Virus genome (UHGV): UHGV-0060032
Source: a virus
Length of the DNA: 14,617 bases
Strand: one strand, 5' to 3'
In this document: positions 1 to 14,617 of the stretch, one piece after another
How the letters are laid out: the number at the start of each line of letters is the position of its first letter
How positions within the stretch are numbered: position 1 is the stretch's first letter
Notes under the pieces: generated by a model
The model's database searches: none
Seen by the model: only the letters and a program-made list of their open reading frames with translations
Told to the model about the DNA's origin: nothing
Position numbers and translations under genes: made by a program

Positions 1-49
1 TTAATCACATATCGTGAATAATTAATTCATCTAACCACTGGAGGTTGAT

Positions 50-265
50 ATGAACAACATTGCAGAGCAGCGAAAAAAAATTGGGATTTCGCAAGCCGCT
101 CTGGCTTCTGCCATAGGCTGGGGGCAGTCGCGAATTGCCAATTATGAGCTTGATATCCGCACCCCTGGTCTGCCGGAAAGTCGCCTTATTGTCGAGGGCC
201 TGAACCGTCTCGGTTGCAATTGCTCCCTTGATGACGTTTTCCCACCAACTACCAGCGCAGCCTAA
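50..265 (+). CDS. Cro-like HTH (XRE-family) transcriptional regulator
   Basis: 71-aa ORF with GGAGG RBS at 40-44; helix-turn-helix-like segment IGISQAALASAIGWGQSRIANYE; sits immediately upstream of nutR and cII, the position of cro in lambdoid phages. Confidence 0.65.
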   Translation: MNNIAEQRKKIGISQAALASAIGWGQSRIANYELDIRTPGLPESRLIVEGLNRLGCNCSLDDVFPPTTSAA

Positions 266-273
266 GTAACACC

Positions 274-306
274 CGCTCTTATCACATCTAAGCCCTGAAA
301 AAGGGC
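274..306 (+). promoter_or_regulatory. nutR-like N-utilisation site: boxA CGCTCTTA (274-281) and boxB hairpin GCCCTGAAAAAGGGC (292-306)
   Basis: boxA matches the lambda boxA consensus and boxB matches lambda nutR boxB as I recall it; GCCCT/AGGGC is a perfect 5-bp inverted repeat with an A-rich loop, located between cro and cII. Confidence 0.75.
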
Positions 307-388
307 GATTCAAAACAACAAGTCTTAAAGGCTATGCGTGTCTGCACATTGGCCTATTTAACTATTTAACACTCTAGGAATTTAACAA

Positions 389-688
389 ATGGAAAACTCA
401 ATTAACCGCAACAAGGTCAATGCCCGTCGCATTGAGTCCTGGTTGCTTAACCGTATCGCTATGAAAGGTGGCAACAACGTAGCTAAAGAGATCGGCGTTG
501 ATAAGGCACAGATAACCCGCTGGAAAGAAACGTGGCTGCCGAAGATGGCAATGCTGCTTGCTGTTCTTGAATGGGGCGTCGTTGACGACGATATGGCTCG
601 ATTGGCACGACAAGTTGCTTCGATTCTCACCAATAAAAAACGCCCGGCGGCAACCGAGCGTTCTGAACAAATCCAGATGGAATTCTGA
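389..688 (+). CDS. cII: CII-like transcriptional activator
   Basis: 99-aa product; the stretch RIESWLLNRIAMKG...LLAVLEWGVVDDDMARLARQVASILTNKKRPAATERSEQIQMEF is near-identical to lambda CII as I recall it; position after cro/nutR. Confidence 0.85.
   Translation: MENSINRNKVNARRIESWLLNRIAMKGGNNVAKEIGVDKAQITRWKETWLPKMAMLLAVLEWGVVDDDMARLARQVASILTNKKRPAATERSEQIQMEF
398..411 (-). promoter_or_regulatory. PRE-like CII-binding -35 element (TTGC-N6-TTGA on minus strand)
   Basis: Reverse complement of 398-411 is TTGCGGTTAATTGA. In lambda the CII site TTGCN6TTGC of PRE lies antisense inside the first codons of cII, as it does here. Confidence 0.4.
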
Positions 689-720
689 GGTAATTACTGG
701 ATCAATCCACAGGAGTCATT

Positions 721-1590
721 ATGACAAATACAGCAAAAATACTCAACTTCGGCAGAGGTAACTTTGCCGAACAGGAGCTAAGAGTGGCTGATATCGATGA
801 TGGTTACACCAGATTCGCTAACGAGCTGCTGGAAGCTATCGCAAGTGCCGATTTAACCGCTCGCCAGTTGAAAGTTATGCTGGCCTACGTCCGGAAAACA
901 TATGGATTCAATAAGAAAACAGATCGAATAGCCGATGAGCAAATTGCTCAGTTAACAGGACTATCAAGGCAGAATGTTAACAAGGCTAAAAAAGAACTGA
1001 TTTCAATGAATTGCCTGTTTATGGATGGAAATCAAATCGGTGTAAACAGGGAGGTATCTGCGTGGCAATTCAGCAAGTGTCTCCAAGTTAGCAACTTTGT
1101 CTCGAAGTTAGAGACAAAAAATGTCTCCAAATTAGAGACACTCAATGTCTCGAAGTTAGAGACACTCAATGTCTCGAAGTTAGAGACACACAAAAGACAT
1201 TCTTTAAAGACAAAAGAAAATATTAATAAACCCCCTATATCCCCCAAAAAAATTTCTCAGAAGTTCGACCCGCTAGAAACAGAGTTGCCTGATTGGTTAT
1301 CGGCAGAAACATGGTTGTCGTGGGTTACCTATCGCAAGGAGATAGGTAAGTCGATCAAGTCTAAGCAAAGCGTCACTCAGGCTATCAACGTTCTAAGCAG
1401 AAGTCTGGAGAAGGGATATACACCTGAAGAAATTATAAACCAGAGCATCGCCAGTGGTTGGCAGGGGATTTTTGAACCCAAGACTCCAAAGGGGAAATCT
1501 CAACCGAGGCCGCAGCAGCGAGCTATGCAGGAAAACTTTGCCGCCAAAGATTACGGGCAAACTGAAATGCCTTCATGGGCGCAGGAGTGA
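721..1590 (+). CDS. Replication initiator, lambda O-like (iteron-binding N-terminal domain)
   Basis: N-terminus MTNTAKILNFGRGNFAEQE...DDGY...LKVMLAYVRKTYGFNK closely resembles lambda O N-terminal domain; the gene contains the iteron array; RBS AGGAG upstream. Confidence 0.8.
   Translation: MTNTAKILNFGRGNFAEQELRVADIDDGYTRFANELLEAIASADLTARQLKVMLAYVRKTYGFNKKTDRIADEQIAQLTGLSRQNVNKAKKELISMNCLFMDGNQIGVNREVSAWQFSKCLQVSNFVSKLETKNVSKLETLNVSKLETLNVSKLETHKRHSLKTKENINKPPISPKKISQKFDPLETELPDWLSAETWLSWVTYRKEIGKSIKSKQSVTQAINVLSRSLEKGYTPEEIINQSIASGWQGIFEPKTPKGKSQPRPQQRAMQENFAAKDYGQTEMPSWAQE
1078..1260 (+). repeat. Origin of replication: iteron array plus AT-rich tract inside the O-like gene
   Basis: Four copies of the palindromic 19-mer TGTCTC-N7-GAGACA at 1098, 1122, 1146 and 1170 (exact 24-bp spacing), a degenerate copy at 1078, then an A/T-rich stretch 1189-1260. 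This mirrors ori-lambda organisation. Confidence 0.8.
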
Positions 1591-1592
1591 AT

Positions 1593-2486
1593 ATGAATAC
1601 GACAAATGGTTACAATCTGGCACTGCAAAGGCAACTTGTAGACTCAAAAATCAATGACATTTCTGATCTGAAACAGAAACTTGAGTTTAGCAAAATTGGA
1701 TCAGTATCAGATGGAATGTCAGTTACCAGCACAGTGGAAGAGTGCGAGAAACACGGTAAATATACTTCCTATGAGAAATATCTGACCATCTCAGGAAAAA
1801 GAATTACTTCAAGTAAATCTGAGTGCCCACAGTGCCTTGAGGAGAAAATTCGTAAGAAAGAGATTGAACGTGAGCAGGCAGAACAAAGAGCAAGACAATC
1901 AAAAATTGAATATTTGTTGAATTCTCTCAATATTCCAGAGAGGTTCAAAAATTGCACTCTTCAGAATTATGAGCCTGTTAACGATGATGCAAAGCGAGTT
2001 CTTAAGGTATGCCAGGCATATGCCAGTAAGTGGCCTGAACGCCTTCAAAAAGGTGGCGGACTGGTCATGTGTGGTAAGCCTGGAACTGGAAAGAACCACC
2101 TTGCACTGGCTATCGCTAGGCACGCCATTATCGAGCATCAAAGCTCTGTGATATTTACCACTGCGTTGAAAATTGCCAGAGAGTACAAATCAACATGGTC
2201 TAAGGCCGCAACCAGAACTGAAGAAGAAGTCATTAGGCAATTTACGCATCCTGACTTGTTAATAATCGATGAGGTTGGCGTGCAGTTCGGCAGTGATGCT
2301 GAAAAGCTAATCATGTTCGAAATTATCAACACCAGATATGAATACATGAAGCCAACAATCCTGATTAGTAATCAGAGCAAAGATGAACTTTCGGCATTCA
2401 TTGGTGAGCGTGTTATTGACAGGATGAATGATGGCGGAGGGTGCACTCTTGCGTTTACATGGGATAGTTACAGGAGCAGATCGTGA
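1593..2486 (+). CDS. DnaC/IstB-like AAA+ helicase loader with N-terminal Cys-containing extension
   Basis: Walker A GKPGTGKNHLA and Walker B LLIIDEVG; CEKHG...CPQC motif near N-terminus; start at 1593 chosen for AGGAG RBS; occupies the lambda P position after O. Confidence 0.75.
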   Translation: MNTTNGYNLALQRQLVDSKINDISDLKQKLEFSKIGSVSDGMSVTSTVEECEKHGKYTSYEKYLTISGKRITSSKSECPQCLEEKIRKKEIEREQAEQRARQSKIEYLLNSLNIPERFKNCTLQNYEPVNDDAKRVLKVCQAYASKWPERLQKGGGLVMCGKPGTGKNHLALAIARHAIIEHQSSVIFTTALKIAREYKSTWSKAATRTEEEVIRQFTHPDLLIIDEVGVQFGSDAEKLIMFEIINTRYEYMKPTILISNQSKDELSAFIGERVIDRMNDGGGCTLAFTWDSYRSRS

Positions 2487-2773
2487 CTGGAAAAGAAATC
2501 ATCCTGGAATATCTGAAAACTCATGAACAATTCTCCCCACATGAATTAGCACTGATCACCGGAATACCAAATAACAGAATCGCTCAAGCAGCAAGGCATA
2601 TGGTGAAACAAGGACATTTGAGTGTTGTTGAGCGTAAGTGGAAGACGGTTATTTATGCAAAACGCAAAGTGAAGAAGGAGCCAATTAAAAGAAATCCAGA
2701 TGGTACGGGGTGGGGATGTGCAAATCCAATGACGGCGTTTATTAATAGGGCGCTTATGGAGGTAAGGCAATGA
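2483..2773 (+). CDS. Small hypothetical protein, possibly winged-helix DNA-binding
   Basis: 96-aa ORF with a GTG start overlapping the stop of the loader gene (translational coupling); basic C-terminus; no family recognised. Confidence 0.4.
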   Translation: MTGKEIILEYLKTHEQFSPHELALITGIPNNRIAQAARHMVKQGHLSVVERKWKTVIYAKRKVKKEPIKRNPDGTGWGCANPMTAFINRALMEVRQ

Positions 2774-2798
2774 CCATCTACATCACTGAGCTAATAAC

Positions 2799-2830
2799 AG
2801 GCCTGCTGGTAATCGCAGGCCTTTTTATTT
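2799..2830 (+). terminator. Rho-independent terminator-like hairpin
   Basis: AGGCCTGC (2799-2806), 8-nt loop, GCAGGCCT (2815-2822), followed by TTTTATTT. Confidence 0.65.
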
Positions 2831-2859
2831 GGGGGAGAGGGAATTGGAGGCTTTAAGAA

Positions 2860-3075
2860 ATGAGTACGATAGCTGAGCTTGTCAGGGCTAATTTTCGTGA
2901 AGAGTTGGTGCGTTGGTATCGGTATCGTTCATCGTCCAGTTTGCCGATTGATGAGTTGTATGAGCATTCACCTGCTGCACGACGCTATCCGCGTGACCGT
3001 GTTCTTCGACGGTTGTCCAAACTCAACAATGAGTTTCAGCGCAACAGAATTATTCGGAGTCTGGATTTAAAGTAA
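2860..3075 (+). CDS. Hypothetical protein (71 aa)
   Basis: ORF with GGAGG RBS 8-12 nt upstream of ATG; no recognisable family. Confidence 0.4.
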   Translation: MSTIAELVRANFREELVRWYRYRSSSSLPIDELYEHSPAARRYPRDRVLRRLSKLNNEFQRNRIIRSLDLK

Positions 3076-3085
3076 AGGAGTGAGC

Positions 3086-3292
3086 ATGACAAATCAGCAG
3101 CAAATAGAGTTCATCCTTGAGCAGATTCGAAAAATGCGAGAAAAGAACCAGCCAGACATGATGGAAATATGGAGACGCCAGCAGGAAGAATACCGCAAGC
3201 ATATTTTTGGTGAGAGAAAACAGGATGACTGGAGCCTATATGGCTATGGCACCAGGACAAATAAAAACGGATATAGCCTTTACACATATTGA
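3086..3292 (+). CDS. Hypothetical protein (68 aa)
   Basis: ATG at 3086 preceded by AAGGAG; charged, helical-looking product; no recognisable family. Confidence 0.4.
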   Translation: MTNQQQIEFILEQIRKMREKNQPDMMEIWRRQQEEYRKHIFGERKQDDWSLYGYGTRTNKNGYSLYTY

Positions 3293-3300
3293 GGAATTCC

Positions 3301-3711
3301 ATGAAACAGACAATTTTCCTCAGGAGTAAGCAACAACAGCAAACCGCAATCACCGCCATCCTCGCAACACCACTCGATAAAGACAAGCCAGTTACCATCC
3401 GCATTACTGACTACAAGCGCAACCTTGACCAGAACGCAAAATTTCACGCGATGCTGGCGGATATCGCAAGTCAGGTTCAATGGTGCGGCAAATGGTTAAA
3501 ACCAGAACAATGGAAGGTTTTGTTGATAAGCGGTCATGCAGTGGCAACAAAGCAGGAAGCTGATGTTTTGCCCGGCCTTGAAGGCGAATACGTCAACATT
3601 CGCGAAAGCAGCGCGCAGATGAGCGTGAAGCGTATGGCAAGTCTGATCGAGTACACAACAGCATGGGCTATTGGTCAGGGTGTCAGATTTACCGACAGGA
3701 GGTACGAATGA
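3301..3711 (+). CDS. ninB: NinB-like recombination protein
   Basis: The segment [24 protein letters not shown]...[12 protein letters not shown] resembles lambda NinB as I recall it; GAGGAA RBS; first gene of a nin-like cluster. Confidence 0.6.
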
Positions 3712-3884
3712 GACGACAGCGACGAAGTATCACCGACATAATCTGCGAAAACTGCAAATACCTTCCAACGAAACGCTCCAGAAATAAACGCAAGCCAATC
3801 CCAAAAGAATCTGACGTAAAAACCTTCAACTACACGGCTCACCTGTGGGATATCCGGTGGCTAAGGCATCGTGCGAGGAAATGA
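3708..3884 (+). CDS. ninE: NinE-like small protein
   Basis: 58-aa basic product [19 protein letters not shown]...; ATGA overlap with ninB stop; size and position match ninE. Name is from recall and synteny only. Confidence 0.5.
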
Positions 3885-3886
3885 CA

Positions 3887-4297
3887 ATGGATTATTCACA
3901 GTTAAGTGATTTTGAAATTAACAAGCGAGTATGTGAGGCTTTAGATATGGAGGAGCATTTCTTCATACCTGATGACGAAGCAGATTTCGATTCTGAGATC
4001 CCCACTGACGAAAGAGGTCCTATTTGGCAGACGCAAAAAAGGGATATTAATGGCTTCCGTTCTTCAAACGGAAATTGCTTCAATCCTTGCAATAATCCTG
4101 AATATGCGTGGCCAATTATCACTGAAAACAAAATCAGCATAATGTTTGATAGTACCGATACGAGATATGAAGGCGAATATCACGAGTGGTGTGATGCGAT
4201 TTCATCTTGTCAAAAGTTCGGAATTCAGTATCAGTCTAATCCACTCCGCGCCGCCATGATTGTCTTTCTCATGATGCAGGACGCCAATAATGCTTAG
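3887..4297 (+). CDS. Hypothetical protein in NinX-like position (136 aa, acidic, Cys-containing)
   Basis: ORF between ninE-like and ninF-like genes; start at 3887 chosen for GAGGAA spacing (3881 also possible). The NinX call is positional only. Confidence 0.4.
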   Translation: MDYSQLSDFEINKRVCEALDMEEHFFIPDDEADFDSEIPTDERGPIWQTQKRDINGFRSSNGNCFNPCNNPEYAWPIITENKISIMFDSTDTRYEGEYHEWCDAISSCQKFGIQYQSNPLRAAMIVFLMMQDANNA

Positions 4298-4466
4298 CCC
4301 ATCCCAATCCCTTCAATACCAGAAAGAAAGCGTCGAGCGGGCTTTAACGTGCGCTAACTGCGGTCAGAAGCTGCATGTGCTGGAAGTTCACGTGTGCTCC
4401 GATTGCTGCGCAGAGCTGATGAGCGATCCGAATAGCTCAATGTACGAGGAAGAAGACGATGAATGA
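4290..4466 (+). CDS. ninF: NinF-like small Cys-rich protein
   Basis: 58-aa ORF absent from the supplied track (under 60 aa); MLSPSQSLQYQKESVERALTCANCGQKLHVLEVHVCSDCCAELMSDPNSSMYEEEDDE; CxxC...CxxCC pattern; overlaps both neighbours. Confidence 0.5.
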   Translation: MLSPSQSLQYQKESVERALTCANCGQKLHVLEVHVCSDCCAELMSDPNSSMYEEEDDE

Positions 4467-5181
4467 GTTAATAAATGGCAATGCCATCAAAATGACAAGC
4501 ATTGAAATCGCTGAGTTGGTGGGAAGTCGTCATGACAAGGTGAAACAATCTATTGAACGACTGGCGGCTCGAGGTGTGATCCGAAATCCCCCAATGGTGG
4601 TTTTCGAAAAAATCAATAACTTAGGATTACTTCGTGGCGTAGAGGCTTACGTTTTTGAGGGCGAACAAGGTAAGCGAGACAGCATTATTGTCGTCGCTCA
4701 GTTGTCGCCGGAATTCACCGCTCGTCTTGTTGACCGTTGGCGAGAGCTTGAAGAAGCTGCGGTTAATATCCCCAAAACGCTACCAGAAGCGTTGCGCCTT
4801 GCTGCTGATCTTGCTGAGCAGAAAATGCAACTGGAAAACCAGCTCGCAATTGCCGCACCTAAAGTTGAGTTTGCCGATCGCGTTGGCGAGGCCAGCGGAA
4901 TTTTGATTGGAAACTTTGCAAAGGTTGTTGGTATTGGTCCAAACAAACTGTTTGCGTGGATGCGCGATCACAAAATCCTTATTGCTTCAGGTTCCCGGCG
5001 CAATGTGCCAATGCAGGAATATATGGAGCGCGGCTATTTCACAGTGAAAGAAACAGCGGTCAACACAAATCACGGAATACAGATATCGTTCACCACAAAA
5101 ATCACCGGGCGTGGTCAACAGTGGCTGACCAGAAAGCTGCTCGATAACGGAATGCTGAAAGTAACAGGGGAGGCTGCTTAA
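4459..5181 (+). CDS. Phage antirepressor-like protein (Rha/AntA-like N-terminal region, KilA-C/ANT-like C-terminal region)
   Basis: 240 aa; N-terminal SIEIAELVGSRHDKVKQSIERL resembles Rha/Ant N-domains; C-terminal half (APKVEFADRVGE...YFTVKET...) resembles KilA-C domains. Assigned by recall of family motifs. Confidence 0.6.
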   Translation: MNELINGNAIKMTSIEIAELVGSRHDKVKQSIERLAARGVIRNPPMVVFEKINNLGLLRGVEAYVFEGEQGKRDSIIVVAQLSPEFTARLVDRWRELEEAAVNIPKTLPEALRLAADLAEQKMQLENQLAIAAPKVEFADRVGEASGILIGNFAKVVGIGPNKLFAWMRDHKILIASGSRRNVPMQEYMERGYFTVKETAVNTNHGIQISFTTKITGRGQQWLTRKLLDNGMLKVTGEAA

Positions 5182-5471
5182 TGGCCAATCTACGCAAAGA
5201 AGCACGCGGCAGAGAATGTCAGGTACGTATTTACGGCGTATGCAATGGCAATCCTGAAACTACAGTTCTGGCACATTACCGGATGGCTGGAATTTGCGGA
5301 ACGGGAATGAAACCTGACGACCTGATCGGCGCATGGGCTTGTAGCGACTGCCACGCGGAGATCGACCGACGCACCCATAACCTCGACAACAAAGACGCCA
5401 GACTTTACCACCTCGAAGGCGTGATCAGGACGCAGGCGATACTGCTGAAGGAGGGGAAGATTAAACCATGA
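5181..5471 (+). CDS. YbcO-like DUF1364 protein (putative nuclease)
   Basis: 96 aa; MANLRKEARGRECQVRIYGVCNGNPETTVLAHYR...CSDCHAEIDRR resembles E. coli prophage YbcO; sits directly upstream of rusA as in DLP12-type prophages. Confidence 0.6.
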   Translation: MANLRKEARGRECQVRIYGVCNGNPETTVLAHYRMAGICGTGMKPDDLIGAWACSDCHAEIDRRTHNLDNKDARLYHLEGVIRTQAILLKEGKIKP

Positions 5472-5830
5472 ACGAATATCAGTTTGTGCTTCCATACCCG
5501 CCGTCGCTGAATACCTACTGGAGAAGACGGGGAAGCCAATACTACATCAGCGATAAAGGCCAGAAATACCGAAAAGACGTTCAGCAAATCATTCGCCAAC
5601 TCAAGTTAGACATTTTCACCAAATCACGACTCCGTATCAAAGTCATCGCAGACGTTCCAGATTCCCGCCGCCGCGACCTCGACAACATCCTGAAAGGTTT
5701 ACTCGACTCCCTTATCCACGCCGGATTTGCGGAAGACGACGAGCAATTCGATGACATTCGCGTAATTCGTGGTGTGAAAGTACCAGGCGGACGGCTTGGA
5801 ATAAAAATCACCGAACTGGAGAACGCATGA
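5468..5830 (+). CDS. rusA: Holliday junction resolvase RusA
   Basis: 120 aa; LPYPPSLNTYWRRRG...RRRDLDNILKGLLDSL...GGRLGIKITEL matches the RusA family including the acidic catalytic RRDLDN motif. Confidence 0.8.
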   Translation: MNEYQFVLPYPPSLNTYWRRRGSQYYISDKGQKYRKDVQQIIRQLKLDIFTKSRLRIKVIADVPDSRRRDLDNILKGLLDSLIHAGFAEDDEQFDDIRVIRGVKVPGGRLGIKITELENA

Positions 5831-6015
5831 ACGCCACAATTCAAACGATACCAGAGCTTCTTATCCAGACACGAGGCAATCAGACCGAAGTGGCGAGGAT
5901 GCTTTCCTGCGCAAGAGGAACAGTGCTCAAGTACAACCGAGACAGCAAAGGCGAGCGTCACGTAATAGTTAACGGCGTCCTGATGGTCAAACAAGGCAAG
6001 AGGGGAAGACGATGA
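5827..6015 (+). CDS. ninH: NinH-like small DNA-binding protein
   Basis: 62 aa; TIPELLIQTRGNQTEVARMLSCARGTVLKY resembles lambda NinH (Fis-like HTH) as I recall it; directly upstream of Q. Confidence 0.5.
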   Translation: MNATIQTIPELLIQTRGNQTEVARMLSCARGTVLKYNRDSKGERHVIVNGVLMVKQGKRGRR

Positions 6016-6530
6016 GCATAAGAGAACTAAACCTCACCAAAGAGCAGCACGAGTGGCTGAATGGCTGGCTTGAACTGTGGGGCGCATGGGTTTATTCAGG
6101 TCGTCTGGAAAAGCGCATGAGCAGCGTAATAGCGAAGTTCATGGAGAGCGTAGAGCCGGGAAGAATTATGACAAGGCCAATGTGTAATGATGATGATGGA
6201 ATGTTGATTTCTCAGGTCGTTGATTCCGTCATGTACATTGACAAGAAAGCCTTTGGCATCCTCCTCAGCTACTACGCTCATGGTTCATCTAAGCGAGCAA
6301 TTGCATCCTACTATCACGCGACTGCAAAGCCACGCAAGATGTGTGGACGCGGTGGCGAGGGATGGAGAAAACCTTCACTGGCAACCTGTAGAAACGAAAT
6401 TGACGATATCCTGAAAGCGTCATTATTTGTTTTGTACCAACCAATGCAAAATGCTTTCAAAATGCGTAAACGTGTTGAGAAAGTTAAGCATGTTGCTGTT
6501 AAAAACCTTGACATGCAATTAGCCATTTAG
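6012..6530 (+). CDS. Late-gene antiterminator Q (P22 gp23 / DLP12 QuuD-like family)
   Basis: 172 aa; WLELWGAWVYSG...RPMCNDDDGMLI resembles the Q-antiterminator family; a late-promoter-like element overlaps its 3' end. Confidence 0.65.
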   Translation: MSIRELNLTKEQHEWLNGWLELWGAWVYSGRLEKRMSSVIAKFMESVEPGRIMTRPMCNDDDGMLISQVVDSVMYIDKKAFGILLSYYAHGSSKRAIASYYHATAKPRKMCGRGGEGWRKPSLATCRNEIDDILKASLFVLYQPMQNAFKMRKRVEKVKHVAVKNLDMQLAI

Positions 6531-6537
6531 CCATAAT
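6508..6537 (+). promoter_or_regulatory. pR'-like late promoter
   Basis: -35 TTGACA (6508-6513), 18-bp spacer, -10 CATAAT (6532-6537), overlapping the end of the Q gene. Confidence 0.6.
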
Positions 6538-6593
6538 TAGAGGGTAAGCTGCCGTTAGTGACTCTTAAGTTGCAACGGTGGCTTTTTTTATTT

Positions 6594-6668
6594 GGGTCAG
6601 TCGTATAAAGGTCATTACGGAAGGCTGTTAACCTTCTTATCGTGGTTCGAGTCCACGCTGTCCCGCCA
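6594..6668 (+). tRNA. tRNA-Asn (anticodon GUU), phage-encoded
   Basis: Hand-folded cloverleaf, 75 nt: acceptor GGGTCAG/CTGTCCC (one U-U mismatch), U8, anticodon stem GAAGG/CCTTC with loop CUGUUAA, T-arm CGTGG-TTCGAGT-CCACG, discriminator G and encoded CCA. Confidence 0.6.
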
Positions 6669-6673
6669 AACAT

Positions 6674-6749
6674 GCTGGTTTAGCTCCAATGGTAGAGCGG
6701 TCGCCTTGTAAGTGAATAGGTAGCGGTTCAAATCCGTTAACCGGCACCA
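6674..6749 (+). tRNA. tRNA-Thr (anticodon UGU), phage-encoded
   Basis: Hand-folded cloverleaf, 76 nt: acceptor GCTGGTT/AACCGGC, D-arm GCTC-CAATGGTA-GAGC, anticodon loop CUUGUAA (stem has one G-A mismatch), T-arm AGCGG-TTCAAAT-CCGTT, discriminator A and CCA. Confidence 0.55.
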
Positions 6750-6805
6750 AAAACCCAGCCAGGGTATCTTCAGCCGCAGAGCTGACATTGCCACACCCTA
6801 ACATT

Positions 6806-6830
6806 CCCGCCTTGAGCGGGTTTTTTATTT
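6806..6830 (+). terminator. Rho-independent terminator (tR'-like), after the tRNAs and before the lysis genes
   Basis: CCCGC (6806-6810), loop CTTGA, GCGGG (6816-6820), then TTTTTTATTT. Confidence 0.75.
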
Positions 6831-6938
6831 CAGGCTCACGGGAATCAATCACTACGTGCTTTGTTGAAAATCCAGCCAGTGAAGCCTGATCCTTTTCATA
6901 CACACACAGCGCCATCCGAAAAATCGGAGGTGAGGCCT

Positions 6939-7262
6939 ATGAAAATGCCATACAAACAAGATTTCATCGCTGCGCTACTTGCCGCCAAGGAGCAGGGTAT
7001 TGGTGCAATGCTGGCTTTTATCATGGCGTATCTGCGTGGTCGCTATAACGGCGGCGCGGTAACAAAAACGCTAATTGATGCGCTGATGTGCGCGATGATT
7101 GCCTGGTTCGTTCGTGACCTTCTGGACTTTATCGGCCTGAGCAGCAACCTCGCCTACATAGCCAGCGTCTTTATTGGATACATCGGCACCGATTCGATCG
7201 GCAATCTTATTAAAAAACTTGCAGCAAAAAAGGCGGGAGTTGACGATGCAAACCAGTCCTGA
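6939..7262 (+). CDS. Class I holin, lambda S-like, with dual-start motif
   Basis: 107 aa from ATG 6939; begins [27 protein letters not shown]..., near-identical in pattern to lambda S including the Met-Lys-Met dual start (second ATG at 6945). Confidence 0.85.
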
Positions 7263-7695
7263 CGGAATTGCTCTGATAAAAAAATTTGAAGGTTGTCGGC
7301 TGACTGCTTACCCCGACCCCGGAACGGGAGATGCGCCGTGGACCATCGGCTATGGCTGGACCCATCCGGTTGACGGAAAGCCAGTAAAGCGCGGTATGAC
7401 TATCGACCAGCAAACCGCTGACAGGCTTCTGAAAACAGGGCTTGTTGGTTATGAGAATGACGTGCTGAAAGTTGTCAGGGTGAAGCTGACACAAGGCCAG
7501 TTCGACGCACTGGTGTCGTTCGCTTACAACGTTGGGTCGCGTGCTCTTTCCACATCTACACTGCTGAAAAAGCTGAATGCTGGCGATATAAAAGGCGCGG
7601 CAGATGAATTTCTGCGCTGGAATAAATCAGGCGGAAAGGTGATGCCGGGGCTCACGAATCGCCGCAAGGCAGAGCGAGCTCTGTTCCTGTCATGA
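7246..7695 (+). CDS. Endolysin, lysozyme (glycoside hydrolase family 24, P22 gp19-like)
   Basis: 149 aa from ATG 7246; [33 protein letters not shown] and C-terminal [11 protein letters not shown] typical of T4/P22-type lysozymes; overlaps holin end. Confidence 0.85.
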
Positions 7696-8159
7696 TTAGC
7701 GCACTGGTTAAGCGTTACTGGCTGCAGTTGCTGGTGCTGGCGTTAATCGGCGCACTGGCTTTCTTCGTGAACCACTACCGCGACAACGCCATCACTTACA
7801 GAGACCAGCGCGATAAGGCCACTGAGAAACTCCTCCTGGCGACCGCCACCATTAAAGACATGCAGACCCGCCAGCGTGATGTCGCTGCACTGGATGCCAA
7901 ATACACCGGAGAACTGGCTGATGCGAAAGAAACCATTGAGCGTCTGCATAGCGATGTCATTGCTGGCCGTAAGCGGCTGCAAGTCGCCGCCACCTGTGCA
8001 AAGTCAACGACCGGAGCCAGCGGCATGGGCGATGGAGAAAGCCCAAGACTTACAGCAGATGCTGAACTCAATTATTACCGTCTCCGAAGTGGAATCGACA
8101 AGATAACCGCGCAGGTTAACTACCTGCAGGAGTACATCAGGACGCAATGCCTGAAATAA
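7692..8159 (+). CDS. Rz-like i-spanin
   Basis: 155 aa; N-terminal transmembrane segment [17 protein letters not shown] then charged coiled-coil-like region; ATGA overlap with lysozyme stop; contains Rz1 in the +1 frame. Confidence 0.8.
7921..8106 (+). CDS. Rz1-like o-spanin (outer-membrane lipoprotein) embedded within Rz
   Basis: 61 aa from ATG 7921: [20 protein letters not shown] (signal peptide plus lipobox Cys) followed by proline-rich [13 protein letters not shown]; fully nested in Rz. Confidence 0.75.
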
Positions 8160-8192
8160 TTTTTTTTGCAAATCACAAAGTCCATTTAATGA

Positions 8193-8216
8193 GCCTCGCG
8201 ATGCGGGGCTTTTTTA
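8193..8216 (+). terminator. Rho-independent terminator-like hairpin after the lysis cassette
   Basis: GCCTCGC (8193-8199), loop GAT, GCGGGGC (8203-8209, one G-U pair), followed by TTTTTT. Confidence 0.6.
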
Positions 8217-8359
8217 CATCTGAATTTCACAGCGCATCTCACGCGCATATTACCACTCAGAACCTTTCAGGATGACCCTTGAGGATACCGGCTGGCTGTC
8301 GGAGCATCTGAGGGCCGGATTTCCTGTGAGACAAGGTTCATCACTAAAAGGTAAATCCG

Positions 8360-8911
8360 ATGAATGATATTTCTATCGAATATCTGAAAGAAGCACTGGA
8401 ATACGCACCAGATACTGGTGTTATCCGTTGGAAGCAGCGACCAAAAATTCATTTTAAGACCGAAAATTCTTGGCGGGCGACCAATGCTAATTTTGCTGGA
8501 AAAGTAGCAGGCGCACGTGATAGCGATGGATATTTGCGTATCGGGATATGCGGCCGGTTATATAGATCTCATCGTGTAGCCTGGGCGTTACATTACGGCT
8601 ACTGGCCTGATAATGAGATTGATCACATTTCAGGCGATAGGAGTGATAACCGCATAGACAACTTGCGATCAGTAACTTCGGCAGCCAATAGCAAAAATTT
8701 GCGCCTTTACTCCACAAATAAAACCGGTATCCCAGGAGTAGGTTGGTATAAAGCGCGGGGAAAGTGGAGAGCAAAGATAAACGTCTCTGGGAAGGTGAAG
8801 CATATTGGTTACTTCGATGATTTCCGTGAAGCGGTGAAAGCAAGAAAGGCTGCCGAGATGCAGTTGCAATATCACAAAAATCACGGAACCAGAGACAGGC
8901 TCACTTTCTAA
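8360..8911 (+). CDS. HNH endonuclease with C-terminal AP2-like DNA-binding region
   Basis: 183 aa; HNH core HRVAWALHYGYWPDNEIDHISGDRSDNRIDNLR; C-terminal GIPGVGWYKARGKWRAKINVSGKVKHIGYFDDFREA resembles AP2 domains of phage endonucleases. Confidence 0.75.
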   Translation: MNDISIEYLKEALEYAPDTGVIRWKQRPKIHFKTENSWRATNANFAGKVAGARDSDGYLRIGICGRLYRSHRVAWALHYGYWPDNEIDHISGDRSDNRIDNLRSVTSAANSKNLRLYSTNKTGIPGVGWYKARGKWRAKINVSGKVKHIGYFDDFREAVKARKAAEMQLQYHKNHGTRDRLTF

Positions 8912-8925
8912 AAGGTAAAGACGCT

Positions 8926-9450
8926 ATGAATAATCATTCAGTTATTCCATCCTTCGACTTCCGAGAAATGGTGCAAGCCAAAAACGGAGAGGTCGTTACC
9001 ACATCCAGAAAAATTGCCAAGTACTTCGGCAAGCGACACGGTGATGTTCTCAGGAAAATCGAGCAGGTTAAGGCTGATTGCTCGCGTGAGTTTAGCCAAC
9101 GCAATTTTGCGTCGGCTGATTATATCGATGAGCAGGGCAAGGTTCGCCCGATGTACAGCCTGACGAAAGATGGCTGGATCATGGTTGTGATGGGGTTCAC
9201 CGGGAAAGCTGCTGCGGCAATCAAGGAGAGCTATATCGCAGCATTCAACTGGATGGCAGAGCAGCTAAACCGGCGCATGGCGATGGGTGAAGAATTGCAG
9301 CATCGCTACGCCATCAAAGAAACGCGCTCAAAGCTGAAAGGCACGTTCGGAAGCCGTTTGATGAACGAGCGGAAGAAAGAGAAGCGCGTCCTGGAGCTCG
9401 AACATGAGCACATCATGCAGGTAACGCAGCCGGAATTACTTATTGGCTGA
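8926..9450 (+). CDS. Phage regulatory protein Rha family
   Basis: 174 aa; VVTTSRKIAKYFGKRHGDVLRKIEQV...MYSLTKDGWIMVVMGF matches the Rha-domain pattern as I recall it. Confidence 0.65.
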   Translation: MNNHSVIPSFDFREMVQAKNGEVVTTSRKIAKYFGKRHGDVLRKIEQVKADCSREFSQRNFASADYIDEQGKVRPMYSLTKDGWIMVVMGFTGKAAAAIKESYIAAFNWMAEQLNRRMAMGEELQHRYAIKETRSKLKGTFGSRLMNERKKEKRVLELEHEHIMQVTQPELLIG

Positions 9451-9510
9451 TCGCGGCATTACAGAAGCCCTTCATTGAGGGGCTTCGATAATGGAGCACT
9501 GGAATTATTC

Positions 9511-10131
9511 ATGAACAGACCACACCCACCAGCGCATTTTACGATGCCACCTGACCCGAAGCCGTACATCAGCATTATGCCCGCTAATGACGTTGGCGAG
9601 TGGCTGAATCAGCACATCCTGAGCGATGAGGGTGACCTCTACAACCATGACCACCAGCATTTGCTTGAAGCGGATCTGTGCTTTCTCTGGGCATCGAACG
9701 CTTTCGAGAAGAAAGGGCGTTCCGTGCTGGGGCAGGCGGAAGAAGTGGCAATGCGGGCCGGAGGCTGGCAGAAAGCGCGGATGGAGCAGCAGATGTATGA
9801 ATGGTTCGGCAGGGTGCCGCAGTTCATCATCACGCTGGCCGCCGATTACTGCTCGCAATGTTCCGATCTGGAATTCTGCGCGCTGATAGAGCACGAGCTT
9901 TATCACATCTGCCAAGCGACAGATGAATTTGGTGCGCCGAAGTTCACGCAGGAAGGGCAGCCAAAGCTGAAGCTGCGCGGCCATGACGTGGAAGAGTTTG
10001 TGGGCGTGGTTCGCCGTTACGGTGCGAGCCGGGACGTGCAGGAAATGATTGATGCGGCGAATCAGCCAGCGGAGGTTGCTCATCTCGATATTGCCAGAGC
10101 GTGCGGGACGTGCATGCTGCGACTGGCTTAA
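9511..10131 (+). CDS. Hypothetical HExxH-motif protein (putative zinc metallopeptidase-like)
   Basis: 206 aa from ATG 9511 (TTG 9475 or ATG 9544 also possible); HExxH motif in ALIEHELYHI preceded by CSQCSDLEFC; GC-rich codon usage like the packaging genes. Confidence 0.5.
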   Translation: MNRPHPPAHFTMPPDPKPYISIMPANDVGEWLNQHILSDEGDLYNHDHQHLLEADLCFLWASNAFEKKGRSVLGQAEEVAMRAGGWQKARMEQQMYEWFGRVPQFIITLAADYCSQCSDLEFCALIEHELYHICQATDEFGAPKFTQEGQPKLKLRGHDVEEFVGVVRRYGASRDVQEMIDAANQPAEVAHLDIARACGTCMLRLA

Positions 10132-10162
10132 ATACTGGACTGTATAAGACGAATGGTGATTT

Positions 10163-10636
10163 ATGGCTGCATTAAAACCTGATGTGAAAGCCTTCATCAT
10201 TCAGTCGCTTGCGTGCTATGACACGCCATCGCAGGTGGTCGAGGCTGTCCAAAAAGAATTCGGGATCAGGATCACCCGCCAGCAGGCTGAATCTCACGAC
10301 CCCACGAAGGCCAGCGGTAAGACGCTCGCCAAAAAGTGGATCGAGATGTTCCACGCGACGCGCGAACGGTTCCTGACCGAAACCAGCGACATTCCGATAG
10401 CGAACAAATCCTATCGCCTCCGCGTGCTTGACCGCATGGCAACCAAAACCGAGGGGATGAAAAACTTCTCCCTGACGGCGCAGCTTATCGAACAGGCCGC
10501 GAAAGAGGTTGGCGACGCTTACACCAATAAGCTGAAGGTTGAGAGCACTGGCAAGGATGGCGGCCCGATCAAGACCGAGACGACCAACCTCACCGCAGAT
10601 CAGGCCGCAGAGATTTACCGCAAGATGATGGGGTGA
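10163..10636 (+). CDS. Terminase small subunit (DUF2280-like)
   Basis: 157 aa; [35 protein letters not shown] resembles the DUF2280 putative small-terminase family as I recall it; directly upstream of and overlapping TerL. Confidence 0.6.
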
Positions 10637-10638
10637 TC

Positions 10639-12261
10639 ATGCCTCTCCCGTTTGAATTCGATTTCAGAAACCCTGATTACCAGATGGTTTTTGAATGGCG
10701 GATGGAGCGCTTACAGCGCATTCGCCAGAACCCTGAAATGCTGCCAGCGCTAAAGCAGTTTTATCGCACCAACCCGGCACAGTTCATCATCGACTGGGGT
10801 ATGACTACTGACCCGCGTAACATCGATTATGGCCTGCCGGTCACCATCCCTTTTCTGCTGTTCCCGAAACAGGAAGAGTGGATTCACTGGATCATGGAGC
10901 GGCGCGAACGACTGGAGAACGGCATCACCGAAAAGAGCCGCGAAATGGGGCTCAGTTGGACCGCGATCGGGCTGGCCTGCTCGCTTTGTCTCTTCAACAA
11001 AGAAATGGTTATCGGTTTCGGCTCCCGTAAAGAGGAATACGTCGACAGCACCGGTGACCCGAAGGCGCTGTTCTGGAAGGCGCGAAAGTTCGTGGAAACA
11101 CTGCCCATCGAGTTTCGTGGTTCGTGGGACGAGAAGAAGCATGCGCCGTATATGCGCGTTGAGTTTCCCGATACTGGCGCGGTCATCAAAGGCGAGGCTG
11201 GCGACAATATCGGTCGTGGTGACCGTACCACGCTCTACCTGGTGGATGAAGCTGCATTCCTCCAGCGTCCTCTGTTGATTGATGCGGCGCTGTCGCAAAC
11301 CACCCGTTGCCGTATTGACCTGAGCTCGGTTAATGGCATGGCGAACCCGTTCGCGCAGAAGCGTCACGGCGGGAAGATACCGGTATTCACATTCCACTGG
11401 CGGGATGATCCTCGCAAGGATGAAGAGTGGTATCGCAGGGAGTGCGAGAAAATCGACAATCCGGTGGTGGTGGCGCAGGAACTTGACCTGAACTACAGCG
11501 CATCTGCGGAAGGCGTCCTGATCCCGTCCGACTGGGTACAGGCTGCCGTCGACGCGCATATCAAACTTGGTATTCAGCCAACGGGCAAGCGACTGGGCGC
11601 GATGGACGTCGCCGACGAAGGCCGGGACAAAAATGCCTTTTCGACCCGTCACGGCTTCCTTCTGGAGAACGTGCGTGAATGGTCCGGCGTGGGCAGCGAC
11701 ATTTACCAGTCCGTTGAGAAGGTCTTCGGCTTTTGCGAACAGGACAACCTCGAAGAATTTCGCTTCGACGAGGACGGCCTGGGCGCTGGCGTTCGCGGCG
11801 ATGCACGCGCCATCAACGAACTGCGTAACGCTGCGCGCCGACCGTCAATACTCGCCACACCGTTTCGTGGTAGCGGCGCGGTATTTGATCCGGACGATGA
11901 AGCGGTGCGCGGGGACAACGGACAGGCCGCACGCCTGAACAAGGACTTCTTCGCCAACGCCAAGGCCCAGAGCTGGTGGCATTTACGCAAGCTTTTCCAG
12001 AACACCTATCGCGCCGTGGTTGAGGGCATGGCCTACAACCCGGACGAAATCATCTCAATCAGCAGCGCCATGGCGAGCAAAGACAAACTCATCATCGAGC
12101 TGTCGCAGCCGACCTACTCCATTAATGGCGTGGGGAAAATCGTTGTTGATAAACAGCCTGATGGCACCAAGTCGCCGAACCTCGCCGACTCGGTGATGAT
12201 CAGCTACGCGCCAATGAATTCAGCCCTGAACATCTGGGAGCTGCTAGGGAGACAGGCCTGA
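10639..12261 (+). CDS. Terminase large subunit
   Basis: 540 aa from ATG 10639 (in-frame GTG at 10633); Walker-B-like [11 protein letters not shown]; size and position between TerS and portal; acidic C-terminal half consistent with a nuclease domain. Confidence 0.75.
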
Positions 12262-13730
12262 TGGCACGAAACAAGCAATCCTCTCAGCGAACGGCACAGC
12301 CCACCGCTGACGGCTACGAGAACTTCGTCGCCCGTGTTGGGATGCAGACGCCTAACCAGCATTCAGCATCGACCTACCGGGCGAACTCCACCAGCCGCAA
12401 CCGCATGCTGGTGGAATGGTCATATCGCGGTTCGTGGGTTATCGGTGAAGCGGTCGACGCTATCCCGGACGATATGACCCGAAAGGGCATTCGCATCACT
12501 TCGGAGATTGACGCCAAAGACCGTGGCACCCTCGAAGCGCAACTGGATGAGTTGCAGATCTGGGATGCGCTGAACGACGTGCTGAAATGGTCGCGCCTCT
12601 ACGGCGGCGCGGTCGGCTTCATCATGATCGAGGGGCAAGCACCAATGACCCCGCTGCGACTCGAAACCATTGGCGAGGGCAAGTTTAAGGGCATTCTCCC
12701 GCTCGACCGCTGGATGATTAACCCGGTGCTGACACGCCGCATTAAAGAGATGGGGCCGGACCTCGGCAAGCCTGAGTTTTACGACGTGGTGACCACCGCA
12801 ACGGGCATTCCGGCCTGGCGCATCCATCACAGCCGCCTGATCCGCTTTGATGGCGTCACGCTGCCATTCCAGCAGAAGATGACCGAAAACGAATGGGGAA
12901 TGTCGGTTGTAGAGCGTATCTGGGATCGGCTTACTGCGTTCGATAGCGCTACTGTCGGCGCGGCGCAGCTGGTCTATAAAGCGCATCTGCGTACCTATAG
13001 CGTGGAGAAGTTGCGCGAGCTTATCGCGCTTGGAGGCCCGGCGTTCGAAGCGTTGCTGAAGAACATCGACCTGATCCGCCAGTTCCAGAGCAATGAAGGT
13101 ATGACGCTCATGGACTCGCGGGATAAGTTCGAAACCCACCAGTACAGCTTTAGTGGTCTGGATGACATTCTTTCGCAGTTTGCTGAGCAGATCAGCGGTG
13201 CCGTTGGTATCCCGCTGGTACGCCTGTTCGGTCAATCCCCGAAAGGCTTCTCTACTGGTGATGCAGACCTCGCCAACTATTACGACCGGGTGAGCTCATT
13301 GCAGGAGCGCCGCTTACGGCTGCCGATGCGCCGGATACTGGACATTATGCACCGCTCGGAACTCGGAAAGCCGCTGCCGGACGATTTCACGTTTGAGTTT
13401 AACCCGCTATGGCAAATGTCAGACGTTGACCGATCAACGGTGGCCGTAAACACCACCAACGCGATCAGTACCGCGCTGGGCGACGGATTGATGACGCGTA
13501 AGGCGGCGATGACCGACCTGCGCGAAAACTCTGACGTCACCGGCATCGGGGCATCCATTACCGACGAGGATATCGAGAATGCCGAAGACGAAGCGCCGCC
13601 AGGCATCGGCGAACTTGGCGACAAACCGCCAGAGTCGCCAGGCGGAGATCCGATATCGAACGAGCCTACGGCAGATAGCGCGGGCGGTCGGGGATATCGT
13701 AAATGGGCGCTACGATGGTTCAAACGATAG
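12261..13730 (+). CDS. Portal protein
   Basis: 489 aa; ATGA overlap with TerL stop; position after TerL and before a Mu-F-like gene (SPP1-type order); acidic low-complexity C-terminus. Confidence 0.7.
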   Translation: MARNKQSSQRTAQPTADGYENFVARVGMQTPNQHSASTYRANSTSRNRMLVEWSYRGSWVIGEAVDAIPDDMTRKGIRITSEIDAKDRGTLEAQLDELQIWDALNDVLKWSRLYGGAVGFIMIEGQAPMTPLRLETIGEGKFKGILPLDRWMINPVLTRRIKEMGPDLGKPEFYDVVTTATGIPAWRIHHSRLIRFDGVTLPFQQKMTENEWGMSVVERIWDRLTAFDSATVGAAQLVYKAHLRTYSVEKLRELIALGGPAFEALLKNIDLIRQFQSNEGMTLMDSRDKFETHQYSFSGLDDILSQFAEQISGAVGIPLVRLFGQSPKGFSTGDADLANYYDRVSSLQERRLRLPMRRILDIMHRSELGKPLPDDFTFEFNPLWQMSDVDRSTVAVNTTNAISTALGDGLMTRKAAMTDLRENSDVTGIGASITDEDIENAEDEAPPGIGELGDKPPESPGGDPISNEPTADSAGGRGYRKWALRWFKR

Positions 13731-14352
13731 CGTCACCGAAATAATGGATGCGCTGGAGCGCTACAGCGAAATCATCACCCCCTGGGCGACGAAGGTTGCT
13801 GAGAACTTCACCGCAGACATAGCGCGCCAGAATGAAAAGCAGTGGCGTCAGCACAGCCGGAACATCAGCGCAGAGCTGCGCAACATGGTTGACCGCGCCC
13901 CGGTAGGCCAGGTGATGAAATCCATCGTTGCCGAGCAAATTAAGTACATTAAATCGCTGCCTCTTGAGGCCGCCGATCGGGTGTATGACATTCAGAACAA
14001 AGCCATCGAGGCTGTTGTGACTGGTGGCCGCGCTGAGCCATTCGCGAAAGAGATAGCTGCTTCCGGTGACGTGTCACGCTCACGAGCGAACCTTATCGCC
14101 CGGACTGAGCTTGGGCGCGCAACCGGTGCACTGGATCAGGCGCGTGCGCTGTCAATCGGCTCGAATGGTTATATCTGGCGTACAGCCGAAGATGGCGACG
14201 TCCGGCATTCTCATCGAGAGATGGAAGGGAAGTTTGTCGAATGGGGCCGACCTCCAACGCTTGACGGCATGACCGGTCACGCCGGGGAGTTACCTAACTG
14301 CCGTTGCTACAAAGAAATCGTATTCCCGACACCTCATCCCTATCTCGCCTGA
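13579..14352 (+). CDS. Head morphogenesis protein (Mu F / SPP1 gp7 family)
   Basis: Conserved C-terminal region ANLIARTELGRATGALDQARALSIGSNGYIWRTAEDGDVRHSHREMEGK... typical of Mu-F-like proteins. Start is uncertain: ATG 13579 has a GAGGA RBS but overlaps portal by 152 nt; ATG 13744 is the alternative. Confidence 0.7.
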   Translation: MPKTKRRQASANLATNRQSRQAEIRYRTSLRQIARAVGDIVNGRYDGSNDSVTEIMDALERYSEIITPWATKVAENFTADIARQNEKQWRQHSRNISAELRNMVDRAPVGQVMKSIVAEQIKYIKSLPLEAADRVYDIQNKAIEAVVTGGRAEPFAKEIAASGDVSRSRANLIARTELGRATGALDQARALSIGSNGYIWRTAEDGDVRHSHREMEGKFVEWGRPPTLDGMTGHAGELPNCRCYKEIVFPTPHPYLA

Positions 14353-14366
14353 ATTGCAGGTAACCC

Positions 14367-14567
14367 ATGGAAAAAACAATCTATTTCCTGAAAGAACAGG
14401 CCAGCGAAGCTACGCGCATCACTGCTAAATACAATGGCGTAGAGGCTATTTATCAATCTGTTGGTGATAGAGCAAAGCGCTGCCAACTTATAGGTCGTGG
14501 TAATGCGCGTCAGATAAAGCATCTGCTGCGTGAGTTTATTAAATCCACTAAGGCGGCGGATGGATGA
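14367..14567 (+). CDS. Hypothetical small protein (66 aa)
   Basis: ORF just after the Mu-F-like gene, same strand; no recognisable family. Confidence 0.35.
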   Translation: MEKTIYFLKEQASEATRITAKYNGVEAIYQSVGDRAKRCQLIGRGNARQIKHLLREFIKSTKAADG

Positions 14568-14617
14568 AATATTTCTTCTACACCCGGCTGGGGGAAACCC
14601 GCTATCAGCTGGCTGAC
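14564..14617 (+). CDS. Hypothetical protein, 5' fragment truncated by window end
   Basis: ATG at 14564 overlaps the preceding stop (ATGA); reads MKYFFYTRLGETRYQLAD to the window edge. Confidence 0.3.
   Translation, partial: MKYFFYTRLGETRYQLAD

Follow-up and report, generated by a model that had tools for sequence, protein, structure and literature searches.

The closest described counterpart of the site analysed here is nutR of phage lambda, which reads CGCTCTTA-CACATTCCA-GCCCTGAAAAAGGGC (NC_001416 38249-38280) when its boxes are delimited as in PMC2724277 and PMC3177189. The annotation of NC_001416 places 'Nutr' at 38265-38281, rutA at 38249-38266 and rutB at 38282-38301. The eight-nucleotide boxA is recognised by NusB-NusE (PMC3177189), the lambda spacer is bound by NusA, for which residues 34-47 of lambda N are the binding segment (PMC2724277), and the binding of boxB by lambda N requires a GNRNA loop together with a closing U-A pair (PMC12027372). 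The AUU of the lambda spacers is critical for NusA binding in vitro; deletion of the first three spacer bases leaves antitermination unimpaired (PMC2724277), and therefore spacer length is tolerant. The leftward site of lambda, nutL (NC_001416 ~35518-35550, complementary strand), reads CGCTCTTA AAAATTAA GCCCTGAAGAAGGGC.

Other systems share parts of this organisation. Phage P22 (NC_002371) has the same order of boxA, spacer and 15-nt boxB, the latter being GCGCUGACAAAGCGC in nutL and CCGCCGACAACGCGG in nutR, both with GACAA loops. In phage 21 (lambda h434 imm21, OM418627) boxA is likewise followed by a hairpin, which in nutR is UCACC-UCUAACCG-GGUGA. The boxA of the E. coli rrn operons has the GCUCUU core bound by NusB-NusE (PMC2724277, PMC3177189), but it differs in its form (UGCUCUUUA, with an extra U) and in working without N or boxB.

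The window studied here is the whole stretch of 14,617 nt of the virus genome UHGV-0060032. We think that its positions 274-306 are the rightward nut site of a mosaic lambdoid phage, working like lambda nutR, a reading to which we give a probability of about 0.9. The site is a textbook lambda-type nut site, and the immunity, replication and packaging modules around it are from elsewhere. Its unusual points are only mild ones: a 10-nt spacer, a nutL that combines a P22-type stem with a lambda loop, a chimeric N, and a joint directly after boxB in one related contig. The coordinates are collected in Table 1.

Table 1. Features of the nutR locus, of the early-right operon and of the upstream side; L002 is the metagenome scaffold that overlaps the window.
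Feature	Coordinates	Strand	Basis and remarks
pR -10 hexamer AATAAT	window 17-22	+	promoter scan of L002
Operator-like half-palindrome ATCACATATCGTGAA	window ~4-18		judged by eye
cro-type gene, 71 aa, HTH_3	window 50-265	+	Pfam HTH_3, E = 2.5e-9; first gene of the pR transcript
nutR CGCTCTTA-TCACATCTAA-GCCCTGAAAAAGGGC	window 274-306	+	read from the sequence
nutR boxA CGCTCTTA	window 274-281	+	expected NusB-NusE (S10) site on the RNA; identical to lambda boxA
nutR spacer TCACATCTAA, 10 nt	window 282-291	+	counterpart is the NusA-binding segment in lambda (PMC2724277)
nutR boxB GCCCTGAAAAAGGGC	window 292-306	+	15/15 identical to lambda nutR boxB
boxC-like GT-rich stretch CTATGCGTGTCTGCA	window 332-346	+	aligns with lambda CTATGGTGTATGCA 3' of boxB; weak, resemblance only
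cII	window 389-688	+	Pfam Phage_CII, E = 1.9e-37; first gene downstream of nutR
O-type initiator with iterons	window 721-1590		
DnaC/IstB-like helicase loader, replacing lambda P	window 1575-2486		
tR2-type intrinsic terminator, AGGCCTGC-loop-GCAGGCCT then T-run	window about 2799-2832	+	terminator scan
Q-type late antiterminator	window 6012-6530	+	Pfam Phage_antitermQ, E = 1.6e-25; downstream of the nin genes
pL-like promoter	L002 6752-6723	-	promoter scan
nutL AGCTCTTA-AAAATCTG-GCGCTGAAAAAGCGC	L002 6684-6654	-	~35 nt downstream of the pL-like promoter
N, 108-aa ORF MDAQTRRRERRAEKQAQWKSAN...	L002 6059-6385	-	Pfam N36, 90.1 bits

The nutR site

A sequence-only reading of the window had described this nutR as identical to that of lambda. 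This is right for the two boxes, since boxA (CGCUCUUA) agrees in 8/8 and boxB (GCCCUGAAAAAGGGC) in 15/15 positions, but not for the 33-nt site as a whole, because the spacer differs in both length and sequence: it has ten nucleotides with AUC (UCACAUCUAA), whereas the one of lambda has nine with AUU (CACAUUCCA). The boxA has the form (C/U)GCUCUU(U)A on the transcribed strand and, in contrast with the rrn boxA, is followed by an N-specific boxB. The latter, GCCCU-GAAAA-AGGGC, has a 5-bp stem, a GAAAA pentaloop of the GNRNA kind and a closing U-A pair. RNA fold prediction gives (((((.....))))) at -7.9 kcal/mol with an ensemble frequency of 97%, and boxB is the sole stable structure predicted across its 65-nt surroundings.

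The same reading had proposed a comparison of boxB with those of lambda, P22 and phage 21. It matches lambda, and the other two differ: the loop is GAAAA in the window and GACAA in P22, and the boxB hairpins of phage 21 are unrelated. Neither the P22-type nor the phage 21-type features are found in the window boxB, which is of the lambda class only.

The position of the site is also that of lambda, as the layout pR-cro-nutR-cII is the same in both. nutR lies 9 nt past the cro stop and 83 nt ahead of the cII start, with boxA beginning about 245 nt from the pR start, and it stands downstream of pR and upstream of the tR2-type terminator, as an early-transcript nut site of lambda type does. The C-rich upstream flank is a further likeness: window 241-300 has 35-45% C and 10-12% G, a composition that resembles lambda rutA. 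Past boxB the sequence diverges from lambda, and this segment has 20% C compared with 30% C in lambda rutB. A stretch resembling boxC follows (Table 1); boxC has no proven function, even in lambda. Rfam searches of the window, both gathering and permissive, gave no family at the nut site, their sole matches being two tRNAs, so that the site falls outside the curated RNA models.

The upstream side: N, pL and nutL

A look-up of the exact Cro protein gave eight contigs. One of them, the metagenome scaffold L002, matches window 1-10265 at 100% identity (L002 8847 is window 1) and provides 8.8 kb of upstream sequence. Judging from this identical contig, the source of the window itself probably carries the same upstream features. 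In upstream order, L002 has pR, a divergent LexA/S24-type repressor, a Bro-N-like gene, a small ORF and then the pL-like promoter. In the promoter scan pR is strong (TTGACA-17-AATAAT, 11/12 match, L002 8840-8868), and its -35 TTGACA lies 2-7 nt ahead of the start of the window.

N and the left operon had been predicted to lie upstream of the window, beyond the repressor, and it is there that L002 has N, the pL-like promoter and nutL, on the opposite strand. The N ORF lies 268 nt beyond nutL. In window coordinates on the minus strand, N would extend from about -2787 to -2461 and the nutL boxB from about -2192 to -2178. The lack of an N homologue or of nutL in the flank, named beforehand as the outcome that would speak against an N-type antiterminator, was looked for in L002, and both elements are present. 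A cognate N with a matching arginine-rich motif (ARM) and a partner nutL, as expected from a lambda-type nut system, are at hand in a contig identical to window 1-10265.

The N protein of L002 is 90% identical to lambda N. Its ARM, residues 1-19 (MDAQTRRRERRAEKQAQWK), is identical to that of lambda, and so are residues 34-47, the stretch that binds NusA in lambda N. In the PDB it is matched best by the lambda N antitermination complexes 6gov, 5lm7 and 5ms0, and by 1qfq, the complex of the N peptide with boxB. The protein is chimeric: residues 1-84 are lambda-like, whereas the last 24 (SKPRSEMGVTCVGRQKMKLGSKPLI) are unlike those of lambda and identical in 23/24 positions to the C-terminus of phage 21 N. 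The ARM of phage 21 N differs from the one in L002, and that of P22 gp24 (GNAKTRRHERRRKLAIER) differs as well, which places P22 in a different specificity class. The N of L002 supports the proposal, made from the window alone, of a mosaic immunity region with lambda-type N specificity.

The same N subtype, with lambda-like residues 1-84 and a phage-21-like C-terminus, occurs in the cultured E. coli phages HK544, HK633, HK542, mEp213, CL707, Dewey and Louie, in which N is 97-99% identical to that of L002. At an identity of >=65-70%, the cro region of the window has no match in any of these phages but Louie, where the match covers 80 nt.

The nutL of L002 has flanks clearly homologous to those of lambda nutL, with an 8-nt A-rich spacer, as in lambda, and an equal distance from pL. 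It differs from lambda nutL in its boxA, which begins with A instead of C, and in its boxB, GCGCUGAAAAAGCGC with a GAAAA loop, compared with GCCCUGAAGAAGGGC and GAAGA in lambda, the third stem pair being flipped. The same pair is flipped relative to the nutR boxB, from C:G to G:C, with the GAAAA loop and the closing U-A pair unchanged. Thus, the expectation of finding N together with a nutL of the same boxB was borne out for the presence of both, but the boxB is not quite the same. The resulting stem, GCGCU/AGCGC, is that of P22 nutL.

All eight exact-Cro contigs examined have the same N type, nutL and nutR, and the N ORF is intact in 8/8. They differ in other respects. In L002 8586-8800 (minus strand) an unrelated segment of about 47 nt with stop codons takes the place of the helix-turn-helix part of the cI-type repressor, leaving a Peptidase_S24 ORF of 154 aa, whereas the repressor is intact in the other seven (212-215 aa). 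An assembly error, or a defective or virulent variant, could account for this copy. The contig L004 (10243-10272, plus strand) has the same Cro and nutR and switches right after boxB to lambda's own ATCAAATTAAACCAC, with a cII of 92 aa; this switch to lambda sequence past boxB places a recombination joint at or in boxB.

Conservation and variation among relatives

A broader sample was formed by the 80 IMG/VR contigs in which N is at least 97% identical to the N of L002. Their nutR boxB is GCCCUGAAAAAGGGC in 79 and GCCCUGGAAAAGGGC in the remaining one, and their nutL boxB is of lambda type, GCCCUGAAGAAGGGC with the GAAGA loop, with a G-U end pair in two. The first base of boxA varies among C, A, G and T. 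The nutR spacers are of 9 nt, the commonest being CACAUCCCA, and AUC is the most frequent form. The form of nutL boxB seen in L002, GCGCUGAAAAAGCGC, was found in 15 IMG/VR contigs, mostly together with a more divergent lambda-type N (MDAQARRRERRAEKQAEWK..., MNAQDRRRDRRAEKQAEWK...). In these contigs the nutR boxB is GCCCUGAAAAAGGGC, GCCCUGGAAAAGGGC or UCGCUGAAAAAGCGA, and the nutR spacers are often 10 nt long.

These data bear on the rule derived from lambda, by which a spacer has 8-9 nt with AUU, compared with 10 nt and AUC in the nutR of the window. As AUC is the majority form in the 80 related loci and 10-nt spacers recur, we think that this rule is probably too strict.

With lambda-type ARMs, the boxB stems stay paired through double changes (GCCCU/AGGGC, GCGCU/AGCGC and UCGCU/AGCGA), while the GNRNA loop and the U-A pair are constant. 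The covariation count, with 100% pairing, two double-change pairs and a score reached by 4/500 shuffles, is formally positive but only illustrative, because it comes from just six different sequences and the filter used to gather them demanded pairing. When this filter was dropped in a looser search, no unpaired boxB appeared at genuine nut positions.

Megablast of the first 493 nt of the window against 5,426 complete E. coli genomes gave no match; in the phage collection this segment had only weak matches (71-78%). The exact 33-nt nutR is absent from the set of species-representative genomes. A scan of the latter for Cro gave only relatives of 73-82%, the nearest for this Cro, in prophages of Pantoea and Providencia (L106-L110), with other boxB types. 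In Providencia (L110) the Cro relative is followed by a boxA and the hairpin GCGCUGAAAAAGCGC, and in Pantoea conspicua (L108) by a boxA and a hairpin with a GAAA tetraloop, UCGCU-GAAA-AGCGA. As the hairpins of L106-L110 differ, the same type of Cro has been paired with several nut types. The host of the phage is taken to be enterobacterial, by similarity to phages of E. coli, Citrobacter and Salmonella.

The early-right operon

The sequence-only reading contrasted an almost lambda-like cII with a Cro, a helicase loader and packaging genes that are not lambda-like, and the comparisons agree with it on each of these genes. Over its whole length the window cII shares 75% identity with lambda cII, and at the C-terminus 36/37 residues are identical. 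On the other hand, no alignment, and no detectable similarity, was obtained between the window Cro and lambda Cro; the repressor and the operators are also unrelated to those of lambda. The loader is of the DnaC/IstB-like type, and the packaging genes are 98.8% identical to those of Citrobacter phage Omnitron, with no lambda match.

The terminator at 2799 separates the replication genes from the nin region. An identical terminator in P22, at 34703-34728, is annotated as 'L2; similar to phage lambda'. In the window it is the clearest barrier for an N-modified polymerase on its way to Q. By analogy with lambda, the expression of Q is expected to depend on N readthrough from pR. The lysis genes follow downstream of Q.

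Proposed function and alternative explanations

In the mechanism that we propose, transcription from pR through cro would present boxA, the spacer and the boxB hairpin on the nascent RNA. The GAAAA loop of boxB would fold like a GNRA tetraloop with one base extruded, and the arginine-rich N-terminus of N, encoded some 2.5-2.8 kb upstream on the other strand, past the repressor, would bind this loop and the closing U-A pair. Host NusB-NusE would bind boxA, NusA would bind the spacer and N, and NusG would join. The complex would then stay on the RNA polymerase and make it resistant to the terminators downstream, with readthrough leading to the expression of O, the loader, the nin genes and Q. 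Both the binding of N to boxB and the antitermination at the window nutR are what we infer from the likeness to lambda. The sister site nutL would serve the N-encoding pL transcript in the same way.

The barriers to be passed in this way would certainly include the tR2-type intrinsic terminator at 2799, and possibly a Rho-dependent tR1 before cII. The rutA-like composition of window 241-300, rich in C and poor in G, makes a tR1 between nutR and cII plausible; such a tR1 is not established, since the segment after boxB is less C-rich than lambda rutB.

Other explanations of the site have to be weighed against this one. The nutR might be an inherited relic of a recent lambda-like acquisition, unused because the phage relies on another antiterminator or because the copy is defective. 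The high mosaicism of the region, the turn of L004 to lambda sequence directly after boxB, the disrupted repressor of L002 and a spacer of atypical length without AUU would all fit this view. However, every exact-Cro contig examined has a nutL and a cognate N with an identical ARM in an intact ORF, and boxB is invariant in 79/80 related loci, among which the first base of boxA and the spacer vary, a constancy that is the signature of selection on the boxes. Moreover, Q lies behind a strong terminator, and no other candidate for an early antiterminator was seen. We consider a relic very unlikely for these reasons. It is similarly hard to believe, and perhaps slightly harder, that the hairpin and its C-rich flank serve chiefly as a Rho-loading (rut) region or terminator, or as the exclusion target of a Nun-type protein of a competing prophage. 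The annotation of lambda rutA coincides with boxA and the spacer, rutB follows boxB, and window 241-300 has the C-rich, G-poor composition mentioned above. Besides, the Nun protein of HK022 binds lambda-type boxB, so the phage should be a Nun target. Nevertheless, in lambda such roles exist alongside the nut function instead of taking its place, and the cognate N is present. As an intrinsic terminator boxB was rejected: neither strand has a T-run after the hairpin, which was not called in the terminator scan either.

A chance resemblance can practically be dismissed. Nothing but the short length of the motif argues for it, whereas the pattern boxA-N(5-15)-boxB, with 23 specified bases, occurs once in the window and in 0/200 dinucleotide-preserving shuffles, at the correct operon position, with homology to lambda in the flanks and conservation in dozens of related contigs. 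The two nut sites of the phage do not simply copy the lambda pair, and there is also a joint reading to which we give little credence: that hybrid nut sites are functional intermediates, showing how recombination in or beside boxB, such as the joint in L004, reshuffles the modules of N/boxB specificity, or that a second nut-like sequence, within the endolysin gene, is functional. The endolysin part is the disfavoured half of it. This sequence, GCTCTTTCCACATCTACACTGCTGAAAAAGCTG at window 7543-7575 (plus strand; gene 7246-7695), gives the highest-scoring local match to nutR outside the site itself, with a score reached by 1/300 shuffles, and it has a GCTCTT core, CACATCTA in the spacer, the loop region CTGAAAAAG and 4/5 stem pairs. 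We rejected it as a third nut site because it encodes a conserved lysozyme peptide and because its nut-like bases are not kept in five homologous endolysin genes; its likeness to nutR is judged to be a coincidence of codon choice. A lambda-type nutR at 274-306 is the reading that we retain.

Significance

The biology involved is well known, and the locus adds a mosaic phage to the instances of the lambda N/nut system. Its value is in the first place for annotation, because the early-right layout is fixed as pR, cro, nutR, cII, O, DnaC-like loader, tR2-type terminator, nin and Q, and lambda-type N specificity can be predicted for the phage. From lambda biology, one would also infer dependence on host Nus factors and sensitivity to exclusion of the HK022 Nun type. 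In addition, the sites form a small natural data set that separates what is fixed in a lambda-type nut site, namely the GCUCUU core, the GNRNA loop, the closing U-A pair and the pairing of the stem, from what drifts, namely the first base of boxA, the spacer length (8-10 nt), the AUU/AUC position and the identity of the stem pairs.

Other features of the window

Several further elements were observed outside the nut region. An OOP-like antisense RNA unit at 637-746 (minus strand) overlaps the 3' end of cII and is near-identical to the lambda oop region; its promoter-like site at 746-718 shows an extended -10 TG, and its strong terminator lies at 664-637. Within the O gene there are four to five iterons with a period of 24 nt (TGTCTCGAAGTTAGAGACA...; 1075-1193, plus strand), which are expected to be the origin of replication inside the O-type initiator gene.

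Just past Q, a pR'-like promoter (TTGACA-18-CATAAT, 11/12, at 6508-6537 on the plus strand) is followed on the same strand by tRNA-Asn(GTT) at 6594-6668, tRNA-Thr(TGT) at 6674-6749 and a terminator at 6806-6820. This order of promoter, tRNA genes and terminator between 6508 and 6820 places the tRNA genes in the late leader, as also occurs in some Stx phages. Finally, according to the Pfam labels in the L002 gene table, an HNH_3 endonuclease ORF (8360-8911) and an ORF with a pRha domain (8926-9450), both on the plus strand, lie between the lysis genes and the small terminase.

Follow-up and report, generated by a model that had tools for sequence, protein, structure and literature searches.

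The 14-bp element at positions 398..411 of the window, by which we mean the whole 14,617-nt stretch of UHGV virus genome UHGV-0060032 that was analysed, most likely constitutes the CII site for leftward transcription of the cI repressor gene, and thus the PRE of a lambdoid phage with P22-like relatives; on the strength of sequence comparison we would put the probability of this reading at roughly 0.85. Very probably it would represent an ordinary, textbook-type lysogeny promoter, situated in a cII variant so far unstudied. CII binding, CII dependence and the leftward start are what we infer from the anatomy of the element, its positional homology, its conservation and its genetic context. The predicted promoter and the gene in which it lies comprise the following features:

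398..411, minus strand: candidate CII-binding direct repeat (distal TTGC 411..408, spacer 407..402, proximal TTGA 401..398)
379..387, minus strand: weak -10 element, aligned with those of lambda and P22 (TG 387..386, one base, hexamer TAAATT 384..379)
370..374, minus strand: predicted leftward start at about 372-373, a minus-strand purine, placed from lambda geometry
389..688, plus strand: cII, 99 aa (phrog_191, E=3e-37)

The plus strand of 398..411 is tcaattaaccgcaa, and a re-reading of the minus strand as TTGC-GGTTAA-TTGA agrees with the original prediction of an element one mismatch removed from TTGC-N6-TTGC (7/8 bases, the mismatch being the fourth base of the promoter-proximal repeat). 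The repeat covers cII codons 4-8, or +10..+23 from the ATG, with its 6-bp spacer (GGTTAA, 407..402) sitting over the -35 position. It had also been claimed that the element occupies the same relative location as its lambda counterpart, and this is precisely the case: the lambda pRE site (38369..38382, ATG at 38360) has an identical +10..+23 offset, as does the annotated C1 site of P22 (32045..32058, c1 ATG at 32036), which carries the RefSeq label 'P22 C1 protein; activation of P RE'. When TTGC-N6-TTGC is sought with at most one mismatch, 24 matches are found in the window, where shuffled sequences predict 23.05; the bare motif therefore occurs at chance frequency, and the case for a PRE rests on position and comparison.

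The leftward strands of the lambda, P22 and window promoters align gap-free, and from the repeat to the -10 hexamer they read:

lambda: TTGC, gtttgt, TTGC, 13 nt acgaaccatatgt, -10 AAGTAT
P22: TTGC, gagtgc, TTGT, 13 nt gagttccatatgt, -10 GAACAT
window: TTGC, ggttaa, TTGA, 13 nt gttttccatttgt, -10 TAAATT

A weak -10 element to the left of the repeat, which the original prediction had suggested looking for, is indeed present, as the hexamer TAAATT starts 13 nt past the proximal repeat, with TGT preceding it, at the spacing seen in lambda and P22. One caveat is that this hexamer falls in the A/T-rich stretch that separates the Shine-Dalgarno sequence from the ATG. At the -35 position GGTTAA shares 1/6 bases with TTGACA, and a sigma-70 scan of positions 1..800 returned no leftward promoter at the repeat, while an oop-like promoter was picked up in the same scan. 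A weak -10 combined with the lack of a usable -35 is the picture expected of an activator-dependent promoter. The predicted start was placed by lambda geometry, with the hexamer at -12..-7 and the lambda pRE start at 38343.

It is conceivable that the leftward promoter is mostly CII-independent by virtue of an extended -10 (TGnTAAATT), or that the TTGA repeat weakens CII binding such that establishment proceeds by another route; we regard this as improbable. The TG at -15/-14 together with TAAATT (4/6) could give basal activity, and some relatives possess TGT-GATAAT (5/6), but the same TGT motif occurs in lambda, where pRE is CII-dependent, and in P22, where C1 dependence is annotated. A promoter of this kind would, moreover, have no need of the repeat, which 44 distinct sequences of the window allele retain without exception. 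As for weakened binding, one of the two repeats does depart from the lambda consensus, but the base in question varies in nature, the annotated P22 PRE having a T there.

The window corresponds to the early-right and late-control region of a lambdoid phage, and the features that frame the putative PRE within it are these:

50..265, plus strand: cro-like gene, encoding an HTH regulator
275..307, plus strand: nutR-like site of the lambda type (boxA CGCTCTTA at 275..282, boxB GCCCTGAAAAAGGGC at 293..307)
746..718, minus strand: oop-like promoter TTGAGT-17-CATAAT, from the sigma-70 scan
664..637, minus strand: oop-like intrinsic terminator, downstream of the oop-like promoter
6012..6530: Q-like antiterminator gene, 172 aa, host gene of an antisense PaQ-like site
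6594..6668: tRNA-Asn
6674..6749: tRNA-Thr

The boxB at 293..307 matches the sequence of the lambda nutR boxB. On sister contigs a PF11438 (N36) product is found at the place expected of the N antiterminator. The oop-like unit (637..746, minus strand) is antisense to the 3' end of cII, an arrangement shared with lambda and P22, and cII is followed by an O-like gene, a DnaC-like replication gene, nin-region genes, an Ant-like gene and RusA. The two tRNAs and the lysis genes lie 3' of the Q-like gene, and Rfam returned the tRNAs only, with no RNA family at the CII-type repeat at 398..411. A strong sigma-70-like promoter (TTGACA-18-CATAAT, 6508..6537), which is probably pR', overlaps the end of the Q-like gene, and a terminator-like hairpin is located at 6806..6820, ahead of the holin gene.

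Conservation was assessed with 80 IMG/VR loci, the CII proteins of which share 67-92% identity with that of the window, together with lambda and a Salmonella phage, which yielded 63 distinct minus-strand sequences from loci whose CII proteins are 67-100% identical. TTKC-N6-TTGN is found at the same place in 63/63, the invariant bases being positions 1, 2 and 4 of the distal tetramer (T, T and C) and the TTG of the proximal one. A hexamer of the form nAnnnT follows at a spacing of 13 nt in every one of the 63, as 12 different variants, while the other spacings tested (6-21 nt) reach at most 16%. In four sequences an extra codon follows the ATG (MEIN...), and here the hexamer tracks the repeat and not the ATG. 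These relatives are non-independent samples, and as such the invariance is due in part to shared ancestry.

A synonymous test was conducted on 40 distinct window-type alleles, which were chosen solely on identity in the helix-turn-helix region with the 5' end disregarded. Synonymous heterozygosity is 0.029 over codons 2-11 vs 0.282 over codons 12-99, approximately 10 times lower, and codons 2-11 show the lowest value of 88 ten-codon windows; it is the first 11 codons of cII that overlap the predicted PRE. Codon 4 is always NCA (TCA, ACA or GCA), which means that the proximal repeat has its second T fixed at a synonymous site, in contrast to the adjacent codons of the spacer, which vary. Translation initiation imposes a constraint of its own on gene starts and could explain part of this synonymous freeze; given that constraint together with shared ancestry, the comparative argument is strong and yet not proof.

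Taken further, the same consideration would attribute the conservation to signals in cII translation or its mRNA (ribosome access, codon choice, RNA structure), with no promoter present and CII perhaps not acting here, which we consider very improbable. First codons are commonly constrained, the low-diversity codons 2-11 are the translation-initiation region, and in lambda the transcription and translation signals overlap at the cII start. Such signals do not, however, predict two TTG tetramers exactly 10 bp apart, an opposite-strand nAnnnT spaced from the tetramers rather than from the ATG, or a second such arrangement inside Q, and they are in any case compatible with a promoter, as the two constraints are not exclusive. 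Least probable of all is that the 14-mer does nothing but encode Ser-Ile-Asn-Arg-Asn, its resemblance to a CII site being due to chance or to a functionless ancestral relic: although the one-mismatch motif is no commoner in the window than chance allows (24 vs 23.05) and Arg7 and Asn8 are conserved at the protein level in all alleles, the same register recurs in two annotated PRE sites (lambda and P22), synonymous positions are frozen in both tetramers while spacer codons vary freely, and the -10-like hexamer remains at 13 nt despite the shift of the ATG. A conserved PRE, as was originally proposed, would account for the register, the -10, the 63/63 relatives and the frozen synonymous sites, and the site in Q and the leftward cI gene described below agree with it as well.

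The product of cII is, by sequence, a close CII homologue and the presumptive cognate activator of this PRE. It matches the lambda CII structures in PDB (1xwr, E=2.4e-41; 1zs4, E=3.3e-31), and over residues 53-99, the C-terminal half, a single residue differs from lambda in the alignment, whereas the N-terminal third and the helix-turn-helix have diverged. What is, in our assignment, the recognition helix has the sequence DKAQITRWKE in the window as compared to DKSQISRWKR in lambda. In the collections searched, the window cII allele is found in Salmonella P22-like phages and in prophages of Citrobacter and other Enterobacteriaceae. A megablast of the cII 5' region against the phage collection gave only two matching records, both of them Salmonella Lederbergvirus (P22-like) genomes, and the annotation of neither has a promoter or binding-site feature beneath the match. 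The exact 23-mer is present in 3 species-representative genomes, and no complete E. coli genome contains the leftmost 490 bases of the window together with the remainder.

The fourth base of the proximal repeat, at which the window departs from TTGC, occurs as A (44), C (10) or T (9) among the 63 distinct sequences; lambda has C, the annotated P22 PRE has T and the window has A, and sequences of the P22-c1 type have TTGT in 24/24 distinct cases. The recognition sequence of P22 C1 is given as TTGC-N6-TTGC/T in the part of PMC10345575 that cites Ho et al. 1992, and the TTGA of the window lies strictly outside these published C/T alternatives. Considering that the same base is T in P22, and that near-consensus sites are found elsewhere, an A at this position amounts to a small extension of known natural variation.

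A larger departure is seen in a sister clade, namely the CII alleles with MDKSGITRW as their recognition-helix motif ('KSG'; L052-L069 and L255-L271), for which the PRE reads TTTC-N6-TTGT in 40/44 loci, two deviations from TTGC-N6-TTGC, while CII alleles with KAQ, KSQ, KSS or KSN have TTGC as the distal repeat. We considered a switch in CII specificity as the source of these deviations and rejected it. In genomes with KSG and window-type cII, the minus strand at the Q position carries sites that read TTGC-GAGnnn-TTGC and then TAAYAT (within 10-kb flanks), and elsewhere TTTC-type sites show no enrichment (8 vs approximately 5.8 expected). As the anti-Q sites are canonical and the TTTC type is not enriched, the deviations at PRE look tolerated or tuned, and do not point to a new specificity. 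It is a rather doubtful proposition that PRE has been tuned clade by clade through a fixed fourth base in the proximal repeat (A in the window clade, T in the P22 type, C in the lambda type, with the KSG clade having TTTC in the distal repeat in addition), the mismatch then not being neutral, although the anti-Q sites do keep perfect TTGC repeats in the genomes with window-type and KSG alleles. Were it correct, PRE would need a higher CII concentration than PaQ, such that the lysogeny decision would be ordered in steps, and the CII tetramer would read its two half-sites unequally.

The arrangement inside the Q-like gene of the window is the following:

6305..6337, minus strand: second candidate CII-type promoter, PaQ-like (TTGC-GTGGCT-TTGC, 13 nt, TAGGAT)

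Apart from its repeat (6337..6324, minus strand), the window has no exact TTGC-N6-TTGC. Across 58 distinct Q sequences the 14-mer does not vary, and the interval 6295..6346 contains 1 variable site vs approximately 6 expected; in homologous Q genes of related genomes TACGAT or TAAGAT occurs at the same position in place of TAGGAT. For the composite pattern TTGC-N6-TTGN-N13-nAnnnT the window yields 3 matches vs 0.18 expected, a number reached in 1/200 shuffles, and since the pattern was partly derived from the site at 398..411, only the other two matches are independent. When the same pattern is applied to P22, 3/4 matches are the annotated C1 promoters PRE, Pa23 and PaI. The third match in the window (3568..3600, plus strand: TTGC-CCGGCC-TTGA, 13 nt, AACATT) lies on the sense strand of a NinB-like ORF (3289..3711) and has no known counterpart; as a CII promoter it is probably a chance occurrence, and we have treated it as such.

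The 172-aa product at the position of the Q-like gene on contig L166 (8847..19111 of which is 100% identical to window 1..10265) belongs to PF06530 (Phage_antitermQ), while 207-aa products at the Q position on sister contigs belong to PF03589, which we take to be the lambda Q family. The Q-like gene of the window thus appears to be of a different family from lambda Q. The element at 6337..6305 is similar to lambda paQ and P22 Pa23 in that all are CII-type sites (TTGC-N6-TTGC, 13 nt, TAnnAT) located antisense in the middle of an antiterminator gene, but its host gene is of another Q family than that of lambda, and the site is not homologous to TTGCGAGCACTTGC of lambda paQ. With regard to a PI-type site, no convincing recurrent candidate was found in the left flanks of the relatives using a -10 filter that lambda's own pI fails; the int/xis region lies outside both the window and L166. 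A single observation from outside the window is the element at L166 4183..4215 (plus strand: TTGC-GATGAT-TTGC, 13 nt, TATCAT), which is oriented rightward in the early-left operon, antisense to small leftward genes, and is reminiscent of P22 PaI.

On the minus strand cro (50..265) lies downstream of the predicted PRE, and the window ends just left of it. Contigs with an identical Cro protein have a leftward LexA-like cI gene (HTH and Peptidase_S24) directly left of cro, and as such a PRE transcript would cross cro antisense and enter cI. It is reasonable to postulate the following course of events. Early rightward transcription would give rise to CII, a tetramer of which would bind TTGC (411..408) and TTGA (401..398), one helical turn apart and flanking the -35 position of the leftward promoter, there to recruit or stabilise RNA polymerase at a promoter with no usable -35 and a weak -10 (TGT-TAAATT, 387..379). 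Transcription would then proceed leftward from about 372, antisense through cro and into a cI gene just left of the window, and the resulting burst of repressor along with lower Cro expression would favour lysogeny. The antisense promoter in Q (6337..6305) would respond to this CII as well, with the consequence that late gene expression would be delayed.

L166, one of the contigs with the identical Cro, is the sole contig that extends the exact sequence of the window leftward, and its cI frame is interrupted (8560..8800): with L167 and L169 as the reference for an intact helix-turn-helix region, approximately 33 nt of that region are replaced by approximately 54 nt containing in-frame stops. 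Either a genuine clear-type mutation or an artefact of assembly could lie behind the interruption, and if it is real the PRE of this particular phage may drive a defective repressor.

With respect to known systems, the window resembles lambda pRE in being leftward and antisense within cII codons 4-8, in its tetramer repeat with a 10-bp period, in having the -10 placed 13 nt past the repeat after TGT, in its poor -35, in its homologous activator, and in the order of cro and then cI downstream. It differs from lambda in the proximal repeat (TTGA vs TTGC), the spacer (GGTTAA vs GTTTGT) and the -10 (TAAATT vs AAGTAT), and the immunity region (cro) is unrelated. In common with the P22 PRE it has the +10..+23 placement (of the C1 site in c1, in that phage), a proximal fourth base that is off TTGC and the TGT-hexamer geometry, whereas the deviating base is A and not T, P22 C1 is a different allele of 92 aa, and the P22 -10 is GAACAT. 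Near-consensus PRE and PaQ sites have been predicted from sequence in epsilon34 (PMC2629481) and phi24B (PMC4651098). These sites read TTGC-N6-TTGC/T or differ by a single-nucleotide change, and they occupy PRE and PaQ positions like those of the window, in the company of different cII alleles.

The placement of the PRE, its -10 and the PaQ-like promoter means that a cII allele which had not been studied can now be annotated with confidence. The core conserved across CII alleles is TTKC-N6-TTG with nAnnnT 13 nt downstream, the last proximal base being free (A, C or T), and for finding CII-dependent promoters this pattern is more specific than the textbook TTGC-N6-TTGC. The PRE of the window would be a homologue of a textbook element, and it leaves the understanding of the lysis-lysogeny switch unchanged.

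Among the related contigs, a mosaic junction is found right at the cII/c1 start codon in L168 (around 10290..10380) and also in L186 and L200. In L168 a coding sequence of the P22-c1 type (TTGC-GAGTAC-TTGT) is joined to lambda-type sequence upstream, including the lambda -10 (TGT-AAGTAT, ttccttagataacaattgattgaat), and with the junction so placed, PRE exchanges its activator site and its -10 as separate modules.

Follow-up and report, generated by a model that had tools for sequence, protein, structure and literature searches.

A probable ori-lambda-like replication origin within the O-like initiator gene of an mEpX1-like temperate phage

A 14,617-nt stretch of UHGV virus genome UHGV-0060032 (analysed in full and referred to here as the window) carries a tandem array of short palindromes inside the coding sequence of a replication initiator. 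This raises the question of whether the array is maintained as DNA, as the origin on which the initiator acts, or as a repetitive segment of the protein that it encodes. Its anatomy, homology, conservation pattern, co-variation with the initiator and copy-number polymorphism are described below, and on sequence grounds the locus is very probably the origin used for vegetative replication by a lambdoid (mEpX1-like) temperate phage or prophage, ori-lambda-like and located inside the initiator gene. The original prediction of an origin within an O-like gene is right in outline, the layout of the ori-lambda type being matched by the sequence: a position within O, an iteron array, an A+T-rich tract and a helicase loader gene directly 3′ are found together. 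The features concerned are as follows.

50-265, plus strand: cro-like HTH gene heading the operon (Pfam HTH_3, 2.5e-09)
389-688, plus strand: cII-like activator gene, 5′ in the same rightward operon (Pfam Phage_CII, 1.9e-37)
721-1590, plus strand: O-like replication initiator gene, 289 aa, which holds the putative origin (ORF, Pfam PF04492, PHROG 678)
721-1071, plus strand: N-terminal domain of O, aa 1-117, presumed to bind the iterons (58% identity to lambda O)
1078-1096, no strand assigned: site 0, half-degenerate iteron TGTCTCCAAGTTAGCAACT, 20 bp 5′ of site 1 (repeat search)
1098-1116, no strand assigned: iteron 1, TGTCTCGAAGTTAGAGACA (repeat search, Tandem Repeats Finder, exact motif)
1122-1140, no strand assigned: iteron 2, TGTCTCCAAATTAGAGACA (repeat search, Tandem Repeats Finder, exact motif)
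1146-1164, no strand assigned: iteron 3, TGTCTCGAAGTTAGAGACA (repeat search, Tandem Repeats Finder, exact motif)
1170-1188, no strand assigned: iteron 4, the last, TGTCTCGAAGTTAGAGACA, adjoining the A-rich tract
1189-1260, no strand assigned: A+T-rich tract, presumed DNA-unwinding element (composition, homology to the lambda tract)
1261-1590, plus strand: C-terminal domain of O, presumed to contact the loader (unlike the lambda O C-domain)
1593-2486, plus strand: DnaC/IstB-like AAA+ helicase loader gene (Pfam, PHROG 50, start context)
2483-2773: ren-like gene, next after the loader

The initiator matches Phage_rep_O (Pfam PF04492; 4.5e-36, aa 21-115) and PHROG 678 ‘replication initiation O-like’ (2e-82). 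It is 58% identical to lambda O over aa 1-115, a similarity that stops at W115, just before the iterons, and its putative recognition helix, SRQNVNKAKKEL, lies at approximately aa 82-93. Past aa 115 protein comparison revealed no similarity to lambda O, and aa 156-288 match PHROG 18589. A search of PDB sequences identified no solved structure of the O family, only weak matches to CRP/FNR-type HTH proteins (E ~0.04). AlphaFold2 run on the single O sequence gave a mean pLDDT of 46, with the N-domain and repeat region all <50, values too low to bear out either a winged-helix N-domain or a disordered linker; the homologues listed were all ~97% identical and therefore provided no useful alignment for the model. 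The longest ORF for the loader spans 1575-2486, but translation probably starts at the ATG at 1593, which is preceded by GGAG and gives a 297-aa product, as called in relatives. This product matches IstB_IS21 (Pfam, 1.3e-18), the Bac_DnaA ATPase and PHROG 50 ‘DnaC-like helicase loader’ (9e-86). In mEpX1, a promoter is annotated 5′ of the gene equivalent to the cro-like gene. Since the late half of the window (6897-14617) resembles Citrobacter phage Omnitron, while O and the loader are mEpX1-like, the element is a mosaic lambdoid phage or prophage. A minus-strand ORF across the array (1032-1247), with no PHROG family match, was rejected as an artefact of the palindromes.

Exact TGTCTC-N7-GAGACA sites are present at 1098-1116, 1122-1140, 1146-1164 and 1170-1188, at a pitch of exactly 24 bp, as had been predicted. 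When the whole window was searched for this motif with ≤2 mismatches, five matches were found, compared with a mean of 0.46 in 200 dinucleotide-preserving shuffles, none of which reached five. The fifth match in that search, at 10987, is unrelated to the array. Tandem Repeats Finder identified a single array (1098-1193; period 24, 4.0 copies, indels = 0), and a repeat search added the degenerate copy at 1078 (site 0), with a good left arm and a right arm matching at 3/6 positions, giving a spacing of 20/24/24/24 bp for the five sites. The earlier count of four thus stands for the perfect sites and leaves out a degenerate fifth. The interval given with that count began at 1078 and covers this copy, although four sites were named. 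Site 0 differs in codon phase from the perfect sites (it reads CLQVSN), corresponds in position to lambda iteron 1 (spacing in lambda 20/24/23) and is kept in relatives from Erwinia, Dryocola and Tatumella; as a half-match only, it may not be bound by O. At 10.5 bp per turn the five sites lie at 0, 326, 69, 171 and 274 degrees. The proposal that the iterons share nearly the same helical face does not hold, since successive sites 24 bp apart are rotated by ~103°, and the resulting spiral arrangement fits a wrapped nucleoprotein complex.

Both the array and the A-rich tract are inside the Phage_rep_O ORF (721-1590, plus strand), at the junction between the regions encoding the N- and C-domains, in agreement with the predicted placement of iterons and AT-rich tract within the O-like gene. 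The core of the tract (1189-1232), directly beside the iterons, has a G+C content of 22.7% and a top strand that is 57% A (25 A in 44 bases), and 1189-1260 has 29% G+C compared with 50% for the whole window. The tract opens with a conserved motif, ACACAAAAGACA (1188-1199), and has its homologue in the lambda tract, GACACAAAAGACACTATTACAAAAGAAAAAAGAAAAG. Strain VL40 carries an IS element precisely where the last iteron meets the A-rich tract.

To place this arrangement in its family, 77 relatives (one genome per species) were collected with the N-domain protein as the only query, blind to iteron sequence. Just 3′ of the N-domain, most loci show their best self-similarity at a period of 24 and most of the others at 23. 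The layout is common to all loci, with CACAAAAGA coming after approximately four dyad sites. The motif ACAAAAGA occurs in 66 of the 77 and reads TKD in 47 intact ORFs (lambda included) and HKR in 15 (window included), so that one DNA element is conserved across two reading frames. Explicit site mapping was carried out for 41 protein-found relatives that were assigned to an arm class. Sites are spaced 20/24/24 in the GTCTC and GTAGC classes and 19-20/24/23 in the lambda, TTACC, TTAGC and GTCAC classes; the gap from the last site to ACAAAAGA is 2 nt in 37/41 and 1 nt in 4/41 (GTTAC class). The window’s arm class differs from lambda by 1 bp, in the last interval, and because its spacing is almost the same as that of lambda, array spacing is a family trait and not special to the window.

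Across these 41 relatives and lambda, the arm class co-varies with the putative recognition helix of the initiator, as listed here by arm class and helix segment.

GTCTC: SRQNVNKAKKEL, invariant in 14/14 loci, even at 52-63% overall identity
GTCAC: PRQKVNKAKNEL
TTACC: LPHKCSAAKSAL
GTTAC: AKAHVSVAVR
GTAGC: HRTHVCNARNQL
lambda: PVKRCNEAKLEL

The helix segment of the GTCTC class differs from that of every other arm class. This co-variation supports, but does not prove, binding of the iterons by the N-domain. At the other end of the protein, the type of C-domain mostly tracks the type of loader, with window-type C-domains accompanying DnaC-like loaders and lambda-type C-domains accompanying lambda P-like loaders. 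However, the rule is not strict, as four relatives (L076, L087, L097 and L099) break the pairing by combining a window-type C-domain with a lambda-P-like loader.

The co-variation of arm and helix also bears on a different role for the palindromes, as hairpins in the O mRNA or the antisense strand that would regulate translation, stability or termination. Folded as RNA, 1070-1200 has an energy of -38 kcal/mol (z = -5.0 versus shuffles), and one iteron is terminator-like on the minus strand (1143 to 1119). However, low energy follows trivially from tandem palindromes, and the ensemble is diffuse, with an MFE frequency of 0.004 and a nearly unpaired centroid; a z of -5 being expected of such palindromes, the fold was rejected as evidence for an RNA element. 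A hairpin would account for pairing ability, but here the arm sequence itself is fixed within a specificity class, and arm classes change together with the recognition helix of the initiator, making such a role scarcely conceivable. Rfam gave no family match at the array, the only matches in the window being two tRNAs elsewhere.

The array is translated as SKCLQVSNF-VSKLETKN-VSKLETLN-VSKLETLN-VSKLETHK. The peptide repeat announced in the original prediction is therefore real, although its units end in KN, LN, LN and HK and are not all VSKLETLN. V-S and E-T are present in each unit because the arms GTCTC and GAGACA dictate them. The codon phases of the sites in the window (0, 2, 2, 2, 2) give rise to the VSKLETxN repeat, while those of the lambda iterons (0, 2, 2, 1) leave lambda O with no clean repeat. 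The repeat is thus a by-product of the 24-bp (8-codon) pitch and is unlikely to have been selected for itself.

If instead the protein feature were primary, a VSKLETxN linker or coiled segment would be the object of selection, the palindromes would be incidental and the true origin would lie elsewhere. The repeat is in frame within an intact ORF and the surviving expansions are all in frame, as would be expected on that reading. A first conservation table was built from loci chosen by iteron pattern and was set aside as evidence on the arms, whose invariance is partly forced by that choice; only its spacer columns are informative, and in these the codons of the N7 spacer and of the intervals between sites vary freely in amino acid (K/N/S/E, L/S/P/A and K/R/L/N/V/S/I). 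Because of the way that set was chosen, the arm test was redone on relatives found through the N-domain protein, comparing the window with 12 relatives from Erwinia, Dryocola, Tatumella, Pantoea, Providencia, Xenorhabdus, Proteus and Halomonas, with N-domains 54-90% identical to that of the window. In the arm codons Val (GTC), Glu (GAG) and Thr (ACA) the third base is unchanged in 92/99 cases (93%), compared with 480/895 (54%) for codons of conserved residues in the N-domain (Fisher p 4e-16, a nominal value as the lineages are not independent).

Retention of the arm third bases, free variation in the spacers, the occurrence of ACAAAAGA in two frames and the co-variation of arm and helix together indicate that selection acts mainly on the DNA, with the peptide apparently a tolerant passenger. 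Of the predicted constraint on both DNA and protein, the first part is borne out by the arm third bases and the second is overstated. Primary selection on the peptide is further opposed by natural alleles that tolerate 3 to 9 units, by the homologous lambda sites, which fall in three codon phases and yield no peptide repeat, and by the dyad symmetry of the unit, which has no meaning for a peptide. With the adjacent motif also conserved in two frames across the family, we regard this alternative as very improbable and retain the interpretation of the array as an origin.

The number of sites in the array is polymorphic. The window contains an exact 24-bp in-frame tandem duplication of CTCAATGTCTCGAAGTTAGAGACA (1141-1188), one copy of which corresponds to iteron 3 and the preceding spacer (1141-1164), although which copy is called ‘extra’ is arbitrary. 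mEpX1, CurroJimenez and N7 have the degenerate site and three perfect sites, exactly one 24-bp unit fewer than the window, and the fourth perfect site of the window appears to be a recent exact duplication. Four perfect sites, taken as the standard array in the original prediction, are thus a departure from the three usual in relatives. The window’s origin type was identified in 47 of 5,426 complete E. coli genomes; the match spans 297 nt (296 in one) in 44 of these, compared with 321 nt in the window, corresponding to the three-site form. None of the 47 carries the four-site array of the window and two carry five perfect sites, one of them a pseudogene. Three perfect sites are present in 56 of 66 IMG/VR loci gathered by iteron pattern and in 3 of the 7 reference loci tallied alongside; three of the IMG/VR loci (L006, L015 and L048) have four, with a loader gene unlike that of the window.

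At the protein level, the exact O of the window (P0001) was found on five public contigs, some of them assembled from human-gut metagenomes of two separate samples. Near-identical O alleles of 297, 313 and 328 aa correspond to five, seven and nine units, and the DNA confirmed all nine sites in the 328-aa allele. Most frequent by a wide margin is the three-unit O of 281 aa, which occurs on at least several hundred contigs. Copy-number events that break the frame destroy O: strain C 236-04A has a 68-bp duplication (20+24+24) and its gene is annotated as a frameshifted pseudogene, and a 25-bp interval in a Morganella prophage leads to stop codons in O.

The 8-codon pitch could make the array an in-frame VNTR-like locus with alleles of 3, 4, 5, 7 and 9 sites, in which copy number tunes origin strength, O-some size, dependence on transcriptional activation or prophage cross-exclusion, the four-site allele of the window being functional and not slippage noise. 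We consider this doubtful; if true, such tuning would resemble the role of the two extra iterons of Stx phages. In those phages efficient binding is confined to the four iterons closest to the A-rich tract, yet plasmid establishment also depends on the two extra ones (PMC7466680). This, together with the range of 3 to 9 copies seen here and the reported inhibition of phage growth by ectopic copies of ori-lambda (PMC4488673, PMC3349717), could also be taken to mean that the sites, or the surplus ones (site 0 and the duplicated unit), serve mainly for regulation or titration of O in autoregulation, copy control or exclusion of related phages. However, an origin role for the core sites is still compatible with such a function, arrays of more than three perfect sites are rare (0/47 E. 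coli genomes with the window’s array and 2/47 with five), and the window’s allele was found on only five contigs, compared with several hundred carrying the 281-aa form, a pattern more suggestive of slippage noise than of a selected state. A mainly regulatory role is improbable, and titration by surplus sites is best viewed as a minor, non-exclusive possibility compatible with the data.

As an origin, the locus would be expected to operate as follows. O-like dimers would bind the TGTCTC-N7-GAGACA sites through the N-terminal helix-turn-helix domain, dimer binding being presumed because the sites are dyad-symmetric. The multi-site complex (‘O-some’) would distort the DNA and melt the adjoining A-rich tract (1189-1232), and the C-terminal domain of O would recruit the DnaC-like loader encoded next door, which would deliver the host DnaB helicase. 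We infer that firing of the origin is probably assisted by rightward transcription from the cro/cII operon, as it is in lambda. The peptide repeat would be the mere translation of the sites lying between the two O domains.

This design is textbook and has been known since 1979; the present iteron class appears to be unannotated and uncharacterised. A literature search for mEpX1 returned no title or abstract on its replication origin, iteron searches returned no paper on this class, O and the loader are not discussed in a preprint on lambdoid mosaicism, and no matching phage record annotates an origin. The analysis defines an iteron consensus, (T/A)GTCTC-N7-GAGAC(A/T), for the mEpX1-type replication module, which is carried by ~1% of complete E. 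coli genomes with its origin unannotated in public records, and which is also found in prophages of Erwinia, Pantoea, Tatumella, Providencia, Proteus, Xenorhabdus, Morganella and Halomonas. The array provides a clear natural demonstration, in a dual-coding segment, of selection on DNA sites with the peptide as passenger, and the pairing of arm classes with recognition helices offers a testable specificity code for initiators of the O family.

One of the closest known systems is ori-lambda, which lies inside gene O and consists of four 19-bp dyad-symmetric iterons and a 40-bp A+T-rich region (Grosschedl & Hobom 1979, Moore et al. 1979 and Tsurimoto & Matsubara 1981, as reviewed in PMC5043065). 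Lambda O dimers bind 19-bp nearly perfect inverted repeats within O, and binding on supercoiled lambda DNA opens the adjacent 40-bp A+T-rich region (PMC5043065). In the lambda record the iterons are at 39034, 39054, 39078 and 39101, inside gene O (spacing 20/24/23). The alignment with ori-lambda and O homologues proposed in the original prediction gave a match in position, site geometry and the ACACAAAAGACA motif. In both phages the origin lies between the N- and C-domains of a Phage_rep_O initiator (N-domains 58% identical), the dyad-symmetric sites are ~19 bp and similarly spaced (20/24/23 in lambda, 20/24/24 in the window), ACACAAAAGACA begins the A-rich tract directly after the last site (where the sequence reads GACACAAAAGACACTATTACAAAAGAAAAAAG in lambda and GACACACAAAAGACATTCTTTAAAGACAAAAGAAAAT in the window), and the operon order is cro, cII, O, loader and ren-like gene. 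The arms differ, being TGTCTC...GAGACA in the window and ATCCCTC...GAGGGA in lambda, and in the window the first site is only a half-match and there is one extra site. The last interval of 24 bp instead of 23 accounts for the single codon phase of the full sites, the clean peptide repeat and the reading of the motif as HKR instead of TKD. The C-domain of the window’s O is not related to its lambda counterpart and the loader is of the DnaC/IstB type, so that this is not a lambda O-P module in the strict sense, the loader being no homologue of P and the C-domain not of the P-binding type; because the loader is not lambda P, the lambda O-P-DnaB pathway is not simply transferable.

Stx phages 933W and P27 carry six lambda-type iterons and an O that is 13 aa longer (PMC7466680), and iteron number in lambda and Stx phages ranges from 4 to 6 (PMC5043065, PMC7466680), with three sufficient in lambda (PMC7466680). 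As in the window, an in-frame duplication within O has added iterons, number varies within one specificity class and the extra peptide is judged not to touch DNA. However, 933W and P27 have kept lambda-type iterons, O and P, while both the iteron class and the loader differ in the window, and copy number ranges more widely in the window’s class (3-9 perfect sites).

The Rep-type iteron origins of plasmids pPS10, RK2, P1 and F likewise have initiator repeats beside an A+T-rich unwinding element and load the host helicase. In plasmids the iterons are direct repeats that bind monomers of the initiator and are located outside the rep gene (PMC5043065), whereas the sites in the window are dyad-symmetric and inside the initiator coding sequence; as inverted repeats within the initiator gene, they set the locus apart from the plasmid Rep/iteron type.

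Closely related replication modules are those of mEpX1 (NC_019709), CurroJimenez_Bas106 and N7, with 98%, 98% and 90.5% nt identity to the window across O and the loader. In their records the O gene is annotated, with no origin or iterons. All three share the iteron sequences, the A-rich tract and the DnaC-like loader with the window, but have three perfect sites and O proteins of 281 (mEpX1), 281 (N7) and 280 aa (CurroJimenez_Bas106), as annotated, compared with four perfect sites and 289 aa in the window.

The window is a mosaic genome, judged by its similarities to sequenced phages (1-6900 vs 6897-14617). The early and replication regions are 95-98% identical to E. coli phages mEpX1 and CurroJimenez. 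Citrobacter phage Omnitron matches the lysis-to-portal region at 96.6% identity, and Salmonella phage SEN34 matches the terminase/portal genes at 88%. Two adjoining phage-borne tRNA genes lie near 6897, where similarity to Omnitron starts:
6594-6668, plus strand, tRNA-Asn(GTT)
6674-6749, plus strand, tRNA-Thr(TGT)

Variant iteron arrays were identified in two of the related loci. At 525-565 of L053 (IMGVR_UViG_3300016476_000979), arms identical to those of the window flank a G+C-rich spacer (TGTCTCCCGGGGGGAGACA) at 22-bp pitch, the sites being in frame within the ORF of a distant rep-like gene. L017 (IMGVR_UViG_3300045988_078236) carries a three-site allele in which the sites and both spacers are all identical (GAAGTTA / CTCAA); the middle CAAATTA unit has been replaced, suggesting gene conversion or unequal exchange inside the array.

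Three loci are natural knock-outs at the origin. In E. coli C 236-04A (L071, 1579-1733) O is frameshifted by a 68-bp duplication across the 20-bp interval, in Morganella psychrotolerans (L081) a 25-bp interval, equivalent to one extra A, introduces stop codons, and in E. coli VL40 (L073, ~1668) an IS2-family element is inserted exactly where the last iteron meets the A-rich tract. O C-terminal domain and loader type otherwise pair regularly, with exceptions in four prophages (L076, L087, L097 and L099), where a window-type C-terminal domain (39-56% identity) accompanies a loader that is lambda-P-like, not DnaC-like.

Several relatives have a GIY-YIG/T5orf172 nuclease gene inserted in the gap between cII and O:
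L002, 325-969
L071 and L072, 594-1238 in each
L153, 870-1514
The inserted gene overlaps the start of O, altering the O N-terminus (e.g. MSLAEVFYLPKSEPVEQE... in P0004). The window and mEpX1 carry no GIY-YIG/T5orf172 gene between cII and O.

At the cII/O junction of the window, an oop-like antisense unit was recognised from its promoter and terminator sequences:
746..628, minus strand, oop-like antisense unit with sigma-70-like promoter and intrinsic terminator
746..718, minus strand, at the start of O, sigma-70-like promoter (TTGAGT-17-CATAAT, extended TG)
664..637, minus strand, within the 3′ end of cII, stem of a strong intrinsic terminator, with T-run
The promoter is oriented leftward, facing the terminator, and the pair would be expected to generate an antisense RNA of ~80 nt. 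A search of Rfam gave no match at this unit (746..628). In both position and size the predicted RNA matches the oop RNA of lambda.

Follow-up and report, generated by a model that had tools for sequence, protein, structure and literature searches.

A lambda-like ren–tR2–nin junction and the two small genes that it carries in front of ninB

Gene content of the junction

The stretch from position 2483 to 3292 of the virus genome UHGV-0060032 (the window, that is, the whole stretch of DNA analysed, comprises 14,617 nucleotides) is, for a lambda-like phage, an ordinary ren–tR2–nin junction, at which the replication module of the early-right operon meets the nin region. Identical sequences can already be found in hundreds of public genomes. 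The features on which the following sections draw are:

274..306, plus strand: lambda-type nutR site, with boxA CGCTCTTA (274–281) and boxB GCCCTGAAAAAGGGC (292–306)
1575..2486, plus strand: DnaC-like helicase-loader gene, whose stop codon overlaps the start of ORF1
2483..2773, plus strand: ORF1, 96 aa, Ren homologue by sequence, with a winged-helix-like N-terminal part
2770..2856, plus strand: ninA-type mini-ORF, 28 aa (MTIYITELITGLLVIAGLFIWGRGNWRL), matching phrog_5907 at 6e-18
2799..2832, plus strand: lambda tR2 intrinsic terminator by sequence, hairpin 2799–2822 plus T-tract
2860..3075, plus strand: ORF2, 71 aa, assigned to Pfam DUF7301 (PF23975)
3086..3292, plus strand: ORF3, 68 aa, of a very small family, matching phrog_18758 at 3.7e-43
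3301..3711, plus strand: ninB (lambda Orf recombination mediator), Pfam NinB 8.9e-55, the downstream anchor of a variable slot

A preliminary description of this DNA had listed three small ORFs between the helicase-loader gene and ninB and had assigned them to the lambda ren/ninA position. All three lie where it had put them and are coding genes, although the start of ORF3 is better set at 3086. The position was also recognized correctly, as the loader gene is followed by a Ren homologue and then by a ninA/tR2 cassette; a fourth frame, the 28 codons at 2770–2856, had been overlooked. The loader gene itself matches Pfam IstB_IS21 (1.3e-18) and phrog_50, 'DnaC-like helicase loader' (9e-86).

The tR2 terminator and the ninA frame

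The stem of the hairpin, AGGCCTGC/GCAGGCCT (2799–2806 and 2815–2822), comprises 8 pairs, 6 of which are G-C. It encloses an 8-nt loop and is followed by TTTTATTTGG according to the terminator scan, with the T-tract run TTTTATTT directly 3′ of the stem. Hairpin and U-tract are base-for-base identical to the lambda ren–ninB intergenic sequence, and the same hairpin sequence is annotated 'tR2 terminator' in record AJ413274. It carries that label in a preprint as well (bioRxiv 10.1101/042432), and the identical sequence serves as a terminator in transcription constructs, including those of the same work. In lambda, the gene order is pR-cro-O-P-ren-tR2 (PMC3640518). Judged by this identity, the hairpin is lambda tR2 itself, located within the ninA frame. 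The "terminator-like hairpin" reported earlier between ORF1 and the two following ORFs was thus rightly seen as a terminator that separates them, but it was understated, since its sequence is that of lambda tR2. With an identity of at least 97%, the conserved 74-bp ninA/tR2 cassette recurs behind unrelated upstream genes in about 2001 E. coli genomes out of 5426. In phage HK97, the corresponding position also holds a terminator; its stem is entirely different, and the ninA frame there stays open.

The mini-ORF, whose frame contains tR2, encodes a hydrophobic peptide. Its ATG overlaps the stop codon of ORF1 (ATGA) and its own stop codon lies 3 nt before the start of ORF2; these junctions suggest a translational link with the gene on either side. 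It agrees with the description of P22 NinA and PHROG 5907, namely a short frame starting from ATGA with the conserved peptide MTIYITEL…, and its annotated counterparts are 'ninA protein' of P22 (record M10074.1) and ninA of phage Nil2. Among 124 loci chosen by an exact match to the hairpin, the frame is open in 118, and in 107 of these its stop overlaps the start of the next gene; in five loci the ATG is lacking although the hairpin is there. The types of variant seen in codons 1–10 among the exact-hairpin loci are 8 synonymous and 5 conservative non-synonymous ones. Ribosomes leaving ORF1/ren may reinitiate on the AUG that overlaps its stop and carry translation across the tR2 stem, in which case termination there could depend on the spacing between translation and transcription as well as on N. 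Translation of the frame might also yield a conserved membrane-type peptide. The joint proposition that the ninA frame is a functional device and that, separately, ORF2 or ORF3 is a new small inhibitor of host defence, with the C-terminal LY[ST]Y of ORF3 as a docking motif, is doubtful.

ORF2, ORF3, and the slot between tR2 and ninB

ORF2 is preceded by the ribosome-binding site GGAGG at 2846–2850. It matches PF23975 at 6.4e-25 with 87.5 bits (gathering threshold 27) over model positions 1–64 of 65 and, on the strength of this profile match, belongs to Pfam DUF7301. The preliminary description had been unable to place any of the ORFs in a family, a view that is superseded here for ORF2 as well as for the Ren-like ORF1. 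The protein is basic, with a pI of 10.8, and contains an invariant YPRDRVLRR motif; three helices are predicted by AlphaFold2 (mean pLDDT 74.5). There are 34 homologues, the named ones from Escherichia or Salmonella, and dN/dS values of 0.28–0.45 point to purifying selection. The gene is present in 543 of 5426 complete E. coli genomes (about 10%). It is common in prophages of pathogenic E. coli, including O157 and O111 strains. No mention of DUF7301 was found in a literature search. Two apparent relationships of ORF2 were discarded. A PDB match to 1rzs (2.8e-7), obtained with the profile of alignment A1 and suggestive of P22 Cro, is an artefact, because in row P0034 of this alignment, a chimera, a P22-Cro-like N-terminus is joined to a DUF7301 C-terminus. 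Likewise, the entries named 'Lar' within the DUF7301 cluster are true Lar sequences that were misgrouped, and do not make ORF2 Lar-like.

For ORF3, the ATG at 3086 is preferred over the GTG at 3080, with AAGGAG at 3075–3080. This start agrees end to end with phrog_18758 and with the annotation of Bas106 (PQ850599), an isolated phage in which both ORF2 and ORF3 are present, about 99% identical at the DNA level; over positions 2400–3400 its identity is 99%. The good ribosome-binding sites that had been ascribed to the two small ORFs are indeed there. ORF3 is predicted to form a helical hairpin (residues 3–41) followed by a disordered tail with a conserved LY[ST]Y at its end; this C-terminal motif is retained in relatives of 37–62% identity. 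Close homologues number 19, and an exhaustive profile search returned 10 cluster representatives among 1.84 billion, all of them small proteins and none fused to a known domain. The Pfam search of ORF3 gave no significant match, only one at chance level. Purifying selection is again indicated by dN/dS (0.12–0.25), and the gene occurs in 38 of the 5426 E. coli genomes. Assignment to the Lar family (PF14354) was rejected, since ORF3 contains no cysteine and does not match the Lar model, against which a genuine Lar from the same slot scores 1.8e-10.

Neither ORF2, ORF3, nor the ninA frame matched an entry in NCBIfam or in PADLOC, the latter being a library of defence systems that does not cover anti-defence proteins. 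ORF2 and ORF3 matched no solved structure, and fold searches gave generic helical matches or none. Literature searches on Lar with ninB and on lambda ribosome profiling with ninB found nothing specific to the two genes. A toxin–antitoxin or other obligate pair was rejected, as each gene occurs without the other: ORF2 is seen alone, with ORF3, with Lar, or with phiTE_015-like genes, and ORF3 is seen behind phiTE_015-like or other ORFs without DUF7301.

The surroundings of the two genes vary considerably. Among 120 loci with a ninB match, ninB follows tR2 directly in 60 and cargo lies between them in the other 60, with DUF7301 in 23 loci, Lar in 17, and ORF3 in 5. Across lambda-like phages of E. 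coli and Salmonella, the gap between tR2 and ninB is a slot in which insertions recur. This pattern answers the question of presence or absence across relatives that the preliminary description had raised, and its remark that the position often holds anti-defence genes is borne out by Lar, a known anti-restriction gene, in the slot of other phages. ORF2 and ORF3 would most likely act as small helical proteins, each by binding a partner from the host or the phage. As a favoured role we infer, by analogy with Lar in the same slot, that they modulate the defence or the DNA transactions of the host; the shared slot is weak evidence, because most of the other cargo is likewise uncharacterised.

It is unlikely that ORF2 and/or ORF3 instead aid recombination or replication as part of the nin set, for example by modulating NinB (Orf), SSB, or RecBCD-related steps. 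Such a role would suit the position of ORF3 homologues in diverged relatives, where they lie directly upstream of ninB at a distance of 8 nt or, in one lineage, one ORF away, in phages that differ in their replication modules. It would also suit the presence of DUF7301 immediately upstream of ninB where ORF3 or Lar is absent, the tight packing and co-transcription of the genes with ninB, and the strongly basic character of ORF2, which is often found in nucleic-acid-binding proteins. However, both genes are missing from about half of the loci with ninB, ORF3 is rare among E. coli genomes, and ORF2 and ORF3 show no similarity to any recombination protein. Moreover, adjacency to ninB may merely mark an insertion hot-spot. 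Since the slot holds Lar in many Shiga-toxin phages, DUF7301 and the rare ORF3 family are reasonable candidates for a phage accessory-gene screen.

ORF1 as a Ren homologue

The GTG start of ORF1 lies in an overlap with the stop codon of the loader gene (GTGA), with AGGAG 6 nt upstream, and the coupling to the loader gene that had been noted before can be read directly in the sequence. In BLASTP, ORF1 shares 43% identity with lambda Ren over residues 1–58 (E 3e-15). The likeness is seen at the protein level only and is confined to the N-terminal 60%, while the C-terminal third (38 residues) is unrelated to lambda Ren. Judged by its N-terminal part, ORF1 is a homologue of lambda Ren. Among the PHROG families it matches phrog_142, 'Ren-like exclusion protein' (3.5e-13), and, as the best match, phrog_1687, 'MarR family transcription regulator' (6e-40). 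A match to Pfam MarR_2 (PF12802; 17.8 bits, E 0.0037, residues 7–48) does not reach the gathering threshold of 27 and suggests a winged-helix-like fold rather than family membership. Together with the 'MarR' and 'Ren-like' PHROG labels, it agrees with the winged-helix-like pattern that had been recognized earlier.

Ren owes its name to letting the phage escape Rex-mediated exclusion, and homology and position suggest that ORF1 would be its functional equivalent. Across 118 related loci, Ren-type genes are found only beside helicase-loader genes and never beside phage-encoded helicases. Lambda P is paired with lambda-type Ren in 39 loci and the DnaC-like loader with ORF1-type Ren in 6, with no mixed pairs; the loci without Ren have a DnaB-like helicase (51) or a toprim helicase (20). 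Because these loci are not independent samples, the association of Ren with the loader could be plain genetic linkage among related prophages. ORF1 would be translated through its coupling to the loader gene, and the Ren function would be carried by the conserved winged-helix-like N-terminal domain. The divergent C-terminal part probably fits a loader module of the DnaC type rather than one of the lambda-P type. The strict pairing of Ren variant and loader module offers a small, testable clue to the function of Ren.

The best PHROG match, the name MarR family in some database records, the weak MarR_2 match, and a C-terminal third unlike that of lambda Ren could all be taken to mean that the main task of ORF1 is MarR-like regulation of phage or host transcription and that it is not a functional Ren equivalent. 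We regard this as quite improbable, given that the Pfam score is below the cut-off, that 96 residues are far fewer than in MarR proteins, and that position, length, coupling, and N-terminal sequence are all Ren-like. Furthermore, the two readings are compatible, because lambda Ren would draw the same fold-level label.

Transcription across the junction

The nutR site lies directly after a cro-like gene, and both of its boxes are identical to those of lambda nutR (NC_001416, 'Nutr' feature). Because this site is upstream, transcription from pR should pass terminators as soon as N is available; the N gene itself lies outside the window. Transcription would begin at pR, upstream of the window, and then pass nutR. 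At tR2, the hairpin and U-tract would stop RNA polymerase that is not modified by N, whereas the N-modified polymerase would read through. Between 2300 and 3500, no plus-strand promoter was predicted in a scan of the sigma-70 consensus, a limit of the scan that leaves room for a weak or unusual promoter, and no terminator other than tR2 was predicted in the same interval. Given the upstream nutR, N antitermination is most likely needed for the expression of ORF2 and ORF3, which would make them delayed-early genes. Lacking a predicted promoter and lying between tR2 and ninB, they would be made only as delayed-early products, which would appear during lytic growth or upon induction.

In the preliminary description, this position was linked to exclusion or anti-defence morons. 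As true morons, ORF2 and ORF3 would be expressed from the prophage and confer superinfection exclusion or another lysogenic-conversion trait, and their presence or absence among otherwise related phages, like the frequency of ORF2 in the O157 and O111 prophages, would fit such a role. Nevertheless, this is very unlikely: no sigma-70-like promoter precedes the genes and no terminator follows them, they lie behind tR2 inside the repressor-controlled pR operon, and their GC content resembles that of their neighbours. Moreover, neither protein has the signal peptide or membrane segment typical of many exclusion proteins (GRAVY −0.87 and −1.49). Within the tightly packed nin operon, the two are ordinary genes.

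The possibility that at least one of the ORFs is open only by chance, as their shortness and the lack of a Pfam family for ORF3 might suggest, is largely refuted by dN/dS values of 0.12–0.45 (about 0.1–0.45) for ORF2 and ORF3 against relatives of 61–79% protein identity with synonymous divergence up to saturation, by frames that stay intact in relatives of 37–79% identity, by a proper ribosome-binding site before each ORF, and by significant family matches, including the protein-level likeness of ORF1 to Ren; the ORFs are conserved as coding sequence, one of the points on which the earlier account had made its reading depend.

Comparison with known systems

The model as a whole, in which Ren and the tR2/ninA cassette are followed by N-dependent ORF2 and ORF3 cargo that would modulate host defence or DNA transactions, appears reasonably probable. 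For annotation, the locus can be corrected to a Ren homologue (ORF1), lambda tR2 within ninA, and a DUF7301 protein (ORF2).

The morons of lambdoid phages are likewise small, present or absent among close relatives, and inserted between conserved genes. However, they are independent units of promoter, gene, and terminator, whereas ORF2 and ORF3 have no predicted promoter or terminator of their own and are not distinct in GC content. ORF2 is a typical member of DUF7301 (PF23975)/PHROG 1785, and proteins identical to it are named 'DUF7301 family protein' in RefSeq. In Stx-converting phages, Lar (PF14354) occupies the same place as ORF3, after DUF7301 and before ninB, and is similar to it in size, direction, and operon. 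The two have only this position in common, as ORF3 shows no sequence similarity to Lar and has none of its CxxC pairs.

The lambda version of the ninA frame encodes 26 aa and shares the first 23 residues with the mini-ORF described here, while the last five codons differ (…GNWRL). In lambda, the stop of the frame overlaps the start codon of ninB, whereas here the frame ends just before ORF2. The P22 ninA peptide differs from the present one by a single conservative change (I9V). The closest parallel to ORF1 is lambda Ren (NP_040633), which also has 96 aa and is also encoded by the first gene past the helicase-loader gene, with a start that overlaps the loader stop. The stop of lambda ren lies within the ATGA that opens the ninA/tR2 cassette, and ORF1 has the same junction. 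The two differ in their partner, which is lambda P for lambda Ren and a DnaC-like loader for ORF1.

Gene organization of the window

The window is part of a lambda-like phage or prophage and contains the features listed here.

Features of the window discussed in the text
50-265, cro-like gene
274-281, boxA (CGCTCTTA), just after the cro-like gene, identical to that of lambda nutR
292-306, boxB (GCCCTGAAAAAGGGC), also just after the cro-like gene and identical to that of lambda nutR
389-688, cII-like gene
721-1590, O-type initiator (Pfam Phage_rep_O)
1575-2486, DnaC-like helicase loader, directly upstream of the ORF1-3 region
2483-2773, ORF1, 96 aa; its GTG start overlaps the TGA stop of the loader gene
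2770-2856, frame of 28 codons; begins at the ATGA that ends ORF1, encloses a hairpin and stops 3 nt before ORF2
2860-3075, ORF2, 71 aa; GGAGG 9 nt upstream
3086, preferred ATG of ORF3, 68 aa; AAGGAG 5 nt upstream
3301-3711, ninB (Pfam NinB, 8.9e-55), downstream of the ORF1-3 region

When the coordinates were re-read in the window, the three small ORFs lay where the preliminary description had placed them, and its terminator-like hairpin proved real, with an 8-bp stem (2799-2806/2815-2822); the 28-codon frame had been missed. The ORF3 start at 3086 is preferred because it gives an end-to-end fit to phrog_18758 and agrees with the start annotated in phage Bas106. The boxes of nutR (274-306) match lambda exactly, although the flanking cro-like and cII-like genes are not those of lambda. 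Within the O-type initiator gene, a 24-bp unit (TGTCTCGAAGTTAGAGACACTCAA) is repeated four times in tandem (1098-1193); the copies encode a repeated VSKLET peptide and are probably the origin iterons. Farther downstream, tRNA genes Asn-GTT and Thr-TGT (6594-6749) lie just after a Q-like antiterminator ORF (6012-6530), an arrangement also present in Bas106.

A Ren homologue paired with the loader

ORF1 matches phrog_1687 ('MarR family', 6e-40) and phrog_142 ('Ren-like exclusion protein', 3.5e-13), and over residues 1-58 it is 43% identical to lambda Ren (E 3e-15). Lambda Ren likewise has 96 aa, starts in an overlap with the stop codon of the loader gene and stops in the ATGA with which the shared downstream cassette begins, whereas the last 38 residues of ORF1 are unrelated to it. 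Judged by these matches, ORF1 is a Ren homologue. As Pfam MarR_2 reaches only 17.8 bits on ORF1, under its 27-bit threshold, the earlier wording 'winged-helix-like' is a fair description, while MarR membership is not established.

The type of Ren was compared with the replication module in 118 loci that have the same terminator and enough upstream sequence (L005-L123 and others).

Replication module and Ren type in 118 loci
Lambda P with lambda-type Ren, 39
DnaC-like loader with ORF1-type Ren, 6
DnaC-like loader without a Ren-type gene, 1
Module matching no reference replication protein, with ORF1-type Ren, 1
DnaB-like helicase without a Ren-type gene, 51
Toprim-type helicase without a Ren-type gene, 20

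No mixed pair of loader type and Ren type occurs among the 118 loci, and Ren-type genes accompany phage-encoded DnaB-like or toprim helicases in none of 71. Because these genes are neighbours and the loci do not represent independent samples, genetic linkage may account for part of this pattern. The pairing is one of only two points that go beyond routine annotation.

The tR2 terminator within ninA

The lambda ren-ninB intergenic sequence (ATGACCATCTACATTACTGAGCTAATAACAGGCCTGCTGGTAATCGCAGGCCTTTTTATTTGGGGGAGAGGGAA) is nearly identical to window 2770-2843, and TTTTATTT lies directly 3' of the hairpin stem; by this comparison the hairpin is lambda tR2, located within ninA. The same hairpin sequence is annotated 'tR2 terminator' in the phage Nil2 record, is so labelled in a transcription construct (bioRxiv 10.1101/042432) and serves as a terminator in other published constructs, and the order pR-cro-O-P-ren-tR2 has been described (PMC3640518).

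About 2001 of 5426 complete E. coli genomes carry the 74-bp ninA/tR2 cassette at 97% identity or higher. The genes in front of it there are unrelated to one another (ren, DnaB-like helicases, toprim proteins), so the cassette is not only a terminator but also a boundary shared between modules. Phage HK97 (L143, AF069529, 401-499; gp56) keeps the first 32 bases of the cassette but then differs, with a wholly different 10-bp stem followed by six U, which shows selection for terminator structure at this position. Five loci (L010, L061, L071, L079 and L106) have the hairpin and U-tract without the 5' part of ninA, downstream of …AAAGCGTGTTAAAAAAAGATAAA, so the terminator core also moves alone.

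The 28-codon frame is the counterpart of the P22 'ninA protein' (M10074.1) and of Nil2 ninA, and also matches phrog_5907. In 118 of 124 loci chosen by the exact hairpin sequence, an ATG opens a frame of 24-31 codons, which in 107 ends in a stop codon overlapping the next gene's start; five loci have the hairpin without an ATG. Tallied over the exact-hairpin loci, the ten codons that precede the hairpin show eight synonymous and five conservative types of change, and in HK97 the frame is still open and hydrophobic despite the different stem. This suggests, but does not prove, that ninA is translated, given that the hairpin itself was the basis for choosing the loci and that five of them lack the ATG; nin regions in general are known for such tightly packed ATGA junctions. 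Its translation could possibly influence tR2, which is the other point beyond routine annotation.

Expression and contents of the slot before ninB

In lambda, N modifies the pR polymerase at nutR, and the modified polymerase then passes tR2. A scan of 2300-3500 predicted no plus-strand sigma-70-like promoter and no terminator other than tR2. The window does not include the N gene. Polymerase from pR, modified by N at nutR, would read through tR2 into ORF2, ORF3 and ninB. Lambda-type antitermination would thus make these three delayed-early genes, silent in a repressed prophage.

The preliminary description had proposed to follow presence and absence across relatives, and the slot between tR2 and ninB is indeed variable: among 120 loci in which ninB was matched, 60 have the lambda arrangement, with ninB immediately following tR2, and the others carry 0.2-1.3 kb of small genes. 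These encode phiTE_015-like proteins (31 loci), a 68-aa two-segment membrane protein (29), DUF7301 (23), Lar restriction alleviation (17), a 108-aa membrane-anchored protein (12) and ORF3 (5). Bas106 (L001, PQ850599) has an extra 89-aa ORF (3371-3640) between the Ren homologue and the cassette; it ends in the same ATGA, has no Pfam match, and marks a second insertion point, upstream of the cassette.

Family placement, which the preliminary description had found for none of the ORFs, is possible for ORF1 and also for ORF2, a clear DUF7301 member by its Pfam match (6.4e-25); ORF3 is still without a Pfam family. The 34 relatives of ORF2 bear only Escherichia (E. coli, E. albertii) and Salmonella source names and share an invariant YPRDRVLRR motif. 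ORF2 is basic (pI 10.8), with a predicted three-helix structure (pLDDT 74.5). ORF3 has 19 close relatives. Only ten small proteins emerged when 1.84 billion representatives were searched exhaustively by profile; they retain the N-terminal helical hairpin and C-terminal LY[ST]Y at identities as low as 37-62%. In the family alignment (A5) this motif closes a predicted disordered tail at the extreme C-terminus; some close relatives are shortened to 51 aa and lack it. Coding conservation in relatives, on which the earlier reading had been made to depend, is present for both genes (dN/dS 0.12-0.45; ORF2 0.28-0.45, ORF3 0.12-0.25), and by these ratios both are under purifying selection.

A profile match of ORF2 to P22 Cro was rejected as an artefact of a chimeric alignment row, P0034 (Logan contig, 3199 nt), which joins the first 40 residues of P22 Cro to the C-terminal half of DUF7301 (…DAY|PRDRVLRRL…); this protein may be a genuine recombinant or the product of misassembly. 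The 90%-identity cluster of protein P0003 holds genuine Lar sequences together with DUF7301 proteins, which makes its 'Lar family' name misleading.

Possible roles of ORF2 and ORF3

Fold and sequence searches with ORF2 and ORF3 gave no functional lead. We tentatively favour delayed-early modulators of the host or its defences. In Stx phages Lar occupies the exact position of ORF3, and Lar's place in the slot, position alone, is the sole link of either gene to anti-defence. Action beside NinB in recombination ranks second and is rather doubtful. Diverged DUF7301 homologues always lie between the replication genes and ninB, adjoining ninB or with Lar or ORF3 in between, and diverged ORF3 homologues lie directly upstream of ninB or one ORF off; an obligate ORF2-ORF3 pair was rejected, as the two occur separately across loci. 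ORF2 is present in 543 and ORF3 in 38 of 5426 E. coli genomes. Exclusion expressed from the prophage is improbable for genes that would be silent under repression.

Relation to known phages

The region has a conventional, well-supported layout, with a Ren homologue that probably fits a DnaC-type loader module, tR2 inside ninA, and a known nin-region hot-spot occupied by two conserved accessory genes. Public databases already contain all three proteins as exact copies, spread over hundreds of contigs under names such as 'Phage exclusion protein', 'MarR family transcriptional regulator' and 'DUF7301 family protein', and phage Bas106 is 99% identical to window 2400-3400.

Follow-up and report, generated by a model that had tools for sequence, protein, structure and literature searches.

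The ninX locus and its surroundings

The window, meaning the whole 14,617-nt stretch that was analyzed (virus genome UHGV-0060032), is an ordinary mosaic lambdoid genome with O/DnaC-like replication genes, a lysis cassette, terminase, and portal. In the region of interest the gene order is NinB-NinE-NinX-NinF-Roi-YbcO-RusA-NinH-Q, in which Roi is Roi/antirepressor-like. The gene studied here is the 136-aa ORF between the ninE-like and ninF-like genes (table 1). A sequence-only reading of the same DNA had described its product as an acidic, Cys-containing protein in the position of P22 ninX, and the composition is as described (pI of 4.2; 25 acidic versus 10 basic residues; net charge of −15; 18% Asp+Glu; 5 Cys and 3 Trp). 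The proposed flanking genes hold up as well, each matching its own Pfam family. Along the adjacent small genes at 3708–4466, the pI of the products goes from 11.2 (NinE) to 4.2 (NinX) and 4.3 (NinF), and NinX and NinF are the sole acidic products among the otherwise basic early proteins of the window.

Table 1. Features of ninX and its immediate neighbors (positions in the window)
Feature	Position	Strand	Description and evidence
ninE	3708..3884	+	58 aa, pI 11.2; PF05322, E 7e-44; 5′ neighbor of ninX
Shine-Dalgarno-like GAGGA	3875..3879	+	7 nt 5′ of ATG 3887; read from sequence
ATGA coupling motif	3881..3884	+	ninE TGA stop overlapping the alternative ninX ATG
ninX CDS	3887..4297	+	136 aa; ORF list, PF10765, PHROG 444, Sf101 DNA match
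Conserved 5′ segment	3887..3922	+	Part of helix 1 (MDYSQLSDFEIN); DNA-identical to P22-type ninX
Hypervariable segment 1	3938..4081	+	Residues 18–65, holding the acidic patch 22–42; alignment A1
Conserved core (FNPCNNPEYAWPIITENKISIM)	4082..4147	+	Loop, helix 2, strand 1
Hypervariable segment 2	4148..4237	+	Residues 88–117, sheet strands 2–3; pLDDT 49–59 at 94–101
Conserved 3′ segment	4242..4297	+	C-terminal helix (LRAAMIVFLMMQDANNA) and stop; DNA-identical to P22-type; overlaps ninF start
ninF	4290..4466	+	58 aa, pI 4.3, CxxC...CxxC; PF05810, E 8e-14; 3′ neighbor of ninX

The start codon of ninX is ambiguous as read from the sequence and may be ATG 3887 or ATG 3881. The former follows the Shine-Dalgarno-like motif and is the start annotated for ninX in Shigella phage Sf101. 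The latter, which forms part of the ATGA motif, would yield a 138-aa NinX, as in the database homolog P0001, and both starts (136 aa and 138 aa) are in use among databases. ATGA overlaps between genes are typical of nin regions (PMC8022706). At the other end, the TAG stop of ninX at 4295–4297 overlaps the start of ninF (ATG 4290). Neither the antisense ORF at 3892–4140 nor the +2 frame ORF at 3972–4142 matched a phage family, no Rfam family was found inside ninX, and no promoter or terminator exceeded chance within 3200–4800.

Several other features of the window were recorded. Within the O-like replication gene (721–1590), positions 1098–1193 comprise four tandem 24-bp units (TGTCTCGAAGTTAGAGACACTCAA, 88% matches) that encode NVSKLETL four times in the O-like protein; they are probably origin iterons of the kind present in other lambdoid O genes. 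Upstream of ninB are two small basic ORFs, at 2483–2773 (96 aa) and 3080–3292 (70 aa), with no Pfam or PADLOC match, and the ORF between them (2860–3075) is DUF7301. Genes for tRNA-Asn-GTT (6594–6668) and tRNA-Thr-TGT (6674–6749) lie between the Q antiterminator gene (6012–6530) and the holin gene. An HNH_3 endonuclease ORF at 8360–8911 (183 aa; PF13392, E 8e-19), with the lysis cassette on one side and the Rha/terminase region on the other, is possibly homing or packaging-associated. Farther along is a putative phage metallopeptidase gene (9475–10131, plus strand; PF18894, E 4e-43), overlapped by a 231-aa antisense ORF (9505–10200, minus strand) that most likely arises from the higher local G+C content. 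G+C content steps from ∼0.41–0.50 in the early and lysis genes (∼1–9000) to 0.55–0.59 in the packaging and head genes (∼9000–14617). The left part of the window resembles mEpX1-like coliphages, and positions 6897–14617 match Citrobacter phage Omnitron at 96.6%. Together, the step in composition and the split likeness to different phages mark a mosaic join.

Family membership and predicted fold

Judged from its sequence, the 136-aa protein (hereafter the query) is a full-length homolog of NinX, beyond merely filling the P22 ninX slot. At the curated gathering threshold of PF10765 (Phage_P22_NinX, formerly DUF2591), it scores 55.1 bits against a cut-off of 22.6 (E 1.1e-14), with model positions 1–114 of 114 aligned to query residues 2–131. 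It also matches PHROG 444 (E 1.1e-42), which is labeled as of unknown function. These two matches show ninX to be a real gene and not a chance ORF. The sequence-only reading had recognized no motif in the protein, which is wrong because the protein matches a curated family. The same reading had named a confident match to a characterized family with unrelated function as the result that would overturn it; the match to PF10765 is confident, but the family is itself uncharacterized and so does not overturn the reading. Alignment A1 of the family has three conserved blocks, namely a MDYSxLSDFEINxxVA helix, a FNPCNNPADAWPIIxxNxIS core, and a C-terminal helix (NPLRAAMIVFLMMQ). The query carries every invariant and nearly invariant column of this alignment, and its N-terminal LSDFEIN..V helix, PCNNPxxAWPII core, and C-terminal PLRAAMIVFLMM helix are all present.

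The family is large and found in diverse phages. Clusters at 90% identity number 1479 around the query and 3802 around a Burkholderia member, and at 50% identity there are 1768 representatives. Among deposited phage records, 654 contain relatives, including those of Vibrio phages and of virulent Jersey-like and T1-like siphoviruses; the family occurs in both temperate and virulent phages, with Enterobacterales, Vibrio, Burkholderia, and others as hosts. Of 5426 complete E. coli genomes, 1108 match at least the conserved ends of ninX. The slot between ninE and ninF is the same in the query, Sf101, and ST104, and the NinE-NinX-NinF order is found in 53 of 79 related viral loci; in some loci, NinB or Dam directly precedes NinX or no NinF follows it. 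The members listed are stand-alone proteins, typically of ∼100–140 aa, and among 240 listed homologs of two distant queries there were no domain fusions, with PF10765 being the sole Pfam domain where one was found. Searches of Pfam at E ≤ 10 with the query and nine relatives revealed no second family or clan relative, an NCBIfam scan of NinX gave no match, and PADLOC defense profiles did not match NinX, NinE, or NinF at E ≤ 0.01. In the literature on NinX and DUF2591 (PF10765), we found genome-annotation mentions only and no functional study.

Structure prediction, which had been put forward in the sequence-only reading as a check, gave an AlphaFold model of the query (built with the family alignment) with a pLDDT of 84 and a pTM of 0.81. 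The model runs from helix 8–18 through a folded connector, helix 71–80, and strands 84–87, 102–105, and 113–116 to helix 119–135, with low confidence confined to residues 94–101. The minimal member P0032 (101 aa) has a short connector in place of segment 1, and its model has the same core without the query's connector (pLDDT of 87.5). For both models the best PDB match in Foldseek is 4QYB, at a probability of 0.96 and TM of 0.54/0.62 with the query and a probability of 1.0 and TM of 0.63–0.64 with P0032; the E-values are modest (0.13–0.018). A viral structure library returned matches to uncharacterized phage proteins only.

4QYB and 4PUP are structural genomics entries for an "uncharacterized protein" of Burkholderia cenocepacia J2315, for which we found no publication. 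The sequence of 4QYB passes the PF10765 threshold (E 4.4e-16) and is itself a member, so the fold of the NinX family is experimentally known. A bridge is provided by gp38 of Burkholderia phage JC1 (PF10765, E 2.8e-18), which matches both 4QYB and 4PUP at E ∼1e-11. The link between the query and 4QYB comes solely from Foldseek and this bridge; PDB sequence searches with the query alone and with the family profile returned nothing useful. Comparison of the A1 profile with the 4QYB sequence was weak (probability of 2%), and the membership of 4QYB therefore rests on its own Pfam score.

Conservation across branches was examined in a joint alignment of 60 enterobacterial members, 60 beta-proteobacterial members, and 4QYB. 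Columns common to both branches are V15, A16, G20, P67, P76, I77, I78, I83, W101, P119, L120, A122, A123, and M124, all of which are hydrophobic or structural. Conversely, D8, N12, C68, and R121 look invariant in one branch and differ in the other; R121 is an enterobacterial feature, replaced by Ile or Val in beta-proteobacterial members. Because polar positions differ between branches, the family has neither a catalytic signature nor a conserved basic nucleic-acid-binding motif. A candidate Zn or disulfide site comprising C68, H99, C102, and C108 was rejected as a family feature because conservation is limited to C68 and, for that residue, to the enterobacterial branch, the other branch having Ser.

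Acidity is a property of the family as well as of the query. The most acidic 20-residue windows of the query (net charge of −7 to −9) start at residues 16–26 and cover residues 22–42, the N-terminal stretch singled out as acidic in the sequence-only reading (EEHFFIPDDEADFDSEIPTDE). Two distant branches have median pI values of 4.6 and 4.8, and basic proteins make up <1% of members, but the acidic positions themselves are not conserved across branches.

Hypervariable segments and conserved ends

Variation in NinX is concentrated in two segments that lie between conserved blocks. In the core that separates them, P67, C68, N69, N70, P71, A74, W75, P76, I77, I78, and I83 are invariant or nearly so in A1, and P76, I77, I78, and I83 are kept in the beta-proteobacterial branch and 4QYB too. 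Among 211 NinX sequences, segment 1 is represented by 111 types, ranging in length from 13 to 52 aa, and segment 2 by 115 types. The two segments reassort independently between ninX alleles. Segment types occur in 169 combinations in the 211 sequences; the query's type of segment 1 is paired with other types of segment 2 in 10 sequences, and its type of segment 2 with other types of segment 1 in 34. Among deposited phages, Sf101 alone has the query's type of segment 2. An origin of the segments in proteins other than NinX was checked by tblastn of each one in 50,697 phage records, and NinX genes were the only hits.

The ends of the gene and its neighbors show the opposite pattern. Across 53 loci, median DNA identity is 97% over the first 39 nt of ninX and 89% over the last 57 nt. 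In the same loci, pairwise identity is 95% for NinE and 93% for NinF versus 28% for the middle of NinX. The loci and homologs were retrieved through conserved end motifs, so the conservation of the ninX ends is partly inflated by the retrieval; that of NinE and NinF is not affected.

The P22-type allele, as in phage ST104, illustrates how far alleles diverge between near-identical ends. P22 NinX is the founding member of PF10765. The P22-type gene and the query are DNA-identical over the first ∼36 nt and the last ∼56 nt (alignment A2), and their products have helix 1 (MDYSQLSDFEIN), the CNxPxxxWPII core, and the C-terminal helix (PLRAAMIVFLMMQDANNA) in common. Nevertheless, the P22-type protein, at 113 aa, has just 35% identity to the query and has neither the query's 48-residue acidic segment 1 nor its segment 2. 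Published comparisons are similar. The nin region of Sf101 equals that of HK544 except for ninX, at 43% (PMC4159516), and ninX is among the nin genes that diverge between phages L and P22 (PMC8022706).

Other genomes carry essentially the query's allele. The NinX gene of Sf101 (AII27874.1) has 98.8% nucleotide identity to the query gene and shares the ninE-ninX-ninF slot, and genes that eight complete E. coli genomes (e.g., NZ_CP010160) list as "phage protein NinX family protein" have 97–99.5% nucleotide identity. These alleles match over all 411 nt, share the start, and differ from the query by a handful of substitutions. The genes after ninF are different: Roi, YbcO, and RusA in the window versus NinG in Sf101. 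The query's allele is thus already deposited and named ninX, and Pfam, PHROGs, and NCBI annotation all include the family as a curated entry. In the viral contig IMGVR_UViG_3300045988_067434 (L004), positions 4001–4411 hold a ninX allele 100% identical to that of the window. A 100-nt stretch that precedes ninX by ∼0.9 kb in the window is absent there, and because the upstream flanks differ, the allele appears in more than one phage background.

The cause of the hypervariability could be of two kinds. Relaxed constraint on loops and an exposed sheet, together with recombination at the conserved gene ends, could account for the pattern; the cassette-like variability could likewise reflect a role in an arms race. 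Counts by codon position in near-identical ninX alleles (10 synonymous and 14 nonsynonymous changes) are too few for a selection test.

Possible roles of NinX

We consider it highly probable that the gene is ninX of a lambdoid phage or prophage and that its product belongs to the NinX family and is a nonenzymatic accessory protein. The gene is a nonessential accessory one in the rightward delayed-early operon, fitted tightly between ninE and ninF so that start and stop codons overlap or adjoin; plaque formation does not require the nin genes (PMC10695390). NinX has a small, acidic alpha/beta fold in which a variable connector leads from helix 1 to helix 2, followed by a three-stranded sheet and then helix 3. 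How the protein works is a more tentative matter. One possibility, to which we give limited credence, is that NinX functions nonenzymatically through partner binding, with the variable segments affecting specificity. It would act stoichiometrically by binding another macromolecule, for example, a basic protein, from host or phage, with a role in DNA metabolism or defense. The three conserved helices would form a scaffold for the two hypervariable, independently reassorting segments, through which partner specificity would be set or evaded. Stoichiometric binding is the likeliest mechanism because the hydrophobic core alone is conserved, with no polar or catalytic residues, and because members are never fused and consistently acidic. 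The argument for a binding protein is therefore one from negatives: no catalytic residues, no fusions, and no match to a defense family.

NinX may be a diversifying protein of host interaction or counter-defense, in which a scaffold presents two reassorting hypervariable modules, but we regard this as rather unlikely. The modules would be exchanged between phages via the DNA-identical gene ends, with each allele recognizing or evading its own variant of a host factor (e.g., a defense system) or a factor of a competing phage. Such a role would explain the divergence of ninX alone within nin regions that are otherwise identical.

The sequence-only reading is partly supported: it placed the gene correctly, whereas its remark that small acidic phage proteins can act as DNA mimics has acidity as its only positive evidence here. 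If NinX were a mimic, its carboxylate-rich surface would pass for the DNA backbone and sequester a DNA-binding enzyme of the host, for instance, a type I restriction enzyme, RecBCD, or a nucleoid protein. The charge of the query and the maintenance of acidity across very divergent branches, despite turnover of the acidic positions, are consistent with mimicry, as are the restriction of acidity to NinX and NinF in an otherwise basic early operon and early expression alongside the recombination functions NinB/Orf and RusA. Conversely, most alleles lack or replace the segment that bears the strongest acidic patch, and even in near relatives the acidic residues of the patch are replaced (SFGAGFSP and SFQSGFLP). 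Classical mimics such as Ocr and ArdA have a higher charge density than NinX, and the literature offered no support. No known mimic was present among PDB sequence matches or the top 50 Foldseek matches of the two models, but DNA mimics are not known to have a fold in common, and the missing match therefore weighs weakly. On balance, family-wide acidity stands in favor of the suggestion, the lack of a mimic match and the unconserved patch count against it, and we judge mimicry to be improbable.

Two other readings are very doubtful. The gene could be filler with little or no function, persisting by hitch-hiking, its ends serving mainly as homologous-recombination linkers between nin modules and to carry translation signals of ninF. 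Near-identical DNA ends flanking middles of ∼28% protein identity would fit this, and so would the overlap of the ninX 3′ end with the ninF start, the dispensability of the nin region (PMC10695390), and the loci with NinB or Dam leading straight to NinX or with no NinF after it. But thousands of members are intact, as counted above in clusters and phage records, and the hydrophobic core and fold are preserved across distant phage groups; persistence free of selection is hard to reconcile with both.

The second is that a dsRBD-like module of NinX binds dsRNA or DNA structures in replication or recombination. In the model, the last ∼65 residues, from helix 71–80 through the three strands to helix 119–135, follow the alpha-beta-beta-beta-alpha order of the dsRBD fold. 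The dsRBDs of PKR, ADAR1, DHX9, MLE, R2D2, Staufen, and TRBP recur as weak Foldseek matches, and neighboring genes act on DNA. However, every such match is nonsignificant (E of 0.16 or worse and TM of 0.40 or lower; the best has an E of 0.16 and TM of 0.34–0.36). Unlike a dsRBD, NinX has an extra N-terminal helix and is acidic, as is the whole family, and it lacks a conserved basic RNA-binding motif, with no Lys or Arg conserved across branches. Strands 2–3, moreover, are hypervariable.

Least probable of all, and rejected here, is that the acidic segment is a decoy of the SSB C-terminal tail that competes for SSB-interacting proteins or docks NinB/Orf: its DFDSEIP (DFDDEIPL in relatives), found in the query and 18 of 82 sampled alleles of the same segment type, resembles the E. 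coli SSB tip DFDDDIPF, but recognition of that tip uses the terminal Phe and free carboxylate, whereas the motif in NinX is internal (residues 33–39), confidently folded (pLDDT ∼89–93), replaced by SFGAGFSP or SFQSGFLP in the same segment type, and absent from most of the family. The background to this reading is that interaction through the SSB-Ct hexapeptide DDDIPF is documented (PMC5872125) and that SSB-coated ssDNA is the proposed target of lambda Orf/NinB (PMC4118853).

Identification of the gene matters little in itself because the allele and the family are already annotated. Its value is that the NinX family is widespread yet uncharacterized, and the point worth carrying forward is NinX as a hypervariable cassette between two highly conserved neighbors. 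If the variability reflects selection, ninX alleles would offer a cheap and testable entry to a new phage–host or phage–phage interaction. Among proteins of known structure, 4QYB is the nearest point of comparison. It is from the beta-proteobacterial branch, has 11–17% identity to the query, and shares its hydrophobic core positions; it has Ser at the position of Cys68, Ile at that of R121, and no acidic segment 1, and it was crystallized as a disulfide-bridged dimer. T7 Ocr, ArdA, lambda Gam, and UGI, which have neither fold nor sequence similarity to NinX, are likewise small, acidic, early-expressed phage accessory proteins.

Follow-up and report, generated by a model that had tools for sequence, protein, structure and literature searches.

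What an antirepressor-like gene is doing in a nin region, and whether that label describes its function, are the questions raised by a stretch of 14,617 nucleotides from virus genome UHGV-0060032 (hereafter the window). An earlier note on this DNA had described a 240-aa gene of Rha/KilA-C architecture inserted between ninF and ybcO, coupled to both neighbors and expressed with the delayed-early transcript, and had suggested that its product could inactivate the repressors of co-resident prophages. Taken together, database searches, comparison with related phage loci, and structure modelling point to a known gene, roi, whose product is in our view better described as a DNA-binding regulator than as an antirepressor.

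Position, junctions, and expression context of roi

The gene lies at positions 4459-5181, between ninF and ybcO, as had been described. The Pfam assignments of its neighbors likewise agree with a nin-type order, ninB-ninE-ninX-ninF-roi-ybcO-rusA-ninH-Q, in which the gene previously left as "X" is NinX. The features of this interval are as follows.

3289-3711: NinB (Pfam)
3663-3884: NinE (Pfam)
3845-4297: NinX (Pfam)
4290-4466, plus strand: ninF, the 5' flank of the cassette slot (Pfam NinF, 51.6 bits)
4459-4466, plus strand: 8 nt common to ninF (stop) and roi (start), ATGAATGA (sequence reading)
4459-5181, plus strand: roi coding sequence, 240 aa, ATG start and TAA stop (open reading frame list and translation)
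5179-5183, plus strand: 1-nt overlap of the roi stop and the ybcO start, TAATG (sequence reading)
5181-5471, plus strand: ybcO, encoding an HK97 gp66-type putative nuclease, the 3' flank of the slot (Pfam YbcO, 147.2 bits)
5468-5830: RusA (Pfam)
5827-6015: NinH (Pfam)
6012-6530: Q (Pfam)

Coupling on both sides is borne out by these overlaps. The roi ATG (4459-4461) falls within the final codons of ninF, whose TGA stop is at 4464-4466, and GAGGA is found 5' of this ATG at 4446-4450. At the other end, the TAA of roi (5179-5181) has one base in common with the ATG of ybcO (5181-5183), 5' of which GGGGAGG is found at 5167-5173. In the phages VT2-Sakai and BP-4795 (positions 2440-2500 of our records L087 and L086, respectively), roi does not overlap an upstream gene; the intergenic stretch 5' of the gene there carries a terminator-like tail (GCTGGGTTTTTTATTGCTG), and roi is served by a ribosome-binding site of its own, GAGAGG. 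Coupling as in the window thus depends on context.

A candidate regulatory element is located upstream of the whole nin region:

2799-2822, plus strand: terminator-like hairpin and T-run, 5' of the nin region (consensus scan; 8-bp stem with 6 G-C pairs, tail TTTTATTT)

This strong hairpin is analogous in position to lambda tR2, and by that analogy it would make expression of roi dependent on antitermination. At the end of Q, a promoter match of 11/12 (6508-6537) is likely pR'. Between positions 2400 and 6900, seven promoter-like sites were found, compared to a mean of 5.8 after shuffling, and none is situated just 5' of roi. Because roi overlaps both of its neighbors and promoter-like sites near it are no more frequent than chance would give, it is a reasonable inference that its expression comes from the rightward early transcript after antitermination, in line with the delayed-early expression proposed previously.

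Elsewhere in the window, genes for tRNA-Asn(GTT) (6594-6668) and tRNA-Thr(TGT) (6674-6749) on the plus strand are located ahead of the holin gene, between the likely pR' and a terminator-like hairpin at 6806-6820, and the same pair is annotated in phage vB_EcoP-720R6. The replication loader (1575-2486, plus strand), which follows an O-type initiator (721-1590), is not of the lambda P type but an AAA+ protein resembling IstB/DnaC.

Identity of roi and occupancy of the slot after ninF

The encoded protein displays 90% amino acid identity to both HK022 Roi and HK97 Roi over its full length (240/241 residues), 93% to the HK629 and VT2-Sakai proteins, and 82% to that of BP-4795. At the nucleotide level it is 94.8% identical to HK629 roi, and the protein matches PHROG 63 with an E value of 1.4e-95. 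HK022 Roi, HK97 gp65, and the Roi proteins of HK620, HK629, and Stx phages have the same domains and, apart from a one-residue indel, the same length. In HK022, HK97, and HK629, the gene is found, as in the window, downstream of ninF, between P and Q, and overlaps its neighbors at the same junctions. By these sequence comparisons, the open reading frame at 4459-5181 is an ordinary copy of roi and its product an orthologue of HK022/HK97 Roi.

The gene is thus already known: its name and a partial characterization date back to 1996, and hundreds of phage records annotate it. A megablast search with positions 3200-6600 of the window matched 444 phage records, in which the gene is called roi, "Roi protein", or "DNA-binding protein Roi", and in RefSeq re-annotations "anti-repressor". 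The gene alone matched 219 phage records, of which 214 had the full-length gene, as well as 559 IMG/VR contigs, and it was found in 1040 of 5426 complete E. coli genomes (~19%), with up to four copies per genome. A homologue search against 1.84 billion cluster representatives returned 6752 clusters at E ≤ 0.001, including 192 at E ≤ 1e-30; many of the representatives listed are 225-250 aa long and aligned across nearly the full Roi query. The two-domain family accordingly comprises thousands of 50%-identity clusters, and the public databases include proteins 99% identical to the Roi of the window. Since homologues number in the thousands and some are 99% identical, roi is a real conserved gene and no chance open reading frame. 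Searches with Roi found no relatives in a PDB sequence search, no match in NCBIfam, and no match among the PADLOC defense models at E ≤ 0.01. In a few database relatives (P0121 and P0271, 304 aa), an extra N-terminal domain of ~64 residues (PF25212) is fused to an otherwise 90%-identical Roi.

How regularly roi occupies this slot was determined by measuring, for each phage record, the gap left by a query in which ninF was fused directly to ybcO-rusA. The slot contents of the 25 distinct phages with both flanks were as follows.

723-726 nt (roi), 17 phages: N7, mEpX1, mEpX2, HK629, Kapi1, E212, CUS-3, Gally, mEp506, HK633, HK97, HK542, HK75, HK022, HZ41, HK620, HK140
270-nt cassette, 4 phages: 611R6, phiv205-1, ECP1, mEp235
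206-nt cassette, 4 phages: 720R6, 683R2, mEp043, ABTNLsp11242

Both alternative cassettes are small open reading frames unrelated to roi, for which a Pfam search gave no significant match. In POCJ13-type phages, ybcO is found without any cassette, and in lambda and P22, ninF is followed by ninG. The junctions are fixed: all cassettes share the 5' junction ...GAAGAAGACG ATGA(A/G)TGA..., with those of mEp235 and 720R6 using the same ninF-stop junction as roi, and all share a 3' junction in which the cassette stop overlaps the ybcO ATG. The TAATG junction is also found where roi precedes ninG (VT2-Sakai, BP-4795). Other settings of roi are before ninG in Stx phages, after ant (VT2-Sakai), and, in some contigs, directly before Q.

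The slot after ninF is a true mosaic cassette site with fixed junctions. Alignment with the nin regions of relatives, proposed earlier as a check on the insertion, refutes the universal presence of roi at this position, as 8 of the 25 phages carry other cassettes. The description of the gene as "inserted" therefore stands in the mosaic sense, because the slot is variable, but it does not mark anything unusual: roi is the commonest occupant and a long-described gene, and is a standard feature of HK022/HK97-type nin regions. It is at the same time a dispensable accessory cassette of lambdoid nin regions, because the slot can hold other cassettes or none and because IS629 insertions disrupting roi have been reported in Stx2a prophage sequence types (PMC4587872).

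Two further observations concern exchange in this region. In the phages with ninF followed by ninG (lambda, P22), the match to the ninF+ybcO query extends ~19 nt beyond the end of ninF (compare window 5182-5200), and the first codons of ninG and ybcO are therefore alike at the DNA level; this likeness may represent a conserved junction that aids cassette exchange. One viral contig (IMGVR_UViG_3300029162_000071, our L100) shares 99.6% identity with the window across 3451-6016 and 99.5% across 6942-8214 but differs between the two, and the nin block has therefore been shuffled recently.

Domain structure and mosaic alleles of Roi

The Roi protein is made up of the following parts, shown with two features embedded in its N-terminal domain.

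4489-4761, plus strand: N-terminal Rha-like winged helix-turn-helix domain, aa 11-101 (Phage_pRha match and AlphaFold2 model)
4522-4647, plus strand: variable patch, aa 22-63 (predicted recognition helix and wing), HK629/VT2-Sakai allele (alignments)
4611-4623, plus strand: IHF consensus match WATCAANNNNTTR (AATCAATAACTTA), inside the variable patch (consensus scan)
4780-4890, plus strand: long linker helix, aa 108-144 (AlphaFold2 model)
4834-5142, plus strand: C-terminal KilAC/ANT domain, aa 126-228 (Pfam)

The Rha/KilA-C architecture described previously is supported, although the two halves differ in how readily they are recognized. The Pfam family ANT/KilAC (PF03374) matches residues 126-228 with 112.9 bits against a cut-off of 25.3, whereas Phage_pRha (PF09669) matches residues 12-99 with 27.8 bits, just under its cut-off of 29.9. 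Among 50 diverse full-length homologues, however, ANT was found in all 50 and Phage_pRha in 49 (E ≤ 0.001, best E 8.8e-18), so the N-terminal domain appears to be a divergent Rha domain. The Pfam domains of P22 Ant-type proteins (P22_AR_N, P22_AR_C, AntA) are absent from Roi.

An AlphaFold2 model, computed from an alignment of diverse homologues taken from the cluster-representative search, has a mean pLDDT of 92.3 and a pTM of 0.58, as expected for two flexibly connected domains. Residues 11-101 are modelled as a strand, two helices, a β-hairpin wing, and two further helices, with pLDDT > 90; residues 108-144 form a single 37-residue helix; and residues 147-229 form a helix-turn-helix, a short helix, a β-hairpin, and a last helix. 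A Foldseek search with the model against the PDB gave no significant match. The best structural matches of the KilAC domain are DNA-binding domains of the MerR/excisionase type, and the same match list was obtained when the domain was modelled alone (pLDDT 82.2), from which we assign it a MerR/excisionase-like winged-helix fold. In these models, both modules of Roi look like DNA-binding domains, in agreement with the published description of the protein.

Conservation of Roi is strong and non-synonymous diversity low except in the patch at aa 22-63, for which at least five alleles exist: one in the window, HK629, and VT2-Sakai, one in HK022 and HK97, one in BP-4795, and two more among database proteins. 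On the AlphaFold2 model, the patch covers a helix (25-38) and a hairpin (46-67), that is, the second helix of the helix-turn-helix motif and the wing, which constitute the usual recognition surface. Because it is the recognition helix and wing that vary between alleles, the patch probably sets the specificity of Roi. A second mosaic segment, aa 99-130 in the front part of the linker helix, has two alleles, both of which occur together with the patch allele of the window (allele A), in free combination. The Roi of the window differs from HK022/HK97 Roi almost only in aa 22-63 and from HK629 Roi in the linker segment, where it is of the HK022 type. Its gene is thus, by these alignments, an intragenic recombinant of known alleles, combining an HK629-type patch with an HK022-type linker.

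The C-terminal half is nearly invariant among the close relatives sampled, synonymous sites included. A cis element within roi was sought through synonymous-site diversity, which is uniformly low throughout the 3' half; shared recent ancestry fits this as well as constraint does. Short imperfect direct repeats are present at 5045-5170 (plus strand) in the 3' part of roi, for example, CGGTCAACACAAA and CGTTCACCACAAA, 30 nt apart, and GGTCAACA, found twice 55 nt apart. They are identical in HK022 roi, although the region is near-identical there anyway, and could be either a protein-binding array or merely coding sequence.

The window contains a second Rha-domain protein, so that the phage carries one early (roi) and one late (rha):

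8926-9450, plus strand: rha, 174 aa (Phage_pRha, 99.4 bits), in the late region, flanked by an HNH endonuclease gene and a metallopeptidase/terminase block (Pfam)

The N-terminal domain of Roi belongs, transitively, to the same Pfam family as this protein and the Rha proteins of phi80 and P22, whereas a pairwise comparison of Roi with the Rha of the window detected no similarity. Rha lacks KilAC and is encoded in the late operon, in contrast to Roi, which has KilAC and is early. The endonuclease gene next to rha (8360-8911, plus strand), located between the Rz gene and rha, encodes a free-standing HNH_3 endonuclease with a weak AP2-like domain; the HNH endonuclease of HK629 is found at another site, after Q.

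According to the Pfam description of Phage_pRha, rha interferes with growth on IHF-deficient hosts, the same class of phenotype as that of roi, and both names derive historically from IHF-dependence phenotypes. HK022 Roi reportedly has a helix-turn-helix motif and binds a site inside its own gene, adjoining an IHF site, and its C-terminal half is said to resemble P1 Ant1 and KilA. In the window, two matches to the IHF consensus were found compared to 0.61 expected by chance, and one of them is inside roi. The HK022/HK97 allele keeps this match (AATCAATGATTTA) despite its diverged patch. We considered whether the motif forms a conserved island and rejected this, since it is kept in two alleles but lost in that of BP-4795, and part of its conservation can be put down to the conserved residues I-N-x-L-G. 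No binding site for Roi itself could be identified in the window. The IHF match is suggestive only, in that its location within roi fits the IHF site reported for HK022.

Function of Roi

We think it reasonably probable that Roi is a sequence-specific DNA-binding regulator tied to IHF, delayed-early and probably dimeric, which acts by an HK022-type mechanism and is encoded by what is itself an accessory cassette. Roi would be made only once the rightward early operon has been derepressed and antiterminated. It would then act as a sequence-specific DNA-binding regulator, probably dimerizing via its long helix, with its specificity probably set by the Rha-like recognition helix and wing. As is said of HK022 Roi, its target would be a site in the roi gene itself, adjoining an IHF site, and it would modulate lytic growth, an effect that would turn harmful to the phage in a host without IHF. 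HK022 Roi is reported as a DNA-binding protein with an IHF-linked lytic-growth phenotype (Clerget and Boccard 1996, PMC178163), and two citing papers call it DNA-binding and connect it with lytic growth. Beyond that study, our literature search for functional work returned only comparative genomics. The match of its C-terminal two-thirds to P1 Ant1 and the SOS inhibition by the KilAC domain of Listeria AriS (PMC9043618), both considered below, mean that Roi may also have an activity directed at proteins.

A true antirepressor would work differently: its KilAC half would bind CI-type repressors as P1 Ant1/Ant2 bind C1, thereby locking in lytic commitment or inducing co-resident prophages in trans. 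The case for this begins with homology. Residues 73-234 of Roi are 59% identical over 165 aa to residues 178-342 of P1 Ant1, covering the linker helix and KilAC, and the Pfam name ANT derives from Ant1/Ant2. The P1 record, whose annotation gives experimental support, states that the product [quoted passage not shown], and both PHROG and RefSeq label the family anti-repressor. Polylysogens for roi are common, with as many as four copies in one E. coli genome, and the variable patch offers a possible specificity surface. However, the homology does not span the whole protein, as the AntA-type N-terminal part of P1 Ant1 is unrelated to that of Roi and is replaced there by a Rha-like domain. P1 ant is located in immI under the control of c4 antisense RNA and its own promoters, as annotated in the record, whereas roi resides within the pR operon and has no independent control. 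Stx phages have a separate ant gene (ORF6N and P22_AR_C domains in VT2-Sakai) adjoining roi, both domains of Roi have predicted folds of the DNA-binding type, and the orthologue that has been studied, HK022 Roi, is described as DNA-binding. The P1 record (L178, 48945-48957) also annotates a predicted IHF-binding site in the 5' part of ant1, near the ant2 start; its likeness to the IHF consensus match in roi is a loose parallel, in a non-homologous part of the gene.

The pairing of Roi with repressors bears on the same question. Fifteen IMG/VR loci, on contigs with enough upstream sequence, encode a Roi at least 98% identical to that of the window, and they carry CI/S24 repressors that fall into 8 clusters when split below 80% identity. 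The motif G(D/N)SM, as expected for S24-type repressors, is present in all 8 representatives, and among them are clusters that we take to be lambda cI-like, 434-like, and P22 c2-like. That near-identical Roi proteins accompany 8 different repressor clusters argues, at the level of sequence, against cognate pairing, but not against broad action or action in trans. Roi is unlikely to be an inducer of its own prophage, that is, an antirepressor matched to its own repressor, because it would be made only after derepression and is not matched to that repressor. On balance, we consider a true antirepressor unlikely. The earlier description of the gene as antirepressor-like is sound as regards the KilA-C homology to the C-terminal half of P1 Ant1, on which the family label rests, but probably does not extend to function, given the DNA-binding orthologue, the 8 repressor types, and the lack of a control of its own.

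A role resembling that of AriS from Listeria phage phi10403S seems to us very doubtful. In this scenario, KilAC would damp SOS induction in the host, probably by way of RecA, and regulation of phage genes would fall to the N-terminal domain; the behavior of co-resident prophages would thereby be aligned. [quoted passage not shown] AriS itself, though, has an AntA/B N-terminal domain and a Gram-positive host, and its function is defined by SOS inhibition. The activity is known only in Firmicutes and only on overexpression, with no SOS inhibition by AriS at native levels (PMC9043618), and the HK022 phenotype concerns IHF rather than SOS.

That roi is a passenger cassette with no role in the phage, kept merely by its recombination-prone conserved junctions, might be read from a slot that can hold unrelated small open reading frames or nothing and from the disruption of roi by IS629 in prophages (PMC4587872), but is extremely improbable given that the frame is intact at full length in 214/219 matching phage records, that Roi, the patch aside, is strongly conserved with little non-synonymous diversity and belongs to a two-domain family of thousands of 50%-identity clusters, and that a phenotype has been published for HK022.

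The DNA-binding, IHF-linked regulator is thus the reading of Roi that we favor. A more speculative extension, which we rate as improbable, is that the patch alleles, which recombine freely with the rest of the gene, are specificity classes by which the Roi of an induced prophage acts on others in the cell, whether via DNA, via repressors, or via RecA/SOS as AriS does; if true, Roi would be a widespread factor in cross-talk between prophages, with about one complete E. coli genome in five carrying the gene.

The roi gene described here matters little as a discovery, and the main value of the analysis is corrective. The database label "anti-repressor" for the Roi family is a homology label. The biochemistry of Roi has been thinly studied, although the gene adjoins Q and stx in many Shiga-toxin phages.

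Follow-up and report, generated by a model that had tools for sequence, protein, structure and literature searches.

[quoted passage not shown] By the adjacency of the pair to tR' and the homology of both tRNAs to those of phages 21 and Sf6, the locus is a late-leader cassette of the phage 21 type. We consider it probable (roughly 0.6) that a cassette of this type contains two functional tRNA genes whose main role is to replace host tRNAs destroyed by anti-phage nucleases. The cassette itself is already known and its novelty is low. The pair is annotated in Sf6 (AF547987), phage 21 (OL657228), BTP1, SPN9CC, HK446, and others, and as tRNAs in 369 of 5,426 complete E. coli genomes. The original prediction had treated it as possibly new, a view that does not survive its annotation since the Sf6 record and its discussion in the phage L paper. 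As a discovery it carries little weight, one of the two tRNAs having been functionally characterised in 2025, and the only new element is the rare Thr allele of the window (C40U).

Along the window the order is Q, pR', tR', tRNA-Asn, tRNA-Thr, a second terminator, and the holin. Q is a late-gene antiterminator of 172 aa (6012..6530, + strand; Pfam PF06530 Phage_antitermQ, E = 1.6e-25) and represents the Sf6/L allele of the phage-21 Q family; its DNA is 97% identical to Sf6 gene 59, and at least 597 relatives are found in IMG/VR. A pR'-type late promoter, as had been predicted, overlaps the final codons of Q (6508..6537, +); it was identified by promoter scan and aligns with the pR' annotations of Sf6 and phage 21. 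It is sigma-70-like, with a -35 box of TTGACA at 6508-6513 and a -10 box of CATAAT at 6532-6537 separated by 18 nt (11/12 matches). Its spacer contains a direct repeat of TTAGCCA (6519-6525 and 6527-6533), a putative Q-binding element, and is unlike the QBE of phage 21 (ATTGAGCA/AATGAGCA), which matches the difference in Q allele.

Alignment to the annotated start of phage 21 suggests that transcription begins at about 6544. The short late leader (6544..6593, +), recognised by its fold and its identity to phage 21, contains tR', a hairpin with a core at 6548-6582 (6546-6584 in its wider form) followed by U7 at 6583-6589. This hairpin folds at about -21 kcal/mol (z = -4.5), and none of 200 shuffles folded as well. 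The sequence from 6545 to 6600 is identical to the leader and terminator of phage 21, in a record whose terminator annotation cites PMID 1704887, and the hairpin segment is base-for-base identical to the annotated tR' of both phage 21 and Sf6. tRNA-Asn begins only 4 nt past the U-run. Thus, the predicted arrangement of a promoter, two tRNAs, and a terminator before the holin was correct as regards that terminator, but the strong tR' between the promoter and the tRNAs had been missed.

The second intrinsic terminator, found by terminator scan upstream of the holin (6806..6830, +), has the form CCCGC-CUUGA-GCGGG + U6AUUU, with the hairpin at 6806-6820 and the T-run after it. From 6807 on, the sequence is common to phages Louie, HK225, and mEp237, where it lies ~130 bp upstream of their holins and is distinct from their annotated tR'. 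We rejected the idea that it represents the tR' of the holin's donor phage, because HK225 has its annotated tR' directly after Q, ~600 bp ahead of the shared segment, with reverse-strand ORFs in the interval. The promoter scan detected no further promoter-like site on the + strand of the pR'-to-holin stretch. In particular, it gave no tRNA promoter comparable to pT of 933W, and tR' abuts tRNA-Asn, although a weak or non-canonical promoter may exist. Because the tRNA pair lies between two terminators, its transcription should need Q-modified polymerase, in agreement with the prediction that the late leader of this lambdoid phage, under the control of Q, carries tRNAs.

With positions 6000-7300 as query, homology to Sf6, phage 21, and P22-like phages stops at ~6750-6753. 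The spacer 3' of tRNA-Thr (6750..6805, +) is non-coding, with no credible ORF, and no phage record matched 6750-6806. In addition, no supported ORF of 20 aa or more is present from the end of Q (6530) to the start of the holin (6939), that is, in 6531-6938. Toxin or other protein cargo is therefore absent between the tRNAs and the lysis genes, as had been claimed. Protein coding in the late operon starts with a lambda-family class I holin S (6939..7262, +; Pfam PF05106, E = 8.5e-30), which has a dual start (M-K-M) and the sequence ATGAAAATG at 6939. Beyond it, the lysis cassette (7246..8159, +) consists of an endolysin (7246-7695, +; Pfam PF00959, E = 9e-48), whose ATG at 7246 was checked, and an Rz spanin (7692-8159, +; Pfam PF03245, E = 5e-39).

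ARAGORN called both tRNA genes on the + strand at the predicted place, tRNA-Asn(GTT) at 6594-6668 (75 nt, with an encoded G73-CCA) and tRNA-Thr(TGT) at 6674-6749 (76 nt, with an encoded A73-CCA). Against Rfam RF00005 they score 55.3 and 55.4 bits, respectively, relative to a gathering score of 29 (E about 7e-10 for each). tRNAscan-SE-based annotation calls both genes as well, both in the phage 21 record and through PGAP on E. coli genomes, one of which has the exact window allele. Single-sequence MFE folds gave z = -1.6 to -1.7, and the MFE structure of tRNA-Thr is not a cloverleaf; we judged tRNA status by covariance-model and covariation tests rather than by these folds. Among 21 Asn alleles, which were collected with a D-arm pattern so that an invariant Asn D-arm is built into the sample, 8 stem pairs covary with 27 cells changed on both sides, a level reached by none of 500 shuffles. 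For the 25 Thr alleles the values are 4 stem pairs and 16 cells, reached by 7 and 0 of 500 shuffles. Stem cells are paired in 90% of cases for Asn and 94.5% for Thr, and the slid-partner controls gave 0-1 compensatory pairs with 22-54% of cells paired. We also considered an attP tRNA fragment left from an integration site and rejected it, given full-length genes with encoded CCA in a late leader far from any integrase.

The mismatches noted in the original prediction are real. tRNA-Asn, with a 4-nt variable loop and the anticodon arm GAAGG/CUGUUAA/CCUUC, has U4·U69 in the acceptor stem and also U13·U22. In tRNA-Thr, with the anticodon arm GUCGC/CUUGUAA/GUGAA, a G27·A43 mismatch tops the anticodon stem and leaves a stem of 4 bp. 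However, position 4:69 is unpaired in 20 of the 21 distinct Asn alleles and 27:43 in all 25 Thr alleles. Since divergent alleles keep these mismatches while the remaining pairs of their stems covary, the mismatches are not signs of decay. E. coli tRNA-Thr acceptor pairs are counted as identity elements. tRNA-Thr of the window has G1-C72, C2-G71, G35, U36, and A73-CCA, and the identity set of tRNA-Asn is complete (the GUU anticodon and G73, plus CCA); both sets were taken from PMC9976931, except for the E. coli tRNA-Thr acceptor pairs. The Asn allele matches those of Sf6 and phage 21 at every position. The Thr allele shares 71 of 76 positions with tRNA-Thr21 of phage 21, the 5 differences being G26, U40, an A in the variable loop, an A in the T-loop, and G70. 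It carries C40U and U3·G70, and it is a rare allele.

The view that such mismatches leave functionality open is also difficult to reconcile with work on phage 21, whose near-identical tRNA-Thr restores growth in vivo (PMC12445682). The lethality of P2 Old stems from its cleavage of host tRNA-Thr(UGU) at a paired CNG motif at 28-30/40-42 (PMC12445682), and tRNA-Thr21 rescues cells from P2 Old and is partially resistant to cleavage (Govande et al. 2025, PMC12445682). Resistance is conferred by a shortened anticodon stem together with an altered CNG, including C28U/G42A (PMC12445682), and the G27·A43 mismatch shortens the stem in this way. The window tRNA-Thr has both determinants: G27·A43, and U28-A42 with no CNG on either strand. 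tRNA-Asn has half of them, its anticodon stem lacking CNG but keeping all 5 bp paired. AriB of PARIS cleaves the host tRNAs Lys(UUU), Thr(UGU), and Asn(GUU) between 40 and 41, beside a conserved UAAU, and U39A abolishes the cleavage (PMC12409363). Neither window tRNA has the UAAU site. Thr reads UAAGUG vs UAAUCA in the host (39, 40, and 41 all changed), and Asn reads UAACCU vs UAAUCC (39 and 41 changed). The two tRNAs also match the targets of these enzymes, Thr(UGU) being the primary target of Old and a prime target of AriB and Asn(GUU) a secondary target of both. Of the 10 late ORFs of the window, 9 have one or more ACA codons. The pair would provide a worked example of how an apparently damaged tRNA, with a mismatch in its anticodon stem, can be a conserved adaptation that leaves host or prophage nucleases with a poor substrate.

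If the tRNAs replace cleaved host tRNAs, we would expect the following course of events. In a lysogen or early in infection, pR' transcripts would end at tR' (6548-6589), leaving the tRNAs largely silent. Q would load on RNA polymerase at the promoter, allowing read-through of tR', both tRNAs, and the second terminator into the holin and the late operon. Host tRNA-processing enzymes would then excise the tRNAs, with their encoded CCA ends, from the 5' end of the late transcript. P2 Old and PARIS AriB attack the anticodon stem of host tRNA-Thr(UGU), which alone reads ACA, and to a lesser degree the corresponding stem of tRNA-Asn(GUU). Both phage tRNAs retain the host anticodon loop and aminoacylation identity elements on altered stems without the features that the nucleases recognise, and late proteins would still be made via the phage tRNAs after host tRNA cleavage. 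The resistance of the window Thr allele, and any resistance of tRNA-Asn, is what their anticodon stems would predict.

Several points limit or argue against this reading. The rescue by tRNA-Thr21 was obtained from a plasmid, outside the phage's own late operon (PMC12445682). T5 variants of Lys, Thr, and Asn tRNAs jointly neutralise PARIS, yet the tequintaviruses T5Mos, which has its own Thr, and Bas34, which has its own Asn, still needed the corresponding T5 tRNA from a plasmid to escape (PMC12409363). Since tRNA-Lys(UUU), which PARIS targets first and foremost, is missing from the cassette, it could not alone defeat a B185-type PARIS on these data (PMC12409363). Furthermore, tRNAs expressed late come too late for the translation of early genes, which are ACA-rich; Q has one ACA codon. 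Lastly, the Asn anticodon stem is fully paired, 8 of the 21 Asn alleles of sister phages retain a paired CNG, and one retains an arm like that of the host, and thus selection for nuclease escape on Asn is not uniform.

A more specific version holds that the Asn and Thr genes form a dedicated lambdoid counter-defence module against OLD-family Toprim nucleases, timed by Q, in which C40U and the conserved U4·U69 have been selected. We regard this as tentative and rather doubtful. The nucleases would be P2 Old, PARIS AriB, and relatives, and the protected process would be late protein synthesis. C40U would remove the cytosine after which both enzymes cut, a further escape step, and U4·U69 of tRNA-Asn would serve evasion or discrimination rather than being a defect. 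The window Thr allele carries G26 and U3·G70 as well.

Among the explanations that do not involve nucleases, we think it very improbable that the genes are decaying tRNA-like relics or non-decoding elements acting purely as punctuation for RNase P/RNase E processing between the leader and the late mRNA. Both cloverleaves do contain non-canonical pairs, many sister phages lack the cassette, and the slot does decay or become remodelled, as in the ST64T/L lineage, where the second gene has a rearranged anticodon arm and no ARAGORN call. Nevertheless, compensatory covariation is strong, the identity elements and CCA are kept, and the mismatches are themselves conserved. Moreover, the phage 21 allele shields cells from Old by substituting for the degraded host tRNA, and phage tRNA-Thr(UGU) restores ACA decoding in the same study (PMC12445682). 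Codon supplementation, in which the tRNAs would top up the host pool for AAC/AAU and ACA codons of late proteins and so speed virion production, is unlikely but deserves more weight than decay. It was proposed for the homologous Asn tRNA by the authors of the phage L paper, in whose major capsid gene AAC makes up 24 of 25 Asn codons. The codon comparison suggested with the original prediction gave a divided answer in the window. AAC is indeed preferred in late genes (65% vs 42% in early genes, Fisher p = 0.002; terminase 19:6 and portal 15:2), but ACA is not enriched, accounting for 12% of Thr codons (6.6 per 1000) in late genes vs 39% (19.5 per 1000) in early genes (p = 8e-6). tRNA-Thr is nonetheless placed for late expression, and for Thr codon supplementation is poorly supported. 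This argument rests on the early-vs-late contrast within the window, since our host codon reference, a 22-kb K-12 sample, is small and atypical (ACA 22% of Thr) and is only a rough guide. One 22-kb stretch of E. coli K-12 contains three or more identical Asn genes, out of four Asn tRNA genes in all, and a shortage of Asn tRNA is thus not obvious. Codon supplementation also leaves unexplained why the phage tRNAs differ systematically from those of the host in their anticodon stems and not in their anticodons, and why a mismatch is conserved.

A benefit to the lysogen, with low read-through of tR' supplying nuclease-resistant Asn and Thr tRNAs against tRNase toxins (colicins, CDI or T6SS effectors) or against the lysogen's own abortive-infection systems, seems less likely still. 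The BTP1 lysogen transcriptome paper separates the two tRNA genes when listing highly expressed prophage genes, suggesting an appreciable signal in lysogenic cultures, although the high spontaneous induction of BTP1 can account for it. Systems directed at tRNA-Thr take various forms in enterobacteria, among them HepS of Gifsy-1 and a T6SS ADP-ribosyltransferase, but HepS cuts the anticodon loop, which is identical in the phage and host Thr tRNAs. In addition, tR' is a strong terminator and the scan found no separate promoter-like site. Replacement of host tRNAs cleaved in the anticodon stem is accordingly the reading that we retain.

We asked how the cassette is distributed among close relatives of the window. 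Of 81 sequences with a near-identical Q gene (the window and 80 IMG/VR loci, one of which ends just after Q), 33 carry it, indicating that it is dispensable, which also tells against the replacement reading. In ten sister loci, the alternative cassettes gave no Rfam match at the gathering threshold and no tRNA or tmRNA by ARAGORN. This comparative survey shows the site immediately beyond tR' to be a recombination slot, occupied by tRNA arrays, by the untranslated orf-64 segment of lambda, or by other inserts; the equivalent slot of Stx phages holds tRNAs and toxin genes. The window junction itself was seen only in L037 and in the E. coli chromosomes NZ_LR536431.1 and NZ_CP133811.1. Its divergence starts right after the CCA of tRNA-Thr, where the lambda-like right flank AACTGAGCCGTAGCC... 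is missing. This absence concerns the mosaic context and leaves the identity of the tRNAs unaffected.

The closest known system is phage 21, which shares with the window the order of Q, pR', tR', tRNA-Asn, a 5-nt spacer, and tRNA-Thr. The leader hairpin and tRNA-Asn are identical in the two, and over the 156 nt of the pair as a whole the identity is 96.8%. In contrast, Q and the promoter spacer of the window are of the Sf6/L allele, and its Thr allele differs at 5 positions, C40U and U3·G70 among the changes. Whereas AACTGAGCCGTAGCC follows the pair in phage 21, Sf6, and most sister loci, the window continues with the spacer, the second terminator, and an S holin of the lambda type. The two tRNA genes of BTP1 are followed directly by the start of its lytic operon.

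The locus is, as originally proposed, the positional equivalent of the tRNA and stx locus of Stx phages, as laid out in 933W: pR', qut, terminators, ileZ-argN-argO, a terminator, stx2AB, and then S. Both have a late promoter, one or more terminators, a tRNA cluster, a further terminator, and downstream late genes. The 933W tRNAs are Ile-AUA and two Arg, unlike the Asn and Thr of the window, and 933W alone has an annotated tRNA promoter, pT, and stx2AB with further ORFs before S. T5 provides the functional parallel. Its tRNAs are unrelated in sequence to those of the window and belong to a 24-tRNA cluster with its own promoters in a virulent phage, which also supplies the Lys(UUU) that the window cassette lacks. 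Nevertheless, T5 Thr(UGU) and Asn(GUU) have the same anticodons as the window pair and the same classes of anticodon-stem change, namely loss of U39/UAAU, loss of the paired CNG, and a weakened Thr stem.

In the 14.6-kb window ARAGORN found two tRNA genes and no others: tRNA-Asn(GTT) at 6594-6668 and tRNA-Thr(TGT) at 6674-6749, both on the plus strand. The Rfam tRNA model matched them at 55.3 and 55.4 bits, respectively, against a gathering score of 29 (E ~7e-10), and Rfam gave no other matches across the whole window. The setting is a lambdoid nin/late junction, with YbcO (5181-5471), RusA (5468-5830), NinH (5827-6015) and the Q antiterminator (6012-6530) on one side and, on the other, a lambda-type holin (6939-7262; dual start M-K-M), an endolysin that ends at 7695, and Rz (7692-8159). 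An ORF check detected no credible ORF between Q and the holin. Together with the promoter and terminator scan, these results confirmed the location of the elements in the original prediction, namely two tRNAs with a promoter and a holin-side terminator, but no cargo. The feature is real and already known, and its first reading needs two corrections: the tRNAs are preceded by a terminator, tR', and their stem mismatches are conserved. Further along, genes for an HNH endonuclease (PF13392) and a Rha-family regulator (PF09669) at 8360-9450, between the lysis cassette and a DUF2280 protein gene (10163-10636), are an accessory insertion in the late operon. We also observed that a long plus-strand ORF of 218 aa (9475-10131) overlaps one of 231 aa on the minus strand (9505-10200).

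A promoter-like site (TTGACA-18-CATAAT, 6508-6537) overlaps the end of Q, and a terminator hairpin with a T-run (6806-6820) precedes the holin, both as predicted. The tRNAs had been placed next after the promoter, and this part did not hold: a strong intrinsic terminator intervenes, with a hairpin at ~6548-6582 followed by seven U's at 6583-6589. The hairpin folds at -21.1 kcal/mol (z = -4.5), and equally good folds were seen in 0 of 200 shuffles. From 6545 up to tRNA-Asn, the window and phage 21 match base for base. The phage 21 record, citing PMID 1704887, annotates pR', a Q-binding element, the transcription start, a sigma-dependent pause element and this terminator, followed directly by tRNA-Asn and tRNA-Thr; the Sf6 record annotates the same features as "similar to phage 21". 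The order is pR', short leader, tR', tRNA-Asn, tRNA-Thr, second terminator and holin. Because tR' is located between the promoter and the tRNAs, these lie downstream of a terminator that Q overrides. Judging from the layout, transcription of the tRNAs should be Q-dependent, since tR' abuts tRNA-Asn and the promoter scan revealed no other promoter-like site for them.

From pR' through the leader, the promoter spacer is the sole difference from phage 21. In the window, a direct repeat, TTAGCCA-T-TTAGCCA (6519-6533), fills the spacer and overlaps the Q stop codon, at the position where phage 21 has the Q-binding half-sites ATTGAGCA/AATGAGCA. The repeat is probably a Q-binding element of the Sf6/L-type Q allele, and the spacer difference fits the different Q allele of the window. 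The second terminator belongs to a separate mosaic segment, which phages Louie, HK225 and mEp237 also have a short way upstream of the holin; we rejected the possibility that it is tR' in those phages.

The cassette is not new, and it has been characterised in part. Positions 6001-6750 share 94-98% identity with Sf6, HF4s, SPN9CC, BTP1, vB_SosS_Oslo and many other P22-like or lambda-like phages, most of which have tRNA-Asn and tRNA-Thr annotated there, and the phage 21 pair is 96.8% identical to that of the window. We found the cassette in 369 of 5,426 complete E. coli genomes. Among sequences with a near-identical Q gene, only 33 of 81 (the window and 80 IMG/VR loci) carry the tRNAs. The window's tRNA-Thr differs from that of phage 21 at five places (G26, C40U, A70G, one in the variable loop and one in the T-loop), and the stem changes, C40U and A70G, still pair as G·U or U·G. 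Among the matches listed, this exact allele occurs in just one IMG/VR contig (L037) and one E. coli chromosome (NZ_LR536431.1). The right junction of the window differs from the common one.

Mismatches in both folds (U-U in Asn, G-A in Thr) had originally cast doubt on function. Homologues were collected as 80 IMG/VR loci via the Q protein and more than 100 loci via a D-arm pattern that left the remaining stems free to vary, plus named phages. For the lambdoid family this yielded 21 different alleles of Asn and 25 of Thr, which were scored on the canonical cloverleaf. Eight Asn and four Thr pairs were changed on both sides (27 and 16 cells, respectively). Shuffles reached the observed pair count in 0 of 500 cases for Asn and 7 of 500 for Thr, and the observed cell count in 0 of 500 for either. 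Standard pairs filled 90% of Asn and 94.5% of Thr cells, compared with 35-54% and 22-47% when the 3' partners were slid by 1-3 columns. Compensatory changes in Asn include 6:67 A-U to G-C, 7:66 G-C to A-U and 28:42 A-U to C-G; in Thr, 6:67 changes from U-A to C-G, and 3:70 forms a series U-A, U-G, C-G in which the window's U·G is the intermediate. Asn 4:69 (U4·U69 in the window) lacks a pair in 20 of 21 alleles, and all 25 Thr alleles have G·A at 27:43, so the mismatches are conserved features, not damage, and the doubt was not borne out. Both genes encode CCA, and the identity elements are present for Asn (GUU anticodon, G73) and Thr (G1-C72, C2-G71, G35, U36). Pseudogene calls, which had been named as evidence against the prediction, were not what we found: the phage 21 annotation with ARAGORN and tRNAscan-SE reports two tRNA genes, and PGAP annotates both in E. 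coli genomes, including the one with the exact window allele. We conclude that these are very probably functional tRNAs of the phage 21 cassette.

What might they be for? The effector of classic P2-lambda interference, P2 Old, severs the anticodon arm of host tRNA-Thr(UGU) and so kills the cell. Cleavage follows the C in a paired CNG motif (28-30/40-42), and phage tRNA-Thr(UGU) rescues by replacing the host tRNA (Govande et al., 2025, PMC12445682). The phage 21 tRNA-Thr (tRNA-Thr21) was protective, and Site 1 in it resisted cleavage almost completely; resistance needs both a shortened anticodon stem and an altered CNG, including C28U/G42A (PMC12445682). U39A abolishes cleavage by the PARIS nuclease AriB, and the combined T5 variants of Lys, Thr and Asn neutralise PARIS (Belukhina et al., 2025, PMC12409363). 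Host tRNA-Asn(GUU) is also an Old substrate, cut more slowly than the host tRNA-Thr(UGU), thrU.

Host thrU has a 5-bp stem (27-31/39-43, ACUGA/UCAGU) with a paired CNG (CUG/CAG) and UAAUCA at 36-41. The window's tRNA-Thr has GUCGC/GUGAA, in which G27·A43 leaves 4 bp, with U28-A42, no paired CNG and UAAGUG at 36-41. Host Asn has GCGGA/UCCGU, with a paired CNG (CGG/CCG) and UAAUCC; window Asn has GAAGG/CCUUC, no paired CNG and UAACCU. Both anticodon loops equal the host's. The protective T5 Thr (GUUGC/GCAUC, UAAG) and T5 Asn (GCAUC/GUUGA, UAAG) carry changes of the same kinds. G27·A43 would thus correspond to the shorter anticodon stem of the published mechanism, and by this comparison the conserved mismatches would be adaptive rather than signs of decay. 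Because AriB and Old (Site 2) cut after C40, C40U could matter, but this is speculation. A paired CNG persists in some sister Asn alleles, and in one the arm resembles that of the host.

ACA occurs at least once in 9 of the 10 late ORFs of the window. To our knowledge, tRNA-Thr(UGU) is the sole reader of ACA in E. coli, so loss of thrU would block nearly every late protein; a resistant Thr copy that leads the late transcript would be well placed to prevent this. Another explanation, that the tRNAs top up the supply for codons of late genes, was weighed by comparing replication, nin and Q genes (early, 721-6530) with lysis and packaging genes (late, 6939-14352). In the codon comparison that had been suggested originally, the late genes favoured AAC but not ACA. 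AAC rises from 42% of Asn codons early to 65% late (Fisher p 0.002), which lends weak support to the suggestion of the phage L authors, although the host carries several identical Asn genes. ACA, however, makes up 12% of Thr codons late (6.6 per 1000) versus 39% early (19.5 per 1000; Fisher p 8e-6), so the Thr tRNA is not matched to late-gene demand. So sharp a split fits modules that differ in their evolutionary origin. Codon supply also leaves unexplained why the stems diverge while the loops are conserved, and we consider it unlikely. We favour functional phage 21 cassette tRNAs with counter-defence as their main role, at a probability of roughly 0.6. Several points limit this reading: the tRNA-Thr21 rescue came from a plasmid; having no tRNA-Lys, the cassette could not beat B185-type PARIS alone; and late-expressed tRNAs cannot help ACA-rich early genes. 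The patchy carriage noted above (33 of 81 sequences) and the sister Asn alleles with a paired CNG or host-like arm are further limits.

Directly behind tR' lies a mosaic slot. In many sister loci with near-identical Q (L003, L010, L016, L017, L021, L029 and others, ~3580-3900), a lambda orf-64 segment (J02459 44,777-44,998) replaces the tRNAs. This segment makes a long, imperfect hairpin (GCACAACAGGTAAGAGCAtTG ... CAgTGCTCTTxxCGTTGTG). The inserts at the tip vary widely from phage to phage, and some versions have a T-arm-like GCCGGTTCGATTCCGGC, then CGCCACAACCCA at the end; Rfam and the ARAGORN tRNA and tmRNA searches returned nothing at threshold in this slot. In L016 (3604-3650, +) all parts of a type I hammerhead core (CUGACGAGUCC...GGACGAAACGC...GCGUC) are present in the variable tip, just after tR', and L034 has the same insert. 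Rfam Hammerhead_1 scored the L016 insert at 24.7 bits (E = 0.0015), short of the gathering score of 34. The insert is a candidate for a self-cleaving ribozyme at the start of the late operon in a lambdoid phage. In ST64T (L083, 781-852), phage L, PS3, SW-70 and ST-29, the tRNA-Thr homologue keeps its acceptor and T arms; its anticodon arm is replaced (GCCUUCCUAAGAAGGGA), with a 4-nt net deletion and a loop that would have C33. The phage L paper reports this second gene as Leu(UAA) by tRNAscan-SE, whereas ARAGORN left it uncalled. The gene is either a copy in decay or a tRNA whose anticodon has switched. Klebsiella-type lambdoid phages carry longer Asn/Thr-homologous arrays, up to Asn-Phe-Thr-Arg (Klebsiella phage ST101-KPC2phi6.1, L084, 1201-1520; L085; IMG/VR loci). 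The counts (Asn-Phe-Thr-Arg(UCU) 6, Asn-Phe-Thr 3, Asn-Thr-Arg 2, Asn-Gly 5, Asn alone 9) indicate that the cassette grows and shrinks by whole-tRNA units.

Phages Louie (L089, 671-1311) and HK225 (L088, 671-1081) share the holin-proximal segment of the window and have reverse-strand hypothetical genes between tR' and holin, where the window has tRNAs; these are another cargo variant in the same slot. The Stx phage 933W bears out the positional analogy that had been drawn with Stx phages: its layout is pR', qut, terminators, ileZ-argN-argO, terminator, stx2AB and then S, and it differs from the window in its tRNAs, its annotated tRNA promoter and its protein cargo.

Follow-up and report, generated by a model that had tools for sequence, protein, structure and literature searches.

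Between the lysis genes (holin, lysozyme, Rz) and the packaging genes (DUF2280, TerL, portal) of the window, by which we mean the whole 14,617-nt stretch of viral DNA analysed here, stand three open reading frames on the + strand (8360-8911, 8926-9450 and 9475/9511-10131), and the locus raises the question of whether they belong together. The earlier note took them for a three-gene cargo block composed of an HNH-AP2 endonuclease, a Rha regulator and an uncharacterised HExxH protein, the last two being a possible functional pair. We find instead, with a probability of roughly 0.8, that three units with separate inheritance meet in the interval 8360-10131, which makes it a mosaic junction and not an accessory module. 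The junction is an ordinary mosaic, assembled from catalogued gene families, with the following features.

8191-8216, + strand: terminator-like hairpin and T-run after Rz (stem 8191-8211, 9-bp, 6 GC pairs)
8218-8930, + strand: mobile HNH cassette of roughly 715 nt, exactly identical in relatives L005 and L006, missing in L001 and phi80
8262-8352, + strand: structured RNA leader, a long irregular hairpin (folding energy, covariance-model match, covariation)
8360-8911, + strand: predicted HNH_3 (+AP2-like) free-standing homing endonuclease, 183 aa (Pfam, PHROG and PADLOC matches)
8892-8928, + strand: remnant 3' half of a type-B leader, GAGACAGGCTCACTTTCTAAAAGGTAAAGACGCTATG (alignment and sequence)
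8926-9450, + strand: rha, phi80-type Rha family regulator, 174 aa (Phage_pRha)
9457-9510, + strand: left boundary of the conserved packaging block; many E. coli matches begin exactly at 9457
9511-10131, + strand: PF18894 'putative phage metallopeptidase' (MP), 206 aa
10132-10162, + strand: 31-nt spacer between MP and TerS, with two direct repeats and then a Shine-Dalgarno sequence (SD)
10163-10636, + strand: DUF2280 protein, putative small terminase (TerS), 157 aa (167.6 bits); its stop overlaps the TerL start
10633-12261, + strand: large terminase subunit, TerL (phrog_2; RefSeq 'TerL protein')
12261-13730, + strand: portal protein (Phage_portal_3, 352.5 bits)

The domains that had been guessed for the three frames were borne out by Pfam matches to HNH_3, Rha and the HExxH protein family. 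Of the HNH-AP2 call, the first half is sound, with an HNH_3 domain (PF13392) at 67.5 bits against a cut-off of 24.8, a match to phrog_99 (E 1.7e-67) and further matches to the homing-endonuclease models of PADLOC, whereas the AP2 match (PF00847) is weak, at 18.9 bits against a cut-off of 33.3; in the related HNH protein of L132, AP2 is matched with E 1.7e-6.

The Rz-to-terminase junction is indeed a variable slot, as had been proposed: the distance from Rz to MP ranges from 333 to 2714 nt (43 loci), and relatives carry Rha, KilA-N, GIY-YIG, Ant, HNH or nothing in it. Thus L001 has Rha and MP without HNH, L002 has MP only, L003 has KilA-N and MP, and L004 has GIY-YIG and MP, while MP is missing from L005 (HNH-Rha, with a PBSX-type terminase), from L006 and phage Dewey (HNH-KilA-N) and from phi80, where rha follows Rz and a terminator. 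The three genes do not come and go as one: a survey of 207 MP-bearing loci, 5,426 complete E. coli genomes and 50,697 phage records met the trio nowhere. Among the 207 loci with full-length MP, 195 carry neither HNH nor Rha, 10 carry Rha only, two carry only an HNH gene, a distant one, and none carries both. Three separate recombination boundaries, at 8218, 8930 and 9457, run through the interval.

Base composition divides it as well. The HNH gene, correctly described as AT-richer than the packaging genes, has 44.7% GC (GC3 42%), similar to the early region (45.8%), against 56-58% (GC3 67-72%) for MP, TerS, TerL and portal. In composition the HExxH gene sides with the packaging genes, its GC3 being 0.67 beside 0.70-0.72 for TerS and TerL and 0.42 for HNH.

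Both edges of the slot are conserved. The terminator-like hairpin noticed earlier at 8193-8216 is real, with its stem at 8191-8211 followed by a T-run; it is kept in all compared phages by alignment, and the phi80 record annotates a putative terminator. Late transcripts would read through it under Q antitermination, and a sigma-70 promoter scan of 8212-8260, which considered the slot as a self-transcribed moron, found none that met the criteria. At the other edge, 9457-9510 holds the ribosome-binding region of MP and a hairpin (GAAGCCC...GGGCTTC, 9463-9485) that is kept with compensatory variants whatever stands upstream.

The putative metallopeptidase and the small terminase

The HExxH protein matches PhageMetallopep (PF18894) over profile positions 2-134 of 134, with 147.3 bits against a gathering score of 23.7. 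Its start is most likely ATG 9511, not TTG 9475, and RefSeq annotates 100%-identical homologues in the same way. Its description as uncharacterised was half right: the family is a curated one, yet no experimental characterisation of it was found in the literature, where we met neither an experiment nor a publication on the function of PF18894 or DUF2280, nor a biochemical report of zinc-dependent peptidase activity for PF18894. The PHROG label 'transposase' (phrog_513) is treated here as a misnomer, with no domain or fold evidence behind it.

The HExxH motif is HELYH (residues 128-132), and H128, E129 and H132 are invariant in 103 MP sequences, as is H158; the protein also has an EE helix at 160-170 and two cysteine pairs, C114/C117 and C198/C201. 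An AF2 model built on an alignment with distant homologues reached a pLDDT of 87.8 and had zincins as its top fold matches (an earlier run on a shallow alignment of 51 sequences of 71-99% identity gave 58.7 and was discarded). On this model, MP is a minimal zincin-fold putative metallopeptidase. A PDB sequence search with the MP profile gave no meaningful match to any chain, and a BFVD fold search with MP recovered only the PF18894 family itself. Protein clusters that match MP number about 3,500-4,700 at 90% identity.

MP is the first gene of the packaging module and is co-inherited with the DUF2280 gene whichever TerL follows. DUF2280 lies downstream of MP in 79 of 80 viral contigs, across a gap of 30-32 nt. 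At 76 more distant DUF2280 loci, MP is directly adjacent in 61 and within 2.4 kb in 13 (74/76), and among 62 genome loci (Enterobacterales, Pseudomonas, Burkholderiales, Xanthomonadales and one alphaproteobacterium) about 55 have the pair, the rest being for the most part contig ends or MP pseudogenes that are truncated. The linkage thereby spans Gamma-, Beta- and Alphaproteobacteria and three different large-terminase types; in contexts labelled by Pfam, Terminase_6 or Terminase_3 large subunits stand downstream of MP-DUF2280. Counter-cases are three DUF2280 loci (L122, L151, L195) without MP within 4 kb and a distant MP (L065) that precedes a DUF5681 gene, not DUF2280.

The DUF2280 protein is probably the small terminase. 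Over its last 39 aa it is 62% identical to the C-terminal end of a Terminase_2 TerS whose downstream neighbour is a 97%-identical TerL. Against Pfam it matches only DUF2280 (PF10045) and no terminase family, and it has no NCBIfam match and no PDB match in a sequence-profile search. Within the spacer between the two genes, CTGGAC (10135-10140) and TAAGAC (10145-10150) form direct repeats 10 nt apart. Such repeats are tandem and phage-specific, with CCTGGAC and TTTATAC as examples from different phages. In a set of 111 distinct spacers, the mean length of the longest direct repeat is 4.93 nt (3.09 +/- 0.09 after shuffling), and in 80 of 86 cases the copies lie 10-11 nt apart. They are a concrete candidate for the TerS recognition site, or for an operator. 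Mutual information between the repeats and protein columns is higher for TerS than for MP, a comparison in which phylogeny is uncontrolled and which carries little weight.

It is gene linkage that points to a role for MP in packaging, and we suggest tentatively, at less than even odds, that MP works at packaging initiation, either alongside the DUF2280 small terminase or upon it. Should it do so, a new component would join a process for which TerS and TerL are considered sufficient. The fuller picture is doubtful when taken as a whole: the zincin would be an obligatory partner of DUF2280-type TerS, a protease that processes or remodels TerS or a DNA-bound factor; the spacer repeats would be the pac site or an operator; and, independently of these, the hairpin at 8262-8352 would represent a new portable class of translational-control RNA for the post-lysis accessory genes of lambdoid and P22-like phages.

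Alternatively, the PF18894 zincin would not be a packaging factor at all, but the stand-alone counterpart of the zincin domains of 'polyvalent' or ArdC-type proteins, that is, an anti-defence or host-takeover protease, possibly packaged and injected. We consider this unlikely, though far from negligible. The DUF2280 linkage would then be positional, for example if the 3' end of MP and the spacer contain part of the TerS site or of the translational signals; MP might owe its place to heading the late structural operon, or be carried along with a cis site located in the spacer. Against this, a 31-nt cis site alone leaves unexplained the retention, across three proteobacterial classes and three TerL types, of a 206-aa protein that is catalytically intact by sequence. 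In addition, Pfam finds no ArdC-N or other delivery domain in MP, and no PADLOC model matches it, in a library that covers host defence systems and not anti-defence proteins. The uncharacterised pair here is that of a predicted zincin and the putative DUF2280 small terminase, and a zincin with an intact predicted catalytic motif is bound to one TerS type in thousands of prophages from Proteobacteria.

The structured leader of the first slot gene

Upstream of the HNH gene, the basal stem of the leader pairs ACCUUU (8262-8267) with AAAGGU (8347-8352) and sequesters the SD of the HNH frame. The leader has a minimum free energy (MFE) of -39.6 kcal/mol (z = -3.06), and its covariance model (R1) matches 8260-8365 with 93.4 bits. 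RNAalifold on the raw MAFFT alignment gave a poor consensus, in which three sequence types were misaligned; the structure was derived from individual MFE folds and then tested via the covariance model. Across 34 copies, 26 of 29 base pairs show compensatory double changes, and 90.6% of cells are paired, against 35-47% with the partners slid. G-U pairs abound only on the sense strand, each of the 36 covariance-model matches is on the coding strand, and in L003 the sequestration of the SD is kept by a different helix. The leader also has a conserved internal loop, GUGAGA. The genes that follow the leader are unrelated (Rha, KilA-N, Ant, HNH, GIY-YIG, TerB and others). This covariation-supported hairpin hides the ribosome-binding site of whichever gene is first in the slot, and would throttle that gene's translation.

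Among the 4,227 covariance models of Rfam, none matched the leader, the best in 8100-8400 scoring 20 bits (E 0.5), and only two tRNAs reached the gathering score in the scan. The literature on the phi24B small RNA 24B_1/d_ant, considered as a possible earlier account of the leader, deals instead with a site that lies within d_ant.

A conserved recombination linker, or a DNA-level site such as a homing target, could also be kept at this position, and the leader does mark mosaic boundaries and is repeatedly followed at once by HNH and GIY-YIG homing endonuclease genes. That it is such a site and not a regulatory RNA is nevertheless improbable in view of the compensatory changes and the loss of pairing when partners are slid, the strand bias of both G-U pairs and model matches, and the different helix by which L003 preserves sequestration. 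As a regulatory RNA, the leader becomes a candidate control element for genes such as Stx-phage antirepressors.

The HNH cassette and rha

The cassette consists of a small hairpin, a complete type-A leader and the HNH frame, followed by the 3' half of a second leader that runs to the ATG of the next gene. Its insertion was mapped by alignment to HNH-less alleles and is a presence/absence polymorphism at one site. It is 100% identical in three different phage backgrounds, with exact nucleotide identity over window positions 8218-8935 with L005 and 8210-8930 with L006, beside flanks of only 86-94%. Among the 5,426 complete E. coli genomes, two carry it, both copies 100% identical and in two different contexts. 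Rare, identical copies across backgrounds fit what is expected of a homing-endonuclease element, and the separate acquisition that had been suggested for the HNH gene is upheld by this identity in different contexts and by its sharp boundaries.

The post-Rz terminator hairpin is the left homology arm of the cassette. The predicted HNH enzyme would cut HNH-less alleles in co-resident lambdoid phages, and repair would then copy the cassette in, between the conserved terminator on the left and the leader and ATG on the right. The cassette has taken the place of most of the structured leader that belonged to the slot's first gene, has brought its own complete leader, and leaves the HNH frame ending inside the 3' half of the old one. 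That remnant (8892-8928) comprises the last 6 HNH codons and the stop, and the SD and ATG of rha, its 5' pairing partner missing; the same 37 nt stand immediately ahead of rha in L001 and phi80, and of KilA-N in HK620. The rha ribosome-binding site, deprived of the strand that sequestered it, lies directly against the HNH stop codon, so rha translation is probably coupled to that of HNH.

The rha gene itself is of the phi80 type and occupies the post-lysis position usual for it, in a slot that many other genes can fill instead. It scores 99.4 bits against PF09669 (threshold 29.9) and 113.9 against TIGR02681 (45.95), has 76% amino-acid identity to phi80 Rha, which occupies the same map position after Rz and the terminator, and differs from the common E. 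coli allele (76% identity). The Rha family blocks lytic growth in IHF-deficient hosts, a phenotype known for phi80 and P22 only (PMC4936722); the phi80 sequence record also carries a note on it.

What, then, of a single acquired cargo block, with Rha and the HExxH protein as regulator and effector of an undescribed accessory module? The three genes are contiguous, closely spaced and on the same strand, and the slot does hold accessory genes in relatives; even so, this reading is very improbable. The trio recurs in no MP locus, E. coli genome or phage record, three recombination boundaries cut it, and both composition and linkage put MP in the packaging module. Rha occurs without MP in phi80 and L005, and MP without Rha in 197 of the 207 loci. 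The pairing of the two is refuted because the zincin belongs with the DUF2280 gene at the head of the packaging module, and a new Rha-HExxH accessory module does not hold.

HK97 gp74 is an HNH endonuclease that is associated with terminase in the cutting of concatemers. A role of that kind, needed by terminase, has next to no probability for the HNH protein here: it is encoded <1.3 kb upstream of the terminase genes, but two genes separate it from TerS, it is of the HNH_3 + AP2-like homing type, L001-L004 lack it despite 97-100%-identical TerS/TerL, 205 of the 207 MP-TerS loci lack it, and the identical gene stands beside two other, unrelated terminase types.

Comparison with known systems

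As a mosaic junction, the locus can be compared unit by unit. The HNH cassette resembles the free-standing phage HNH homing genes of the HNH_3 + AP2 type in its catalytic domain and in being intergenic, polymorphic at one site and identical in divergent backgrounds; a C-terminal AP2-like region is possible, its match lying below the Pfam threshold, and GIY-YIG nucleases sit at the same site in other phages. Unlike known free-standing HNH genes, it brings along an entire structured leader and has its right end within the leader of the gene that follows, an unusual junction. It offers a clean natural example for the study of homing between resident prophages. The rha gene shares its family (PF09669) with rha of phi80 and orf201 of P22 and, as in phi80, lies in the late operon after the lysis genes, but unlike phi80 rha it stands behind an HNH gene and no longer has the 5' strand of the leader that sequesters the SD.

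The N leader of phage lambda is an SD-sequestering mRNA leader that is processed by RNase III. The leader described here is like such leaders in forming a long irregular hairpin in which the downstream SD is paired into the basal stem, and unlike the known ones in having no Rfam family, in being portable and in standing ahead of unrelated genes.

About 90 of the 206 MP residues superpose on minigluzincins (projannalysin, proabylysin, selecase) and on SprT/Spartan/Wss1, at 10-15% identity. SprT-type sites are marked by a third zinc-binding His a few residues after HExxH; unlike the sites of SprT, Spartan and Wss1, that of MP has no third His 6 residues after the motif. Set against these minimal zincins, the invariant H158 and the C-terminal CxxC are features of its own, and a small terminase as genomic partner has no precedent in either group.

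The packaging genes, lastly, resemble the pac-type TerS-TerL modules of lambdoid and P22-like phages in that TerL starts within the end of the DUF2280 gene, whose product shares the Terminase_2 C-terminal tail, and in that portal and MuF-like genes follow. They differ in that the DUF2280 type has, at nearly all loci examined, an upstream zincin and a spacer with phage-specific tandem repeats, whereas zincin and repeats are both absent where another TerS type accompanies the same TerL (L006).

Composition of the interval between the lysis and packaging genes

The window carries a lambdoid prophage's late region, running from nin-type genes through an antiterminator region, two tRNA genes, a lambda-type holin, lysozyme and Rz to three ORFs, and then to a DUF2280 gene, the large terminase (TerL), the portal and a head-morphogenesis gene. 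All three of these ORFs are genuine, and their domains had been guessed correctly in the earlier note as HNH/AP2, Rha and HExxH. The third carries an HELYH motif and matches Pfam PF18894, 'putative phage metallopeptidase' (MP), from end to end. Its start is probably ATG 9511 and not TTG 9475, giving a 206-aa product, as annotated by RefSeq for identical homologues.

Features of the window
6594-6668: tRNA-Asn (GTT), between antiterminator region and holin
6674-6749: tRNA-Thr (TGT), between antiterminator region and holin
8191-8211: post-Rz hairpin plus T-run
8262-8352: structured leader RNA (covariance-model hit 8260-8365), basal stem 8262-8267 with 8347-8352
8360-8911: HNH_3 nuclease, weak AP2-like C-terminus
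8926-9450: Rha-family protein
9511-10131: MP
10132-10162: spacer with two direct repeats one helical turn apart
10163-10636: DUF2280 gene
10633-12261: TerL

The hairpin reported after Rz is present, and its phi80 equivalent is annotated as a putative terminator. A phage-borne Asn and Thr tRNA pair is likewise placed in several related prophages (loci L001, L004 and L006).

The earlier note had treated 8360-10131 as a three-gene cargo block, with Rha and the HExxH protein as a functional pair. When the junction was compared across relatives as it had proposed (E. coli genomes, phage records, GTDB with one genome per species, and IMG/VR contigs), the three genes did not vary together, and all gene combinations were seen except HNH, Rha and MP as a trio. 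The interval is nowhere matched in full among complete E. coli genomes or phage records: the best hits cover 80-83% and are without the HNH gene. Upstream of full-length MP (207 fetched loci), neither Rha nor HNH was found in 195, Rha only in 10, a distantly related HNH only in 2, and both together in none, which contradicts a three-gene block. The proposed pair also comes apart, as MP occurs without Rha (L002-L004) and Rha without MP (L005, phi80).

Gene content of the junction in comparison loci (slot genes; packaging genes)
L001: Rha, MP; DUF2280, TerL
L002: 46-aa ORF, MP; DUF2280, TerL
L003: KilA-N, small ORF, MP; DUF2280, TerL
L004: GIY-YIG remnant, head-fibre gene, MP; DUF2280, TerL
L005: HNH, Rha, without MP; PBSX-type terminase
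L006 and phage Dewey: HNH, KilA-N, without MP; Terminase_2 small subunit (L006)
phi80: rha after Rz and its terminator, without MP; cos phage, right end of genome

The Rz-to-MP distance ranges from 333 to 2714 nt. A variable slot after the lysis genes therefore stands, with its right-hand limit upstream of the HExxH gene and not downstream as first placed. That the interval consists of three independent units, with MP belonging to the packaging module, is well supported.

Linkage of MP to DUF2280, a probable small terminase

A block common to many E. coli prophages starts exactly at window 9457, 7 nt past the rha stop, and spans MP, DUF2280 and TerL at 97-99% identity regardless of upstream content. 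MP is alike in composition to the packaging genes (GC3 0.67 vs 0.70-0.72), and the HExxH protein is part of the packaging module. At the start of this block (9457-9510) lies a GC-rich hairpin without a T-run (9463-9485), which close relatives retain through compensatory changes; in more distant ones the equivalent place upstream of MP is often taken by a terminator-like hairpin.

The DUF2280 gene follows MP by ~31-36 nt in roughly 55 of 62 loci from different species (including Enterobacterales, Pseudomonas, Pusillimonas, Castellaniella, Acidovorax, Luteibacter and Pseudogemmobacter), the exceptions being mostly truncated MP pseudogenes or contig ends. In the reverse direction, MP lies directly upstream of DUF2280 in 79/80 IMG/VR loci, with a gap of 30-32 nt. 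Among 76 more distant DUF2280 genes it is directly upstream of 61 and within 2.4 kb of 13 more; inserts of 0.5-2.4 kb separate the two genes in these 13 IMG/VR loci (L155, L160, L173, L181, L187 and others). The TerL genes downstream are of three types: Terminase_6 (Delftia), Terminase_3 (Enterobacter, Pseudomonas) and, in the window, one without a Pfam match.

The DUF2280 protein appears to behave like a small terminase subunit (TerS), since its gene overlaps the TerL start and its last 39 residues (10517-10633) share 62% identity with the C-terminal end of an authentic Terminase_2 small subunit (L006 6630-6746). The latter precedes a TerL 97% identical to that of the window, and this shared tail at the same TerL shows domain swapping, in which the DNA-recognition part of TerS is exchanged on a constant TerL-binding tail. 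L006 has no MP. MP thus co-varies with the DUF2280 N-terminal domain, and with neither TerL nor Rha.

The HNH cassette, rha and their leader RNA

Among 5,426 complete E. coli genomes just 2 have the 552-nt HNH gene; each copy matches the window at 100% identity, and the phage context differs between the two. Exact identity covers 8218-8935 against L005 and 8210-8930 against L006, bounded on the left by the terminator T-run and on the right by the start codon of the next gene, whereas the flanks are 86-94% identical. The suggestion that this AT-rich gene was separately acquired is borne out by these identical copies in three backgrounds, and its GC content is the lowest of the region (44.7%, GC3 42%). 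Alignment with the HNH-less relatives L001, phi80 and HK620 identifies the replaced part: the 37 nt GAGACAGGCTCACTTTCTAAAAGGTAAAGACGCTATG, directly 5' of the slot gene in those phages, lie in the window at 8892-8928 (the last six HNH codons and stop, then the rha Shine-Dalgarno and ATG), and a diverged copy, GAGACAAGGTTCATCACTAAAAGGTAAATCCGATG, precedes HNH at 8328-8362. The gene is rare, is identical in three backgrounds and is present or absent at one specific site, where other phages have GIY-YIG nucleases; all this indicates a free-standing homing endonuclease, presumably capable of cleavage. A packaging role of the HK97 gp74 type is excluded, as phages with 97-100%-identical terminases lack the HNH gene.

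A conserved stretch separates the terminator from the first slot gene, with similar DNA in 413 phage records (blastn) and at least 120 stretches in an exact-pattern scan of IMG/VR. All copies (L008 6080-6171 and 30 or more further loci besides the window) form the same long irregular hairpin of ~95 nt, with the Shine-Dalgarno of the following gene base-paired in the basal stem. L003 departs from the others in the sequence of that stem, and its Shine-Dalgarno is covered by an additional outer helix instead. A covariance model built from eight copies found 36 in the loci searched (34 in the combined search behind the alignment), all on the coding strand. Of the cells in the alignment of 34 copies, 90.6% are paired; compensatory double changes occur at 26 of 29 pairs, and at many pairs two or three pair types are found in balanced numbers. 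Covariation scores 0.528, vs 0.220 in shuffles (0/500 reach the observed value) and 0.05-0.11 with slid partners, a margin that is large even though fitting to the model biases the alignment toward structure. There is no match in Rfam 15.

The genes 3' of the leader are mutually unrelated (Rha, KilA-N/ORF11CD3, P22-type and KilAC-type antirepressors, HNH_3, a GIY-YIG-like gene, TerB, tail-tip-like genes and unknowns), and we read it as a putative portable translational-control leader for post-lysis accessory genes. Possible triggers are temperature, RNase III processing or a protein bound to the conserved GUGAGA loop. In Stx phage Min27 (L231 1529-2201) the leader and an antirepressor gene lie between endolysin R and Rz, not after Rz, so the leader travels with its gene as a unit. 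A second copy stands before ORF x171.28 in phi80. Between terminator and leader the window has a small hairpin (GCGC AUCUCAC GCGC, 8232-8246), and L003 has at the equivalent place a 6-bp stem of other sequence (AUGCGU/ACGCAU).

The cassette brings a complete leader for HNH and leaves rha with the 3' half only. Translation of rha is therefore likely to be either de-repressed or coupled to termination at HNH; the HNH stop (TAA 8909-8911) overlaps the Shine-Dalgarno AAAAGG (8910-8915). Window Rha is 76% identical to that of phi80, at the same map position. Members of this family (phi80, P22 orf201) are late-operon products that stop lytic growth in IHF-deficient hosts (PMC4936722).

Fold and possible role of MP

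PF18894 is a large family (3,468-4,718 clusters at 90% identity), named but uncharacterised; no functional paper was found on it or on DUF2280, and MP has no PDB sequence match, NCBIfam model or PADLOC model. The PHROG label of phrog_513 (9511-10128), 'transposase / integration and excision', gains no support from domain, fold or context and is likely an annotation error that will propagate. H128, E129, H132 and H158 are invariant, as are C198 and C201 in a flexible C-terminal tail; D159, E161, E162, C114 and C117 are nearly so. A confident AlphaFold2 model (103-sequence alignment, pLDDT 87.8, pTM 0.79) compares best with the minigluzincin projannalysin (4jix, 7.1), followed by the Spartan SprT domain (6mdx, 6.3), the minigluzincins selecase (4qhf, 6.2) and proabylysin (4jiu, 5.6), Wss1 (5xbn, 4.7) and ArdC (6sna, 3.9). 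SprT proteins have a third-histidine signature, which is missing from MP. The HExxH helix is followed by a helix with conserved acidic residues, in agreement with the description of zincin metallopeptidases (PMC5512222).

Because MP is tightly and anciently linked to a single TerS type, whichever of three TerL types follows, it may work with or on the DUF2280-type TerS at packaging initiation, to which we give a probability of roughly 0.35. The main alternative, only slightly less probable, is that MP represents a free-standing form of the conflict-related zincins known from phage polyvalent/ArdC-type proteins and would be kept beside TerS for positional or cis reasons. The MP-TerS spacer bears on both readings. 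The longest direct repeat has a mean length of 4.93 nt over 111 distinct spacers, vs 3.09 +/- 0.09 in shuffles, with a spacing of 10-11 nt in 80/86. The unit varies by phage, its two copies changing together (ACCTGGAC, AATTAGAC, TTTATAC, TCCTGAC and TGAGAC, each twice); the window repeats are weaker (CTGGAC 10135-10140, TAAGAC 10145-10150). Such a pattern is the hallmark of a tandem DNA site bound by a protein whose recognition is phage-specific, and the spacer could be a pac site or serve TerS as an operator. In mutual information the repeat bases are tied more closely to columns of TerS than to those of MP, phylogeny not being controlled in this comparison.

Worth following up are the leader RNA absent from Rfam and the uncharacterised pairing of the zincin with the DUF2280 small terminase, including the repeats in the spacer between them. 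The junction itself is an ordinary mosaic, all three proteins belong to catalogued families, and rha is already known in both kind and place.

Follow-up and report, generated by a model that had tools for sequence, protein, structure and literature searches.

A PF18894 putative phage metallopeptidase encoded beside, and co-inherited with, a DUF2280 probable small terminase

The window, by which is meant the whole stretch of 14,617 nucleotides of the UHGV virus genome UHGV-0060032 analysed here, is a lambdoid prophage segment. Its early part is ordered O and a DnaC/IstB-like gene, both for replication, then NinB, NinX, an Ant/KilAC gene and RusA, and this is followed by the Q antiterminator, tRNA-Asn, tRNA-Thr, holin, lysozyme and Rz, and lastly by an HNH/AP2 gene, a Rha gene, a gene whose product carries an HExxH motif, a DUF2280 gene and the genes for large terminase, portal and a MuF-like head protein. 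The HExxH gene, with which this work is concerned, is transcribed as part of the prophage's Q-dependent late operon. Positions 9400-10700 of the window match an E. coli ECONIH5 prophage at 100% identity, and the HExxH protein is 100% identical to one from Citrobacter phage Omnitron. The genes of the locus and the spacer between the two of most concern are as follows.

8360-8911: HNH/AP2 homing endonuclease gene
8926..9450, plus strand: Rha-family regulator gene (PF09669), a variable upstream neighbour
9511..10131, plus strand: PF18894 (PhageMetallopep) coding sequence, 206 aa, 23.4 kDa, pI 5.2; called on Pfam, PHROG, codon-position pattern and RefSeq
10132..10162, plus strand: spacer from the metallopeptidase gene to the DUF2280 gene, 31 nt, containing the direct repeat GAC-N7-GAC and, ahead of the ATG, GGTGA
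10163..10636, plus strand: DUF2280 gene (PF10045, 167.6 bits), 157 aa, pI 9.1; probable small terminase
10633..12261, plus strand: large terminase (TerL) gene, PHROG 2 at E = 2e-32; outside the conserved pair

That the plus strand reading frame is a real gene is clear from the way it varies, the mismatch rates against some 80 related loci (~80) being 0.17, 0.09 and 0.49 at codon positions 1, 2 and 3 of the plus frame. An antisense reading frame at 9505-10200 (231 aa) has no Pfam match and is rejected as the true gene, the substitution pattern favouring the plus frame. The reading frame that ends at 10131 has three possible starts, TTG 9475, ATG 9511 and ATG 9544, and the initial annotation could not choose among them; comparison with profile, homologues and RefSeq now supports ATG 9511. 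Positions 3-208 of the 208 in the PHROG 513 profile, which is matched over the full length of the protein, align with residues 2-206. Homologue N-termini read M-x-R-P-x-P-P, several of the homologous reading frames allow no earlier start, and the conserved RPxPP (P4 is kept in 118 of the 133 sequences of the alignment described below) would be lost were translation to begin at ATG 9544. ATG 9511 is also where RefSeq begins the identical E. coli gene, the ECONIH5 prophage protein being WP_016243560.1, encoded by the same 621-nt coding sequence and named "putative metallopeptidase".

A family for the protein, which the initial annotation had been unable to give, is readily found. Pfam PF18894 (PhageMetallopep, "Putative phage metallopeptidase") is matched at 147.3 bits against a cut-off of 23.7, with profile positions 2-134 of 134 aligning to residues 30-184, and it is the sole Pfam family matched at the limit of E <= 0.01 used in the search. 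No model in NCBIfam or PADLOC matches the protein. The family is large, with 3468 clusters at 90% identity recovered by a word-seeded search and 903 representatives at 50% identity by an exhaustive HMMER search. Membership of PF18894, and with it the zincin fold described below, is held to be close to certain, and the protein is a fresh member of a known, uncharacterised family; as a gene call it is ordinary, the Pfam family being catalogued and a RefSeq name already in existence. In the literature searched PF18894 is mentioned a single time, in the annotation of Burkholderia phages (PMC12860723), and DUF2280 once, in a table of Acinetobacter prophages (PMC7760358). The full-text searches returned annotation-level mentions only, with no functional study of PF18894 or of DUF2280 found, and no paper in the literature searched mentioned a linkage between the two.

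Conservation of residues across the family was judged from 133 aligned sequences, the query and 132 full-length representatives of the 50%-identity clusters, and the sites to which it draws attention are these.

9652..9660, plus strand: H48-Q-H50 (HxHL motif), a conserved His pair that may be one half of a second metal site
9850..9861, plus strand: C114-S-Q-C117, the CxxC of the initial annotation; lineage-specific, not a family feature
9892..9906, plus strand: HExxH (H128 E129 L Y H132, in IEHELYH), presumed to give two zinc ligands and the catalytic Glu
9982..9993, plus strand: H158-D159-V-E161 (GHDVEEF motif), candidate third zinc ligand and second-shell residues
10102..10113, plus strand: C198-G-T-C201 (C-terminal CGxC), possible other half of an HHCC site or a cysteine-switch-like tail

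A lone HExxH could be a chance occurrence in a window of this size. The motif seen in the initial annotation is however kept among homologues, H128 and E129 being present in 133/133 and H132 in 132/133, and such invariance among diverse sequences puts it beyond what chance would be expected to give. Downstream, H158 (132/133), D159 (124/133) and E161 (127/133) mark out a segment that is the natural place for a candidate third zinc ligand, and together with the HExxH this segment probably forms the catalytic zinc site. The protein is likely to be an active metallohydrolase. A further set of residues is also conserved: H48 is kept in 129/133, H50 in 126/133, C198 in 130/133 and C201 in 115/133, with all four occurring together in 107/133, and they may form a second, structural metal site, or the Cys pair may belong to a latency tail. 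The initial annotation had also pointed to a CxxC...C cluster. Its third Cys is mostly kept (C123 in 101 of 133), but C114 and C117 are each found in 27 of 133 sequences, with Ala the commonest residue at both positions, and residues 114-117 are rejected as a zinc site on that account. The conserved candidate ligands H48, H50, H158, D159, E161, C198 and C201 had been missed in that annotation.

Structure prediction, which the initial annotation itself had named as the test of its suggestion of a zincin-like fold, bears the suggestion out. The AlphaFold2 model (pLDDT 94, pTM 0.88) has a confident zincin core, made of a mixed beta-sheet, a backing helix and an active-site helix bearing the HExxH; helix 119-131 carries the motif at its C-terminal end, with H132 just beyond the helix, and the mean pLDDT falls to 75 for residues 191-200 and 50 for residues 201-206. 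The predicted fold is that of a minimal zincin. A fold search matches the model to zincin active-site domains, over about 90 residues in each case and at 6-16% identity, the matches (scores in brackets) being projannalysin (7.8), selecase (7.0), the SprT domain of Spartan (6.7), proabylysin (6.5), BepA (6.3), the predicted zincin 3e11 (6.0), YbeY (5.9), BlaR1 (5.6) and Wss1 (5.3). Each of the top six is a peptidase or predicted to be one. Searches by sequence among solved structures, made with the single protein and with a 99-sequence profile, gave nothing meaningful, and a fold search of BFVD returned other PF18894 proteins only.

Likeness to the minigluzincins (projannalysin 4jix, selecase 4qhf and proabylysin 4jiu) is one of fold, with an identity of merely 12-15% and no relationship at the level of sequence. 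The phage protein differs in having a conserved N-terminal segment of 55 residues (with RPxPP, W31 and HxH) and the C-terminal CGxC tail, and the minigluzincins are archaeal and free-standing rather than products of phage packaging genes. SprT, Spartan and Wss1 are proteases that depend on DNA and clear away DNA-protein crosslinks, with additional zinc-binding elements of their own. The conserved extra His and Cys residues of the phage protein could likewise bind zinc, and the contexts of its family, DNA packaging or replication and recombination, make for a further resemblance to these proteases (6mdx, 5xbn, 5ln5). In contrast to them, however, the window protein has an acidic pI of 5.2, its candidate third ligand is differently spaced (26 residues from H132 to H158), and no SprT-like or WLM family is matched in Pfam at E <= 0.01.

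The initial annotation placed the gene immediately upstream of TerS. As to position this holds, since the DUF2280 gene begins at 10163 after a gap of 31 nt; as to the name, we infer that the DUF2280 protein is probably the small terminase. PHROG gives it no function. Its AlphaFold2 model (pLDDT 70) shows long helices, together with a three-helix bundle at the N-terminus, a helix at the C-terminus and a linker that is disordered, and the stop codon of its gene overlaps the TerL start. The C-terminal tails of DUF2280 proteins swap according to the type of TerL that follows, and in the window the tail and the TerL start match the junctions between terminase small subunit and TerL of other E. coli prophages; these have the same type of TerL, a 190-aa small terminase that is not a DUF2280 protein, and no metallopeptidase gene. 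Some depositors label DUF2280 homologues as small terminase, and the paper on phage ZF40 proposed the same for gp40 (PMC3391216).

The large terminase is by comparison a changeable partner. Of 86 loci with the metallopeptidase and DUF2280 pair, tblastn detects the window type of TerL in just 7, unrelated TerL types taking its place in most relatives. The TerL proteins of ZF40, of an Acinetobacter phage and of a Vibrio phage belong to PHROG 38, and elsewhere the pair precedes PHROG 38 large terminases, PF04860 portals and HK97-type heads.

In contrast, the pairing of the metallopeptidase gene with DUF2280 is nearly constant. Across 99 metallopeptidase loci, collected from annotated phages, IMG/VR contigs and metagenome contigs, a DUF2280 gene lies directly downstream on the same strand in 97, and the gap between the two is 30-32 nt in 77 of the 97 paired loci, which is the modal spacing. 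Both halves of the GAC-N7-GAC repeat within the spacer change together in relatives. The two exceptions are Burkholderia vB_PL1, in which the pair spans the ends of the linear record and an HNH gene is inserted between, and Bordetella PHB04, which is without a DUF2280 gene. Within the phage collection 144 records contain the metallopeptidase and 328 contain DUF2280, the latter made up of 181 from Salinibacter phages and 147 others, and when Salinibacter is set aside the counts by genus for metallopeptidase and DUF2280 are nearly equal (Acinetobacter 62/62, Pseudomonas 44/44, Vibrio 8/8 and Burkholderia 7/7). Identity to the window proteins co-varies between the two across loci (r = 0.88, n = 96): the metallopeptidase is 45-70% identical across Enterobacteria, Pseudomonas, Vibrio and Acinetobacter and tracks DUF2280 in this. 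The pairing is kept at 39-43% identity and also in long forms of the metallopeptidase that have an N-terminal extension.

How this pair travels can be read from the ends of the homology shared with relatives. Blocks of DNA homology start at about 9457-9560 and end at about 10530-10575, inside the DUF2280 gene and before its C-terminal tail, and among the approximately 80 relatives examined no mosaic breakpoint falls between the metallopeptidase and DUF2280 genes. In the 98%-identical relatives L007-L011, which lack Rha, homology begins at 9457, just past the Rha stop. Given these block ends and the match of the tail to TerL junctions, the mosaic unit is the metallopeptidase with the N-terminal and central portions of DUF2280, whose tail goes with TerL. 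The unit moves as a whole among phages with no other relationship, and the large terminase, portal and head joined to it differ from one to the next. The DUF2280 proteins of Salinibacter phages (181 records) occur without a metallopeptidase gene, and so DUF2280 does not need the metallopeptidase in general; in the one Salinibacter record examined, the gene upstream of DUF2280 encodes a membrane protein.

More distant members of PF18894 are found in other settings. ORF14 of phi105 (PF18894, 100.8 bits) comes after an ERCC4-type nuclease gene and 3.7 kb before cos, and a 34%-identical member on a 139-kb contig lies downstream of SSB and DUF5131 genes; neither of these, nor the PF18894 gene of Bordetella PHB04, is beside a terminase gene. 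A 36%-identical member directly precedes a gene of small-terminase size, in which no DUF2280 was detectable, and then TerL. Across the family, contexts are those of DNA transactions, being either replication and recombination modules or the packaging operon. In about 36 of the 150 representatives listed the metallopeptidase domain begins after residue 55, and these have N-terminal extensions of some 35-120 residues that are mostly helix-turn-helix-like, as judged from sub-threshold matches (HTH_Tnp_1 at E = 0.003, and weak Fis/Cro-type). No relationship of the extension of the long homologues to DUF2280 was found. Such extensions hint at work on DNA-bound material. The window protein is without one, and as it is acidic the short form is unlikely to bind DNA alone.

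Near-constant co-inheritance with a single type of DNA-packaging protein makes a role in packaging likelier than the cleavage of a repressor. The protein would be a hydrolase that depends on zinc, probably a peptidase, acting together with the DUF2280 small terminase at the onset of DNA packaging, and it might there process or turn over the small terminase, or strip protein from the DNA that is to be packaged. A packaging-linked zinc hydrolase acting with DUF2280 is the best reading overall, and is put forward tentatively, as a serious possibility that stops short of being probable; the same reserve attaches to a functional link with the small terminase or packaging in itself, and to name any one substrate would be to make an improbable guess. 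The difference in pI between the metallopeptidase (5.2) and DUF2280 (9.1) is compatible with a complex of the two, and is a weak pointer.

Tight linkage can come from co-inheritance alone, and the gene could instead be an accessory "moron", or encode a counter-defence or host-takeover protease that cleaves a host protein such as a defence factor. It would on this account fill the variable slot that separates the lysis genes from the terminase genes, and proximity within one mosaic block would be all that ties it to DUF2280. The window does have accessory genes (HNH and Rha) in the same slot upstream of its terminase genes, the Salinibacter DUF2280 proteins work without the metallopeptidase gene, and the distant family members away from terminase genes fit too. 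Accessory and counter-defence genes are, however, usually patchy and fast-evolving, whereas here a DUF2280 partner is present in 97 of 99 loci at a fixed spacing, identities of 45-70% are held across genera in step with those of DUF2280, and breakpoints between the two genes are lacking in the relatives examined. The want of any PADLOC match also speaks against a counter-defence role. Both the accessory role and a linkage by mere proximity are accordingly judged rather unlikely, though worth bearing in mind.

The protein could also be a hydrolase of zincin fold that is not a peptidase and acts on nucleic acid or nucleotides, in the manner of the YbeY RNase, for example to aid pac cleavage. Its gene is placed like the HNH accessory genes, at the genome end next to the small terminase, the members beside ERCC4 nuclease or SSB genes belong to DNA-metabolism modules, and the helix-turn-helix-like extensions of some members would suit a substrate of this kind. 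Yet the invariant Glu of the HExxH is the signature of a peptidase, and the YbeY motif is HxxxHxxxxxH, which is without this Glu. Peptidases and predicted peptidases fill the six best places in the fold search, ahead of YbeY, and the acidity of the short form is likewise at odds with a nucleic acid substrate. A nucleic acid or nucleotide hydrolase thus seems improbable.

The initial annotation noted that metallopeptidases encoded beside phage regulators sometimes cleave repressors or host factors, an idea that would make the protein akin to ImmA/IrrE and have it cleave the phage repressor or work with Rha. ImmA/IrrE proteins (Peptidase_M78) are indeed HExxH metallopeptidases encoded by mobile elements, the HExxH zincin fold is in keeping with this, and a Rha-family gene adjoins in the window. 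Peptidase_M78 (PF06114) is however unmatched, PF18894 being the sole Pfam match, and the phage protein differs from ImmA/IrrE in being tied to a small terminase and not to the immunity region, since its gene lies outside that region in the late operon after Q, holin, lysozyme and Rz. There is no adjacent gene for an XRE-type repressor. Rha is upstream in only 9/86 related loci and is missing from the 98%-identical relatives mentioned above, and so is not linked to the metallopeptidase gene, the conserved partner of which is DUF2280. A repressor-cleaving regulator is unlikely, an ImmA/IrrE-like protease in particular very much so, and the idea of repressor cleavage should not be carried forward.

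The identity of transposase, carried by PHROG 513 and many GenBank records and given to ZF40 gp39 from annotation alone (PMC3391216), can be dismissed with hardly any reservation, for Pfam finds no transposase catalytic domain, the predicted fold is that of a zincin, and the helix-turn-helix extension, seen with its sub-threshold HTH_Tnp_1 match in some long homologues and probably the origin of the label, is absent from the window protein. A widespread mislabel is thereby corrected.

A bolder version of the packaging reading is that terminases of the DUF2280 type have a third component that had escaped notice, the PF18894 protein, which as a zinc protease devoted to this task would act on the small terminase, or on protein bound where packaging starts, and be required before headful packaging can start. 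This is thought rather doubtful, as is the suggestion, made by analogy, that it might matter about as much as the HNH accessory proteins do in HK97-like phages. HK97 gp74, one such HNH protein, reportedly has a role in terminase cleavage. The likeness to the HNH accessory proteins of HK97-like terminases is of position only, in that the gene for a small metal-dependent enzyme is conserved beside the terminase genes at the genome end; the folds are unrelated, zincin as opposed to HNH, and HK97-like phages with HNH accessory proteins are cos phages.

What is noteworthy, then, is the pattern of linkage, in which a conserved and apparently catalytically intact zinc enzyme is co-inherited with one family of small terminases. 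The pairing spans phages of Enterobacteria, Pseudomonas, Acinetobacter, Vibrio, Burkholderia and Rhizobium, whatever the large terminase, portal or head with which it is combined. Were the enzyme to prove necessary for packaging, a proteolytic step would be added to the initiation of phage DNA packaging, and DUF2280 would gain a firm role.

The DUF2280 C-terminal tail is swapped as a module along with the type of large terminase, as seen across 10530-10700 in the window, at the 3' end of the DUF2280 gene (the probable small terminase) and the start of the large terminase gene. At least six distinct tail types exist among the relatives, and the tail together with the start of the large terminase matches the junctions annotated as terminase small subunit and TerL in many E. 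coli prophages, the small terminase of which is otherwise unrelated. For the large terminase itself (542 aa, 10633-12261), Pfam gave nothing at E <= 0.01 and the match to PHROG 2 is only moderate (E = 2e-32); the identical E. coli protein is named 'hypothetical protein' in RefSeq. Further downstream, the portal ORF (12261-13730) shares about 150 nt at its 3' end with the MuF-like head-morphogenesis ORF as listed (13579-14352); the true start of the MuF-like ORF probably lies further downstream than 13579.

A DUF2280 gene (33% identity) without a metallopeptidase match is present in 181 Salinibacter ruber phage records. In the one such record examined, Salinibacter phage 4_20 (locus L100, 3432-4480), the DUF2280 gene is followed directly by a gene of 540 aa that occupies the large-terminase position, while the gene upstream of DUF2280 encodes a hydrophobic, membrane-like protein.

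On its 5' side in the window, the DUF2280 gene is separated from the metallopeptidase gene by a 31-nt spacer (10132-10162) that carries a short direct repeat, GAC-N7-GAC (GGACTGTATAAGAC), both halves of which co-vary in relatives (TGAC..TGAC, GGAC..GGAC, GAA..GAA). The repeat could be a protein-binding or translational-control site. An antisense ORF of 231 aa (9505-10200, - strand) covers the entire metallopeptidase gene; because it matches no Pfam family and the pattern of substitutions speaks for the + frame, it was rejected as a gene and is a shadow ORF.

Upstream of the metallopeptidase gene the window holds two Rha-related genes, one either side of a tRNA pair, and a homing-endonuclease gene:

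4459-5181, Ant/KilAC protein of the nin region, its N-terminus weakly Rha-like
6594-6668, tRNA-Asn (GTT), after the Q antiterminator gene and before the holin gene
6674-6749, tRNA-Thr (TGT), in the same interval between Q and holin
8360-8911, HNH_3 + AP2 homing-endonuclease gene, between Rz and Rha
8926-9450, Rha-family regulator, after the lysis genes

The HNH_3 + AP2 gene is missing from the prophage of E. coli ECONIH5, although that prophage is identical to the window over 9400-10700, and also from Citrobacter phage Omnitron, in which homology to the window begins near 8892. The homing-endonuclease gene looks like a recent mobile insertion at the Rz/Rha junction.
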